Shown here piece after piece: positions 1 through 37,280 of a stretch of DNA of 37,280 nucleotides (position 1 is its first letter; each line of letters begins with the position of its first letter). This DNA is from a virus. The notes below the pieces were generated by a model. It did not search any database, had not been told where the DNA came from, and worked only from the letters and a program-made list of their open reading frames with translations. The translations under genes were made by a program, and so were the position numbers. Location: IMG/VR virus record IMGVR_UViG_3300029228_000011; one strand, written 5' to 3'.

Positions 1-99
1 TATTTTTCATTGCTTCGTTCCTCCTGAAATGTTTTATTGACCGCTCTTTCAGCGGTGTGGGATATAGCCGGTTAGACCTCCGGCCGGGTAACTGCCCAG
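1..99. repeat. Terminal direct repeat, left copy
   Basis: Bases 1..99 (tatttttcattgcttcgttcc...gtaactgcccag) are identical to 37182..37280. Confidence 0.95.
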
Positions 100-120
100 T
101 TTTACGCCTTATGGCAGGGC

Positions 121-150
121 ATAAAAATAAGACACGTAACCCCGTGCCTT
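121..150 (-). terminator. Rho-independent terminator after the accessory island
   Basis: The minus strand reads AAGGCACG-GGGTTA-CGTGTCTT: an 8-bp stem (one G-U pair) followed by ATTTTTAT. It lies directly downstream of the stop at 168. Confidence 0.6.
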
Positions 151-167
151 AAAGGGAGATACCTGGA

Positions 168-377
168 TCACCGCCTTTCTACGGATAACCGTCTGCCGTT
201 GAACTGTACCGTGTCGCCAATCTGTGCCACTTCATCGCCAATCTTCACCCCTTTCAACTCTGCGTGTCCGTCAATGTCCCGATATAAGAATTTGATTGTC
301 TTGTAATTGATCAGGCTCGCCAGCCAGTTCGGTGCAAGCCTGTCTGCGTCTTTTGTGACTGTGTAGTGTTCAGTCAT
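168..377 (-). CDS. Hypothetical protein (69 aa), last gene of the accessory island
   Basis: ORF track. It overlaps the upstream gene by 8 nt, which suggests operon coupling, and a terminator follows. No motif recognised. Confidence 0.6.
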   Translation of the reverse strand: MTEHYTVTKDADRLAPNWLASLINYKTIKFLYRDIDGHAELKGVKIGDEVAQIGDTVQFNGRRLSVERR

Positions 378-759
378 CGTGTGTAACCTTAAGTCCGAAC
401 TCTGGAAGAAAGTTAATCTCGTAATGATACTTATCTACCTCAGCCCCTGAGATATCTTCAACAACATACATGGTGTAATTATTAAGATATACATAATCTT
501 TCTGATATTTCCCTGCTGCTGTTTCAATAATTACTTCCAGTTCGTTGTCTGAATTATTTTTCAGTGCAAACGTTCCGGTCAGTTCAAGCAAAATAGTATC
601 TGTTCGTGCATTCAGAACGGTAAGTTTTCGCGTTACATTGAAGTTATCAGCTTCCTTGGAGATATTTGTACTTACCTGATCCGCTTCTGTGCATCCAGTC
701 ATTGCAAAACAACTCACTGCTGTCAGTGCCAGCAATGCTGCTATTTTTCTTTTCATCAC
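370..759 (-). CDS. Putative lipoprotein (129 aa)
   Basis: N-terminus MMKRKIAALLALTAVSCFAMTGC is a basic n-region, a hydrophobic core and a lipobox-like MTG|C. The start codon abuts the stop of the upstream gene (760). Confidence 0.75.
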   Translation of the reverse strand: MMKRKIAALLALTAVSCFAMTGCTEADQVSTNISKEADNFNVTRKLTVLNARTDTILLELTGTFALKNNSDNELEVIIETAAGKYQKDYVYLNNYTMYVVEDISGAEVDKYHYEINFLPEFGLKVTHDD

Positions 760-1044
760 TTATTCCTCCGTATAGCATGTATTTGTCACTTTCTTGTACA
801 CATCTTCGTAAAGTTCCTGCTTATCACCGTTGTATGTATACTCTGCATAGATACCATCACCGCTCACCGTAGTAGATACAAGACATTTGTAATTCTGTAA
901 AGTTTTGCAACCCCATACTACGAATACGTTAGATAAGTCAATTGGCGGCGTTACCGGTGTATCGGCAAAACCATTCTTGTTGTACCAATTAACCAGTTTC
1001 TTTTTACAAACGCTTTCAAAATGTGCCATTCCTGTGATAATCAT
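760..1044 (-). CDS. Hypothetical protein (94 aa)
   Basis: ORF track. Tightly packed within the operon. No motif recognised. Confidence 0.6.
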   Translation of the reverse strand: MIITGMAHFESVCKKKLVNWYNKNGFADTPVTPPIDLSNVFVVWGCKTLQNYKCLVSTTVSGDGIYAEYTYNGDKQELYEDVYKKVTNTCYTEE

Positions 1045-1062
1045 CTTTTTATCCTCGCTTTC

Positions 1063-1872
1063 TTAATACAGTGTTGATTTATTTAATTCTTCCACCAGTT
1101 CCCTCTCGCGTTCTGAAAGTTCATAACAGATGGTATCCTCTGCTGCTTTTTCTGCTGCCTGCTTTTCTGCGTTCTGCTTCCTGGCTGCCGCCTGGTCTGA
1201 CAGCAGAAGCCCTGCCCCGTAAATCGTTTTTTTCATGGCCCTTTGGGCGTCCAGGCTTCGCACATGCTGGCATTCTTCACGCCTTACCCTGAAATGCACG
1301 CCGTAGCGTGCCATTTTCTGCATCATGGCAGCGGTAACGATATGATCCGGATAATCATACTTTGACAATTTCCGTGTCTTTTCCTGCCTCAGCTTTTCTG
1401 TTGTATCATTCACCAGCTTTGTCAGCTCCGGTGATGTCTCTGCTACCGTTTCCGGTTCGAAACTGGTAATAAACGATGTCTTCACAGTTGCACCGTTTTC
1501 GTATTCGATCGTGCAGTCGCACACAATATGGTTCATTCTGTCCCAGGTAGTCTTGCCGGATAATGCCGTGAGTGACGGGGCAAACAAAAAGAACGGGATG
1601 CCCCGTTCCAGATAAAATTCACATATATTTTTCAGGATGGAAAAAGGCGGGTTGTCCACCACCACACATCCCGGCGGATATTCGTCTTTTTCGTAATCGC
1701 CGCCCGGCCAGAATGGGCGAATCACGTTCTCAGGATCAATATTGTAACGTTTGCACACCCAGTCCTTTATGACTTCGTATATCTCCGATGGCGTATAGCA
1801 GTCGTCTGTCGTTTTCTTCGGTTTGAATTTTTCGACAAATTCTTCATAGGTTTTGCTTTTTATGTTTCTCAC
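1063..1872 (-). CDS. Orphan DNA methyltransferase (N6-adenine type, EcoRI-methylase-like family)
   Basis: 269 aa. Catalytic motif IV is VVVDNPPFS ((D/N)PP(F/Y)). The N-terminal TTDDCYTP...DNPPFSILKNI layout is as recalled for phage EcoRI-methylase-like methyltransferases. No restriction endonuclease gene lies adjacent. The start codon is uncertain: the GTG at 1872 is embedded in the SD (see findings). Confidence 0.8.
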   Translation of the reverse strand: MRNIKSKTYEEFVEKFKPKKTTDDCYTPSEIYEVIKDWVCKRYNIDPENVIRPFWPGGDYEKDEYPPGCVVVDNPPFSILKNICEFYLERGIPFFLFAPSLTALSGKTTWDRMNHIVCDCTIEYENGATVKTSFITSFEPETVAETSPELTKLVNDTTEKLRQEKTRKLSKYDYPDHIVTAAMMQKMARYGVHFRVRREECQHVRSLDAQRAMKKTIYGAGLLLSDQAAARKQNAEKQAAEKAAEDTICYELSERERELVEELNKSTLY

Positions 1873-1890
1873 CTCCTTAAAAATGGGTAC

Positions 1891-1920
1891 AAAAATACCA
1901 CCAGTCGAAAGACCAGTGGT
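1891..1920 (-). terminator. Strand-specific hairpin terminator after the MuF/55-aa gene pair
   Basis: Minus-strand RNA forms ACCACUGGUC-UUUC-GACUGGUGGU, with two G-U pairs that would be C-A mismatches on the plus strand. AUUUUUG follows. Confidence 0.6.
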
Positions 1921-1935
1921 AAATACTTATTTTTC

Positions 1936-2103
1936 TTAGTTGTCAATAACTTTCACTATATCATCAATAGTTGCATCAATAGTATCCCAATCTGTAGGCG
2001 AATCACCCACATCTACCAGAAAATGCGTATCGTCTAATATCTCCACAACTGCTGCTTTTCGTCCATCTTTTAGAAGAATTGTGTCATATTCCTTTATGAG
2101 CAT
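1936..2103 (-). CDS. 55-aa protein, DUF4926-like; candidate immunity/partner for the C-terminal module of the MuF protein
   Basis: Not in the ORF track because it is under 60 aa. I translated it as MLIKEYDTILLKDGRKAAVVEILDDTHFLVDVGDSPTDWDTIDATIDDIVKVIDN*. The ATG at 2103 lies immediately after the MuF stop (2104..2106). SD AAGGAGG sits 8 nt upstream, inside the MuF 3' end. The pattern resembles small DUF4926 proteins as I recall them. Confidence 0.7.
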   Translation of the reverse strand: MLIKEYDTILLKDGRKAAVVEILDDTHFLVDVGDSPTDWDTIDATIDDIVKVIDN

Positions 2104-3825
2104 TTACTTCGCCTCCTTAATGTACGCACTAGTCAACTTTGTTGTGCCATCTTCCGTCCTGAGCCATGCTACAACTACATTTGCTGGTGTTTCTTTTTTA
2201 CCATAAAGAATCATCTTCTGGACATATCTGTCGCCGTATCCATTATTATCAACATACTGAGCCGGATATTTCACAGCTCCCTGTTTTAACGCTTTTTGAA
2301 GTTCCTGCCAATTTCCCATTTCATAGCCCAAGCGATCTGTAAAGGCTCTTCCCTTTGGATACCCTTTTTGACTGTTTTCATCAAAAAGATATTTCGTAAA
2401 CTTAGGCTCTGGTAAAATAGCCGTTTCTGCATTCGGTAGTTTAAGCTCTGGATGTTCCAGAAGCTCCTTTTGTCTTTGATAATCCATTTCGACGAACTTC
2501 CATTTTTCAGGGTCATTATACTTCATCTGCCTGAAATCCGCAAGACTTCCAGCATCTTCTTTCAGCACTTCCTTGTACCGTTCGTACTGGTTCGAATCAA
2601 TCTTAGCATTCCGCATCATCTCCGGTGTATAGCGTGCGTTCTGCTGTTTCGTGTTGGTCGCTACCTTGCCCAGTCCATCCTGATAGATTCTCTCACGCTG
2701 TTCCGGAAGTCCCATCTTCTTGCTGAACTGCTTATACTCGTTCAGCTGTCCCTGGTACTTTGCTTTTTCCAGCATGATGTCGTCCTTGTCGGCTCCTGCT
2801 TCCTGCAACAGCCGTATCTTCTGACGCTGGGCACGCATGGCGGTCTCCATCTTCCTCTGCTGCTGGGTCTGTTCGTAGGCATTGAGCTGCCTGCCGTTCC
2901 ATTCTTTTGTCTGGGCTTCCCTTTTGTTCTGCTCTTCCAGCCAGTCATCCGGATAGAGTCTTTCAGAAACGCCAGGAATGAACGGGTGGAACGTGTGCCG
3001 GCAGTTCGCCCCACACAATCCTGTGACGGTTCCGTATCCGCAGACCGTCCCTAATTCCTTCCTGCTGAACACCCTGCCCTGCCATGTCTGGTGATCTGGT
3101 CTCGCACATGGGTGCCAGGACACTTCAAAATACTCTGTATCGAGTTTTTCTGCGTTGTGCTCACTGACCTGTGCCGTGATCTGGTTCACGCCCGTAAGGA
3201 CGGCTCTGCGTGCTGCCACGTCTGCCCGGTTCGTATGCCCGGAAGCGTAATCCACAAACCTCAGCCCGCTGTTCGTCATCTGGGTGACGACTTTCCGGAT
3301 CGCCGAGTTGTAGTCTGTGCCTCCCGTCACAACGTCCTGGATGGCCGTGTCCACGTATTTCTGGTAGTACTCGGCAAATGGTGTGAACACCCGCTTCCCT
3401 GCCATCAGGACTGAAAATCCGTAGCTCTGTGCCATATTAACGAGCGTGTCTTTTGTCTGCTTCCTGGCTGCCTCTGTGATCTGTCGCAGCCACTTGTTAT
3501 CCTCCGGCGTCAGGAAATCATCATTGACCTGTTCATAGATCTCCCGGTTACGGACATATTCCCATTCCGCTACCTTGTCATACATCTCGAACATTTCCGG
3601 CCAGGTTGCCCCCAGTGCCTCCTTGATGATCCGCTCCACCTCTTCCCGGGACTTGCCCATCTCGATCAGGCGGTTGATCTGGTAGTCTGCCGTTGATGTG
3701 ATCTCACCGGCCTTTTTTATCCTGCGGATGACATCCCCCATGATACGCCGCTCTGCTTCCCTCCAGATCTTCTCAGCCTGCAACCCCATCCGCTGCACAT
3801 CCGGTGCTGTCCTCTCCCCTGCCAT
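2104..3825 (-). CDS. Phage minor capsid / head-morphogenesis protein (MuF / SPP1 gp7 type) with a coiled-coil linker and an unrelated C-terminal DUF6883-like module
   Basis: 573 aa. The conserved Cys/His core is VSWHPCARPDHQTWQGRVF...CGANCRHTFHPF. It sits directly after the portal gene. Residues about 300-470 are Q/E/K-rich. The last 99 aa (2107..2403) read KFTKYLFDENSQKGYPKGRAFTDRLGY...VVVAWLR...KLTSAYI. Confidence 0.85.
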   Translation of the reverse strand: MAGERTAPDVQRMGLQAEKIWREAERRIMGDVIRRIKKAGEITSTADYQINRLIEMGKSREEVERIIKEALGATWPEMFEMYDKVAEWEYVRNREIYEQVNDDFLTPEDNKWLRQITEAARKQTKDTLVNMAQSYGFSVLMAGKRVFTPFAEYYQKYVDTAIQDVVTGGTDYNSAIRKVVTQMTNSGLRFVDYASGHTNRADVAARRAVLTGVNQITAQVSEHNAEKLDTEYFEVSWHPCARPDHQTWQGRVFSRKELGTVCGYGTVTGLCGANCRHTFHPFIPGVSERLYPDDWLEEQNKREAQTKEWNGRQLNAYEQTQQQRKMETAMRAQRQKIRLLQEAGADKDDIMLEKAKYQGQLNEYKQFSKKMGLPEQRERIYQDGLGKVATNTKQQNARYTPEMMRNAKIDSNQYERYKEVLKEDAGSLADFRQMKYNDPEKWKFVEMDYQRQKELLEHPELKLPNAETAILPEPKFTKYLFDENSQKGYPKGRAFTDRLGYEMGNWQELQKALKQGAVKYPAQYVDNNGYGDRYVQKMILYGKKETPANVVVAWLRTEDGTTKLTSAYIKEAK

Positions 3826-3829
3826 GGCA

Positions 3830-5179
3830 TCACTCCATCACGGTGTTCTGGATTGGCAGGTTCTTCCTGGCTGTCGCCTCATCCTCGTTGTACCACTTCA
3901 TACGGTATTCAACTGCAGACATCACACCCATAGAAACGTCCTGGCGGTCCTGCTGCCGTTCGGAGTCTTCGTCCGTCAGGATGGAATCGTTGAACTTGCA
4001 GGCAAATTCATAACCGGAATGGTACATGCTGTTATAGAACGCCAGGGCAGCGGCATAATCCTCCAGGCATTCTTTCAGGTTCTCCTGGATCGCTGTCACA
4101 CGGTTGTATTTCCGTGTTTTCGAGACACGTACCTCAGTCGCTGTCTTGGATACCTCCTGAACGTCTGACAGGTCACCGTAGGCAAGCCCGACTGTGAACT
4201 CAATGTTCCGGTAATACTTCTCAAGGCCGGCAATATAGGAAGCGTCCCGCATCGCCGGGGAATATTCCCGCAGCAGTTCCTTATCCTTGCCGTCCTCGAT
4301 GTTCAGGCCGCGGTACAGGCGTTTGTTCAGCTGTGCCATCCGTGTGCCCCTGCTTCCGCGTTTCAGTGCACGTTCATCCACATGCACGGCACGCTCGCCG
4401 GATTCATACTCCCAGTCGAGCCTTGCCGCCTGGATGTCTGCCTTGCGGATCAGGTCGGCAGCAGCGTCAAAGATTGACACCCCACAGAATGAACCGTCAA
4501 TCCGGTTTTTGAGTGGGTTGCGGTAGTACCCGAAGTCCATGCGGTCCATTCCTGGATAGGTCACCGGACCCTGGTTGATGTCTGCCCATTCGTCCACCGC
4601 ATCCAGGCTGCATGGTGTACCAAGGTGATTCCGGTCAAGGGAATGGTAGCACTTGTTTTCGATCGTCAGGTTTCCGTTCGTGAAGTAATGACGCTCCATT
4701 TTCGTGTAATAGTCATATTCCCCCACCCGCTTAACGGTCAGAAAAGCAACATCGACCGGTTTCCCGGAATCATCGAAGCGGACCGGCACGAACTTATCAG
4801 CTGTGACGAACTCTGTCCTGTCTGCCCCCAGCGGCCGCAGGATAAAAGAGCCGAAACCAAGACCGTCCTGCAGGTTCTCATTCAGGTCTAACAGCCCCTT
4901 CTGGTAAGCCGCATCCAGCCGGTCATTGTTCAGGATGGAGCTTTCCATCTCAACCAGCACCGCATCCGCAAATTCGCGGCAGATACCGGACTCAATCCGA
5001 AGCGACACCACCGGGTCCACGCACCACGGTGCCTTCCCGTCCATCATGCCGCCCCAGCTTTCCAGGGCTTCGACCATGGACTGTGACAGCGTCAGTTCAC
5101 GCCCCAGGGCTGTTTTCAGTGTCGTATAATCAAACAATCTCCTCACCTCTCTCCATATCCGTTTTGCAAAATCAAACAT
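3830..5179 (-). CDS. Portal protein
   Basis: 449 aa. Lies between the terminase large subunit and the MuF gene, with an 8-nt overlap with terL. Size and position are typical. Confidence 0.85.
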   Translation of the reverse strand: MFDFAKRIWREVRRLFDYTTLKTALGRELTLSQSMVEALESWGGMMDGKAPWCVDPVVSLRIESGICREFADAVLVEMESSILNNDRLDAAYQKGLLDLNENLQDGLGFGSFILRPLGADRTEFVTADKFVPVRFDDSGKPVDVAFLTVKRVGEYDYYTKMERHYFTNGNLTIENKCYHSLDRNHLGTPCSLDAVDEWADINQGPVTYPGMDRMDFGYYRNPLKNRIDGSFCGVSIFDAAADLIRKADIQAARLDWEYESGERAVHVDERALKRGSRGTRMAQLNKRLYRGLNIEDGKDKELLREYSPAMRDASYIAGLEKYYRNIEFTVGLAYGDLSDVQEVSKTATEVRVSKTRKYNRVTAIQENLKECLEDYAAALAFYNSMYHSGYEFACKFNDSILTDEDSERQQDRQDVSMGVMSAVEYRMKWYNEDEATARKNLPIQNTVME

Positions 5180-6503
5180 CCTCCACCTCCTGGATGAGTT
5201 CCTTCAGGTCGCGTTCTATGGTGTACTCGAACGCATCCAGGCTGTCTATGTCCGTGCTGCCATCGTCCAGCCGCTCATCATCCTGTTCCTCCCTGTTCCA
5301 GACCGCATCCGAAAATGCTGTTTCCAGGCTCTCGCAGTCGTCTGTAAGAAAAAACCGCCCGGCTCCCATAAGCCTGACGGTCGCATTGATACGGTCATTT
5401 ACACGTTTCTTCTTTGCCGGTTTCACGCTGATCCACGGGAAACGCTTCTCGACCGCGTTCCGGATGGAATTACCCAGCACGGTTTCTGCATTGTCCCAGA
5501 AGACCGTTTCTACGTTGCAGTATTCGATGGTATCCCAGTGTCTTACAACATCCGCATACTGGTCGATCACATCCTGCACGAAATCACAGAACAGTTGATC
5601 CAGACGGTTGCTGTCGATCGGGTCGTCTTTCTCTTTTGCCATGACCCGGCGGGATTTCAGGGCGATCACATCCCGGTAATTGTCCGTGTACCCTCTTGCC
5701 ACGAACGCATGGCCGGACTTGTTGCCGCCGAAGTCCAGACCGATCTCGATGGATACAAGGTCCTGCTTCCGAAACTCCTTGCAGTCCGGGCTGCTTCCGG
5801 GATGTTCTACGATCCCGCACCGGAACGCTTCCGGGTGGTCTGCAAAATTCTTGTAGATCGAACCGTCTGCACGCTTCCAGAGTCCTAAGATCAGGCGGTC
5901 GTAGTAGATCGTGCCTTCGTATTCCCTGCAGAGCTGTTCCACAAAAGCCGGATCCAGGTACGGGTTGTCAAAGATCGTGTACTTTTGCAGGTAGATATCA
6001 AGCTCCGGTGTGTCCAGGAACTCTTTCAGCCAGTGGGTAGGATGCTCCGGGTTGCATGACCCGTCAAAGCAGCTGTAAGGCTTATCGAGTCGTGATTTGA
6101 GCATCTGGAACACTTCTTTGTTCCACTTGGCGATCTCATCCCCGTAGCAGTATTTGATGCTCGCACCCTGGATCTTGGCAACCTGGCTGACCTTCTCCGC
6201 CCCCAGGCAGTAGACATCCTCACCGCATACCCTTGCAATGTTTCGGTTGTTGATGTTGCCGACCAGCTTATCGGTATAGATCTCACGCATCGGCTGGAGC
6301 ACGTTTCGCTCGATGGATTCCTTCGACACGCCAAGGATCACATTCAGCCCCGGTTTTCCCGCCCTCTCACGGATCCGGAAGGGAATGACAAAAGCCGTAT
6401 CTACAAAAGACTTCCCGGAACGTACTGCCCCGGATTTAATGTTCCAGCGGTGCGTTGCGTTCACGATGTATTCATTCTGCATTTTGCTCAACTGCATTGT
6501 CAC
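5172..6503 (-). CDS. terL: Terminase large subunit
   Basis: 443 aa. N-terminal Walker-A-like SGAVRSGKS. Position is upstream of the portal. Overall resembles PBSX/SPP1-type large terminases. Confidence 0.9.
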   Translation of the reverse strand: MTMQLSKMQNEYIVNATHRWNIKSGAVRSGKSFVDTAFVIPFRIRERAGKPGLNVILGVSKESIERNVLQPMREIYTDKLVGNINNRNIARVCGEDVYCLGAEKVSQVAKIQGASIKYCYGDEIAKWNKEVFQMLKSRLDKPYSCFDGSCNPEHPTHWLKEFLDTPELDIYLQKYTIFDNPYLDPAFVEQLCREYEGTIYYDRLILGLWKRADGSIYKNFADHPEAFRCGIVEHPGSSPDCKEFRKQDLVSIEIGLDFGGNKSGHAFVARGYTDNYRDVIALKSRRVMAKEKDDPIDSNRLDQLFCDFVQDVIDQYADVVRHWDTIEYCNVETVFWDNAETVLGNSIRNAVEKRFPWISVKPAKKKRVNDRINATVRLMGAGRFFLTDDCESLETAFSDAVWNREEQDDERLDDGSTDIDSLDAFEYTIERDLKELIQEVEDV

Positions 6504-6933
6504 GCACCTCCTTCAGTATCGCATCCAGCTTCTCAAGTGCCTCGTCCGTCTCATTCTCACCTGTGACTGCCTGTTTCCTCGCTTTCTTAAGCTCTGTATC
6601 TGCTTCCTTGTTGCGGATGTCCTCCTCTGCCGCCCCGTTCTGCCCTGCATACTGAGCCACGAAGTAAGCGGCTTTGGTGTTTCCCTGCATCGCTTCCCGG
6701 ATCTGAGCCGCCAGCATCGCAGATTCAAGTGTACAGTCCAAGCCGATCGACTCCAGGAACGGTTTCCACTCCGGGTTGTCAATTTCCGCTGTCAGCAGGG
6801 CGTTCAACGTCTTCCGGAACTCTGCTTTTCGCCGCCTTGCCTTCCCGGATGCCTGGCCGCCTTTTCTGGCGTATTCTCTCACTTCACTCTCGCTTCGTTT
6901 GTCAAAAGGCACTAAGTTTTCATTGTTTGCCAA
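6472..6933 (-). CDS. terS: Terminase small subunit (putative)
   Basis: 153 aa. Basic N-terminal region YARKGGQASGKARRRKAEFRK. Lies immediately upstream of terL and overlaps it. TTG start preceded by AAGGAAGG. Confidence 0.7.
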   Translation of the reverse strand: MANNENLVPFDKRSESEVREYARKGGQASGKARRRKAEFRKTLNALLTAEIDNPEWKPFLESIGLDCTLESAMLAAQIREAMQGNTKAAYFVAQYAGQNGAAEEDIRNKEADTELKKARKQAVTGENETDEALEKLDAILKEVRDNAVEQNAE

Positions 6934-7065
6934 TCACCTCACCTTCCTTTGTTCTGTTGTTATTTTTGAGTACACAAAAAGACACCCAGCACTGCCAGAT
7001 GTCTTCCTGCGGAAAATGTAGTATTCTTTTTGAGAAAGGATTCTTATATGCCCCCATCAGGGAAA

Positions 7066-7141
7066 TCGGAACAGAAGGACTCGAACCTTCGACAAACACT
7101 GGTTATGAACCAGCTGCTCTCACCGACTGAGCTATGTTCCA
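7066..7141 (-). tRNA. Phage-encoded tRNA with anticodon CAT (Met, or lysidine-modified Ile2)
   Basis: Hand-folded cloverleaf. Acceptor stem TGGAACA/TGTTCCG (U1-G72). D-arm GCTC-AGTCGGTGA-GAGC. Anticodon arm GCTGG-TTCATAA-CCAGT. T-arm GAAGG-TTCGAGT-CCTTC. Discriminator A, no encoded CCA. The variable region is 7 nt (GTTTGTC), which is unusual. Confidence 0.75.
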
Positions 7142-7144
7142 ATG

Positions 7145-7169
7145 CTGCCGGGCTGTTGAGACCCGGCAG
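7145..7169 (-). other. 8-bp GC-rich hairpin immediately 5' of the tRNA
   Basis: ctgccggg-N9-cccggcag. No T-run on either strand. It may be a processing or termination element between the late regulator gene and the tRNA. Confidence 0.35.
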
Positions 7170-7266
7170 ATATACAATATACGGAGGTAAATGAAAAGAA
7201 CCAATCATGTCAGCATCATTCCCAAACTGAACTGATTACACTATATCACATGTCAAGGCGGACATT

Positions 7267-7689
7267 CTAGGACATCTTGAAATTTTTTAATGCCCATCCG
7301 TGAATTCTTCTTGCATGTCTTGGATCATACCCCATCTTTCTTCCGATATCGTCCCAATTCAGCCCCCACAGATACCTCAGTCGCAGCACCCTCTGCTCAT
7401 CCGGGTTCTCCATACGTCTGATTGCCAGGTCGATCTGTTCACGTGTCCTTGCTTTTTTCAGCCGTTCCCGTTTCAGCCGGCCGATCTGTCTCTCCATAGC
7501 TACCACATAATCCGACAGATCAGACTGCTGGCTGCCTTTCGGCATCCCGTCATTGACCATGGATGGAAACATCTGATCCATCCGGAGTCTCTGGATCTCT
7601 TCCAGGATCTCCTGCTCCCTCCGTTCACATTCCCTGTATCTTCGCAGGAACTCCTTTTTCTTGTCGTTTTCTGTCATCTCCACCGGCAT
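7267..7689 (-). CDS. Late-gene transcriptional regulator, sigma-70 region-4-like HTH (ArpU/RinA-like position)
   Basis: 140 aa. The C-terminus DEQRVLRLRYLWGLNWDDIGRKMGYDPRHARRIHGWALKNF looks like a sigma region 4 HTH. The gene lies just upstream of the packaging module. Confidence 0.7.
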   Translation of the reverse strand: MPVEMTENDKKKEFLRRYRECERREQEILEEIQRLRMDQMFPSMVNDGMPKGSQQSDLSDYVVAMERQIGRLKRERLKKARTREQIDLAIRRMENPDEQRVLRLRYLWGLNWDDIGRKMGYDPRHARRIHGWALKNFKMS

Positions 7690-7912
7690 CGCCTCCCCTC
7701 ATGCATTTCCTTGCTATTATTTCCAGGATTTCACCGTCTTCATCATCGGTGTGTTCTATGTAATGTTCTATAATTTTGACTGATGCCAGTTTTGTCATCT
7801 TGCTCTTTACTGCGGCTGGTTCATGGAATCTTCTGGCTGCATCAGCATCAACACTCTGCTCCAGATGATCATAATGTGCTTTACGTTTTACATTTTTTTC
7901 TGCTGCTTTCAT
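7625..7912 (-). CDS. Hypothetical protein (95 aa)
   Basis: ORF track. The last 65 nt overlap the regulator gene, and the C-terminal 25 aa look low-complexity. Confidence 0.5.
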   Translation of the reverse strand: MKAAEKNVKRKAHYDHLEQSVDADAARRFHEPAAVKSKMTKLASVKIIEHYIEHTDDEDGEILEIIARKCMRGGDAGGDDRKRQEKGVPAKIQGM

Positions 7913-7915
7913 CGC

Positions 7916-8089
7916 TCATCTTCCCGCCCCTTTCATGAACGCCTCAACCATGGCTTTTTTCCAGCTTCTTTCGTATTGTCCACAGCAGTATGCGTTCACT
8001 GTAACATCTCTGAATTCTTCACTCTTCGGGCAATAACACATTCCCTCATCGTGGTATCTGCATGTGTTACACGTTCTGTCGTAATTCAT
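7916..8089 (-). CDS. Cys-rich small protein (57 aa)
   Basis: Not in the track. MNYDRTCNTCRYHDEGMCYCPKSEEFRDVTVNAYCCGQYERSWKKAMVEAFMKGAGR*. SD GGAGGTG lies 7 nt upstream. ATGA overlap with the upstream ORF. Confidence 0.65.
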   Translation of the reverse strand: MNYDRTCNTCRYHDEGMCYCPKSEEFRDVTVNAYCCGQYERSWKKAMVEAFMKGAGR

Positions 8090-8199
8090 CCCATTTCACC
8101 TCCTTGTATGGCTTCATTCAGATCTCGCAGACACTTTTCGCATGTTCCATTCACCATCATCGGACACGATCGGTATCCATCTTGGAACGTGGAAATCAT
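8086..8199 (-). CDS. Possible 37-aa Cys-containing ORF, or the 3' part of an interrupted gene
   Basis: MISTFQDGYRSCPMMVNGTCEKCLRDLNEAIQGGEMG*. No SD. It is in the same frame as 8254..8460, and one TAA is the only stop between them. Confidence 0.3.
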   Translation of the reverse strand: MISTFQDGYRSCPMMVNGTCEKCLRDLNEAIQGGEMG

Positions 8200-8253
8200 T
8201 GCACGGTAACATTGTTCTATTTTCTGCCCTTCATACTGTTCGAAATATGGGCA

Positions 8254-8460
8254 TTATTCTGTCGGATATAAGTTGCCGCCCCTGCACCAGTGTGCCTGCT
8301 CTCCTGGCTTATGACTGTCTGACCACAGATGCCTTTCCGGATAATGATCCGTGTATGGATCTTCCTGTGCTCTGTGATCGTCATAACACCCTCCGTAGGG
8401 ACATCGCTCCGACCAGTAGTAGAGGCAGTAATAACACAGGCAATCACTGCAAGTCACCAT
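8254..8460 (-). CDS. Cys-rich small protein (68 aa)
   Basis: Internal ATG at 8460 of the tracked 104-aa ORF. SD GGGAGGA lies 9 nt upstream, and the start is 1 nt after the stop of the upstream gene. MVTCSDCLCYYCLYYWSERCPYGGCYDD... Confidence 0.6.
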   Translation of the reverse strand: MVTCSDCLCYYCLYYWSERCPYGGCYDDHRAQEDPYTDHYPERHLWSDSHKPGEQAHWCRGGNLYPTE

Positions 8461-8461
8461 T

Positions 8462-9049
8462 CTACTCATCCTCCCTGTATGGCTTCGGCAGCGGCATCCA
8501 GGCATTGACGAACAGGTCATTTGCCAGACAGGTATCTTCGTCGAAGCAATCCCCCAGATACCATGCACCGCCTAATTCTTCATCACCCACGTATCTCCCA
8601 ACCAATGGAAGAGAAAAATTTTCAAACGACATCAGCACATAATCATCATCTTCCGGCAATCTCTCCGTCACGGGGATCCATCCGGATTCCAAACATTTTC
8701 TTTGGTTTCTTAACTGTCTTGCTTTTGCCTCCGCTTCTTTTTCGCTTGTATACACACCAGGTGTATCCCAATCTACCCATTCGTCTGAATACTTGACTTG
8801 TTTTGCTGATACGTCCTGGACTACAAATCCGTTGACATAACAATCCCATTCAGGACGTTCAATCACATCAACCTCATAGATCAAATCACCTGGTTTACAC
8901 GGCACAACAAACAATCTGCCCTCTTCCTCTGCGTCTTCGTATGTCCCTAATCTGCTTGCTACCTCCAGATCTGATGCGTTTACCACGTATTGCATTTTTA
9001 CACTTCCATCTACAAAAATCCACTCATATGCGGTTGTTAATCTCTTCAC
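8462..9049 (-). CDS. DUF551-like domain protein
   Basis: 195 aa. The C-terminal region GWIPVTERLPEDDDYVLM...VNAWMPLPKPY matches the W-x-P-LPE...W-MPLP pattern recalled for phage DUF551. Confidence 0.7.
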   Translation of the reverse strand: MKRLTTAYEWIFVDGSVKMQYVVNASDLEVASRLGTYEDAEEEGRLFVVPCKPGDLIYEVDVIERPEWDCYVNGFVVQDVSAKQVKYSDEWVDWDTPGVYTSEKEAEAKARQLRNQRKCLESGWIPVTERLPEDDDYVLMSFENFSLPLVGRYVGDEELGGAWYLGDCFDEDTCLANDLFVNAWMPLPKPYREDE

Positions 9050-9263
9050 TCTTCTTCCTCCAAATCCGATCTATTTCTTCCAGGACTGCCAGAACCGTCT
9101 TCTCTGCAAATCGTAGATGTCCGTATCGTTCTGCTATCTTTCTGGCATCCTCCACAAGACGTTCCCAGTATTCCTGTGCTGATACCGGTTCCTGGTATTT
9201 CAGCAGCAATCTCCAACAGTCAACCGTGATCTGGTAATGCTGCTGTTTTTCTGCTGCTGTCAT
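9024..9263 (-). CDS. Hypothetical protein (79 aa)
   Basis: ORF track. ATGA-type overlap with the upstream RusA gene. Confidence 0.55.
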   Translation of the reverse strand: MTAAEKQQHYQITVDCWRLLLKYQEPVSAQEYWERLVEDARKIAERYGHLRFAEKTVLAVLEEIDRIWRKKSEEINNRI

Positions 9264-9664
9264 GGCAGCTCCTCAATCCGGATATAGATCCCAGGGATAC
9301 GTGCCCAGAACTTCTCGGCTATCTCTGAGGCTACCAGTGCATCATCTTCCCAGAATCCTACGGTTGTCATACAGTCTTTCAGCAGCTTCTGGAGATTGTC
9401 GGTATCCGGCTTTGTGATCCGGTATTCTCCGTCCTTATGTTTTTCACCTTGTGCAAAGCACCATTTCGTCATCAGCCGCACACCCTTCTGATACGGTTCC
9501 ATGTCTACCGGTTTATACTTGCACAGATGTCCTATGATCTTCTGTCTGGCTCTTTTTAATTCCGGCGGGTCATAGAACACTGGTTTGCCATTGACCACAG
9601 AAACTTTATGTTCCTGGTGTGTTACGGTCGGCGGTTCCATTGGCATAAAAAATTCAATCGCCAT
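9260..9664 (-). CDS. rusA: RusA-family Holliday junction resolvase
   Basis: ITKPDTDNLQKLLKDCMTTVGFWEDDALV matches the RusA catalytic Asp pattern. I moved the start to the ATG at 9664, which has SD GAGGAG 9 nt upstream, rather than 9703. Confidence 0.8.
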   Translation of the reverse strand: MAIEFFMPMEPPTVTHQEHKVSVVNGKPVFYDPPELKRARQKIIGHLCKYKPVDMEPYQKGVRLMTKWCFAQGEKHKDGEYRITKPDTDNLQKLLKDCMTTVGFWEDDALVASEIAEKFWARIPGIYIRIEELP

Positions 9665-9875
9665 GATAATCAACTCCTCTCCAAGTACCAGATACTCTGT
9701 CAAATGTGATGTATCCCCAAGACCTTAATCTGTCAGCAAGCATATTCAACAATTCCGGCTGTTCTTTTATCCACAAGAGCACTTCGTCTTTCGATACGTC
9801 GTAATTTTCTCCAAAAGGGATTCGTCTAAGCGGGGGCATTTGCTTTGCAATTTTAAGTCGTCCATCATGTGACAT
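9654..9875 (-). CDS. Hypothetical protein (73 aa)
   Basis: ORF track. SD AAAGGAGGAA lies upstream of the ATG at 9875. Confidence 0.6.
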   Translation of the reverse strand: MSHDGRLKIAKQMPPLRRIPFGENYDVSKDEVLLWIKEQPELLNMLADRLRSWGYITFDRVSGTWRGVDYHGD

Positions 9876-9931
9876 TTTTCATTCCTCCTTTCCTGTGCGT
9901 CTGTGCTGGGTGGGTATGCTCCTAACCCGTT

Positions 9932-10146
9932 GTGGGGGCGTACTCAATCGCCCCACACTTAGGGTGGGCATGCCCGCACATTCCCGCCCGATTAGGGTAT
10001 ATATTTATATATAGGTGCCGGGCAGGCATTCCCGCTACCTCAAAAACAAGGTGCCGGGCAATTTTTTGCCCGATTCCCGTGACCATGGTCGAGGGAATGC
10101 CCGCAACCTATGTCGTGTTAGGTGCCGGGCATTTGCCCGTGACCTA
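9932..10146. promoter_or_regulatory. Putative origin of replication, or another repeat-rich regulatory region
   Basis: AGGTGCCGGGCA occurs three times in direct orientation (10013, 10049, 10120). cccgtgacc occurs twice (10077, 10136). GC palindromes: gggcatgccc (9966), cgggca-N6-tgcccg and cgggca-N3-tgcccg. AT-rich block gtatatatttatatatag (9997..10014). Non-coding, immediately 3' of the primase-helicase gene. Confidence 0.5.
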
Positions 10147-12411
10147 AACTGTTTCAGGTATCGGGCAAATGCAACGGGTCTCTTTATTGACCATAAATCC
10201 GATGTCTTTTAGTGAATTTCGAACAGTTTTTTCTTCTGGATATTTCTCTCCAACTGCCTCTGCATCCGATTTCAGAACTTCATACAGCTCCTTTACTGTT
10301 GGATATTTGTCATCATGTGTGAATCGGAAATTCTCTATGGCCATCCTATATTTCTCTTTTTTGGCTTTACGCACCTGTTCTCCCTGTTTCTTTCTGGCCT
10401 CTTTTCCCCTCTGCCATGCTGGTTTATTATCTTCAAGCTGGAGGTCTTTCAGGCTTCCAATCTCATCCAGGCGGTGCACTGGATAATCAAACCAGAGATT
10501 GACCGGTTCAAACTTCGGGAACTCTCGAAGCGTCCCCTCAATTCTCCAGGCTGTCTTGCTCCTTACCTTTGCCTTTTCTTTCTCTACCATGCTGCTCAGT
10601 GCGATCATCTGCCATTTGTCCAGGTTGTTTTCACAGTAATTCCACATTGCATTGCAGCTCAGAAGATCATCCTGTGACAAATCATCCTGCCATGCAAAAC
10701 GGCTGTCCAGGTACATCTTGCAGGCGTTACAAATCGCCTTGTTTTCTTCCTGCTGCATCAATGCTTCGGTTGGCTCCAGTTCGATCAGGTCCAGCAATGC
10801 ATCCGGATCCCTGGCAAATACACCCGAACCGGAAGCACGGTCCATGGACTTCTTACCGCCCTGGCTTCCTTTGCTGTGGTGGTGGCAATAGATCACTGCA
10901 CAGCCAAGCTCTGTACACACCTTGTCAAACTGGTTACAGAAGTTCGCCATCTGGTCCGCACTGTTCTCATCTCCTGTGATGACCTTATAGATCGGGTCAA
11001 TGATGATGGCAACATAGTCCTTTTTTGCAGCCCTCCGGATCAGTTTTGGTGCCAGCTTATCCATAGGGATCGACTTACCTCTCAGATTCCAGATATCGAT
11101 GTTCTGCAGGTATTGTGGCTGTTCTATACCCATAGTTGTATACACATCTTTGAAACGGTGCAGACAGCTTGCCCGGTCAAGTTCCAGGTTGACATACAGC
11201 ACTTTTCCCTGTGCACAGTCCCATTTCAGCCACTTCTTCCCCTCTGCAATCGCCACGCACAACTCAATCTGTAAGAAAGATTTCCCTGCTTTTGACGGTC
11301 CTGCGATCAGCATCTTATGTCCTTTTCTCAGGATGCCTTCAATCAGACATGGCGAAAGATCCGGTAGGTTATCCCATACATCGCCCAGGTCTTCTGGCTC
11401 TGGAAGGTCATCATTAATTCCCTCGATCCACTCATACCATTCATTCCAGGATGCTTTTCCGATATTGGTGTCAACCAGGAACTGTTTCTTTCCATTTCGC
11501 ATCACTCCCGGCATCCTGGAAAGTCTGGAAGGGTTCCGGTTCTGCGTGTCTACGATGATCCCGTTTTTCTGGCATACCTCATAGAGATAATCAACCCTTT
11601 TCCGGTATTCGTTGTAGTCCGTAGCGTCCACTTTTACGATTGCATGGAGGCTTTTACCACCGGAGAATACCAGGCATGCGATTGGAAGCTCCAGTTCTCT
11701 TAAAATGGCATTCTGCTTTTCAATTTCCATGTGATCTGATTCCACTAATACATAGCGGTATTCTGTGACATTTGCGTTCTTGCATCCATTTCCATCTAAT
11801 GGATTGAAACGGATCCACGCCCCTGCTTTCGGGTTATAATCACCAACTACTGCACCGATATCTCCGTCACAGCTGTTGAGCTGCTCAATCAGCTGTCCTG
11901 CTGTACGGTCCCACGAACCTTTCTGTGGAAGCCAACTTGTACCCTTTTCATCTATTTTTTCCCAGCTACCCGTCACATAGCCGACATTGTCCCCTGCCTC
12001 AAATAGTGTTTCAAGGTAACGGACAAGCTCTGCAGCCGGGTTCCATTCCTGCGGTTCCTGCAGTTCCATTCCTTCCAGCCACTCCTTGTTCACGATCACA
12101 TGGTCATCGTTCTGGATTGTGTCATCCCATTCCAGTTCATGGCCGCGTTCCGGAACCCATCCATGTTCCAACGCCATTTTTACGATCGTCCCGCCTGTCA
12201 CAGGAGAAGAAGAGCCTGAGAAGCTTTTCCATTTCTTTTCACATTCCCCTGCATGATAGCGTCCAGAATCCCTGCGGCTCCATGCGTCCCAGCAGTCCAT
12301 GGAATAACCTTCTTGTTTCAACGCCATCCCGACATTGATCCATTCCTGGTAGTTCAGGTCACCGGGATTTATGTATTCTATGATCTCCGTCAGACTCGTT
12401 CTCTGTTCCAT
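10144..12411 (-). CDS. DNA primase / replicative ATPase fusion (PriCT-2-like N-terminus, primase core, RecA-like AAA ATPase)
   Basis: 755 aa. The N-terminus WINVGMALKQEGYSMDCWDAWSRRD..KKWKSF is PriCT-2-like. The central SGGKSLHAIVKV is primase-like. Walker A is AGPSKAGKSF and the Walker B region is VAIIIDP. Confidence 0.85.
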   Translation of the reverse strand: MEQRTSLTEIIEYINPGDLNYQEWINVGMALKQEGYSMDCWDAWSRRDSGRYHAGECEKKWKSFSGSSSPVTGGTIVKMALEHGWVPERGHELEWDDTIQNDDHVIVNKEWLEGMELQEPQEWNPAAELVRYLETLFEAGDNVGYVTGSWEKIDEKGTSWLPQKGSWDRTAGQLIEQLNSCDGDIGAVVGDYNPKAGAWIRFNPLDGNGCKNANVTEYRYVLVESDHMEIEKQNAILRELELPIACLVFSGGKSLHAIVKVDATDYNEYRKRVDYLYEVCQKNGIIVDTQNRNPSRLSRMPGVMRNGKKQFLVDTNIGKASWNEWYEWIEGINDDLPEPEDLGDVWDNLPDLSPCLIEGILRKGHKMLIAGPSKAGKSFLQIELCVAIAEGKKWLKWDCAQGKVLYVNLELDRASCLHRFKDVYTTMGIEQPQYLQNIDIWNLRGKSIPMDKLAPKLIRRAAKKDYVAIIIDPIYKVITGDENSADQMANFCNQFDKVCTELGCAVIYCHHHSKGSQGGKKSMDRASGSGVFARDPDALLDLIELEPTEALMQQEENKAICNACKMYLDSRFAWQDDLSQDDLLSCNAMWNYCENNLDKWQMIALSSMVEKEKAKVRSKTAWRIEGTLREFPKFEPVNLWFDYPVHRLDEIGSLKDLQLEDNKPAWQRGKEARKKQGEQVRKAKKEKYRMAIENFRFTHDDKYPTVKELYEVLKSDAEAVGEKYPEEKTVRNSLKDIGFMVNKETRCICPIPETV

Positions 12412-12413
12412 TT

Positions 12414-13997
12414 TTATACTCCTTTATACGTTCCAGGATCTATGTCCATTGGGGTCCGCCAGCCATTTGCCGCTATGCGGTCGATTAGGTCTTTCGCCTT
12501 TTCGAACTGCCAGGTACCAACATGCTGAAATCCTTTTCCCTCCAGAAACCGGATCTGCTTCGGGGTTGTAAGACCTTCCCGCTTTCTCTTGTCCAGGCGG
12601 TCTAATATCTTAGCTGCTTTCCCGGCATTGTCGATCTGATCCGGCATGATCCCCAGCTTTTCAAGTGCATTTTTCTGTTTGTCAGAAGGCGGTCCCATTT
12701 CCCAGCCAAAACTTGGCACATATCCAGACAGATCTTCTGCCTGGATGCTCATCTCAAACTGCAATGGATCCACAAGCTTCTTTTTGCGTCTCTTCATTTC
12801 TGCAAGTTGTTTTGCCAGTGCCTCTTCTCTCTGTGCAACGACATCCTCAGATGCTGTTTTTTCTGCCTCCTCGATGTCAACCGGCATGCCTGCTTCCTTT
12901 TCCAGATTTTCGGTCATCTTCTGTGCTACTTCTTCGTTCTCACAGATCAGACTTGCGGGGTGGCACAGCTCATGCTTTTCGGTGTGCCACAAAAAATCCA
13001 GCAAAAGCAGGTGGTCTTTCCCAGGTGATAACCTGGTGCCACGCCCCACCATCTGACAATACAGGCTGCGTACTTTTGTAGGTCTTAAGACAACCACACA
13101 GTCCACAGATGGGCAGTCCCATCCTTCTGTCAGCAGCATGGAATTGCATAATACGTTATATTTCCCTTCTTCAAAATCCTTTAAGATCTCTGCCCGGTCC
13201 TGGCTGTCTCCATTTACTTCTGCAGCACAGAATCCGTATTCATTCAACAGATCCCTGAATTTCTGGCTGGTCTTTACCAGTGGCAAAAATACCACCGTCT
13301 TTTTATCTTTGCAGTACTTCTGCATCTCTTCCGCGATCCCTTGCAGATACGGATCCAGGGCAGTGCTGATGTCACTGGCTTTAAAGTCACCCGCCTGTAC
13401 CGTTACGCCACTCATATCAATCTTCAATGGGATCGTCAGGGCTTTGATCGGTGTCAGGTAACCCTCCTTGATTGCCTTAGGGAGTGTATATTCATATGCC
13501 AGCGTTTCAAAATAGGAACCAAGGTTCCGCATATCGCCCCTGTCCGGTGTTGCTGTCACACCCAGCACATGGGCATTGGGGAAATGCTGCAATACACGCT
13601 GGTAGCTGTCAGAAATGCAGTGATGTGCCTCATCTATGATGATTGTATTAAAATAGTCTTCCGTGAACTGACTGAGCCGCTTTTCACGCATCATCGTCTG
13701 TACGGAACCGACTACGATGCGGAACCAGCTGTCCTTACAGGATTCTTCTGCTTTTTCCATCGCACAGCCAAGCCCGGTCGATTTCCGTATCTTATCGGAT
13801 GCCTGTTCGAGCAGTTCGCCCCTGTGTGCCAGGATCAGCACACGGTCACCTCTGCGGACGCAGTCCTCCGTCACCTTGGCGAATACGATCGTCTTTCCGC
13901 ATCCGGTTGGCAGGACCAGCAGGGTTTTCTTCACCCCGCTGTCCCACTGTTCAAATATGGCTTCTCTTGCCTCCTGCTGATATGGTCGTAAATCCAT
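12414..13997 (-). CDS. Superfamily-2 DEAD/DEAH-box helicase
   Basis: 527 aa. Motif I LPTGCGKT, motif II IIDEAHH, motif III VTATP, motif VI QMVGRGTR. Confidence 0.9.
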   Translation of the reverse strand: MDLRPYQQEAREAIFEQWDSGVKKTLLVLPTGCGKTIVFAKVTEDCVRRGDRVLILAHRGELLEQASDKIRKSTGLGCAMEKAEESCKDSWFRIVVGSVQTMMREKRLSQFTEDYFNTIIIDEAHHCISDSYQRVLQHFPNAHVLGVTATPDRGDMRNLGSYFETLAYEYTLPKAIKEGYLTPIKALTIPLKIDMSGVTVQAGDFKASDISTALDPYLQGIAEEMQKYCKDKKTVVFLPLVKTSQKFRDLLNEYGFCAAEVNGDSQDRAEILKDFEEGKYNVLCNSMLLTEGWDCPSVDCVVVLRPTKVRSLYCQMVGRGTRLSPGKDHLLLLDFLWHTEKHELCHPASLICENEEVAQKMTENLEKEAGMPVDIEEAEKTASEDVVAQREEALAKQLAEMKRRKKKLVDPLQFEMSIQAEDLSGYVPSFGWEMGPPSDKQKNALEKLGIMPDQIDNAGKAAKILDRLDKRKREGLTTPKQIRFLEGKGFQHVGTWQFEKAKDLIDRIAANGWRTPMDIDPGTYKGV

Positions 13998-14000
13998 TAT

Positions 14001-14444
14001 TTAAAATCTCCCCGGCTGGAATCCCTGTGCCTCTTTTGCATACAGCTTGTCAATAAAGTTGAACATCTTACTTGCATCTTTTGTTCCAGGTCTTAAGCCG
14101 ACTTTCGCCGTTCCGGTCTTTCCTGGAAGCTGGTTCCAGCACATCTTGAGCGGCTCCCCTTTCTTTTTCAGACCGGTTGCACAGAACAGTTCGGAAAGTT
14201 TCCATTCCAGCTTGCTGTGCAGGATATAATTCTCGCGGATGGTCACTTCTCTGCCCTTATGGTTGATGCGGAAGTATACGACCGCCATGTTGCACGGCGG
14301 CAGCTTTGCACTTCCTGATGATCTGCTGCGTTCAAACTTGTCAATGACAAAATCGTAATCCCCTTCCGGGATCGGTTCAAACTCCTGTCCGTCATTCTGG
14401 ATGACATCGTCCCATCCAAACTCTCTTCCTGATTCTTCACTCAT
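14001..14444 (-). CDS. DUF669-like protein of the phage replication/recombination module
   Basis: MSEESGREFGWDDVIQNDGQEFEPIPEGDYDF matches the recalled DUF669 N-terminus. I moved the start to the ATG at 14444, which has SD AGGAGG 9 nt upstream, rather than 14486. Confidence 0.75.
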   Translation of the reverse strand: MSEESGREFGWDDVIQNDGQEFEPIPEGDYDFVIDKFERSRSSGSAKLPPCNMAVVYFRINHKGREVTIRENYILHSKLEWKLSELFCATGLKKKGEPLKMCWNQLPGKTGTAKVGLRPGTKDASKMFNFIDKLYAKEAQGFQPGRF

Positions 14445-14463
14445 TGTTATTGTCCTCCTAATT

Positions 14464-15606
14464 TTAATTAAATGGTATTTCTTCACTGTTTAACATTGCA
14501 TCGATTGCAGCCTTTACCTGCTGCCAGCATGGCACCAGAAGGCCGTCCACAATTCCAGGGTTTACGGTATCGTATTCCCACAGTTCCGTCCCATAAGGGA
14601 CATAGCCCTTTGTTTCGCATACGCTCTTGACGTTCCACTCATCCACCTGATCTTTTATCATCAGGTCTCTAAGTGCTTTCGGGATTCTTGGATCCGGCTC
14701 TGTATAACCTTTTTCCTCAGTCTTCTGAGGTGTGGATTCCGTTGTCGGCGGCATTGTCATCTGTTCCATCGGTTCTTTCTGCTTGACAGGTTCCGGAGCC
14801 GTCACCACTGGCTTTGGTTCTTCCTGTTTCTTTTCTTCTGCCGCAGTTTTGACTGGGACAGGAGATGATCCTGCTTTTCCTTCTTCAATCACCTGTGCAA
14901 TGGATGCATAGGAAAATGGTACTTCTTCCGGAAGACCGTAACGGTTCTTGGCATCCCAGCACGCATGGTGTGAGGTATACATGACCCGCTCACCGCCCTG
15001 GGCTTTTCGTTTCTTCCCCTTGTCATCGACCGCCACGGAAAATGTCTTGTAATTCGCAAACAGCAGCATATCCGCCCATTCCTTGATTAGCGGGGATGTC
15101 TGGGAGCTGGTTTTCTTCCCCAACTTCAACTCCCATCGATCATAGGCTCCCAGTTCATCCGGCTGTTCAAATTTTCGGATCTGTGCGTGTGCTGTGAGTA
15201 CTACGTTGATATTTGCCTCTACAACTTCCGAAAGTTTGTTCAGGAAACGGCCAAGTTCTTCCTTTACATATACATACCCATTTCCATAACCAAAATCTTC
15301 GATGCCGTTCTTCCGGTGCTTGTCGCAGATATGCTGGATGCACATGGCTTCTGCCCAGTCGATCGTATCAATGACCAGCGTTCTGCATGTCTCCGGATGG
15401 GTTCTCACATAATCAACCTGCTGCAGGATCATCTGCCAGCTGGATGCTTTCGGCAGTCTTGCCACATCCATAGAATTTGTGCTTCCTTCGGTATCAATAA
15501 AAACGGGATCCGGGAACTGACTTGCGAATGTAGACTTTCCGATTCCTTCCGGTCCGTAGATCACGACTTTTTTTGCACACGGAATCTTGCCTCTGATAAT
15601 CTCCAT
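14464..15606 (-). CDS. Sak4-like / AAA_24 RecA-fold ATPase with a Pro-rich linker and a C-terminal extension
   Basis: 380 aa. Walker A VVIYGPEGIGKSTF, followed by FIDTEGST. Typical partner of DUF669 and an SF2 helicase. Confidence 0.8.
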   Translation of the reverse strand: MEIIRGKIPCAKKVVIYGPEGIGKSTFASQFPDPVFIDTEGSTNSMDVARLPKASSWQMILQQVDYVRTHPETCRTLVIDTIDWAEAMCIQHICDKHRKNGIEDFGYGNGYVYVKEELGRFLNKLSEVVEANINVVLTAHAQIRKFEQPDELGAYDRWELKLGKKTSSQTSPLIKEWADMLLFANYKTFSVAVDDKGKKRKAQGGERVMYTSHHACWDAKNRYGLPEEVPFSYASIAQVIEEGKAGSSPVPVKTAAEEKKQEEPKPVVTAPEPVKQKEPMEQMTMPPTTESTPQKTEEKGYTEPDPRIPKALRDLMIKDQVDEWNVKSVCETKGYVPYGTELWEYDTVNPGIVDGLLVPCWQQVKAAIDAMLNSEEIPFN

Positions 15607-16902
15607 TTAAAATACACCTGCTTTCCATTCTTTTTTAACTTTCTGCGTCTCGGCGGCCACTGTTTCCTGACCAGCCACATATCCATCTTCAATGATGATG
15701 CTGCACTCTTCTCCGGTGCTGACGCGTGTAGCGATCGCCTGCAGTCCTTCTGCCTCCAGCCACATACCAAACTCTTTTAAAGTATCCATATCCATCTGCT
15801 CCAGCTTATCCAGCAGCACAAAACCGCACTTTGGGTTTAATTTTCTTACAATTGCAGTGGATACTTTCAGCTGATCGGAACCGGACATATTGTCCCATTT
15901 CTGACCTTTGTAGATCAGCTCTCCGTCTTTGACCGACAGATCTGGAAGCGGAAGGTCTGCATGCTCCAACAGCTTCGTCTTTTCTTCACGCATGCCTTCG
16001 ATCTTGCCCGTGAGATCTGTATACTGTCTCTGGTACTCCTTTGCATCATCTTCTGCTTTTTCTTTATCAAGGTTGGCTCTGACCTTTCGGTTAATCTCTT
16101 CGATATTGGCAATGTTAGCTTCCAGTTCTGCTGTAGACTGGTCTGTCAGATCTTTTGCCGTAGTCGAAGCGATGTCCAGATCTTTGACAAGCTGCAGATG
16201 TTTCTGTTTTGCTTCTTCCAGTAATTCTGCCAATCGGCTGACTTCTGCATGTGCCCTTTTCACTTCTTCCTGAAGCTGTGCCGCACGTTCTCTTTTTCTC
16301 TGGTTTTCCCCATTCCTTGCAAGGATTTCCTGCTGCTGTCTGATCAACTCTGATGGAGATACCAGGTCTTTTGGTGCATCCGGGTAATATGGCTGCTCTT
16401 TTGCATACTTCGCTTTCTGGTCTGCGACTCGTCCAACATAGAGACGTTCGTTATACAGATCCTTTTCTTCCTTTTCGATTTTCGCCAGCTTATCACCCAC
16501 GCCGATGATATTCAGCAGAGTCTGTGCTTTCTCTTTTCCGGATGCCTCCATGAACTTCGGAAGGTTCAGGGCAAGCTCTTCAACAAATTCATTTAAAAGC
16601 TGCTGTCCTGCTTTCTTTCCGGACGGATCCGTTACTTTCAGTGCACTGTTTTTCCCTTTTCGTTCCACGACCAGGCCGTTGTCCATTACGATTTTCAAAG
16701 CTGGTGGCACCGCTGATCCAGCTCTTGCCGCTTCTGATGGGCGGTATTTTTCACCGCCCAAAGCCCATGCAATGGAATCCAGAACCGACGTTTTGCCCTG
16801 GTTGTTGTTCCCACCGATCACCGTCAGGCCGTTCTGTGCCGGTTCCAATCGAACCGCTTTGATCCGTTTGACGTTTTCGATCTCTAATTTATTGATTTTC
16901 AT
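15607..16902 (-). CDS. SMC/Rad50-like ATPase (AAA_23-type, central coiled coil)
   Basis: 431 aa. N-terminal IENVKRIKAV...VIGGNNNQGKTSVLD (Walker A), a long E/K/Q coiled coil, and C-terminal FVLLDKLEQMD (Walker B / D-loop-like). Confidence 0.8.
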   Translation of the reverse strand: MKINKLEIENVKRIKAVRLEPAQNGLTVIGGNNNQGKTSVLDSIAWALGGEKYRPSEAARAGSAVPPALKIVMDNGLVVERKGKNSALKVTDPSGKKAGQQLLNEFVEELALNLPKFMEASGKEKAQTLLNIIGVGDKLAKIEKEEKDLYNERLYVGRVADQKAKYAKEQPYYPDAPKDLVSPSELIRQQQEILARNGENQRKRERAAQLQEEVKRAHAEVSRLAELLEEAKQKHLQLVKDLDIASTTAKDLTDQSTAELEANIANIEEINRKVRANLDKEKAEDDAKEYQRQYTDLTGKIEGMREEKTKLLEHADLPLPDLSVKDGELIYKGQKWDNMSGSDQLKVSTAIVRKLNPKCGFVLLDKLEQMDMDTLKEFGMWLEAEGLQAIATRVSTGEECSIIIEDGYVAGQETVAAETQKVKKEWKAGVF

Positions 16903-17243
16903 GGTTATTCTCCTTTCCTTCCTGCTCTCTGAATTCTTTCAGAATCATGCTCACGCTCCATGCAGAACACTGCATTTCATCTGCAATCTTTGCATTGCTC
17001 CATCCTGCTTCGTGCAGGGCTTTTACCTTTCCCCGGTCTATTGTCTTCTTGGGGGGGGGACTGCTTTTTCGCCTTTTCCGGCTTCGGCTCTGTTTCTGGA
17101 ACCGGAACTTCCATCACCAGCAGCATCGTCGCCTCTGCTACCTCTCGGAAGCTCATGCCGTCGATGCATCTGGCAGCGTATACCGCTTCACCATTTCTGC
17201 AACGATCTGCGGCTTCCTTGATGCTGATCTGTTTGTATTTCAC
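16889..17243 (-). pseudogene. Early protein with a C-terminal HTH, split by a +1 frame change at a C9 (plus-strand G9) tract
   Basis: The tracked ORF (16977..17243) reads ...KAKKQSPP and then junk. The +1 frame after the tract reads KKTIDRGKVKALHEAGWSNAKIADEMQCSAWSVSMILKEFREQEGKENNHENQ*, which is a clear HTH, has no start codon of its own, and ends at 16889 inside the next gene. G9 is at 17051..17059. Confidence 0.6.
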
Positions 17244-17455
17244 TTAGTTACCTCCTGTACAAATCTGCCTTCGCCAACTCCTTCCGCTGTACAGTCGGCA
17301 ATTCTACTTATTGCATCAATATCCCTAACGCCTGTTTTACGTAAAAACACATATACGGCCAGTGTAATCTTGGAAAATTCTTCCAGAATTTCTTCTTTTG
17401 AACCCTGCATTTCTACATCTGCTCTTTTTTTGCTAGCCTTTTCGCATTTAATCAC
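17240..17455 (-). CDS. Hypothetical early protein (71 aa)
   Basis: ORF track. 4-nt overlap with the downstream gene. Confidence 0.55.
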   Translation of the reverse strand: MIKCEKASKKRADVEMQGSKEEILEEFSKITLAVYVFLRKTGVRDIDAISRIADCTAEGVGEGRFVQEVTK

Positions 17456-17478
17456 TTGATTTACCTCCTGTATTCGCC

Positions 17479-17712
17479 TTATAATGAATCTGTGTTATTA
17501 TTTTTGTGTCCCGGATGCTCGGCCAAAGCACCGGGACTTTTTACTACCTCAAGTGTCGCTTTCTCAACGATCACAAATTCTTTCGTCTCTTCGTTTATTG
17601 CATGCACATATGTGCTGTTATTTGACTGGATTCGGTACTTGCTCGAATCAATCCCGGCCAGTTCCAGGAACGCTCTGGCTTCCATGTCTTTTCCTTCGCT
17701 TACTCCGATCAT
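17479..17712 (-). CDS. Hypothetical early protein (77 aa)
   Basis: ORF track. Packed in the operon. Confidence 0.55.
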   Translation of the reverse strand: MIGVSEGKDMEARAFLELAGIDSSKYRIQSNNSTYVHAINEETKEFVIVEKATLEVVKSPGALAEHPGHKNNNTDSL

Positions 17713-17724
17713 TCTGCTTCCTCC

Positions 17725-17928
17725 TTACTCTGCCCACATCAGCACACGGATCAACACCGCACACCACACGGTAATTGCTGTTCCGACAATGTCACGCTCA
17801 TTCAACAGGCTGTACTTTCCCAGCCACCAGAAGGCAAATATTGCTGCCGCTGTGGCTACGATCGGGGCAATTACACCAGCTCCTGTTGTTTCTGTTACTT
17901 CTGTTGTTTCTGTTTCTCTTCTTTTCAT
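17725..17928 (-). CDS. Small membrane protein (67 aa, two hydrophobic segments)
   Basis: GAGVIAPIVATAAAIFAFWWLG and VGTAITVWCAVLIRVLMW. SD GGGAG lies upstream. Confidence 0.6.
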   Translation of the reverse strand: MKRRETETTEVTETTGAGVIAPIVATAAAIFAFWWLGKYSLLNERDIVGTAITVWCAVLIRVLMWAE

Positions 17929-17934
17929 TGCTTT

Positions 17935-18189
17935 TTATCTCCCTTCAATCAGTGCTTTCATCAAAAGATGCTCGTCGATCTTCAATGTGTCTTTCAAGAT
18001 TAACAGTTCTCCGATTGTCATGGTCTCCGGCTTTTTTCTACGTTTGTACAACGTACTTTTGTTGATGCCGGTTTTGAGTGACAGCTCTTTTGTTTTGATA
18101 TTATTTCTTGACATTCCGCCGTCAACGGCTTCTCTCAGAAAATCAAGACGCTCGTCTGTTTTGGGCTGACAAAAATTGCTTTTTGGCAT
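17935..18189 (-). CDS. HTH DNA-binding protein (Cro/excisionase-like size)
   Basis: 84 aa. IKTKELSLKTGINKSTLYKRRKK looks like an HTH. SD GAGGTGA lies 5 nt upstream of the ATG at 18189. Confidence 0.65.
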   Translation of the reverse strand: MPKSNFCQPKTDERLDFLREAVDGGMSRNNIKTKELSLKTGINKSTLYKRRKKPETMTIGELLILKDTLKIDEHLLMKALIEGR

Positions 18190-18214
18190 CTTATCACCTC
18201 ACTTTTTCTATTCC

Positions 18215-18370
18215 TTACCCCGCTTTCTGCTCTGCTTCCAACATTTCTTTGTCTCTCAACGCTGACAGATATGCTCTTGCTTGCAATTTTCCATTGATAT
18301 CAAGAGATTCGAAAATCTCAGCAATTTTTTTTGCATCTTCTACATCTGTTATTGTTAATGCTTTTTTCAT
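18215..18370 (-). CDS. 51-aa protein, first gene of the early leftward operon
   Basis: Not in the track. MKKALTITDVEDAKKIAEIFESLDINGKLQARAYLSALRDKEMLEAEQKAG*. SD AGGAGG lies 9-10 nt upstream. Confidence 0.65.
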   Translation of the reverse strand: MKKALTITDVEDAKKIAEIFESLDINGKLQARAYLSALRDKEMLEAEQKAG

Positions 18371-18404
18371 ATGTTTTCGCCTCCTTTTTTGTTTTGATGA
18401 CTAC

Positions 18405-18433
18405 ATTTTAAACTTTAGTTTTGTTTTTGTCAA
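18405..18433 (-). promoter_or_regulatory. Early lytic promoter (sigma-70 consensus-like)
   Basis: On the minus strand, TTGACA (18433..18428), a 17-nt spacer, then TAAAAT (18410..18405). The palindrome GTCATTTTTATGAC (18434..18447) abuts the -35. Confidence 0.7.
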
Positions 18434-18466
18434 GTCATTTTTATGACATTTTGTTCCTTTTTTGTA

Positions 18467-18495
18467 TTGACCAAAACATTTTTATGTGTTACTAT
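18467..18495 (+). promoter_or_regulatory. Repressor gene promoter with an operator in the spacer
   Basis: TTGACC (18467..18472), a 17-nt spacer, then TACTAT (18490..18495). The palindrome ACATTTTTATGT (18476..18487) lies in the spacer. Confidence 0.6.
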
Positions 18496-18908
18496 TGAAA
18501 TCGCAGGAGGTGATAAAAATAGAAACTTATGAACGAATAAGAGATTTACGAAAAAACAAATTGCATTTATCACAATCCGAATTCGGCAATCGTCTCGGCG
18601 TAAGCAGAAGCGTTATTGCTAATATAGAATTGAATATGCTTGCACGCCCAGATCAAAAAGAACCTTTATATAAGTTGATCTGTAAAGAATTTGGAGTGAA
18701 TTATGAATGGCTTACTTCTGGAAAAGGCGAACCTTATTCCGAAGAATTACCAGAGGATGAATATACAAAAGCTGTTACTGAAATAGGCATTAAGGATTTA
18801 CAAGCTCGACAAGTAATTATTGATTATTGGAAACTTAATGAGTCTGATAAAAAACTTTTCCTATCTTTCATCCAACGCTTTGTGACAATAAAAAAACAGG
18901 AGGACTAA
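18486..18908 (+). CDS. XRE-family (CI-like) repressor
   Basis: ERIRDLRKNKLHLSQSEFGNRLGVSRSVIANIE is an XRE-type HTH. Divergent from the early operon. The true start is probably downstream of 18486: GTG at 18510 or ATA at 18519 behind SD AGGAGG (18505..18510). Confidence 0.85.
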   Translation: MLLLKSQEVIKIETYERIRDLRKNKLHLSQSEFGNRLGVSRSVIANIELNMLARPDQKEPLYKLICKEFGVNYEWLTSGKGEPYSEELPEDEYTKAVTEIGIKDLQARQVIIDYWKLNESDKKLFLSFIQRFVTIKKQED

Positions 18909-18916
18909 TCCTCCTG
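18897..18916. terminator. Bidirectional hairpin shared by two convergent genes
   Basis: CAGGAGGA-ctaa-TCCTCCTG is a perfect 8-bp stem. The A-run 18891..18896 supplies a U-run for minus-strand transcripts. Both stop codons (TAA at 18906..18908 on plus, TAG at 18905..18907 on minus) lie in the loop. Confidence 0.65.
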
Positions 18917-19015
18917 CTGCTCCAATATCGTTTTTACAAATGTGTAAATCATTTTCCATGATTTTTCACTTTTTATTCGTTCCAACATTTGTAAAACTGC
19001 ATTTTTGTACTTCAT
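18905..19015 (-). CDS. 36-aa peptide ORF in its own mini transcription unit
   Basis: Not in the track. MKYKNAVLQMLERIKSEKSWKMIYTFVKTILEQQED*. SD GGGAGG lies 8 nt upstream. It has its own promoter and terminator. Confidence 0.5.
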   Translation of the reverse strand: MKYKNAVLQMLERIKSEKSWKMIYTFVKTILEQQED

Positions 19016-19035
19016 CCTATGTACCTCCCGATTAC

Positions 19036-19116
19036 GTTTTCAAACATTTGTTCGAAATTTTGTTTTCATATTATCACAGAAGTATTTGTGATGCAACTGT
19101 TTTCGAACATTTGTTT
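19036..19116. repeat. Operator-like 18-nt direct repeats flanking that promoter
   Basis: gttttcaaacatttgttc (19036..19053) and gttttcgaacatttgttt (19099..19116) match at 16 of 18 positions. The core AACA-TT-TGTT is palindromic. Further ACATTTGT/ACAAATGT copies lie at 18985 and 18936. Confidence 0.55.
19068..19096 (-). promoter_or_regulatory. Promoter of the 36-aa ORF unit
   Basis: On the minus strand, TTGCAT (19096..19091), a 17-nt spacer, then TAATAT (19073..19068). Confidence 0.6.
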
Positions 19117-19168
19117 TAGTAAAATTTTCCTTTCACTATATAAAACGTATCGGAAGCTAAAAAGTTGT

Positions 19169-19196
19169 GCGTTGTCCGGAATCCCGGACGCTTTTT
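19169..19196 (+). terminator. Hairpin plus T-run (plus-strand sense)
   Basis: gtccgg-aatc-ccggac with flanking gcg/gc pairs, followed by TTTTT. It lies just outside the stop of the minus-strand HTH gene. The transcript it would terminate is unclear. Confidence 0.45.
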
Positions 19197-19201
19197 GAAA
19201 A

Positions 19202-19399
19202 TCACTTATACTCAGACTCATAAAGATCTGAAATAGTGGTTTTCAACCCTGCTGCCAACTGTTCCATAGTTGCCAGAGTTGGACTTACTCGACCGGTCAC
19301 TATGTCACCGATCGTAGACCGGGGAACACCGGTCATAATTGCCGCCTGCCTGATCGACAGGTGGTGCTGTTCCAAGAATTGAGATAATAATATTTTCAT
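19202..19399 (-). CDS. Small XRE-family HTH protein (65 aa)
   Basis: MKILLSQFLEQHHLSIRQAAIMTGVPRSTIGDIVTGR is an HTH. I chose the internal ATG at 19399 because the tracked start (19474) would overlap the divergent gene at 19451. Confidence 0.7.
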   Translation of the reverse strand: MKILLSQFLEQHHLSIRQAAIMTGVPRSTIGDIVTGRVSPTLATMEQLAAGLKTTISDLYESEYK

Positions 19400-19450
19400 G
19401 GTGTTATTATCTCCGGAAAAAGAAAAAGTATTCAAAGGAGAAAAGAGGTT

Positions 19451-20020
19451 ATGGAATTTTACGACGATATGCAAGAACCCTATTGGTTAGACGAAGATTA
19501 TCGTCAAATATCTGAACAATATTTTTCAGGTATGGAAGCAATAGAATCTGACTGGTCTGTCATGTATAACTTGAAAGACTACGAGGGCGAACGTGCTTCA
19601 ATTTTCATACAAAATTGCAAAAATAATATTGAAGCTTTTAAAATCTGGAAGAAAATCAGTGAAAAATATAAACAAGACTCTCCTCCGTGTGTTCCTGCCT
19701 ATAAACGTCTGGCGATGATTTATGAAAAACAGGGGCTTTACGAAAACGCTGCTGCCGTGTGTGTAGAAGCATTAACCATGAATGTAACAGTCGATGACAC
19801 AAAAGCCGGCATGAAAGGACGATTAACACGTATGATAAAGAAAGCTGGACGTCAGCCCTCACAGCAAGAATTCCTGTTGCTGGAACCTGCAAAAATCACA
19901 CTGCCTAAAGAAATCCTTCGTACACGCTGGGGTGATTACGAAATGCCTGACCATTACACTTTGGATATTCGCAAAGGTCCGCGTTACGACTTAAAAAAGA
20001 TAAAGGAGAGCAAGCCATGA
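19451..20020 (+). CDS. Hypothetical protein with a TPR-like helical repeat (189 aa), cassette gene 1
   Basis: SD AAAGGAGAAAAGAGG lies upstream. AYKRLAMIYEKQGLYENAAAVCVEAL looks like a TPR-type repeat. Its stop overlaps the next start (ATGA at 20017..20020). Confidence 0.7.
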   Translation: MEFYDDMQEPYWLDEDYRQISEQYFSGMEAIESDWSVMYNLKDYEGERASIFIQNCKNNIEAFKIWKKISEKYKQDSPPCVPAYKRLAMIYEKQGLYENAAAVCVEALTMNVTVDDTKAGMKGRLTRMIKKAGRQPSQQEFLLLEPAKITLPKEILRTRWGDYEMPDHYTLDIRKGPRYDLKKIKESKP

Positions 20021-20964
20021 AACTGACATCCGGTTTTAATTTTGAAAATTATGAAATTACAGATTATTTAGGATTTTGTTCAGGAGAATACGCTTTAAAT
20101 ACAAAGTTTCTTTCTGACTTTAATCTTTTATCTTCGTACTCTGAAAAACTTGAAGCGGCTCAAAAAAATGCTCTCGACCTTTTAATCAGCAACGCAAAGC
20201 AAATGGGTGCCAATGCAATTATCGGACTCGATATCGATTATACCACTGATGATCATGATATTATGGGCGTAATCGCAAATGGCACTGCTGTAACAATAAA
20301 GAGCACTTTGAAAGAACCTGTCGTTCCTGTAAAAATAAATGTTATCAATTATAACCCTGATTTGGAATTTAGGGTATCCTCCTTGACAATATTGCCAGAC
20401 GCCGAAAAACCTACGATTACTGCAACATTATTCGGAAAATCATCTGAAAATATCACTGGTGTTCTCACCGATATCTTTCTTGTTGATATCTTTAATGAAT
20501 TGCACCCCGTGCATTGCACAGGTTTTTCACGTTTTGATGTTGCACAAAACTTTGCTACTTCCATCAGTACACCTGTTCCTTGCAGTTTGGAACTTAATAT
20601 ACTTCCGTTGATTAAATGTGCAAAGGTAGTTATTAAAAAATATATATCCGACAACACAGTCATAACAGCTTCCGACAATAATAGTCTTCTGGATATCGAG
20701 CAAGAGGATATTCTTGAAAATAGCAATGACAATATTTTTTCTAACTACAAATTACAGTTAGATGAATATATGGATTCTGTATGCCACATGAACTCTGCCA
20801 CTGAAATATTGCATTATACAAAAAACCTTATTGAAGAAAATCATGATTTTATACAGGCTGACTTAATACAATTGATTTCTTCTTGTGCAAGTCTTGAGCG
20901 TATGTATGGAAATTGTAAAAACGATTGCATTGAAAAAATCAAAACTTATTTTGATAGTATCTAA
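20017..20964 (+). CDS. YbjQ/UPF0145-like N-terminal domain protein with an unknown C-terminal region of about 200 aa (315 aa), cassette gene 2
   Basis: GFNFENYEITDYLGFCSGEY...AQKNALDLLISNAKQMGANAIIGLDIDY...GVIANGTAVTIK matches the recalled YbjQ-family pattern. No TM segments and no catalytic motif recognised in the remainder. Confidence 0.7.
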   Translation: MKLTSGFNFENYEITDYLGFCSGEYALNTKFLSDFNLLSSYSEKLEAAQKNALDLLISNAKQMGANAIIGLDIDYTTDDHDIMGVIANGTAVTIKSTLKEPVVPVKINVINYNPDLEFRVSSLTILPDAEKPTITATLFGKSSENITGVLTDIFLVDIFNELHPVHCTGFSRFDVAQNFATSISTPVPCSLELNILPLIKCAKVVIKKYISDNTVITASDNNSLLDIEQEDILENSNDNIFSNYKLQLDEYMDSVCHMNSATEILHYTKNLIEENHDFIQADLIQLISSCASLERMYGNCKNDCIEKIKTYFDSI

Positions 20965-21088
20965 AAACAACCAAACAACAAAAAATCCGCCCCAGTGTTA
21001 CCAGCACCGAAGCGGATCAGTGAATCTATACAGGTCTGGAGACCGGTATGATCCTTCCATAGCAAGAAGATTATACCACAATCCTCCA

Positions 21089-21111
21089 ACACCTGTACAG
21101 GTGTATTTTTT
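21089..21111 (+). terminator. Terminator of the two-gene cassette
   Basis: The perfect palindrome ACACCTGTACAGGTGT (21089..21104) is followed by ATTTTTT. Confidence 0.6.
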
Positions 21112-21142
21112 ATACTCATTTTACGAAAAGGAGGATGATACT

Positions 21143-22372
21143 ATGCCAACAGCAAAAAAATTACCGTCTGGATCCTGGCGTTGCCTTGCATATAGCCATA
21201 CCGAAAAGATATTCGATGAAAAATCCGGAACCTGGAAAAATAAGCGGATCTATGAATCTTTCACTTCTGATGATCCAACAAAGAGGGGAAAGCATGAAGC
21301 AGAATTGGCAGCTAACCAGTTTCTTCTCACTAAACGTAAGGATAAGCAAAGCACTATAAATATTACACTGTCGGAAGCGATCGAGCGTTATATTGAGAAA
21401 TCTGACAGTGCATTATCCGGCACTACGATGCAGGGCTACCGCAAAGATCAATACGATTCCTACAAACCACTTTTTGACACCCGACTGCGTGATATAACAT
21501 CTGATGATCTGCAAGATGCTGTTAATCGCGACTGCAAGCGTCTGTCAAAAAGAAACAAGAAAAACCCGAAGCCTATATCTCCAAAAACGGTAAAAAATAC
21601 CTACGGCTTTATTTCCGCTGCCATCCATTCCTGTATGCCAGACGCATCTTATTGCGTAAAGCTTCCAACTGTGCCCCAAAAGGTGAAAGAATTGATCCCA
21701 CCACAAACAATCCTGGAGATCATAAAGGGAACAGATATTGAACTCCCGTGCTTACTTGCCATGTGGCTGAGTTTTTCCATGAGTGAAATTCGAGGAATCA
21801 AATATAAAGACATTGAAGACGGCTATCTGCGGATTGACCGGGTGGTGGTAGACATTAATGGCGAGGCTTCTGTGAAAGAATCTGGAAAAGCAGCCAAACG
21901 TCTGCGAAAACACCGCATCCCTCCATACATAATGGAATTGATACCAAAAGGTGATCCATACGATTATCTCATCGCTCAAAGCGGTCATGCTATCTATATG
22001 AAGTGGTCAATGCTTCTGAAAAAGAATCATCTCCCGCACATGACATTTCACGATCTGCGACATGAAAACGCATCTATCATGCATATGCTGAACATCCCGG
22101 ATAAATATGCCATGGAACGTGGCGGCTGGAAAACAGACAAGGTTATGAAGCAAATCTATACACACACCTTTTCAGATGGTCGCATCAAAGCAGATGATGC
22201 AATCGACAGATACTTTGAAAATTTACTCGAAAATAATCCTGTAGATATTGACCAGAAGAAATATAAAGCCTGGCTTCTTCTGTACGAAAAAGAGGATTCC
22301 AAACAGAGCAAAGAAGAATTTTTAGCATTTATGCAACACGAAATGCAACACAAAAAGAAAAAAGCCCGATAA
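21143..22372 (+). CDS. int: Tyrosine recombinase (phage integrase)
   Basis: 409 aa, counting from the ATG at 21143 behind SD AAAGGAGGA. The tracked ORF's 5' extension from 20885 is discarded. Motifs: SEIRGIKYKDI (Arg), FHDLRHENAS (HxxR), GGWKTDKVMKQIYTH (catalytic Tyr). Confidence 0.9.
   Translation: MPTAKKLPSGSWRCLAYSHTEKIFDEKSGTWKNKRIYESFTSDDPTKRGKHEAELAANQFLLTKRKDKQSTINITLSEAIERYIEKSDSALSGTTMQGYRKDQYDSYKPLFDTRLRDITSDDLQDAVNRDCKRLSKRNKKNPKPISPKTVKNTYGFISAAIHSCMPDASYCVKLPTVPQKVKELIPPQTILEIIKGTDIELPCLLAMWLSFSMSEIRGIKYKDIEDGYLRIDRVVVDINGEASVKESGKAAKRLRKHRIPPYIMELIPKGDPYDYLIAQSGHAIYMKWSMLLKKNHLPHMTFHDLRHENASIMHMLNIPDKYAMERGGWKTDKVMKQIYTHTFSDGRIKADDAIDRYFENLLENNPVDIDQKKYKAWLLLYEKEDSKQSKEEFLAFMQHEMQHKKKKAR
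22330..22351 (+). repeat. 22-nt direct repeat, copy 1 (possible integrase arm site)
   Basis: tatgcaacacgaaatgcaacac is identical to 22533..22554. It lies in the int 3' end. Confidence 0.8.
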
Positions 22373-22380
22373 AATCGAGC
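22364..22380. terminator. Bidirectional hairpin at the int 3' end, doubling as terminator for the tRNA-like fragment
   Basis: gcccgat-aaa-atcgagc is a 7-bp stem with 1 mismatch. TTTT follows on the plus strand, and TTTTTTCTTTTT follows on the minus strand. Confidence 0.5.
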
Positions 22381-22387
22381 TTTTCAG

Positions 22388-22415
22388 GATGGACCTGAGG
22401 GGAATCGAACCCCGC
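22388..22415 (-). other. attP core candidate: 3' end of a tRNA gene (T-arm plus acceptor strand)
   Basis: The minus strand reads GCGGGGTTCGATTCCCCTCAGGTCCA. This gives T-loop TTCGATT, a GGGG/CCCC stem, acceptor 3' strand CAGGTCC and discriminator A. No matching 5' half of a tRNA lies upstream. Confidence 0.65.
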
Positions 22416-22430
22416 AAATACAATTTTTAC

Positions 22431-22480
22431 AAATGCAGTGTTTATCAGCTTTTCTGTAAAGCCTTAAAAACACTGCATTT
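22431..22480. repeat. 13-bp perfect inverted repeat in the attP region
   Basis: aaatgcagtgttt (22431..22443) and aaacactgcattt (22468..22480) with a 24-nt loop. No T-run on either side. Confidence 0.7.
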
Positions 22481-22532
22481 TATATGTAAGTAAGTTGTAC
22501 TAAAAGACACGTTTTTCACAATAATATAAAAC

Positions 22533-22554
22533 TATGCAACACGAAATGCAACAC
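22533..22554 (+). repeat. 22-nt direct repeat, copy 2
   Basis: Identical to 22330..22351. It lies on the other side of the tRNA-like core. Confidence 0.8.
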
Positions 22555-22567
22555 GAATTTTAATTTC

Positions 22568-23452
22568 TTATACCCTCTCCACTTTCTTCAAATACACCCA
22601 TCCTGCACCGCTTTTCAGCTTGCCGAATCCGTTCTTTTCTTCTACGATCTCGTACTTACCTGACTGCAAAAATGTTCTGGCAGCACTGTATGTTTTGGCC
22701 GGTCCTGTCCTGATTGGAACATTTGTGGTTTTCGGCCGCACCTTGTATGGGAGTTTTGCGGATGTGTACACCTTTTTACCGGCATCGTTGTAGACATGAT
22801 AACCGGCGTGCTGATCTGCACACTGCTTCGCCTTCTTCAGTGTCTGAAACGCTCCGATCTGGCTTTTCTCATTTTTCCAGGTCTTGCGGACACGGTACCA
22901 TGTTTTGCTGGTGGCTGGGAGAATGTCGCCATTCTGTCCAGAAATGGCTTGTTTGAAGGCATCCCATGTATACGTACCTGTATTGTATACATACGGATTC
23001 GGGCAAATTTTTCCGGTTACATCATAGTGGCGAATAACATGATCTGCAGGAATGTTGTATTTCTTCATCAGATATCTGGTCAGCTCAATAGCAGACTGTA
23101 CTGTTGCTCCTTCAAAATACCAGTCCTTATCTGTTGCCCCAAGACTCGCCGCATTCTTCTTTCGCACACACATCTCAATCCCAATGCTATTAGCGTTTCT
23201 GCATTCCGGATGTTTGTAACTGCTCGCCCCACAATGCCAGGCGATATTCCGATCTTCCACGCACTGCCAAATTTCGCCGGCGAAACCGACAAAATAGTGT
23301 GCGGATGCTCCACGATTACCACCGCCGTAATATGAACAGTTTTCCTGTGCTCCGCCCAATGCCCCAACATAATGGATCACAATATATTTGATCCTGGAAA
23401 TATTGCCTGGATTATAATTGTAATTTGAAATCATTCGGTTAATCTTGTTCAT
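22568..23452 (-). CDS. Endolysin: N-acetylmuramoyl-L-alanine amidase (Amidase_2/PGRP type) with a C-terminal SH3-like wall-binding region
   Basis: 294 aa. IKYIVIHYVG...SAHYFVG...NIAWHCG...NSIGIEMC are amidase_2 motifs. The C-terminal repeats have KTWYRV/GWVYL SH3-like signatures. The gene follows the holin. Confidence 0.9.
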   Translation of the reverse strand: MNKINRMISNYNYNPGNISRIKYIVIHYVGALGGAQENCSYYGGGNRGASAHYFVGFAGEIWQCVEDRNIAWHCGASSYKHPECRNANSIGIEMCVRKKNAASLGATDKDWYFEGATVQSAIELTRYLMKKYNIPADHVIRHYDVTGKICPNPYVYNTGTYTWDAFKQAISGQNGDILPATSKTWYRVRKTWKNEKSQIGAFQTLKKAKQCADQHAGYHVYNDAGKKVYTSAKLPYKVRPKTTNVPIRTGPAKTYSAARTFLQSGKYEIVEEKNGFGKLKSGAGWVYLKKVERV

Positions 23453-23480
23453 AGTCTCTACCGCCTTTCTCAGAGGACGC

Positions 23481-23909
23481 TCATGCGTCCCCTTTTTTCT
23501 CTGCTTTCTGTGTCAGTATGTCGATCGCATTGGCGATCACTGCCGGCAGCGGTATGCCCATCAGTCCGGCATTCTCTACGATACTGATCAGCTCGTTCGC
23601 CATAAATCCGATGATCACAGCATTCCTGATGTAATCCACACCGATTGCCAGATCCAGCCGGTATGCCACCAGAACAAACAGCAGCGTCATGCATTTCCTG
23701 CACAGACCTTTCCAGCCTGTCCGGCTTTCCAGTGTTCCGGATTCCGTCTTCTTGCTGTTGTGGAACACACCGGCAACAATCAGACCGGATATGTAGTCAA
23801 TTGCCATGAAAATGATTAAAGTTACAAGAGCCTGATCCCAGCCTCCAAAAAAATAAGCAATCGTCCCACCGATTGCTCCTGTGATCGTGCAAACCATTTC
23901 TTTTTTCAT
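23481..23909 (-). CDS. Holin (TcdE/phage_holin_4-like)
   Basis: 142 aa, three or four hydrophobic segments. GGWDQALVTLIIFMAIDYISGLIVAGVF...FMANELISIVENAGLMGIPLP matches the recalled family pattern. Confidence 0.85.
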   Translation of the reverse strand: MKKEMVCTITGAIGGTIAYFFGGWDQALVTLIIFMAIDYISGLIVAGVFHNSKKTESGTLESRTGWKGLCRKCMTLLFVLVAYRLDLAIGVDYIRNAVIIGFMANELISIVENAGLMGIPLPAVIANAIDILTQKAEKKGDA

Positions 23910-23932
23910 CCTCGTTAGTCTTTCCTTTCTTG

Positions 23933-24532
23933 TTACTCTGTGAGAACATTGATTCTTCGCACCCAGATACCTTCGCCGTTCTCGTTGGCTGATATCATCA
24001 TATACTTTGCATTATCCGGAACAGTAACGATATAATCACAGTCCCCTTCTTCTTCGATTTCTACAGCTGAAACCATTGTGAATCCGGCACTGCTGTTATC
24101 AACTGCAAAAATAATCGGATATTTTCCGCGTCCACTACCGGCTCGTGATACCATGCTCGTATGTATGATATACCGTTCGCCTCGTTGTACATTCAGTGTT
24201 GTACACTGTGTTTTTGCCCCTTCCATAAGTACACACGAACTGCCAGCATCTTGTGCTTCCCACAGTTTGCCGTCTGTGATAGACACTGTTTTTTCTACTG
24301 AAAAAATTGCCTGTACATTCCGGACATCCTTGCGTGTTTTTGCCATCAACGCCTTACTCTGTCCTGTAATACCTGCCATCTTTGTTTCCATATCTTTTAC
24401 GTGCTCATTTGTATAACTCTTACACGCCTCAGCGTTATTGTAACATTCTTGGATGCTGTCATGGATCGACTGCCGGACATCCCGCCCGTAGACTGCCGCC
24501 AGTATCTTTTTTAAGTTCTCTGTTATAGCCAT
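23933..24532 (-). CDS. Hypothetical tail-fibre-associated protein (199 aa)
   Basis: ORF track. Lies between the fibre genes and the lysis cassette. Confidence 0.6.
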   Translation of the reverse strand: MAITENLKKILAAVYGRDVRQSIHDSIQECYNNAEACKSYTNEHVKDMETKMAGITGQSKALMAKTRKDVRNVQAIFSVEKTVSITDGKLWEAQDAGSSCVLMEGAKTQCTTLNVQRGERYIIHTSMVSRAGSGRGKYPIIFAVDNSSAGFTMVSAVEIEEEGDCDYIVTVPDNAKYMMISANENGEGIWVRRINVLTE

Positions 24533-24547
24533 TCCTGTTCCCCTTTC

Positions 24548-25321
24548 CTATGAAAATGTCAGCTTCAATGCCGCATGCACACCACATGGTGCATTGTTGA
24601 CTGCGTTGGTTGTATTCGGCATCGTTGCGGCAATAGATACCATATTACGGTTGACAACGCCCCGGTAGGACGATGCCGCTACCAGCGTGGATGCATTGCC
24701 ACCATAAATATAATTCCCATTCTGCCGGATCTGCAGTCCGGTTGCCGATGCTATGCTAACAGAACTGCAGCCGACAATCGGTGTCGATACCGGAATGCAG
24801 AACTGCACTTCCTTGCCTGCGGATGTCACATAGCCAGCCGTGAAACATTCAATATTTATGCTGTCGCCCTTGGTCAGGATATTCATATTTCCGACTACAA
24901 ACCAGTATGATCCGCTGTAGACCAGCTCCAAAACCGTGTACTGATCTATCAGCTCTGCAGGGATGTTGCTGTTCCGGTAATAGATTGGCTTCGCCCCTGT
25001 ACTATTGACGTTCAGTGTTGGATTTGCAGCGGTGTTGGCATAACTGAAACGCACAAACACCCTTGCACCAGCTGCCAGCTTAAAGTTCGACAGGCTGACC
25101 GTCTTTGCGGCGGTCGATCCCGTCGTATAACACACGGCATAATGGGCAATGTCAGCCGTACCATTGAAATTAACGCCATCTATTGCTCGTGTTGTCTGGA
25201 GTTTTGTAGCTGTTCCTGCATTTCCTGTAATCGTTGTCGGTGTTCCTCCGCCATTGGCATCCACATAACTTTTCACTTTCTTCCATAACTCAGTAAGCCC
25301 CGCCTTATCTAGATATGCCAT
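24548..25321 (-). CDS. Tail fibre / receptor-binding protein, paralog 2
   Basis: 257 aa. The N-terminus MAYLDKAGLTELWKKVKSYVD parallels that of the upstream fibre gene. The remainder is Gly/Thr/Asn-rich and beta-type. Confidence 0.7.
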   Translation of the reverse strand: MAYLDKAGLTELWKKVKSYVDANGGGTPTTITGNAGTATKLQTTRAIDGVNFNGTADIAHYAVCYTTGSTAAKTVSLSNFKLAAGARVFVRFSYANTAANPTLNVNSTGAKPIYYRNSNIPAELIDQYTVLELVYSGSYWFVVGNMNILTKGDSINIECFTAGYVTSAGKEVQFCIPVSTPIVGCSSVSIASATGLQIRQNGNYIYGGNASTLVAASSYRGVVNRNMVSIAATMPNTTNAVNNAPCGVHAALKLTFS

Positions 25322-25348
25322 GTTCCTTCCTCCTTATATCAATTCACT

Positions 25349-26179
25349 TTACACGCAGATTGCATCAATTTCGGCATTGGTAAGTGCATCGACCACAAAC
25401 AATCCGCCCAATGCATCCCATGCCTTGCCGTCCCACGCCACGTTGGTACCTGCCGGGCCGTAGTCAGATGCTGCTTCCAGGTTGTATACGTCACCGGCAA
25501 CCTGCCCTGTAGTCGGCAGTTTTGTTGCATCTGCCAGGGAACCCTTGTACTTATACACGCCTGTAATGTCGGATTTCTTCGCATAGATACCAGATAAATC
25601 TGCCTCTGTTGGCAAATCATTCAGTTTTGAAAACATCGCTGGAGGCATGAGACCCATATTACCAGTAGTTGCAACTGGAATATTTACTTTTACGGTACTT
25701 CCTGCAAAAGTGAGACCAACAGATGCTTGCGTGTAATCTTCCTCAGTATAGGCCATTGTCATGGCTTCCCATGTTCCTTTACCGCTCAGAAGTTTACCCG
25801 TATCGCCTTTCGCCGGTGCCGGTACCAGTCCGTGTGTACCTGCCGCATTAGCTGTTGCACCCTTGAAGTCAGAGTAGGTCGTGTTTGATGCCGGGATGCC
25901 TAAGCCTGTGATATCTGTCTTAGTAACTGGTGTCGTACCAGATACGTGTCCGGCTGCATCCACGGTCACTTTGTACAGTCCGTTTGTTTTCGCCGTATAA
26001 CTCGGATGCACATATTTGTTCGCACCGGTTTCGATTCCTGTCAGTTTGTTCTTCTCTGCTGTCGTATAGTCGTTCGTAGACAGTCCTTTACCGCTTACTT
26101 TGTCTACCTTCCCTGATAATGCTGTTTTGATCTTGCCCCAAAGATAAGTTAATCCCGCTGTATCCAAAAATTTTGCCAT
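25349..26179 (-). CDS. Tail fibre protein, paralog 1
   Basis: 276 aa, counting from the ATG at 26179 (MAKFLDTAGLTYLWGKIKTAL). Fibre repeat signatures: SGKGLSTNDYTTAEKNKL and GLVPAPAKGDTGKLLSGKGTW. Confidence 0.75.
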   Translation of the reverse strand: MAKFLDTAGLTYLWGKIKTALSGKVDKVSGKGLSTNDYTTAEKNKLTGIETGANKYVHPSYTAKTNGLYKVTVDAAGHVSGTTPVTKTDITGLGIPASNTTYSDFKGATANAAGTHGLVPAPAKGDTGKLLSGKGTWEAMTMAYTEEDYTQASVGLTFAGSTVKVNIPVATTGNMGLMPPAMFSKLNDLPTEADLSGIYAKKSDITGVYKYKGSLADATKLPTTGQVAGDVYNLEAASDYGPAGTNVAWDGKAWDALGGLFVVDALTNAEIDAICV

Positions 26180-26198
26180 AATGTTTTCTTCCTTTCTT

Positions 26199-27368
26199 TT
26201 AACTGTAAATGCAGATCTCATCAATCTGCCCATTCGTTATCGCCGTTACTGTTGTATACTTCACACGCCCCTGCCCTGCCTGTAGCTGTTGCTGTGTGTA
26301 TGTTAATGCCGTACCGCCAAGCGTGACCTTGCTGTTTGCCGGTTTTAACAGGTCTGTCACCTTCTTCGTGATCTGCAGCAGCTGCTGTATGTTGTACGTG
26401 GGTGCTGCACAAAAAACCTTTTCACCGATCCGCAGCATATCCACATCATAACCGGCATCCGACAGGTCGATTGCAGATAATTCTGTCACCAGATTTACCC
26501 CGTTGATCTTCTTAAATGCCTTTTCGCCTTCTTCTTTCAGCTTCGTGGGGTCCTGTATTTCGGAAAACTCCACGGTCTTCGTGATGATGCCGTATTCTTT
26601 CACGGCTGCCGCGTCTTCCAGGTAATCCTTGCCACCGTTTACATTTGCGATCGTGACCGGCCATTCGTTGTTTGACGTCGATGCCCCGAGCGGGATCAGA
26701 CGTGTTGCAAGTTCATCCGTCTTGACGTTCTTGGTAACATCAATTATGTTCTGCCCCTGCCGTATATCCTGGCCGCCTGCCTGTTCATATTCTGCCAGGT
26801 AATCAATATAGTGCACACCGCCGACGGTTCGTGTTCGGATATACCCGCCGCTTTCTGCGACGAGTTCATCCATTATGTCCCTCGTGGTGCTGTAATCGTT
26901 CCGCTCCCGATCTGCCGTTTCCCCGGTAATAGTCACCTGACCGATCAGGAACTGCTTGAAATCATCCACCTGTTCGTTGTGCTTCTTAACCAGCCACTTG
27001 AAATAATTTCCTGGCGTTGTCTTTCCCGGTACATCCGTGCCGGTCTTGTGGAATGGACGGATGATGCTGTCCTGAAAAAATACTAGGTCGCCTTCTGTCT
27101 GGATCTCCATCTCAAGATCCCTGTCTTCGACGGTGTTCATCACAACGCCCCGGTAGATCGTCTTCTCACTGCCCGTCAGGTCGAACCGGATTACTTCCAG
27201 CATGGACTTTCGCCGCAGGACGGATGCCGCAAGCGGATGGTCCAGGACGATCGAGACATCACAGGAACCGTTTTTGTTGACTTCCTGAGTCAGTGCCCCT
27301 TCCGTAATGCAGCGGCCTCTTATCCACGGATGGTACAGGTAGGAACCATCCAGCGTGATCTTATACAT
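26199..27368 (-). CDS. Tail-associated protein (Tal / prophage tail endopeptidase-like baseplate protein)
   Basis: 389 aa. Lies directly after Dit, with a 1-nt overlap. Confidence 0.7.
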   Translation of the reverse strand: MYKITLDGSYLYHPWIRGRCITEGALTQEVNKNGSCDVSIVLDHPLAASVLRRKSMLEVIRFDLTGSEKTIYRGVVMNTVEDRDLEMEIQTEGDLVFFQDSIIRPFHKTGTDVPGKTTPGNYFKWLVKKHNEQVDDFKQFLIGQVTITGETADRERNDYSTTRDIMDELVAESGGYIRTRTVGGVHYIDYLAEYEQAGGQDIRQGQNIIDVTKNVKTDELATRLIPLGASTSNNEWPVTIANVNGGKDYLEDAAAVKEYGIITKTVEFSEIQDPTKLKEEGEKAFKKINGVNLVTELSAIDLSDAGYDVDMLRIGEKVFCAAPTYNIQQLLQITKKVTDLLKPANSKVTLGGTALTYTQQQLQAGQGRVKYTTVTAITNGQIDEICIYS

Positions 27369-28054
27369 TAGAACCTGCCCCCTCTGTATTCTACGGAAAC
27401 CGTGCCGCCATCCCCTTTAAACTGCATGGTATGGATGCCCTCTGTGATCAGGATATCAGGCACCGTACTGTGCCCTTTTGGGATCTGGTAGCTTTTTCCG
27501 TCATATGTCACTGTGACCGCCGCCGAAGCTTCAAAAACACACCCCGTCGGCATCACATCCCCTACGACCGTGATTTCACCCGGTACCGGGATGTTTTTAT
27601 AGTCTCTGATGATATCCGTTTCAAAATTGAATCTGTCCCATTCCCAGTCATCCAGTGACGTTTTCCGTGCCAGCTTGTACGGCTCTGCATCCAGTGTGAC
27701 CACGATCTGACTGTAATGCTGGTTGAGCTTGCTGCTGTCCACGCTTACCCTGGCATCGTAATAATAGCCGTCATCCCCGAAGATGACCGGGAGCCGCCTG
27801 CCGTGCAGTTTCCCGCGGATGTCACTGGCTTTTGACAGCCAGGTGCTGTAAGTGCCGTCCTTGAAGTCGAACGTCAGCTTATGTGTTGCATTGTCGTACA
27901 CTGGGAAACCGGTAATGGCTTCCGTCAGATCCAGTGCACCGTTCCTGCCGGGGATGGTCACGGTACTTTTCCGGACGGACGGCGTACCAAGGTCCACACC
28001 CAGCAGTTTCAGCCCAAAATCGCCCATTTTATACTTTCCGATCTGTACATCCAT
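27368..28054 (-). CDS. Distal tail protein (Dit)
   Basis: 228 aa. Lies directly after the tape measure gene. The sequence ...GRNGALDLTE...LPVIFGDDGYYYDARV is typical of siphovirus tail family proteins. Confidence 0.75.
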   Translation of the reverse strand: MDVQIGKYKMGDFGLKLLGVDLGTPSVRKSTVTIPGRNGALDLTEAITGFPVYDNATHKLTFDFKDGTYSTWLSKASDIRGKLHGRRLPVIFGDDGYYYDARVSVDSSKLNQHYSQIVVTLDAEPYKLARKTSLDDWEWDRFNFETDIIRDYKNIPVPGEITVVGDVMPTGCVFEASAAVTVTYDGKSYQIPKGHSTVPDILITEGIHTMQFKGDGGTVSVEYRGGRF

Positions 28055-31000
28055 CAGCTTCCCCTCCTCTGTCGGTTCCGTATTGTGTTCATGTTTTCAT
28101 TGACGTATGGTGTGACCGCCTTGCCCACCGTCCTTCCATCCAGGTCGACCGTGGTATGGATCTCAGCCTGTAACTGCACCGGCTGATTATTTGCCAGGCT
28201 GATCTGTGGCGATGACACGTTGACCGTCGGGCTTGCACCCATGGATTCCAGGCTTGCAATTGTGTTCTGCATCCTTTCCACTTCTGCCATGACTGCCTGC
28301 ATTTCCGCCTGGGTGCCCTGCTCGATTTTCTTCCTGGCTTTTTCATATTCTTTTGTTTCCCGGTATACCTGCCATTCTTTTTCTTCCTTTTTGTTTTTGG
28401 CAGTCGTTTTCTTTTTCTTTGCTGATGTCTTGCCCGAAGCTGCAGTTCCAGTGCCCTTTGCCTCTGCTGTCGTTTTGCTGCCTTCTGCTTTTTTGCCGTC
28501 TTTTCCAAGCCCAAACGCTTTTTTAAACGCTTCGATCATATCCTTTGCAATGCCCCGCATGGATTTTTTCAGCGTTTCTTTTTCGCCATTCAGACTCTTG
28601 ATCAGGCTCTTGGCGATCTTCTTTCCGGCTTCTTCGGCTGCTTCCTGTGCGGTTTTGGCTGCCTCTTCCACTTCTTTCGTCCATCCGGCTTTTACATCTG
28701 TCAGACGCTGTTCGAAAAATTCCTTGCTGTAGGTTTCGGACGAACCCTGCAGCTGTTCCCATTTCTTCTTGTACGCCGCCAGTTCTTCCGCTGACATTGC
28801 GTTCAGGTGCTCCACGAAGTTGTCTGCCTCGTTCAGATCCATGCCAAGGATCTGGTCCATCAGGCTTTCCGGTATCTTGTCCTTGAGCTTTTTCAGGCCT
28901 TCCTGGTACCGCTCGACTTGTGTCAGCTGGGTGTCCAGGTCGTACATATTGGCCGGCTCTGACATCTTCTTTTTCATGTCGTCCCGAAATGAGATGATCT
29001 TGTCGTAAGCTTTCTGGTACTTGTCTGCGATCTCATCCAGCTTCTTGTCTAAGTCGTCTTCGATCTTACTGTAAGCTTTCTCTGTCCCTTCTTTCAGGGC
29101 ATCCATGAACGTTGATGTGTATTTATTGGCATAGTTCTTGATTTTTTTGGCGTTCTTCCGGAACTTTTTTGCTTCTTCCTGGAGCTTTTTCTTCTGCGTT
29201 GCATCCGTGGTGTTGCCCGCCTCTGTTTTCTTGTCTTCGGCCAGTTTTTCGTATTTTTTTACAACTTTATCCACATAGCCGTCAATCTTGTTATCCAGTT
29301 TCGACACCAGAAGCTCCTGCCGCTTATCGAGTCCGTTTGTGATGGACTCCATGATCGCAGACGCCGCATCAGAATAACCGCCCTTTGCCGCATCCACTTC
29401 ACCGGCTGCTTTGACAGCTTCCTCTGACATCTTTTTCATGGTCTTTTTCAGCTTCGGGACTTCGGCTTCAATGCCCTTGATCACACCGCTGACAATATTC
29501 TTTCCGATCTTGTTCTTGAAAACTTTAGATGGAGAATGGATACCAAGCTCGTCTTTGGTGGCATCTACAGACACTTTTGCAAGATCTCTGGCACTCTTTT
29601 CAACATCTCCGCTGCCTTCATCAATACCGACTGCCATACCTGCCGCCAGCATCTCACCAACTTCGTCACGCATGACACGGGATGGGGATTTTATGTTGCC
29701 TTCCTTTTTTGCCCCGGCAACTGCATTTCTGACCGCTGCCCTTGCAGCTTCTTCGACTGCCGGGGAATTGGCTGTCATACCGGCAACGGTTCCACGCATC
29801 AGGTTCGCACCAACGTTATAGAACCCGTTGTAATATCCCAGTGCTGCGTCTTCCGCTTTCCGAATGGAATTGCTCGCCGCCTGTGACACCTGCCCGGAAT
29901 TCTGCTGGATTCCGTCCGCGGTTGCTTTCTGCGACTCTTTTCCGGCTTCCTCTCCGCCTTTCCTGGCCGCCTCCGTGACTTCCTTCTGGCCGGATTCGAT
30001 CCCGCTTTTTGCCTTTTCTGTGTGCTCTTTGCCGCTCTGTTCCCCAATTTCGCCAGCTTTCTGTACAATCTCCTGACCAGTACTGTCCCAGTTGGTTATA
30101 ATGGCAGCAAATTTCTCTGAATAGGCTTCTGCCGCTTCGCCACCACTCTCAGAATATGCTACCACTGCATCTTGTAATTCTTTTCCTGTCATTTCTGTGC
30201 ACGCTTTGACAAGATTTGCACTCTGAGGTCCCAGATTAACCAAATATGAAAAAAATTCTTTCGTCATGCCCTCTCCGGCACGTCCTGCAAGTGTTATCAG
30301 GTTATCTGCCCACTGATCTACACCATTTGCTGCACTTTGCAGATGTGTTACTACATCTCCTGCCGAAATCTCTTCACCGCCCGAAAAATCTTCGTATGCA
30401 TTTACAACGCCTTTCAAGTTGTTCTGGATGGACGTTTTCATGTCCTCGTAGGCTTGTTTGACCTCATCGGACATTTCTGTTGCAGAATCTGCCACGCCCT
30501 GGTTTGATTCTTCAACAGCGGTTTTATACTCGTAAGCTTTCTCCGCTATTTTGTTGTATCTTTCGTCTGCTTCCGAAGTTGTTCCCTGTAAGCCGGCAAC
30601 GACTTCTTTCTGTTCTTTTATCTGGCCGTTCAGGGCATTCAGCTGCAATGCATATTTGTCAACCGGTTCACCGGCTGCTGCGTAACTGCTCGCCATTTCC
30701 TGCACGGATTCCGTGCCGTCCTGTACCGCAGCGTTATGTTCGTTAATCTTCTTTACTGCCTGTGACCGCAGGTCGTTGAGCACTTCTTCCGCTTCTGACA
30801 GCTGGATCTGTGCCTCTGCCAGATCAGAAGCCGCCTTGTTTGCCTGTTCCTGATAAGCATTTGCAAGTGCCTGCTGCTTCATGGAATCGATCACGGCATC
30901 CACTGCGGATTTCTCCCTGTTCAGTGCCCCGGTTGTTTCATCAATGGAAAGTCCAAGCTCCGGCATGGCCCCGTTGAGCTGGTCGACGATCGTGTTCATC

Positions 31001-32949
31001 TGTGCTTTGTCTGAGGCTGTTTTATTTGTTTTATCCGCCAGCTCGTAGAGTTTGTCCGCAAGGTTCTGGTAGGTAGCCGCTTCTGTTTTCGCACTTTTGA
31101 TGCTTTCTTTTCTCTCTTTCGCATGCTCTTCCATGCTGTCTTTCAGCTCATCGTAGGAATCCTTGCACTGATCGATCGCCTTCCGGTTCTTTACTGACTC
31201 CGATGTCCGGTCTTTCATGACCGCCCCGAATGCCACGGCTGCCGCTGTAAGGGCTGTAAGGGCTGTAAGGGCTACTGCTACCGCACCGACTGGATTCGCA
31301 AGGAGTGCCGCTGAAAACTTCGTAAATGCTGTTGTAACCTGTTGAACGACCAGCAACCCGACCAGTGCTGCTGCCAGTACTGCAAGGGCTGCTGCCAGTG
31401 CCGTGACTGCCGCCACTACTTCCGGGTGTTCCTTGACGAACTCCGTTGCCCATTCCATCGCATCTGCCCCGCTCTGCTGGAGTTCCATCAGCACCGGTGC
31501 AAGCTCATCACCGATCGCTATCTTCAGGTTCTCGATGGCGTTCTGGAAACGCTGCTGAGCAAATTCCCCGGTTTCTGACATCTTCTCAAATGCAGTGGTT
31601 GCCGCCCCGGTGCTTCCTTCCATCGCCTGCACCAGGCTGTTGTATTTGGACGTTCCGCTGTTCAGGATGGACAGCATACCGACGCCGGCCTCGGAACTCG
31701 ACCACATGTTGTTGAATGCGGTCGTGTCACCGTCCACGCTGTCGGCCAGTACCTGCAGCACATCTCCAAGTGAATTGCCCTCTGCCATCAATTCCGCGAA
31801 AGTCTTGCCGGTTTTCTTCTTGAGCGTTGAGCCGACAACAGAACTTGTGCTTCCAAGTTCGTTCAGGGCCGCTTTGACGTAAGTTGTCGCCTGGGCGGTC
31901 TGTGTACCGTTGGCCGTCAGCAATGCATAACTTGCCGACAGGTCTTCCAGGTCCATGTTGTACGCCGCCGCCAGCGGGATGACCATGCCCATGCTTGCAC
32001 CTAACTGTGCAACGGAGGTCTTGCCCAGGTTCTGCGTTGTGATCAGGATATCTGAGATCTTCGCTGCGTCATCCGCAGACATACCATAAGCGTTGATGGC
32101 GGTCGTCAGGATGTCCACGGCGGTCGTGGTGTCGGAAAACCCACCGACAGCCAGCTTGTTCGCCGTACCGACAAAATCCACCGCACTTTCGGTCGCTACC
32201 GATGCAGAAATGGCCTGGTAGGTCGCTTCTGCCAATTCCCCGACACTCTTTCCGGTTTCACCGGACAATGCCAGGATCTCGTTCCTCATATCACCGAGCG
32301 GCTTCTGCGACTCATCTGCAATCGTGCCAACCTTGGCCATCGCCGTTTCGAACTCCATGCTTGCCTGCGTGCAGCCCATGAGTGCGTCCGTGATCGCCTT
32401 GACGGATGCAGTCACCCCGGCAGCTACCAGGGCCTGTGCAAGGGCATCAATAGCTGTACTTGCCTGGTCTGTCCCTTCCTCAAACCCGTCCCCGATGCTG
32501 TCGCCTATGTCAGAGGCACTGTCTCCCACGTCTTTCGCCGCATCCGAAACGCTGTCCGCAACGTCCGACATGGCATCCTCTACCGCTTCTGCTGCACTCT
32601 CGCCGGCTTCTTCCACAGATTCCACAATATTGTCCACAGCGTCCTGCACGGACTCTGCGGCATCCTGTCCGGCATCTTTCGCCGCATCTGTGACCGCATC
32701 CGCCGCATCTTCTGCTGCGTCCTGCACATCTTCCAGTGCATTTTCCACCTGCTTTGCCGCTTTTTCTGCGTCTTTTCCTGCTTCCTCTGTCGCCTGGGAA
32801 ACGGCCTGCTCTGCCTGTTTTGCCGCATCCCGTGCATCGGAGGCAGTCTGCTGCGTTGCACCCTTCGCTGCCTGCTCGATCCGCTTTAAGCCTTTCTGAA
32901 ATCCACTCTCGTCGATCTCAGTGTCAAATCTTAGTGTTCCGTCTGCCAT
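28054..32949 (-). CDS. Tail tape measure protein
   Basis: 1631 aa. Contains an acidic repeat N-terminus, a conserved core (GKTSVAQLGASMGMVIPLAAAYNMDLEDLSASYALLTANG), a hydrophobic segment and long coiled coils. Confidence 0.95.
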   Translation of the reverse strand: MADGTLRFDTEIDESGFQKGLKRIEQAAKGATQQTASDARDAAKQAEQAVSQATEEAGKDAEKAAKQVENALEDVQDAAEDAADAVTDAAKDAGQDAAESVQDAVDNIVESVEEAGESAAEAVEDAMSDVADSVSDAAKDVGDSASDIGDSIGDGFEEGTDQASTAIDALAQALVAAGVTASVKAITDALMGCTQASMEFETAMAKVGTIADESQKPLGDMRNEILALSGETGKSVGELAEATYQAISASVATESAVDFVGTANKLAVGGFSDTTTAVDILTTAINAYGMSADDAAKISDILITTQNLGKTSVAQLGASMGMVIPLAAAYNMDLEDLSASYALLTANGTQTAQATTYVKAALNELGSTSSVVGSTLKKKTGKTFAELMAEGNSLGDVLQVLADSVDGDTTAFNNMWSSSEAGVGMLSILNSGTSKYNSLVQAMEGSTGAATTAFEKMSETGEFAQQRFQNAIENLKIAIGDELAPVLMELQQSGADAMEWATEFVKEHPEVVAAVTALAAALAVLAAALVGLLVVQQVTTAFTKFSAALLANPVGAVAVALTALTALTAAAVAFGAVMKDRTSESVKNRKAIDQCKDSYDELKDSMEEHAKERKESIKSAKTEAATYQNLADKLYELADKTNKTASDKAQMNTIVDQLNGAMPELGLSIDETTGALNREKSAVDAVIDSMKQQALANAYQEQANKAASDLAEAQIQLSEAEEVLNDLRSQAVKKINEHNAAVQDGTESVQEMASSYAAAGEPVDKYALQLNALNGQIKEQKEVVAGLQGTTSEADERYNKIAEKAYEYKTAVEESNQGVADSATEMSDEVKQAYEDMKTSIQNNLKGVVNAYEDFSGGEEISAGDVVTHLQSAANGVDQWADNLITLAGRAGEGMTKEFFSYLVNLGPQSANLVKACTEMTGKELQDAVVAYSESGGEAAEAYSEKFAAIITNWDSTGQEIVQKAGEIGEQSGKEHTEKAKSGIESGQKEVTEAARKGGEEAGKESQKATADGIQQNSGQVSQAASNSIRKAEDAALGYYNGFYNVGANLMRGTVAGMTANSPAVEEAARAAVRNAVAGAKKEGNIKSPSRVMRDEVGEMLAAGMAVGIDEGSGDVEKSARDLAKVSVDATKDELGIHSPSKVFKNKIGKNIVSGVIKGIEAEVPKLKKTMKKMSEEAVKAAGEVDAAKGGYSDAASAIMESITNGLDKRQELLVSKLDNKIDGYVDKVVKKYEKLAEDKKTEAGNTTDATQKKKLQEEAKKFRKNAKKIKNYANKYTSTFMDALKEGTEKAYSKIEDDLDKKLDEIADKYQKAYDKIISFRDDMKKKMSEPANMYDLDTQLTQVERYQEGLKKLKDKIPESLMDQILGMDLNEADNFVEHLNAMSAEELAAYKKKWEQLQGSSETYSKEFFEQRLTDVKAGWTKEVEEAAKTAQEAAEEAGKKIAKSLIKSLNGEKETLKKSMRGIAKDMIEAFKKAFGLGKDGKKAEGSKTTAEAKGTGTAASGKTSAKKKKTTAKNKKEEKEWQVYRETKEYEKARKKIEQGTQAEMQAVMAEVERMQNTIASLESMGASPTVNVSSPQISLANNQPVQLQAEIHTTVDLDGRTVGKAVTPYVNENMNTIRNRQRRGS

Positions 32950-32970
32950 TTCCTGCCTCCCATCTTCTTA

Positions 32971-33537
32971 TCAGTCTCCCCACATCGCAGCCGCGAACAG
33001 GTCACCGATCTGTTCCTCATCCCGCTCGTCTTCCAGGGATATTGCCCGCTGGATCTTCTGGATCCGCTGGCGTTCCTGTTTGTCCCTAATCTTTCCGGCA
33101 TCGATCGAACGGTAGCCGATGCGGGTTTTCGTGCCGGAATCATCCGGCAGGCCTTCCAGCAGCATCTGGAACTTCTGCCAGTGCAGATATTTACAGGCTA
33201 GAAGGTCAATGCCGTAATAGTTCTGGAAATCGCTGACGATATACGGTGCATCCTTCTCATAGCTGAACGTCTGCTTTCCACTGCCTTCACGCTCTTTTTC
33301 CTTTTCTGCTAACCGGATGCCGGCAATGAAATCCGTGACTGCCTGGACGGCCCCCTGGATGTCCGGCGGAATCTCTTTTTTGTATAACCGCAGGATCAGA
33401 AAGAGCCGGCTGCCCGGCTCCCCTGCCTGCTTCACTTCCCCGATCAGCTTCAGCACTGCCCGGAAGTCCGTCTTGACCGGGTACAGGACGCCCCCAACCT
33501 CAACGCTTTTCGGCAGTGGTTCATATAATGGGTTCAC
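32971..33537 (-). CDS. Gp15-like tail assembly chaperone
   Basis: 188 aa. The N-terminus MNPLYEPLPKSVEVGGVLYPVKTDFRAVLKL matches the pattern recalled for the Bacteriophage Gp15 protein family. Lies immediately upstream of the tape measure gene. Confidence 0.7.
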   Translation of the reverse strand: MNPLYEPLPKSVEVGGVLYPVKTDFRAVLKLIGEVKQAGEPGSRLFLILRLYKKEIPPDIQGAVQAVTDFIAGIRLAEKEKEREGSGKQTFSYEKDAPYIVSDFQNYYGIDLLACKYLHWQKFQMLLEGLPDDSGTKTRIGYRSIDAGKIRDKQERQRIQKIQRAISLEDERDEEQIGDLFAAAMWGD

Positions 33538-33543
33538 AGGTCA

Positions 33544-34074
33544 TCAGCCTACGGTCGGCTTTTCCAGGAACGTGCAGCTCTTGCCGTCTGCCGCAACCTT
33601 GGCATAGCCCTTGACCGGTTCGGACTTCACGCCGAACGACCCGGAATACTGCAGTGCATCGGTTCCGTCACCGGATGCATCCGGGAGGATGGAGAACTCA
33701 CGTTTTCTTGCCACGAATTCATCCTCTTTGGTCGCTTCGCCCTTGTCGAAGAAGTCCACGACCACGATGTTCCTGGTCTCCCCGGTCAGCTCGTCATCGT
33801 GCACGGATGCGATGTCCATCAGGATCGGGTTGTTCTCGTGCATGTCGAAGTTATAGGACCATGAGGTGCCGTAACCGGTCACGTCGCTGTCGCTGGAATC
33901 CTTGTCCACGTACTGGCGTTCATAGGTGGTCGGGTTCTTGGACTCTGAAAGTGTCGTGAACTTCTCCATACGGGTAAATTCTGTTGGCTCTGCCCCATCG
34001 CTGGCCGGTACGCCGTAGAAGGACACCCTGCCGGTTCTCTTGACTAATTTCGTTTTATTATTTTTTTCTGCCAT
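33544..34074 (-). CDS. Major tail (tube) protein
   Basis: 176 aa. Lies between the neck genes and the chaperone. Beta-rich acidic sequence typical of tube proteins. Confidence 0.65.
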   Translation of the reverse strand: MAEKNNKTKLVKRTGRVSFYGVPASDGAEPTEFTRMEKFTTLSESKNPTTYERQYVDKDSSDSDVTGYGTSWSYNFDMHENNPILMDIASVHDDELTGETRNIVVVDFFDKGEATKEDEFVARKREFSILPDASGDGTDALQYSGSFGVKSEPVKGYAKVAADGKSCTFLEKPTVG

Positions 34075-34077
34075 AAT

Positions 34078-34509
34078 TTAAGCCTCCTGTTCATAAATTA
34101 AGCGGCACTCGATACGATACGTAGCAAGATTAGCTTCGGCATCGTACAGGTAACCGCTGTTTAAGGTTTCAACTGCTGTTGCATGTTGTTTTTCGTTTGC
34201 CAGCTCCGGAAGTTCCCCATCGTCCGAGGATTCTTCCAGCCACTCCTGAAGCCCCTGGTAGAAGCCGCTGTTCTCGATATTCACCCTGGCATCCTCGTCA
34301 TAGGTTTCCTTGGAACAAACCGCAAACTGGTACTGTTTCTTTTTCCCGCCATCCACATATTTCTGGATCACTGGATCACACGGGAGCGGGTCGATGGAGT
34401 AACTCATCTCCTCGCCCAGGTAATCCACGTTGACCCGGCCGTCATGTAAAAACGGACAGGTCAGGAAGAATGTACGGATGCTCTCGATGATGCTACTTTC
34501 CGCATGCAA
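34078..34509 (-). CDS. Neck / tail-terminator-like protein (minor capsid protein family)
   Basis: 143 aa. Assigned from position in the neck gene series. Confidence 0.55.
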   Translation of the reverse strand: MHAESSIIESIRTFFLTCPFLHDGRVNVDYLGEEMSYSIDPLPCDPVIQKYVDGGKKKQYQFAVCSKETYDEDARVNIENSGFYQGLQEWLEESSDDGELPELANEKQHATAVETLNSGYLYDAEANLATYRIECRLIYEQEA

Positions 34510-34885
34510 TTTTACCCGCCTCCTTCTGGATGCTGTCCTTGTGCCGGTTCTTCATGCGTTCGAACCATTTGGACTGCTTTTTGTGTTCGTAGTACTGCCT
34601 TCTGGCGTACGGTGTGGACTGCACGATCAGACCGGAACCGGTGACCGTGCCAAGTGTTGCTGCATCCCGCAGTGTGCCACTTCGGAACGGTGTCTCCGGT
34701 TCCATACGGTCTATGCAGGTCTGATCCACATACTTTTGTGCTTCTGCAAGGTTTCCGTTGAGCCTTGCCGCAAGGGAGGCATCCCATTCCATCCTTGCCG
34801 TGAACATCCCGCCGCTGCCATGCCCGCTGTAGCGGACGTCCTGCGGCTGCCGGATCTGGAACGTTTTCCTGGTCTCTGCCATCAT
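34493..34885 (-). CDS. HK97 gp10-like neck/tail-completion protein
   Basis: 130 aa, counting from the ATG at 34885 (ATGA overlap with the upstream stop). Sequence MMAETRKTFQIR...TPYARRQYYEHK. The tracked 5' extension to 35002 is off-pattern. Confidence 0.65.
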   Translation of the reverse strand: MMAETRKTFQIRQPQDVRYSGHGSGGMFTARMEWDASLAARLNGNLAEAQKYVDQTCIDRMEPETPFRSGTLRDAATLGTVTGSGLIVQSTPYARRQYYEHKKQSKWFERMKNRHKDSIQKEAGKIACGK

Positions 34886-35226
34886 GCACCCCCTGTCACC
34901 TTGATGTGCGGATTGCCGCCATACCGGTTGTAGTTTGCCGCCGACACCTTGAAGTGTTCTGTGCCGGCCAGGTCTTTCGCCGTCTTTATCTGCACGCTGC
35001 ACTGCCCTTTTACCAGGTAATCATCCTTTTTTACCAGGACTGTTATATCTGGTATGCGGACCGTGAAAGTGTCCGCGGTCTTCCTGCCTTCCGTGGTGAC
35101 GCTGGACTGTTCTGCCTCGTACCACCAGAGTGCCGGGATGTATGTACTCCCCCACTCATCCAGACGGGTTGCCGGATTGTAATGGCGGTGGTAGAGGGTT
35201 GCGTCAGTGTTGGTCAGCATCGTCAT
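34882..35226 (-). CDS. Head-closure / head-tail adaptor protein
   Basis: 114 aa. Assigned from position in the neck gene series. Confidence 0.55.
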   Translation of the reverse strand: MTMLTNTDATLYHRHYNPATRLDEWGSTYIPALWWYEAEQSSVTTEGRKTADTFTVRIPDITVLVKKDDYLVKGQCSVQIKTAKDLAGTEHFKVSAANYNRYGGNPHIKVTGGA

Positions 35227-35593
35227 ACACCCCCATATTCAACAGGCCGGTCGGTTCCAGGTACAACGCCGCCGTCTGGTAGATCTTGCCCGCCAGTATC
35301 TCCTGGGCGGTTTTGCCGCCCTGTTCCTGCACATACGATACAGAATAGCCGTCTGTGTTTTCTGATGCGACCTCCCTGCCCTGGTGTTCTGCCTTTGCTG
35401 CCTGGTCTGCGTACAGAAGGTCACAGCACGCACAGGCGGCATGCTGCACTTCTTCCATGGATCTGTCTGCACGGTCGAACGTGATCCGCCGGATGTGTGC
35501 CGACACCGGCACGATCACCCTGCGGAACTGTTCTTCCGTCAGTCCACCGCCATACTGCCCTGTATAGAATGCATAATCGGTATACTGTGTCAT
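35204..35593 (-). CDS. Head-tail connector (gp6-like)
   Basis: 129 aa. Lies immediately after the major capsid gene. N-terminus MTQYTDYAFYTGQYGGGLTEEQFRRV. Confidence 0.6.
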   Translation of the reverse strand: MTQYTDYAFYTGQYGGGLTEEQFRRVIVPVSAHIRRITFDRADRSMEEVQHAACACCDLLYADQAAKAEHQGREVASENTDGYSVSYVQEQGGKTAQEILAGKIYQTAALYLEPTGLLNMGVYDDADQH

Positions 35594-35605
35594 AGTCCCG
35601 CCCTC

Positions 35606-36610
35606 TCAGGCTTTGTGTGACACGTAGAAGCCAGCCGCTTTGTTGCGGTAGTAATCCACCAGGCCATACTTGCGGTATTTCAGGATATCGCCGTCTGCAT
35701 TCGCGTTCAGGCTTGCCGGGATGATGTCGCTCGCAACGTGTTTATCAAATTTGATGATCGCCGGTTTATGGATGATCATGAAGTTGATGTCCTTGCCTTC
35801 TTCCGAAATTTTTTCGTAGTAGGTGGAAATGCTTCCCGCTGCCGGGCTTTTGACTGCTTCATAGCTGCTGCCGCTCTGTGTGTAGTAGGTCTTCCCGGAT
35901 ACCACCGAAGAATCCTTCGTCTTTTCGTAAGCTGCCGTGCCTCTTGTGTAATGGCCGGCTTCCTCGCCCTCGCTCTTTCCGTCCAGCAGATGGATTGCGG
36001 TATAGAATCTGGACTGCGGCACCTTCTTCTTGATGTTGAATGCATTCAGGATCTCACGGGACTTCGTTGTGTCCAGTGCCATGACCCCGTTCATCAGTGT
36101 CGGGGTCGCATACAGGATCCTGCCCTCTTCCGGCACTTCGTCCTCATCCATCACGTTCTTTGCCTCGATCAGGGCTTTCAGGAACGCTTCTGCATCCGCC
36201 AGGTTCTCCGCTTTCTTTGTGATGCCGTCAAATCCGCAGATGGTCGCAAAAGTAAATGCATCTGCCTCCGGTGCTACCCTGGTTCTCTGCAGCTCTGCTC
36301 CTGCCCTCGTAAATGCCAGGTTCATAGACTCCTGGTTGTCCATCGTATCTACTTCCAGTTTGGCACCACGGTCATAATTGAATCGTGCAGTTGCCCATTG
36401 CAGTGATACAGCCGCAGAAGTATAACCGGAATTGCGGTCGTAATTTCCCAGTCCTCCGACCTCGATCTGCGGGTATAAGATCTCGCTCACATTTGCTCCG
36501 GCACGCATCATGCTCGGATCACTGGTCAGATCTGCGGTCACAGATGCACTTTTGTACACCTCGTCAATGATATCCAGATAGTTTTTTGCTAATTCAATCG
36601 TATTCGCCAT
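35606..36610 (-). CDS. Major capsid protein
   Basis: 334 aa. Follows the scaffold gene, with typical size and sequence character. Confidence 0.85.
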   Translation of the reverse strand: MANTIELAKNYLDIIDEVYKSASVTADLTSDPSMMRAGANVSEILYPQIEVGGLGNYDRNSGYTSAAVSLQWATARFNYDRGAKLEVDTMDNQESMNLAFTRAGAELQRTRVAPEADAFTFATICGFDGITKKAENLADAEAFLKALIEAKNVMDEDEVPEEGRILYATPTLMNGVMALDTTKSREILNAFNIKKKVPQSRFYTAIHLLDGKSEGEEAGHYTRGTAAYEKTKDSSVVSGKTYYTQSGSSYEAVKSPAAGSISTYYEKISEEGKDINFMIIHKPAIIKFDKHVASDIIPASLNANADGDILKYRKYGLVDYYRNKAAGFYVSHKA

Positions 36611-36627
36611 GTTTCATCTCTCCTTTT

Positions 36628-37191
36628 CTATTTGCTTTCCGCAGGTGGTAAACCTGCTGCTGCCCTCATGGCAGCCAGTGCCGAGTCCGTTCCGCCGTTC
36701 CCGCCGGACGGTCCGACCGGATTCTTGAAAGGTTCATCTGACCCAAACAGATAAGCGTCAGACTCTTTTGCGGCATCCAGTGCTTTCTTGATGTCCGCAC
36801 TCTGGTCTTTGGATTCCCTTAAGGCATCCATGTCAAGCAGTGCCATGACCGCCTTTGCATTTCTGCCGCCTGCTTCCTTGATCGCAGATCTGACGGAATC
36901 TGTAAACACACGTTCCGCTTCCTTTGCGTCATACGTCTCTTTCTGCGTCTTCAAGTCGTCCTGGAGTTTTGTGATCTGCCCTTTGAGGTCTGCGACGTCA
37001 ACGCCGTCAAACTCCTTGAGCTTCCCGTTTACCGTATCCAGTGAAGTCTTGTACTCGTCCCGCTGGTTCACTGCTTTGTCGTACTCGTTTTTGGTGCGGT
37101 AGTTCTCCTTCCAGGACTTGTCAAAATCTGCCTTTTTCTCTTCCGGGATCTCCAGACCGTAATCTTTCAGAATCTCATAGATATTTTTCAT
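36628..37191 (-). CDS. Scaffolding protein (GP20-like)
   Basis: 187 aa, helical and charged. MKNIYEILKDYGLEIPEEKKADFDKSWKENYRTKNEYD. SD AGGAGG lies 9 nt upstream. Confidence 0.8.
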   Translation of the reverse strand: MKNIYEILKDYGLEIPEEKKADFDKSWKENYRTKNEYDKAVNQRDEYKTSLDTVNGKLKEFDGVDVADLKGQITKLQDDLKTQKETYDAKEAERVFTDSVRSAIKEAGGRNAKAVMALLDMDALRESKDQSADIKKALDAAKESDAYLFGSDEPFKNPVGPSGGNGGTDSALAAMRAAAGLPPAESK

Positions 37192-37280
37192 TGCTTCGTT
37201 CCTCCTGAAATGTTTTATTGACCGCTCTTTCAGCGGTGTGGGATATAGCCGGTTAGACCTCCGGCCGGGTAACTGCCCAG
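37182..37280. repeat. Terminal direct repeat, right copy
   Basis: Identical to 1..99. It includes the first 10 nt of the scaffold CDS and that gene's 5' leader. Confidence 0.95.

Follow-up and report, generated by a model that had tools for sequence, protein, structure and literature searches.

A probable MuF polymorphic toxin-immunity locus with a DUF6883 tip in a temperate phage

In the present study, we analyzed a pair of genes in a 37,280-nt stretch of viral DNA (the window; IMG/VR record IMGVR_UViG_3300029228_000011). The results indicated that the pair is probably a MuF polymorphic toxin-immunity locus, in which a head protein would carry an RNase tip, a translationally coupled 55-aa protein would confer immunity, tip and small gene are swapped as one cassette, and the toxin would be delivered through the portal. 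Previous studies have reported that MuF toxins of temperate Firmicute phages consist of a MuF domain, an extension and a small immunity ORF (Jamet et al. 2017, PMC5576092; "MuF phage-capsid-like" in Zhang et al. 2012, PMC3482391). The present locus shares with them a MuF-superfamily N-terminus encoded right after the portal, a variable C-terminal extension, a tip-specific downstream ORF of less than 150 aa, and a temperate phage of a human-gut Firmicute as carrier. It differs from the described MuF toxins in its tip, which is DUF6883, a family without an assigned activity in Pfam. The locus clearly adds a new example to a class already described, which it extends and does not overturn; it is no new kind of system. 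Gut prophages abound in MuF toxins, yet few of their tips have been characterized (ADP-ribosyltransferase and (p)ppApp synthetases). The locus gives DUF6883 a probable RNase fold, as judged from a predicted structure, together with candidate catalytic residues, and it pairs this domain with a very small candidate immunity protein.

Layout of the locus and its phage

The features of the locus, in window coordinates, were as follows.

2104..3825, minus strand: gene of the 573-aa MuF-family protein, a probable polymorphic toxin, with PF06152 and PF21814 domains; phrog_581, "minor head protein"
2725..3780, minus strand: MuF2 core, residues 16-367 (Phage_min_cap2, PF06152, E 9.7e-103)
2500..2724, minus strand: conserved linker, residues 368-442; phrog_21033 spans residues 306-447
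2116..2442, minus strand: DUF6883 domain, residues 462-570 (PF21814), predicted BECR-fold, His-free RNase toxin
1936..2103, minus strand: 55-aa candidate immunity gene, its ATG abutting the toxin stop; phrog_34731, E 3.9e-13
2112..2118, minus strand: Shine-Dalgarno sequence AAGGAGG of the 55-aa gene, 8 nt ahead of its ATG and still within the end of the MuF coding sequence
1902..2499, minus strand: exchangeable toxin-immunity cassette of 598 bp, which takes in the 55-aa gene, the MuF segment of residues 443-573 and the greater part of the terminator
1886..1921, minus strand: intrinsic terminator closing the gene pair, with an 11-bp stem at 1921..1896, a 4-nt loop and then TTTTT
3830..5179: portal gene (phrog_533, E 2e-107), its end separated from the MuF start by 4 nt

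A sequence-only reading of this DNA had described a 573-aa ORF with an abutting 55-aa ORF, an AAGGAGG within the MuF coding end and a strand-specific terminator, and all of these were present. The MuF gene stops with TAA at 2106..2104 and the ATG of the small gene occupies 2103..2101; thus, the two genes abut with zero spacer. In the head/packaging module, the terminase gene lies upstream, followed by the portal and MuF genes, and the scaffold and capsid genes lie downstream across the window ends. The 55-aa gene sits in the late operon. The search for an internal promoter of this gene yielded a single weak match (2274..2245) that was no better than chance, and the region upstream of the gene contained fewer promoter-like sites than shuffled sequence.

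The N-terminal part of the 573-aa protein matched PF06152 with 344 bits (cutoff 26.3), covering profile positions 12-364 of 366. This core had been described as MuF/SPP1-gp7-type; the description stood, but the family is the "MuF2" of Jamet et al. 2017, which is distinct from PF04233 itself (PMC5576092). From its homology to SPP1 gp7, the MuF2 core is presumed to be the portal-associated part that is incorporated into the head (PMC5576092). The peptide motifs WHPCARPDHQ (residues 237-246), CGANCRHTFHPF (271-282) and KFTKYLF (475-481) were found in the protein. The linker, which had been put at about 170 aa, has that length only when counted from the Cys/His motif, and about 95 aa lie between the two Pfam domains (368-461). 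The conserved linker (368-442) has the junction motif SNQYERYKEVLKEDAGSLADFRQMKYNDPEKW at its end (residues 411-442, window 2595..2500). A module unrelated to the head protein was indeed present at the C-terminus, but the 99 aa assigned to it were too few, since the Pfam domain covers 109 aa and the exchange unit comprises residues 443-573.

A tyrosine integrase is encoded at 20885..22372 (PF00589), and the element was found as a prophage on a contig of 86 kb from Hominisplanchenecus faecis CLA-AA-H246, a Lachnospiraceae isolate. The DNA of this prophage was 94.7% identical to the window, and the module was 100% identical. These results demonstrated that the phage is temperate; a siphovirus-like phage with a gut Lachnospiraceae host is the best explanation. 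In the GenBank phage records, no match was obtained by tblastn with the toxin-immunity module or by megablast with 12 kb of the window.

Exchange of the cassette among sister phages

We compared 80 related loci, which fell into 11 tail types. The breakpoints of the cassette were sharp, at window 2499/2500, just past KYNDPEKW, and at 1901/1902, the latter falling within the terminator hairpin. When phages bearing other tips were compared by blastn, homology stopped at window 2498-2502 and resumed at 1901, so that the exchange unit was defined to the base. The GC content was 0.39 in the cassette and 0.54 in the MuF core. The DNA flanking the cassette was 92-98% identical among phages in which at least eight other C-terminal tips occurred; each tip was followed by a small gene of its own, and this ORF differed by tail type (51-128 aa). 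At the protein level, MuF cores 96-99% identical to one another bore at least five different tips. Those found on near-identical cores included DUF6883, Toxin-deaminase (PF14424, 63.9 bits), Ntox50 (PF15542, 56.8 bits), an HExxH peptidase-like domain and tips of no known family; Toxin-deaminase and Ntox50 are common to other polymorphic-toxin families. The in-frame fusion of MuF to DUF6883 was kept in 18 loci of the phage group and was also observed in MuF1 phages. Collectively, near-identical cores with swapped tips and co-varying small genes strongly supported the polymorphic-toxin reading of the locus on comparative sequence grounds, in agreement with the layout that had been proposed.

The linker is the 5' homology arm for this exchange. 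Its junction motif stands before 7 of the 11 tail types, and the likeness between the DUF6883 and Ntox50 tails, as aligned with hhalign, was confined to 35 columns at this motif. The KYNDPEKW motif was common to MuF1 phages too. The breakpoint motif, the cassette boundaries in the DNA and the orphan cassettes described below are absent from the text of PMC5576092.

It was also observed that the pair occurs outside its usual setting. The DUF6883 gene and its small partner were fused to MuF1 (PF04233) in loci L006 and L096, and in L001 the pair was free-standing behind a 239-nt direct repeat of the linker (98% identical). In L026, an orphan cassette with a different type of toxin lay between repeats of 300 and 208 nt, and L005 contained an inverted linker repeat (249 nt). 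DUF6883 was further seen in free-standing proteins of 120-290 aa with a small partner. At their start the inspected free-standing copies repeated the MuF linker, and they lay downstream of a MuF toxin gene, which indicated that they are orphan cassettes. No second, orphan cassette was found within the window itself. In CDI and Rhs systems, orphan CT/I modules are promoter-less toxin tips that lie with their cognate immunity genes downstream of the main gene. L001, L026 and L005 resemble such modules in that a conserved pre-toxin segment is copied at the start, which permits homologous recombination. Unlike the CDI/Rhs orphans, the MuF orphan cassettes ride in a phage genome of about 37 kb, within its head-gene module.

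Two loci carried damaged toxins. In L005 the toxin was broken by an in-frame stop and the 57-aa gene was intact and identical to that of L006, whose product shares 61% identity with the 55-aa protein, and in L009 the toxin tail was a relic only and the adjoining 54-aa gene was intact. Such intact immunity genes beside a broken toxin hint at selection to resist a toxin from outside.

The near-isogenic natural series, together with the 598-bp cassette and a cultured Lachnospiraceae lysogen, provides sister phages with almost no differences outside the tip, a tractable set for studies of toxin delivery, immunity specificity and ecological role. The series could allow a first direct test of MuF-mediated toxin delivery, and it could show whether the KYNDxEKW motif acts as a recombination arm only or as a processing or release site too. 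A tie between the cassette with its putative RNase and the phage tRNA-Met(CAT) gene (7065..7142) was also considered and was unsupported, since the same tRNA gene occurs in sister phages with the metallopeptidase-like tip.

The DUF6883 domain and the 55-aa protein

The tip had been identified as DUF6883, and its match to PF21814 (57.2 bits, above the gathering score of 27; profile positions 1-109 of 110) bore this out. All close homologues of the tip carried precomputed PF21814 annotation. No match was found among the NCBIfam or the PADLOC models, and a PDB sequence search with the DUF6883 profile returned no genuine match; the de novo TIM barrels it picked up were discarded, the match being a short repeated motif. 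A bioRxiv preprint on BECR ribonucleases dated 2026-08-29 mentions DUF6883, DUF4926 and MuF, and it was the sole paper found to mention DUF6883 (10.64898/2026.08.28.747851).

The AF2 model of the domain (pLDDT 93.6) comprised three helices (12-19, 27-38 and 42-58) followed by a four-stranded sheet, and the BECR core layout, in which N-terminal helices lie on a four-stranded antiparallel sheet, was present in this predicted structure. The best PDB match in Foldseek was 6cp9, CdiA-CT Kp342, with a probability of 1.0 and a TM of 0.70-0.72. All four toxin-length chains of this entry were matched (E 3e-4 to 2e-3, 110-117 aligned columns), and they were followed by 6cp8 and 6vek (CdiA-CT EC3006) and then by weak matches to BrnT and HigB. 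The CdiA-CT toxins of Kp342 and EC3006 are tRNases that act on the acceptor stem of tRNA-Ile with a Lys-Tyr-Thr triad (PMC9086364). Since the model matches the BECR-fold tRNase CdiA-CT Kp342, the DUF6883 domain is probably an RNase. The earlier statement that no activity is known for the family can be refined to this extent, with a predicted BECR-fold RNase as the likely identity.

We aligned 125 sequences of the domain. The conserved residues were K475, Y479, K491, R498, Y501, N505, Y534, Q536, N549, W554, Y568, K570 and E571, among which K475, Y479, K491, R498, Y534, Q536, N549, Y568 and K570 reached a conservation of 87-100%; no conserved His was present in this alignment. The invariant K475 and Y479 lie on helix 1, and T565, S566, Y568 and K570 lie on the last strand. 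In Kp342/CdiI (6CP9) and EC3006 (6CP8), whose toxins share the predicted fold and align with DUF6883 over its full length, the first helix likewise bears a Lys and a Tyr, and the last strand a Thr/Ser and a basic residue; the correspondence with the catalytic residues of Kp342 is one of sequence spacing and shared topology only. Here as in CDI, a polymorphic-toxin tip stands at the C-terminus, followed by a small, mostly-beta immunity gene. However, the sequence identity was 11-14%, with no sequence-level match, and Kp342 needs a His (Lys-Tyr-Thr plus His/Arg), whereas DUF6883 has no conserved one. In addition, delivery is assigned to a phage head protein here and to a type V secretion filament in CDI, and the 55-aa SH3-like barrel is unrelated to CdiI.

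The AF2 model of the 55-aa protein showed a five-stranded SH3/KOW-like barrel (pLDDT 94.8), and its structural matches were only generic SH3/KOW barrels (E > 0.03). The protein matched no known immunity family and no HTH, RHH or AbrB domain. The sequence-only reading had assigned it to DUF4926 (PF16277), which could not be upheld: the match was 16.3 bits (E 0.006) against a gathering score of 29.1. Weak DUF4926 matches were found for 13 of 17 close and 12 of 64 more distant relatives (best E 6.8e-5), and none of these 17 and 64 tested relatives reached the gathering score. DUF4926 proteins are likewise small and all-beta, at about 55-60 aa, and the 55-aa family is probably a divergent sister of DUF4926 with the same small-barrel fold.

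Conservation and coupling of the 55-aa ORF, on which the proposed toxin-immunity pairing depended, were both observed. The protein had 33 close homologues, and its profile matched 337 clusters (50% identity). In 11 of 12 loci a homologue directly followed DUF6883, its start lying between -3 and +4 nt relative to the toxin stop. The identities of toxin and immunity protein co-varied, with a Spearman coefficient of 0.83 over 21 non-independent pairs. A match of the 55-aa protein to part of a 122-aa protein of Streptococcus satellite phages was uninformative, and no DUF6883 lay nearby.

Proposed action and competing explanations

Under the preferred reading, the MuF2 domain would be a conserved head protein, expressed from the late operon beside the portal, and the linker ending in KYNDPEKW would join it to a horizontally exchangeable tip of 130 aa. 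The DUF6883 domain would be a BECR-fold endoribonuclease without His, for which tRNA or another translation RNA would be the likeliest target, and the translationally coupled SH3-like protein would bind and block it in the producing cell. Homologous recombination, with the linker on one side and the conserved 3' flank on the other, could bring in a new tip together with the immunity gene that belongs to it, and the donors may be other phages or orphan cassettes. The toxin would be held in few copies at the portal by the MuF domain, exit the capsid with the DNA and act in the newly infected cell. Delivery through the capsid portal is a hypothesis for any MuF toxin (PMC5576092). The more specific proposal that DUF6883 is a His-free BECR tRNase which travels inside the capsid on MuF, and which is delivered in trans along with the DNA of the phage, is put forward tentatively.

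A precedent for the neutralization step is the Apk2/IapK/Aph1 system from a prophage of Streptococcus pneumoniae, an experimentally validated MuF toxin: its C-terminal domain is toxic in E. coli, and binding by a small protein encoded downstream neutralizes it (PMC12226406). The two loci differ in that Apk2 is a (p)ppApp synthetase with two immunity genes, and the present locus has a predicted RNase and one immunity gene.

An RNase delivered with the DNA might also benefit the infecting phage itself and not serve as a weapon of the lysogen against competitors, and exactly this alternative was put forward by Jamet et al. (PMC5576092). Such a host-takeover or anti-defence effector could shut off host translation, bias the choice between lysis and lysogeny or counter a defence based on RNA; the 55-aa protein would then merely protect the producing cell late in infection. 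That each capsid has a few copies of its MuF protein, located at the portal (PMC5576092), is consistent with this account, as are the late-operon location of the immunity gene and its lack of a convincing promoter of its own. Polyvalent phage proteins likewise carry fused effector domains, which have been set in phage-host conflict (PMC5512222). We nevertheless consider the takeover account rather unlikely. The immunity genes that outlast the toxin in L005 and L009 fit protection from an external toxin, and the rapid swapping of tips among 96-99% identical phages is a signature of strain antagonism and discriminating immunity. The takeover and strain-antagonism readings are compatible with each other.

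It is considerably more doubtful that the pair is a cis-acting toxin-antitoxin or abortive-infection module, fused to MuF by chance and never packaged, that stabilizes the prophage or kills superinfected cells. The BECR fold does include the toxins RelE, HigB and BrnT, the latter two being weak structural matches of the tip; free-standing DUF6883 proteins with a small partner exist, and the sequence-only reading describes DUF6883 and DUF4926 as frequent neighbours in bacterial genomes. However, the free-standing copies that were inspected are orphan cassettes led by the MuF linker, and the fusion to MuF has been kept in frame across the phage group and in MuF1 phages. The toxin-first order, the in-frame fusion to a head protein and a partner that is a single-domain barrel without a DNA-binding domain are atypical for type II systems. 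The deaminase and Ntox50 polymorphic-toxin domains occupying the same slot, and the lack of a match among the PADLOC models, also argue against such a module.

The remaining explanation, a non-toxic structural or nucleic-acid-binding head accessory with the 55-aa protein as its assembly chaperone, would accommodate the missing catalytic His and the frequent binding of nucleic acid or ribosomal components by SH3/KOW-like barrels, but it is scarcely credible given that the tip is swapped for deaminase, Ntox50 and metallopeptidase-like domains on near-identical cores, that the composition break and the orphan copies mark a mobile accessory cassette, and that RNase toxins are its best structural neighbours.

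The MuF-DUF6883 gene and its small neighbour

The layout described in the sequence-only reading, a 573-aa ORF with an abutting 55-aa ORF, an internal AAGGAGG and a terminator, agreed with the sequence. The pair lies among the head genes of the phage, as follows.

Features of the locus and its surroundings
5' of the large terminase, minus: small terminase candidate
5172..6503, minus: large terminase
3830..5179, minus: portal (phrog_533), followed by the MuF gene and then the 55-aa gene
2104..3825, minus: MuF-DUF6883 gene, ORF of 573 aa
2118..2112, minus: AAGGAGG, within the 3' end of the MuF ORF, 8 nt 5' of the 55-aa ATG
2106..2104, minus: TAA stop of the MuF gene, adjoining the ATG of the 55-aa ORF without spacer
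2103..2101, minus: ATG of the 55-aa ORF, abutting the preceding TAA
1936..2103, minus: small candidate immunity gene, ORF of 55 aa
1921..1896, minus: hairpin with an 11-bp stem and a T-run, 3' of the 55-aa ORF
between the 55-aa gene and the scaffold, minus: four accessory genes
36628..37191, minus: scaffold, reached across the window ends and followed by the capsid
20885..22372: tyrosine integrase

Pfam assigned residues 16-367 of the 573-aa protein to Phage_min_cap2 (PF06152; E 9.7e-103), which Jamet et al. 2017 (PMC5576092) define as the 'MuF2' branch of the MuF superfamily, and PHROGs classified the protein as a minor head protein. The sequence-only reading had assigned the C-terminal module to DUF6883, and residues 462-570 indeed matched this profile (PF21814) with 57.2 bits, above the gathering score of 27. 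The 55-aa gene belongs to the late operon, and a search for a separate promoter found none that was convincing.

Exchange of tips among related phages

IMG/VR was searched with MuF residues 1-410, which yielded 80 loci; the frames were extended to the stop, and the next ORF was taken. The C-terminal tails fell into 11 types.

Tail types among the IMG/VR loci, with the downstream ORF
DUF6883 (window type): 18 loci; identical 55-aa ORF
Toxin-deaminase (PF14424, 63.9 bits): 3 loci (L022, L036, L041); 128 aa; core identity 95-98%
Ntox50 (PF15542, 56.8 bits): 3 loci (L026, L028, L091); 67-73 aa; core identity 96% in L026 and L028, 48% in L091
'SKHFxERVIG' tip: 13 loci (including L013, L015, L037, L021); 71-85 aa; core identity 99% in L013
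HExxH peptidase-like, three types: 15 loci; 51-96 aa
Other tips, four types: 18 loci (15 of one type and three singletons); 77-95 aa

The HExxH peptidase-like tips had nothing above the Pfam cutoff (ATLF, 24.9 bits vs 27.4), and the Pfam search gave no family above cutoff for the four other types. MuF proteins lacking an extension occurred only at ~50% identity (L085, L087-L090). The swapping of C-terminal cassettes with tip-specific downstream micro-genes, expected from the sequence-only reading, was observed among these loci.

Phages with other tips shared 92-98% DNA identity with the window as far as 2498-2502, and homology resumed from 1901 downward; the swapped unit is therefore 1902..2499. 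MuF residues 443-573 and the 55-aa protein are encoded within this defined unit of exchange (598 bp), which also takes in most of the terminator. The cassette had a GC content of 0.39, the MuF core 0.54 and the window as a whole 0.48. The 5' breakpoint lies directly after KYNDPEKW (residues 435-442), which closes the motif QYxRYKxxLxxDAGSLxxFxQxKYNDxEKW, common to 7 of the 11 tail types. When the DUF6883 family profile was compared with a tail bearing Ntox50, the alignment was confined to 35 columns of this motif (probability 94.8%).

The genes 3' of the cassette also varied. The 269-aa ORF after it (1063-1872, minus) belongs to phrog_21498 and has no Pfam match; by eye, its VVDNPPFS resembles motif IV of N6-adenine methyltransferases. 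In a 96.7% identical phage (L003), this position (5232-6438) is taken by a 211-aa ORF together with a Tad2-like gene (PF11195), which makes the stretch from cassette to scaffold a second hot spot of accessory genes. Two small genes also lie 3' of the cassette (370-759 and 760-1044, both minus). One product has 129 aa and an N-terminus resembling that of a lipoprotein (PF25682, Phage_VG64; phrog_478, labelled recombination directionality factor by PHROGs), and the other is a 94-aa DUF6275 protein. A DUF6275 gene is present in locus L001 too, between its MuF toxin and a cassette away from the main MuF gene (orphan cassette).

The predicted ribonuclease tip and its SH3-like partner

Residues 462-573 were modelled with AlphaFold2 from an alignment of 27 homologues; the model showed three helices and then a four-stranded antiparallel sheet (pLDDT 93.6, pTM 0.85). 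The best Foldseek matches in the PDB were four chains of 109-119 residues from 6CP9, the CdiA-CT/CdiI complex of Klebsiella pneumoniae 342 (E 3e-4 to 2e-3, probability 1.0, TM 0.70-0.72, 110-117 aligned columns), followed by 6CP8 and 6VEK (CdiA-CT EC3006) and then by weak matches to BrnT and HigB. Since the Kp342 toxin consists of helices and then four strands, and its immunity protein is nearly all beta (PMC9086364), the matched chains are the toxin. CdiA-CT Kp342 and EC3006 both have the BECR fold and act as tRNases on tRNA-Ile(GAU), which they cleave in the acceptor stem with a Lys-Tyr-Thr triad plus His and Arg (PMC9086364). In BFVD, the model matched 'minor capsid proteins' of other gut phages and a single 'zinc metallopeptidase' of 316 aa.

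Across 125 DUF6883 modules, the conserved polar residues were K475, Y479, K491, R498, Y501, N505 and Y534, with Q536, N549, W554, Y568, K570 and E571 also conserved; no conserved histidine was found among them. BECR RNases that lack histidine exist, including RelE and colicin E5. The conserved set of the latter is K, W, Y, Y, Q, [RK], W (Zhang et al. 2012, PMC3482391). From spacing and topology, we infer that a Lys and Tyr in helix 1 and a Thr/Ser and basic residue in the last strand correspond to K157/Y160 and R252/T255 of Kp342. The model thus predicts that the DUF6883 tip is a BECR RNase. A preprint on BECR ribonuclease classification dated 2026-08-29 (10.64898/2026.08.28.747851) contains six mentions of DUF6883, two of DUF4926 and one of MuF, which suggests that this fold assignment is already under way by others.

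The 55-aa protein matched phrog_34731 (E 3.9e-13), and searches of NCBIfam and PADLOC gave no match. Its assignment to DUF4926 in the sequence-only reading held only as a weak, recurring similarity: the score was 16.3 bits, below the cutoff of 29.1 (E 0.006), and weak matches recurred among its relatives, both close (13 of 17) and distant (12 of 64), with a best E of 6.8e-5; none reached the cutoff. AlphaFold gave a five-stranded SH3/KOW-like barrel (pLDDT 94.8), whose PDB matches were generic (eL14, Spt5 KOW and MutS2, all E > 0.03). The small protein represents a genuine and widely distributed family: it has 33 close homologues, and its profile matched 337 clusters (50% identity) at E <= 1e-3. 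Residues 3-36 were 53% identical to part of a 122-aa hypothetical protein of four Streptococcus satellite phages, for example Javan321 (L106, MK448427.1, 2300-2668); a RelE/DinJ-type pair lies nearby, and DUF6883 is absent from its vicinity.

Mobility of the pair and its proposed action

Of 12 DUF6883 loci, 11 have a small-protein homologue whose start lies -3 to +4 nt from the stop of the toxin gene, the exception being a degenerate copy at a contig edge (L094), and the conservation of the 55-aa ORF was thereby borne out. Toxin and small-protein identities co-vary (Spearman 0.83, 21 non-independent pairs). DUF6883 was also fused to MuF1 (PF04233) in L006 (513 aa, with a 57-aa small-protein homologue) and L096 (526 aa, with a 54-aa homologue).

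Orphan cassettes were preceded by linker copies with 94-98% identity in L001 and L026. In L001, the MuF1 protein bears a 'SKHFLERVIG' tip with an 86-aa partner, and two genes past this partner a free 193-aa ORF (5952-6752) starts with a 98%-identical 239-nt copy of the MuF1 linker and runs into DUF6883; the 55-aa gene that follows encodes a protein 76% identical to that of the window. In L026 (5814-6986), a second toxin tip ('EELKALKHYLESNPGNS...') and a 58-aa ORF lie downstream, between repeats of the linker and the 3' flank (300 nt, 94%; 208 nt, 98%). In the Mu-like prophage L005 (4363-7027), a MuF1-Toxin-deaminase gene is convergent with an orphan DUF6883 cassette, and the linker forms a 249-nt inverted repeat (86%) between them; recombination between the arms would flip the segment and exchange the toxin tip. 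This orphan toxin is interrupted by one in-frame stop; the 57-aa gene beside it is intact and matches the one in L006 exactly. L009 (4731-5165) is a chromosomal locus flanked by metabolic genes, where an intact 54-aa homologue stands beside a short relic of the last DUF6883 strand ('...SMAPAYVKEA'), which looks like an immunity-only remnant. Intact immunity genes beside broken toxins mildly favour action in trans, because they would be expected to persist if the toxin reaches cells from outside.

Judged by sequence, the locus has all the characteristic features of a MuF polymorphic toxin-immunity system. The DUF6883 tip would cleave tRNA or another translation RNA, and the 55-aa protein would bind and neutralise it inside the producer cell. 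By analogy with SPP1 gp7, and as Jamet et al. (PMC5576092) hypothesise, the MuF domain may set a few toxin copies at the portal, which would exit with the DNA. An injected effector serving the phage's own benefit would have the same anatomy and is compatible with this mechanism, and we consider it rather unlikely. A cis-acting toxin-antitoxin or abortive-infection module is highly improbable, given the gene order, a partner without DNA binding, the conserved in-frame fusion and the occupation of the same slot by deaminase and Ntox50 tips. A non-enzymatic structural role of the tip is barely credible, as tips are swapped among near-identical phages.

The class of MuF polymorphic toxins has been described (Zhang et al. 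2012, PMC3482391; Jamet et al. 2017, PMC5576092); its listed tips already include BECR RNases (Zhang et al. 2012, PMC3482391). The present locus, whose DUF6883 tip is paired with a very small SH3-like protein, adds a member to this class. Incremental, and not found in PMC5576092, are the base-level cassette boundaries, the KYNDxEKW junction common to MuF1 and MuF2 phages, the orphan cassettes in phage genomes and the immunity-only relics.

Together with the integrase, an amidase endolysin and replication genes encoded in the window give it the appearance of a complete temperate phage genome of ~37 kb. No record among 50,697 GenBank phage genomes matched the MuF region or the DUF6883 module. 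A prophage copy was found in an 86-kb contig of Hominisplanchenecus faecis CLA-AA-H246, a cultured gut Lachnospiraceae, with 94.7% DNA identity to the window over 2,968 bp and an identical (100%) DUF6883 module and 55-aa protein. The cultured lysogen and near-isogenic phages differing in tips form a tractable natural system for asking whether virions deliver MuF toxins.

A phage-encoded tRNA-Met(CAT) gene (7065-7142, minus) lies just 5' of the terminase genes. A role in compensating for the predicted tRNase was not supported: the gene occurs with both DUF6883 and HEMWH peptidase-like tips in sister phages and is thus not tied to the DUF6883 cassette. A 315-aa protein with an N-terminal YbjQ_1 domain (PF01906) is encoded at 20017-20964 (plus), adjoining the integrase gene and overlapping its start.

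Follow-up and report, generated by a model that had tools for sequence, protein, structure and literature searches.

Between the repressor and integrase genes of a temperate gut phage lies what we take, on balance, to be a mobile, self-regulated phage cargo cassette, composed of a small regulator gene, HTH65, and a divergent gene for a long YbjQ-domain protein (gene 2, or YbjQ-long), with a TPR-motif gene (gene 1) present as a recent chimeric passenger. The window, a stretch of 37,280 nt, derives from a temperate phage of gut bacteria of the Lachnospiraceae. The segment is cargo within a slot whose left border is the cI-like repressor gene, itself context and outside the cassette, and whose right border is the integrase gene. 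The features discussed below are the following.

18486..18908, plus strand: cI-like phage repressor, 140 aa (HTH_19 E 2.3e-8; HTH_3 E 7.2e-8; phrog_8 transcriptional regulator E 3e-15)
19202..19399, minus strand: HTH65, XRE-family regulator, 65 aa (HTH_3 E 6.7e-10)
19381..19413, no strand assigned: candidate operator, inverted repeat GAGATAATAA-N13-TTATTATCTC with perfect 10-nt arms and a 13-nt spacer
19451..20020, plus strand: gene 1, 189 aa, one TPR motif (TPR_1 below threshold; family profile against TPR structures)
19907..20008, plus strand: segment for the C-terminal tail of gene 1 (residues 153-186), 93% nucleotide identity to positions 6415-6516 of sister phage L013
20017..20964, plus strand: gene 2 (YbjQ-long), 315 aa (YbjQ_1 E 1.2e-15; AlphaFold models; Foldseek)
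20973..21142, no strand assigned: conserved element of ~170 nt (sequence conservation ahead of recombinase genes)
21143..22372, plus strand: tyrosine integrase, 409 aa (Phage_integrase E 2.3e-8; phrog_1 integrase E 6.7e-35)

The initial annotation had described an AT-rich segment of accessory cargo in the repressor-integrase slot, and both points were borne out. The G+C fraction is 0.34-0.39 in the 18-21 kb region and 0.46-0.57 in the rest of the window, and in a sister phage whose integrase is 98.5% identical, the slot is occupied by unrelated genes instead of the cassette. Presence that varies among close phages and an atypical base composition, both marks of a moron or accessory cargo, were thus found together. 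Slot contents in relatives also include a lipoprotein gene, a HicB-like gene and, in L012, a homologue of the defence system PD-Lambda-1 (E 1.7e-80) beside a relative of gene 1. Integrated sister prophages are homologous to the window as far as approximately 22413. The 273-aa gene that occupies the place of gene 2 in a sister phage was considered as a diverged relative of gene 2 and proved unrelated (best E 1.4). The GenBank phage collection contained no match, at the nucleotide or protein level, to the region, to gene 1 or to gene 2. The benefit of the cassette most likely falls to the lysogen.

The initial annotation had also treated the plus-strand genes of 189 and 315 aa as one unit and the HTH gene as a mere neighbor. 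The coordinates and the ATGA overlap of the two genes at 20017-20020 agreed with our own; the grouping was overturned. Among gene 2 relatives of 36-100% identity, the companion that stays is the divergent HTH gene, not gene 1. At 90-100% identity, gene 2 often directly adjoins the divergent HTH gene with gene 1 absent, and one such pair at 90% identity is divergent with a 50-nt gap and has a different integrase alongside. The association persists at greater distance. In L018 a gene 2 relative of 56% identity is found with an HTH homologue of 60% identity and a serine recombinase, and in L005 the corresponding values are 36% and 46%, with a 354-aa integrase; gene 1 is absent from both. The divergence of HTH65 and gene 2 tracks across these lineages. 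In near-identical cassettes the interval between HTH65 and gene 2 is empty, holds gene 1, or holds a gene for a 427-aa lipoprotein, and the cI and int genes that accompany these variants differ. The arrangement HTH65-gene 1-gene 2 is itself intact in several phage backgrounds (L105, L106, and L111-L113), and some phage copies are without HTH65: in L023 and L026 the gene 2 relative comes right after the main repressor, and in L120-L125 it heads the early operon, opposite the gene for a 178-aa HTH protein. By these comparisons the core cassette appears to be HTH65 and YbjQ-long, with gene 1 outside it. The TPR and YbjQ genes are not one evolutionary unit, which is the outcome that the initial annotation had itself set down in advance as contradicting its reading.

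Examination of gene 1 revealed a composite history. TPR_1 aligned with residues 82-111 at 23.8 bits, under the Pfam cut-off of 27.8, and the gene 1 family profile matched consensus TPR structures at E 1.8e-11 over only ~40 profile positions, the length of one motif. Since the family-profile match covers the residues matched by TPR_1, the one TPR motif is real, and the TPR-like repeat proposed initially stands in that form. The core of gene 1 is 41-60% identical to a small family whose members lie beside other recombinases with gene 2 absent. The region upstream of gene 1, with the first 6 nt of that gene (the ATG and two more bases, to 19456), corresponds in sequence to what precedes gene 2 in L097. 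The tail, in turn, is shared with a gene of L013 that is otherwise unrelated to gene 1 and that has a 4-nt overlap with an unrelated 273-aa gene; the flanks of the shared segment are unrelated on either side. In an alignment of the gene 1 family the tail was present only in close variants of the window gene (P0122) and in P0136-P0138, the other members being without it, and the segment at 19907..20008 marks a recombination junction. Synonymous diversity in gene 1 is ~8-fold lower than in its neighbors (pS 0.022 versus 0.17-0.19). Gene 1 is a young three-part chimera, a passenger between the cassette promoter and gene 2.

The open reading frame of the HTH gene was listed at 19202..19474 as 90 aa from a TTG, and the ATG at 19399 gives the 65-aa product, leaving a gap of 51 nt (19400-19450) to the ATG of gene 1; the divergent gene had been described in these terms at the outset. 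With an HTH_3 score of 39.3 bits against a cut-off of 23, HTH65 belongs to the XRE / Cro-C1 family (PF01381), and its pN/pS of 0.15 indicates purifying selection. Homologues of HTH65 divergently adjoin gene 2 relatives in L097 (98% identity) as well as in L018 and L005. HTH65 is presumed to be the repressor of the cassette promoters. The start codon of HTH65 lies within the candidate operator, which also overlaps -10-like promoter sequences on both strands; a promoter-like site of the minus strand is at 19435..19406. The geometry of the inverted repeat is kept in L097, with arms of 9 nt, and in L018, with arms of 7 nt in which the innermost pair is altered on both arms. It is by this repeat at 19381..19413 that HTH65 may bind.

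The initial annotation had placed a YbjQ domain at the N terminus of gene 2, followed by sequence with no recognizable motif, and had called for structure prediction and a Foldseek search. YbjQ_1 matched residues 1-94 (model positions 1-103) at 58.5 bits against a cut-off of 23, and the family profile of gene 2 matched 2GTC, 1Y2I, and 1VR4 at E 3e-26 to 4e-25; Pfam found zero families on the C-terminal ~220 aa, and the profile search of the gene 2 family against PDB sequences yielded YbjQ entries only. AlphaFold models were obtained for the entire protein (pLDDT 86) and for residues 97-315 alone (pLDDT 89.7). In the predicted layout the YbjQ domain (residues 1-96) is followed by a beta-sandwich (~100-220), a disordered linker (229-243), and four helices, which carry an ERxYGNxK motif with invariant E294 and G298. 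Foldseek with the gene 2 model recovered only YbjQ structures (1y2i_A at E 3e-9 with a target TM-score of 0.80; 1vr4_B with a target TM-score of 0.94), whereas residues 97-315 re-predicted alone gave a best E of 0.05 against the PDB. The structural check accordingly recovered the YbjQ domain and returned zero fold matches beyond it. Generic Ig-like and MATH-like sandwiches, considered as kin of residues 97-315, scored E 0.05 or worse and were uninformative. The fold is predicted to comprise three domains and to be non-enzymatic-looking, with no catalytic family or fold detected. Solved relatives with the YbjQ fold have five chains listed per entry.

A search with YbjQ-long gave 153 matches, from which a 59-sequence alignment was built; the C-terminal module has some 360 representatives. 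The family is confined to Lachnospiraceae-type genomes and is mostly chromosomal, and phage gene 2 originates within it; the phage-borne copies all fall within the short-form clade. The YbjQ allele of the window is without 9 residues of the loop most conserved in the family; a recombinant allele with the complete loop also occurs (P0013, P0014). Most chromosomal relatives, above all those of the zinc-ribbon subgroup, lie among housekeeping genes with the HTH partner absent, examples of neighbors being thymidylate synthase with DHFR, a UvrD-family helicase, PPDK, Dxr with RseP, and PFK. Such settings are more in keeping with a cellular role than with one dedicated to defence. Defence neighbors were seen at two of the nine chromosomal short-form loci checked, L019 abutting Wadjet (JetA, JetC) and L025 abutting BREX (PglZ, BrxL), which is a small count, and the others among the nine lie in housekeeping contexts. 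Matches to GajB, AriA, and mad among the chromosomal neighbors were set aside as generic UvrD-helicase or ABC-ATPase similarity.

In the reading that we favor, gene 1 would have inserted downstream of the cassette promoter and ahead of gene 2, and would now be translated from the former gene 2 start, with gene 2 translationally coupled behind it. HTH65 would bind the inverted repeat over the overlapping divergent promoters, and its binding would keep the operon low and autoregulated. YbjQ-long may form a ring via its YbjQ domain, an extrapolation from the solved single-domain YbjQ proteins, and such a ring would display the beta-sandwich and helical arms, which may bind or sequester a partner rather than act in catalysis. 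As to the role of the cassette, we lean slightly, and on circumstantial grounds, toward conflict between phages or with other mobile elements, because sister phages have exchanged the cargo of the slot and because Wadjet and BREX directly adjoin two of the chromosomal copies; this is put forward tentatively. Next comes the possibility, to which we give somewhat less credence, that the phage uses its copy of a host protein to modulate the physiology of the host. A more specific proposal, speculative and rather doubtful, is that HTH65 and YbjQ-long form an unrecognized self-regulated single-effector conflict system, anti-phage or for superinfection exclusion, in which a ring-forming YbjQ-domain effector would sequester its target. 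Such a system would spread among Lachnospiraceae temperate phages and settle at the edges of Wadjet and BREX islands, with the TPR and lipoprotein genes as passengers that borrow its promoter.

Other explanations of the locus were weighed against the mobile, self-regulated cassette. An obligate pair is one possibility: genes 1 and 2 would together provide anti-phage defence or superinfection exclusion, the TPR protein serving as sensor or adaptor and the YbjQ protein being the effector. The ATGA translational coupling, the recurrence of the three-gene order, and the purifying selection on gene 1 (pN/pS 0.18) would all be expected of such a pair; in addition, the TPR-like protein of the sister phage, with the same tail, is likewise coupled to its downstream gene, and one gene 1 relative lies beside PD-Lambda-1. 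We nevertheless judge this very improbable: some copies of gene 2 that are 90-100% identical lack gene 1 or have the lipoprotein gene in its place, gene 1 relatives occur in the absence of gene 2, gene 1 is never near the more distant gene 2 relatives, and gene 1 is a young chimera. PADLOC-DB v2 gave zero matches for gene 1, only a spurious PtuB match for gene 2 (E 0.003, residues 212-285), and weak matches of HTH65 to HTH_VI, capH, and Control_protein (E 4e-4 to 2e-2); the domain combination, which the initial annotation could match to no named defence system, was assigned to none for either protein. The weak matches of HTH65 to HigA-type antitoxin and control-protein models, with its tight linkage to gene 2 in three lineages, might suggest a toxin-antitoxin or abortive-infection pair, in which HTH65 is the antitoxin or regulator and YbjQ-long the toxic effector. 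The genes are divergent and not a co-directional operon, and neither Pfam nor Foldseek found a toxin-like domain or fold; chromosomal relatives that lack the HTH partner make a toxin unlikely, and we regard this as the least probable of the alternatives.

The head of an early operon, facing an HTH gene, is the usual place of Cro or antirepressor genes, and it is there that the gene 2 relative of L120-L125 is found, while that of L023 and L026 is immediately beside the main repressor. These positions are in keeping with a secondary immunity or antirepressor module, as is the location within the lysogeny region of a small repressor gene divergent from an operon whose last product has 315 aa. In such a module HTH65, like Mnt, would repress the divergent operon, and once HTH65 is relieved the ~300-aa product would inactivate the main repressor or otherwise trigger induction. 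Such a module is unlikely, however: beyond YbjQ, gene 2 has no functional match in Pfam or PHROG, Ant, KilAC, and Bro-N being absent, and many of its relatives are solo genes in chromosomes, distant from any prophage. The cassette is moreover found with three different main repressors, which is awkward for a protein that must recognize a specific one. A stronger contender, though still an improbable one, is a host-type auxiliary gene, a copy of a Lachnospiraceae cytoplasmic protein that tunes lysogen physiology (metal, ion, or stress handling) with no part in phage conflict. The mostly chromosomal family in ordinary contexts, the source labels of its members ("YbjQ family" and "putative heavy-metal-binding" or "heavy-metal-binding protein"), and the purifying selection on every part of gene 2 (pN/pS 0.19) are consistent with it. 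The metal-binding label, however, is a structural-genomics inference only, and a search of the literature on YbjQ, UPF0145, DUF74, and PF01906 found neither a functional study nor a link to phages; the loss of 9 residues from the most conserved loop argues against simple duplication of a host function; and the dedicated repressor, high mobility, and defence-island neighbors point elsewhere.

The cassette had been credited initially with its own perfect-palindrome terminator. The palindrome is present on the plus strand (ACACCTGTACAGGTGT, 21089-21104) with a T-run and a terminator-like score (6 pairs, 3 of them G-C), but it belongs to the recombinase-linked element at 20973..21142, which is 96.7% identical in L013, a phage that has no gene 2. 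The element sits in front of four different recombinase genes and was found in 54 viral contigs; upstream of the different recombinases of L005 and L018 it is 70-77% identical. Its minus strand carries a -35-like site and an extended -10 (21099..21070), followed by a terminator hairpin (21018..20984) and a U-run. The hairpin has G.U pairs on the minus strand only, covariation is present, and the fold z-score of the element is -2.9. The element looks like a small minus-strand RNA gene, predicted to yield an RNA of ~90 nt that would run from roughly 21063 to 20974. Complementarity flanking the -10 was considered as a plus-strand leader or attenuator; the minus-strand RNA is the better reading because the left hairpin is clearly specific to that strand. 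The Rfam models, run with gathering thresholds on the entire window and with relaxed ones on 18800-21300, returned nothing in the region; their only match was to an archaeal sRNA, at chance level (E 0.35). Integrase expression in Lachnospiraceae phages may be under the control of this RNA-like element, which lies ahead of diverse recombinase genes and would be a new regulator.

YbjQ/UPF0145 proteins are widespread and their structures have been solved since 2005, but the literature searched gives them no established function. A mobile, repressor-controlled phage version offers a tractable handle on the domain, in the form of a two-gene construct and natural variants with or without passengers. 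Were YbjQ-long a ring-forming conflict effector, this would be the first biological role for the YbjQ/UPF0145 domain; should the cassette prove to be no more than cargo with a function of the cellular type, the result is an ordinary one. The locus also illustrates cleanly the rebuilding of gut-phage cargo slots through recombination at short junctions that they share, and it shows that translational coupling by itself is a poor guide to functional partnership.

Comparison with known systems places the cassette near several of them. The repressor-integrase region of temperate phages is a site of morons and other lysogenic-conversion cargo, and like these the segment is AT-rich, present or absent among near-identical phages, and oriented with the lysogeny genes. 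Morons more typically have just a constitutive promoter and a terminator, whereas the cassette brings its own divergent repressor and candidate operator, and the nearby terminator belongs to the integrase-proximal element. As with the C-protein and CapH-type regulators, which are encoded divergently upstream of restriction or defence systems, HTH65 is a small XRE HTH protein divergent from the genes that it presumably controls, with an inverted repeat at the cassette promoter; its matches to them, however, amount to generic HTH similarity, the cassette is without a CapP-like protease or restriction-modification genes, and gene 2 is not a known defence effector. In the immI region of P22 (mnt / arc-ant), a small repressor is divergent from an operon ending in a ~300-aa protein, an organization that HTH65 and its divergent operon share in a temperate phage. 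The resemblance does not extend to the proteins, as HTH65 is of the XRE type rather than ribbon-helix-helix, and gene 2 has solo chromosomal relatives and neither sequence nor fold similarity to Ant, KilAC, or Bro-N. Residues 1-96 of gene 2 match YbjQ/UPF0145 (PF01906; 1Y2I, 1VR4, 2GTC, 3QKB) by both sequence and fold. The canonical protein is a single domain of ~105 aa, and gene 2, at 315 aa, adds a beta-sandwich and a helical domain for which no relatives were found; it is a multi-domain protein containing a YbjQ domain, and not a canonical YbjQ.

The segment under study lies between a cI-like repressor gene and a tyrosine integrase gene. Its genes and their flanks are listed here, with coordinates being those of the window unless another locus is named.

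18486..18908, cI-like repressor gene, left flank of the segment
19202..19399, minus strand, HTH65: 65 aa from the ATG at 19399 to its end at 19202, XRE-type (Pfam HTH_3, E 6.7e-10)
19451..20020, plus strand, gene 1: 189 aa, from the ORF list
20017..20964, plus strand, gene 2: 315 aa, with Pfam YbjQ_1 on residues 1-94 (E 1.2e-15)
21143..22372, tyrosine integrase gene, right flank of the segment

The YbjQ_1 match of gene 2 scored 58.5 bits against a Pfam cut-off of 23. Genes 1 and 2 overlap by an ATGA at 20017-20020, and the 51 nt between the HTH65 and gene 1 starts contain a good Shine-Dalgarno sequence for each. The only Pfam match of gene 1 was a sub-threshold TPR_1 at residues 82-111; over the same stretch the gene 1 family profile matched consensus TPR structures with an E of 1.8e-11, which argues that this one TPR motif is genuine. 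The G+C content is 0.34-0.39 in the segment versus 0.46-0.57 elsewhere in the window. The sequence features recorded in the initial annotation (three genes, the ATGA, the HTH, the YbjQ domain, low G+C, and a palindrome with a T-run) were all present. The convergent cI-like gene and HTH65 are separated by a 293-nt AT-rich non-coding stretch (18909-19201), most of which, from 19013 onward, is 92% conserved with L097, a comparison locus with a compact layout of HTH65 and gene 2 only; terminator-like hairpins were found in or at this stretch at 18895-18918 (minus strand) and 19173-19190 (plus strand). The phage also encodes a tRNA-Met (anticodon CAT) at 7065-7142 on the minus strand.

The initial annotation had treated genes 1 and 2 as an autonomous pair to which the HTH gene was merely adjacent. 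Relatives of gene 2 numbered 153, mostly full-length at 310-380 aa, and only 18 were detectable for gene 1. P0010, a protein 90% identical to gene 2, is encoded 50 nt away from a divergently oriented HTH gene of 65 aa, 98% identical to HTH65, at a locus having a different integrase (408 aa) and no gene 1. The same pairing without gene 1 was found at L018 of Hominisplanchenecus faecis (gene 2 copy 56% and divergent HTH gene 60% identical, serine recombinase) and at L005 (36% and 46% identical, 354-aa integrase), where the HTH gene had not been called by the gene caller. Viral contigs with a gene 2 at least 91% identical displayed three layouts: HTH65 leading directly to gene 2; the window's own HTH65, gene 1, and gene 2; and HTH65, a 427-aa lipoprotein gene, and gene 2. 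Every layout occurs with assorted cI and int genes. Relatives of gene 1 were also found without gene 2, alone in front of an integrase at L010, and beside a PD-Lambda-1 homologue and a serine recombinase at L012. These genomic contexts show that HTH65 and gene 2 form the conserved unit and that gene 1 is optional content between them; neither the proposed pairing of genes 1 and 2 nor the view of the HTH gene as a bystander held.

In the third layout, the lipoprotein gene (L116 2697-3980; also L104, L110, L114, L115, and L117) occupies the place of gene 1. The predicted lipoprotein has an N-terminal signal-peptide-like segment ending ...LVGC, and the ribosome-binding sequence right before gene 2, AAAGGAGAGCAAGCC, is identical to that of the window. 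At L012 (1047-3206), P0126, a gene 1 relative 60% identical over the core, is encoded directly upstream of the PD-Lambda-1 homologue (T5orf172/MUG113 domain, PADLOC E 1.7e-80), with both placed between a repressor gene and the serine recombinase gene.

The HTH65 start codon lies within an inverted repeat (19381-19413) whose perfect 10-nt arms are 13 nt apart; this repeat overlaps a minus-strand promoter-like site as well as, by eye, a plus-strand TGnTATTAT at 19402-19410. The geometry of the repeat is kept in L097 and also in L018, with a change on both arms in the latter. The arrangement fits a candidate autoregulated divergent promoter pair.

Comparison with the compact layout bears on the origin of gene 1. 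Window 19013-19456 is 92% identical to L097 4559-5006, a match that takes in HTH65 and the adjoining intergenic sequence and runs 6 nt into gene 1, where L097 has the beginning of gene 2; homology then resumes at 19993. By this match, gene 1 uses the start site that serves gene 2 in the compact layout. The core of gene 1 is 41-60% identical to family members starting MGF... and ending ...LLD, and its last ~35 residues (19907-20008) share 93% nucleotide identity with the tail of the otherwise unrelated P0136-P0138 of a sister phage, where a 4-nt overlap joins this tail to an unrelated gene of 273 aa. Synonymous diversity among cassettes was 0.022 for gene 1 versus 0.17-0.19 for HTH65 and gene 2. 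Gene 1 is thus a young chimera, and its pN/pS of 0.18 indicates that it is recent yet not decaying.

The palindrome at 21089-21104 with its T-run scored as terminator-like and had been assigned to the cassette as its own terminator. That assignment failed, as the palindrome lies inside a conserved element of ~170 nt (20973-21142) that immediately precedes four different recombinase genes and is also present in phages without gene 2. Other copies are at L013 7361-7530, L097 5956-6131, L018 7908-8100, and L005 6972-7131; in L018 two other genes intervene between gene 2 and the element. The element therefore belongs to the integrase and not to the cassette. A pattern scan of IMG/VR revealed it in 54 viral contigs (L132-L184). 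A hexamer resembling a -35 and an extended -10 occur on its minus strand; in 39 of 39 unique variants the -10 keeps its TG, TA, and AT positions, with variation at the free one. Next come a 5' hairpin, which is variable, and a terminator hairpin of 11-14 bp with its U-run. Some pairs of the terminator hairpin are U.G or G.U, which would fail to pair on the plus strand; three pairs alternate G.U/G-C, and one covaries G-C/A-U. No Rfam family matched the element. It is best read as a candidate new small RNA from the minus strand, 72-119 nt long and ~90 nt in the window's copy.

The proposal that the slot between repressor and integrase receives cargo was borne out. Sister prophages L013-L017 are 96.7% identical to window 20973-22413, a stretch holding both the integrase gene and the intergenic element before it; their integrase protein is 98.5% identical and their early genes 87% identical. 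Their slot instead contains an ImmA-like gene, a 319-aa TPR-like gene, and a 273-aa gene. The slot is therefore a site at which cargo is exchanged. These prophages are integrated beside smpB, and their homology to the window ends at ~22413, just past the integrase stop (window 22372-22568; L013 8757-9715), which places a putative attachment site in the interval that separates int from the endolysin gene, itself on the minus strand at 22568..23452. The window resembles a phage genome that has been excised or circularly permuted.

Gene 2 was divided into domains on the basis of 59 aligned sequences and two AlphaFold models (pLDDT 86 and 89.7): the YbjQ domain (residues 1-96), a beta-sandwich (about 100-220), a disordered linker (229-243), and a C-terminal part of four helices with an ERxYGNxK motif, in which E294 and G298 are invariant and Y297, N299, and K301 at least 90% conserved in the alignment. 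A subgroup of 360-380 aa bears a zinc-ribbon insert. Foldseek with the gene 2 model retrieved only solved YbjQ structures and, weakly, RcsF; for residues 97-315 no Pfam family matched and the best fold-search E was 0.05. A search of 1.84 billion proteins with a profile of the C-terminal module yielded 360 cluster representatives, nearly all with a preceding N-terminal domain of ~100 residues; in a few, YbjQ is replaced by a zinc ribbon and membrane region or by DUF4177. Combinations of the beta-sandwich and helical module seen in P0160, P0265, P0167, P0181, P0204, and P0214 include an N-terminal zinc ribbon with a membrane-like region, DUF4177 in place of YbjQ, and an extra C-terminal zinc ribbon. 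At residues 24-80 of gene 2 (window 20017-20304), the window's YbjQ domain is missing 9 residues from the loop that is best conserved across the family (consensus GTGFLSSLGAGxADFxGxNS). In the natural recombinants P0013 and P0014, a full-loop YbjQ domain of the P0021 type, which is 56% identical to the window's gene 2, is joined to a C-terminal part near-identical to the window's; allele swapping at the domain level therefore occurs within gene 2.

We propose that HTH65 and gene 2 constitute a self-regulated cargo cassette in which gene 1 is a passenger. The gene 2 product would be a non-enzymatic effector acting by binding, probably ring-forming via its YbjQ domain; no catalytic signature was found anywhere. 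The architecture of the cassette is well supported, and its biological role is not. Genome matches of gene 2 came nearly all from Lachnospiraceae or related gut Clostridia. In a rough neighbor-joining tree, the phage-borne copies all fell inside the clade of short forms, those without the zinc-ribbon insert, as at least three separate lineages interspersed with chromosomal ones. Of nine short-form chromosomal loci checked, two immediately adjoin complete defense systems: Wadjet at L019 231-5899 (JetA E 6e-186, JetC E 0) and a BREX operon directly before the gene at L025 702-5947 (PglZ E 6e-273, BrxL E 0). Though the numbers are small, this adjacency is suggestive of a link to defense, and a role in conflict is the reading we tentatively place first. 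Zinc-ribbon members and many short ones have housekeeping genes around them and no HTH partner, with neighbors such as thymidylate synthase and DHFR, a UvrD-family helicase and DegV, PPDK, Dxr and RseP, or PFK; modulation of host physiology by the cassette is a possible reading that ranks close behind.

Some phage-borne copies have other positions. At L023 and L026 the copy is just after the main repressor, and at L120-L125 it is the leading gene of an early operon, opposite one for a 178-aa HTH protein; an antirepressor-type module is nonetheless an unlikely reading of the cassette. The L120-L125 relative (e.g., L123 3352-4966) is 33% identical and first in a rightward early operon, ahead of an AbrB/SpoVT-like gene and replication genes, and is on the lytic side, unlike that of the window. 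The obligate two-gene system initially proposed for the overlapping genes 1 and 2 is improbable given that each occurs without the other, and a toxin-antitoxin pair, for which HTH65 and gene 2 might be taken, is slightly more so.

Existing source labels for the gene 2 family are "YbjQ family" and "heavy-metal-binding protein", also applied to a metagenomic phage, and our literature search found no function for YbjQ; an anti-phage or other conflict phenotype, if true, would be its first. In the literature and databases searched we found no description of the cassette, its regulator, or its mosaic history. The kind of cassette is already known, being regulated phage cargo in the repressor-integrase slot.
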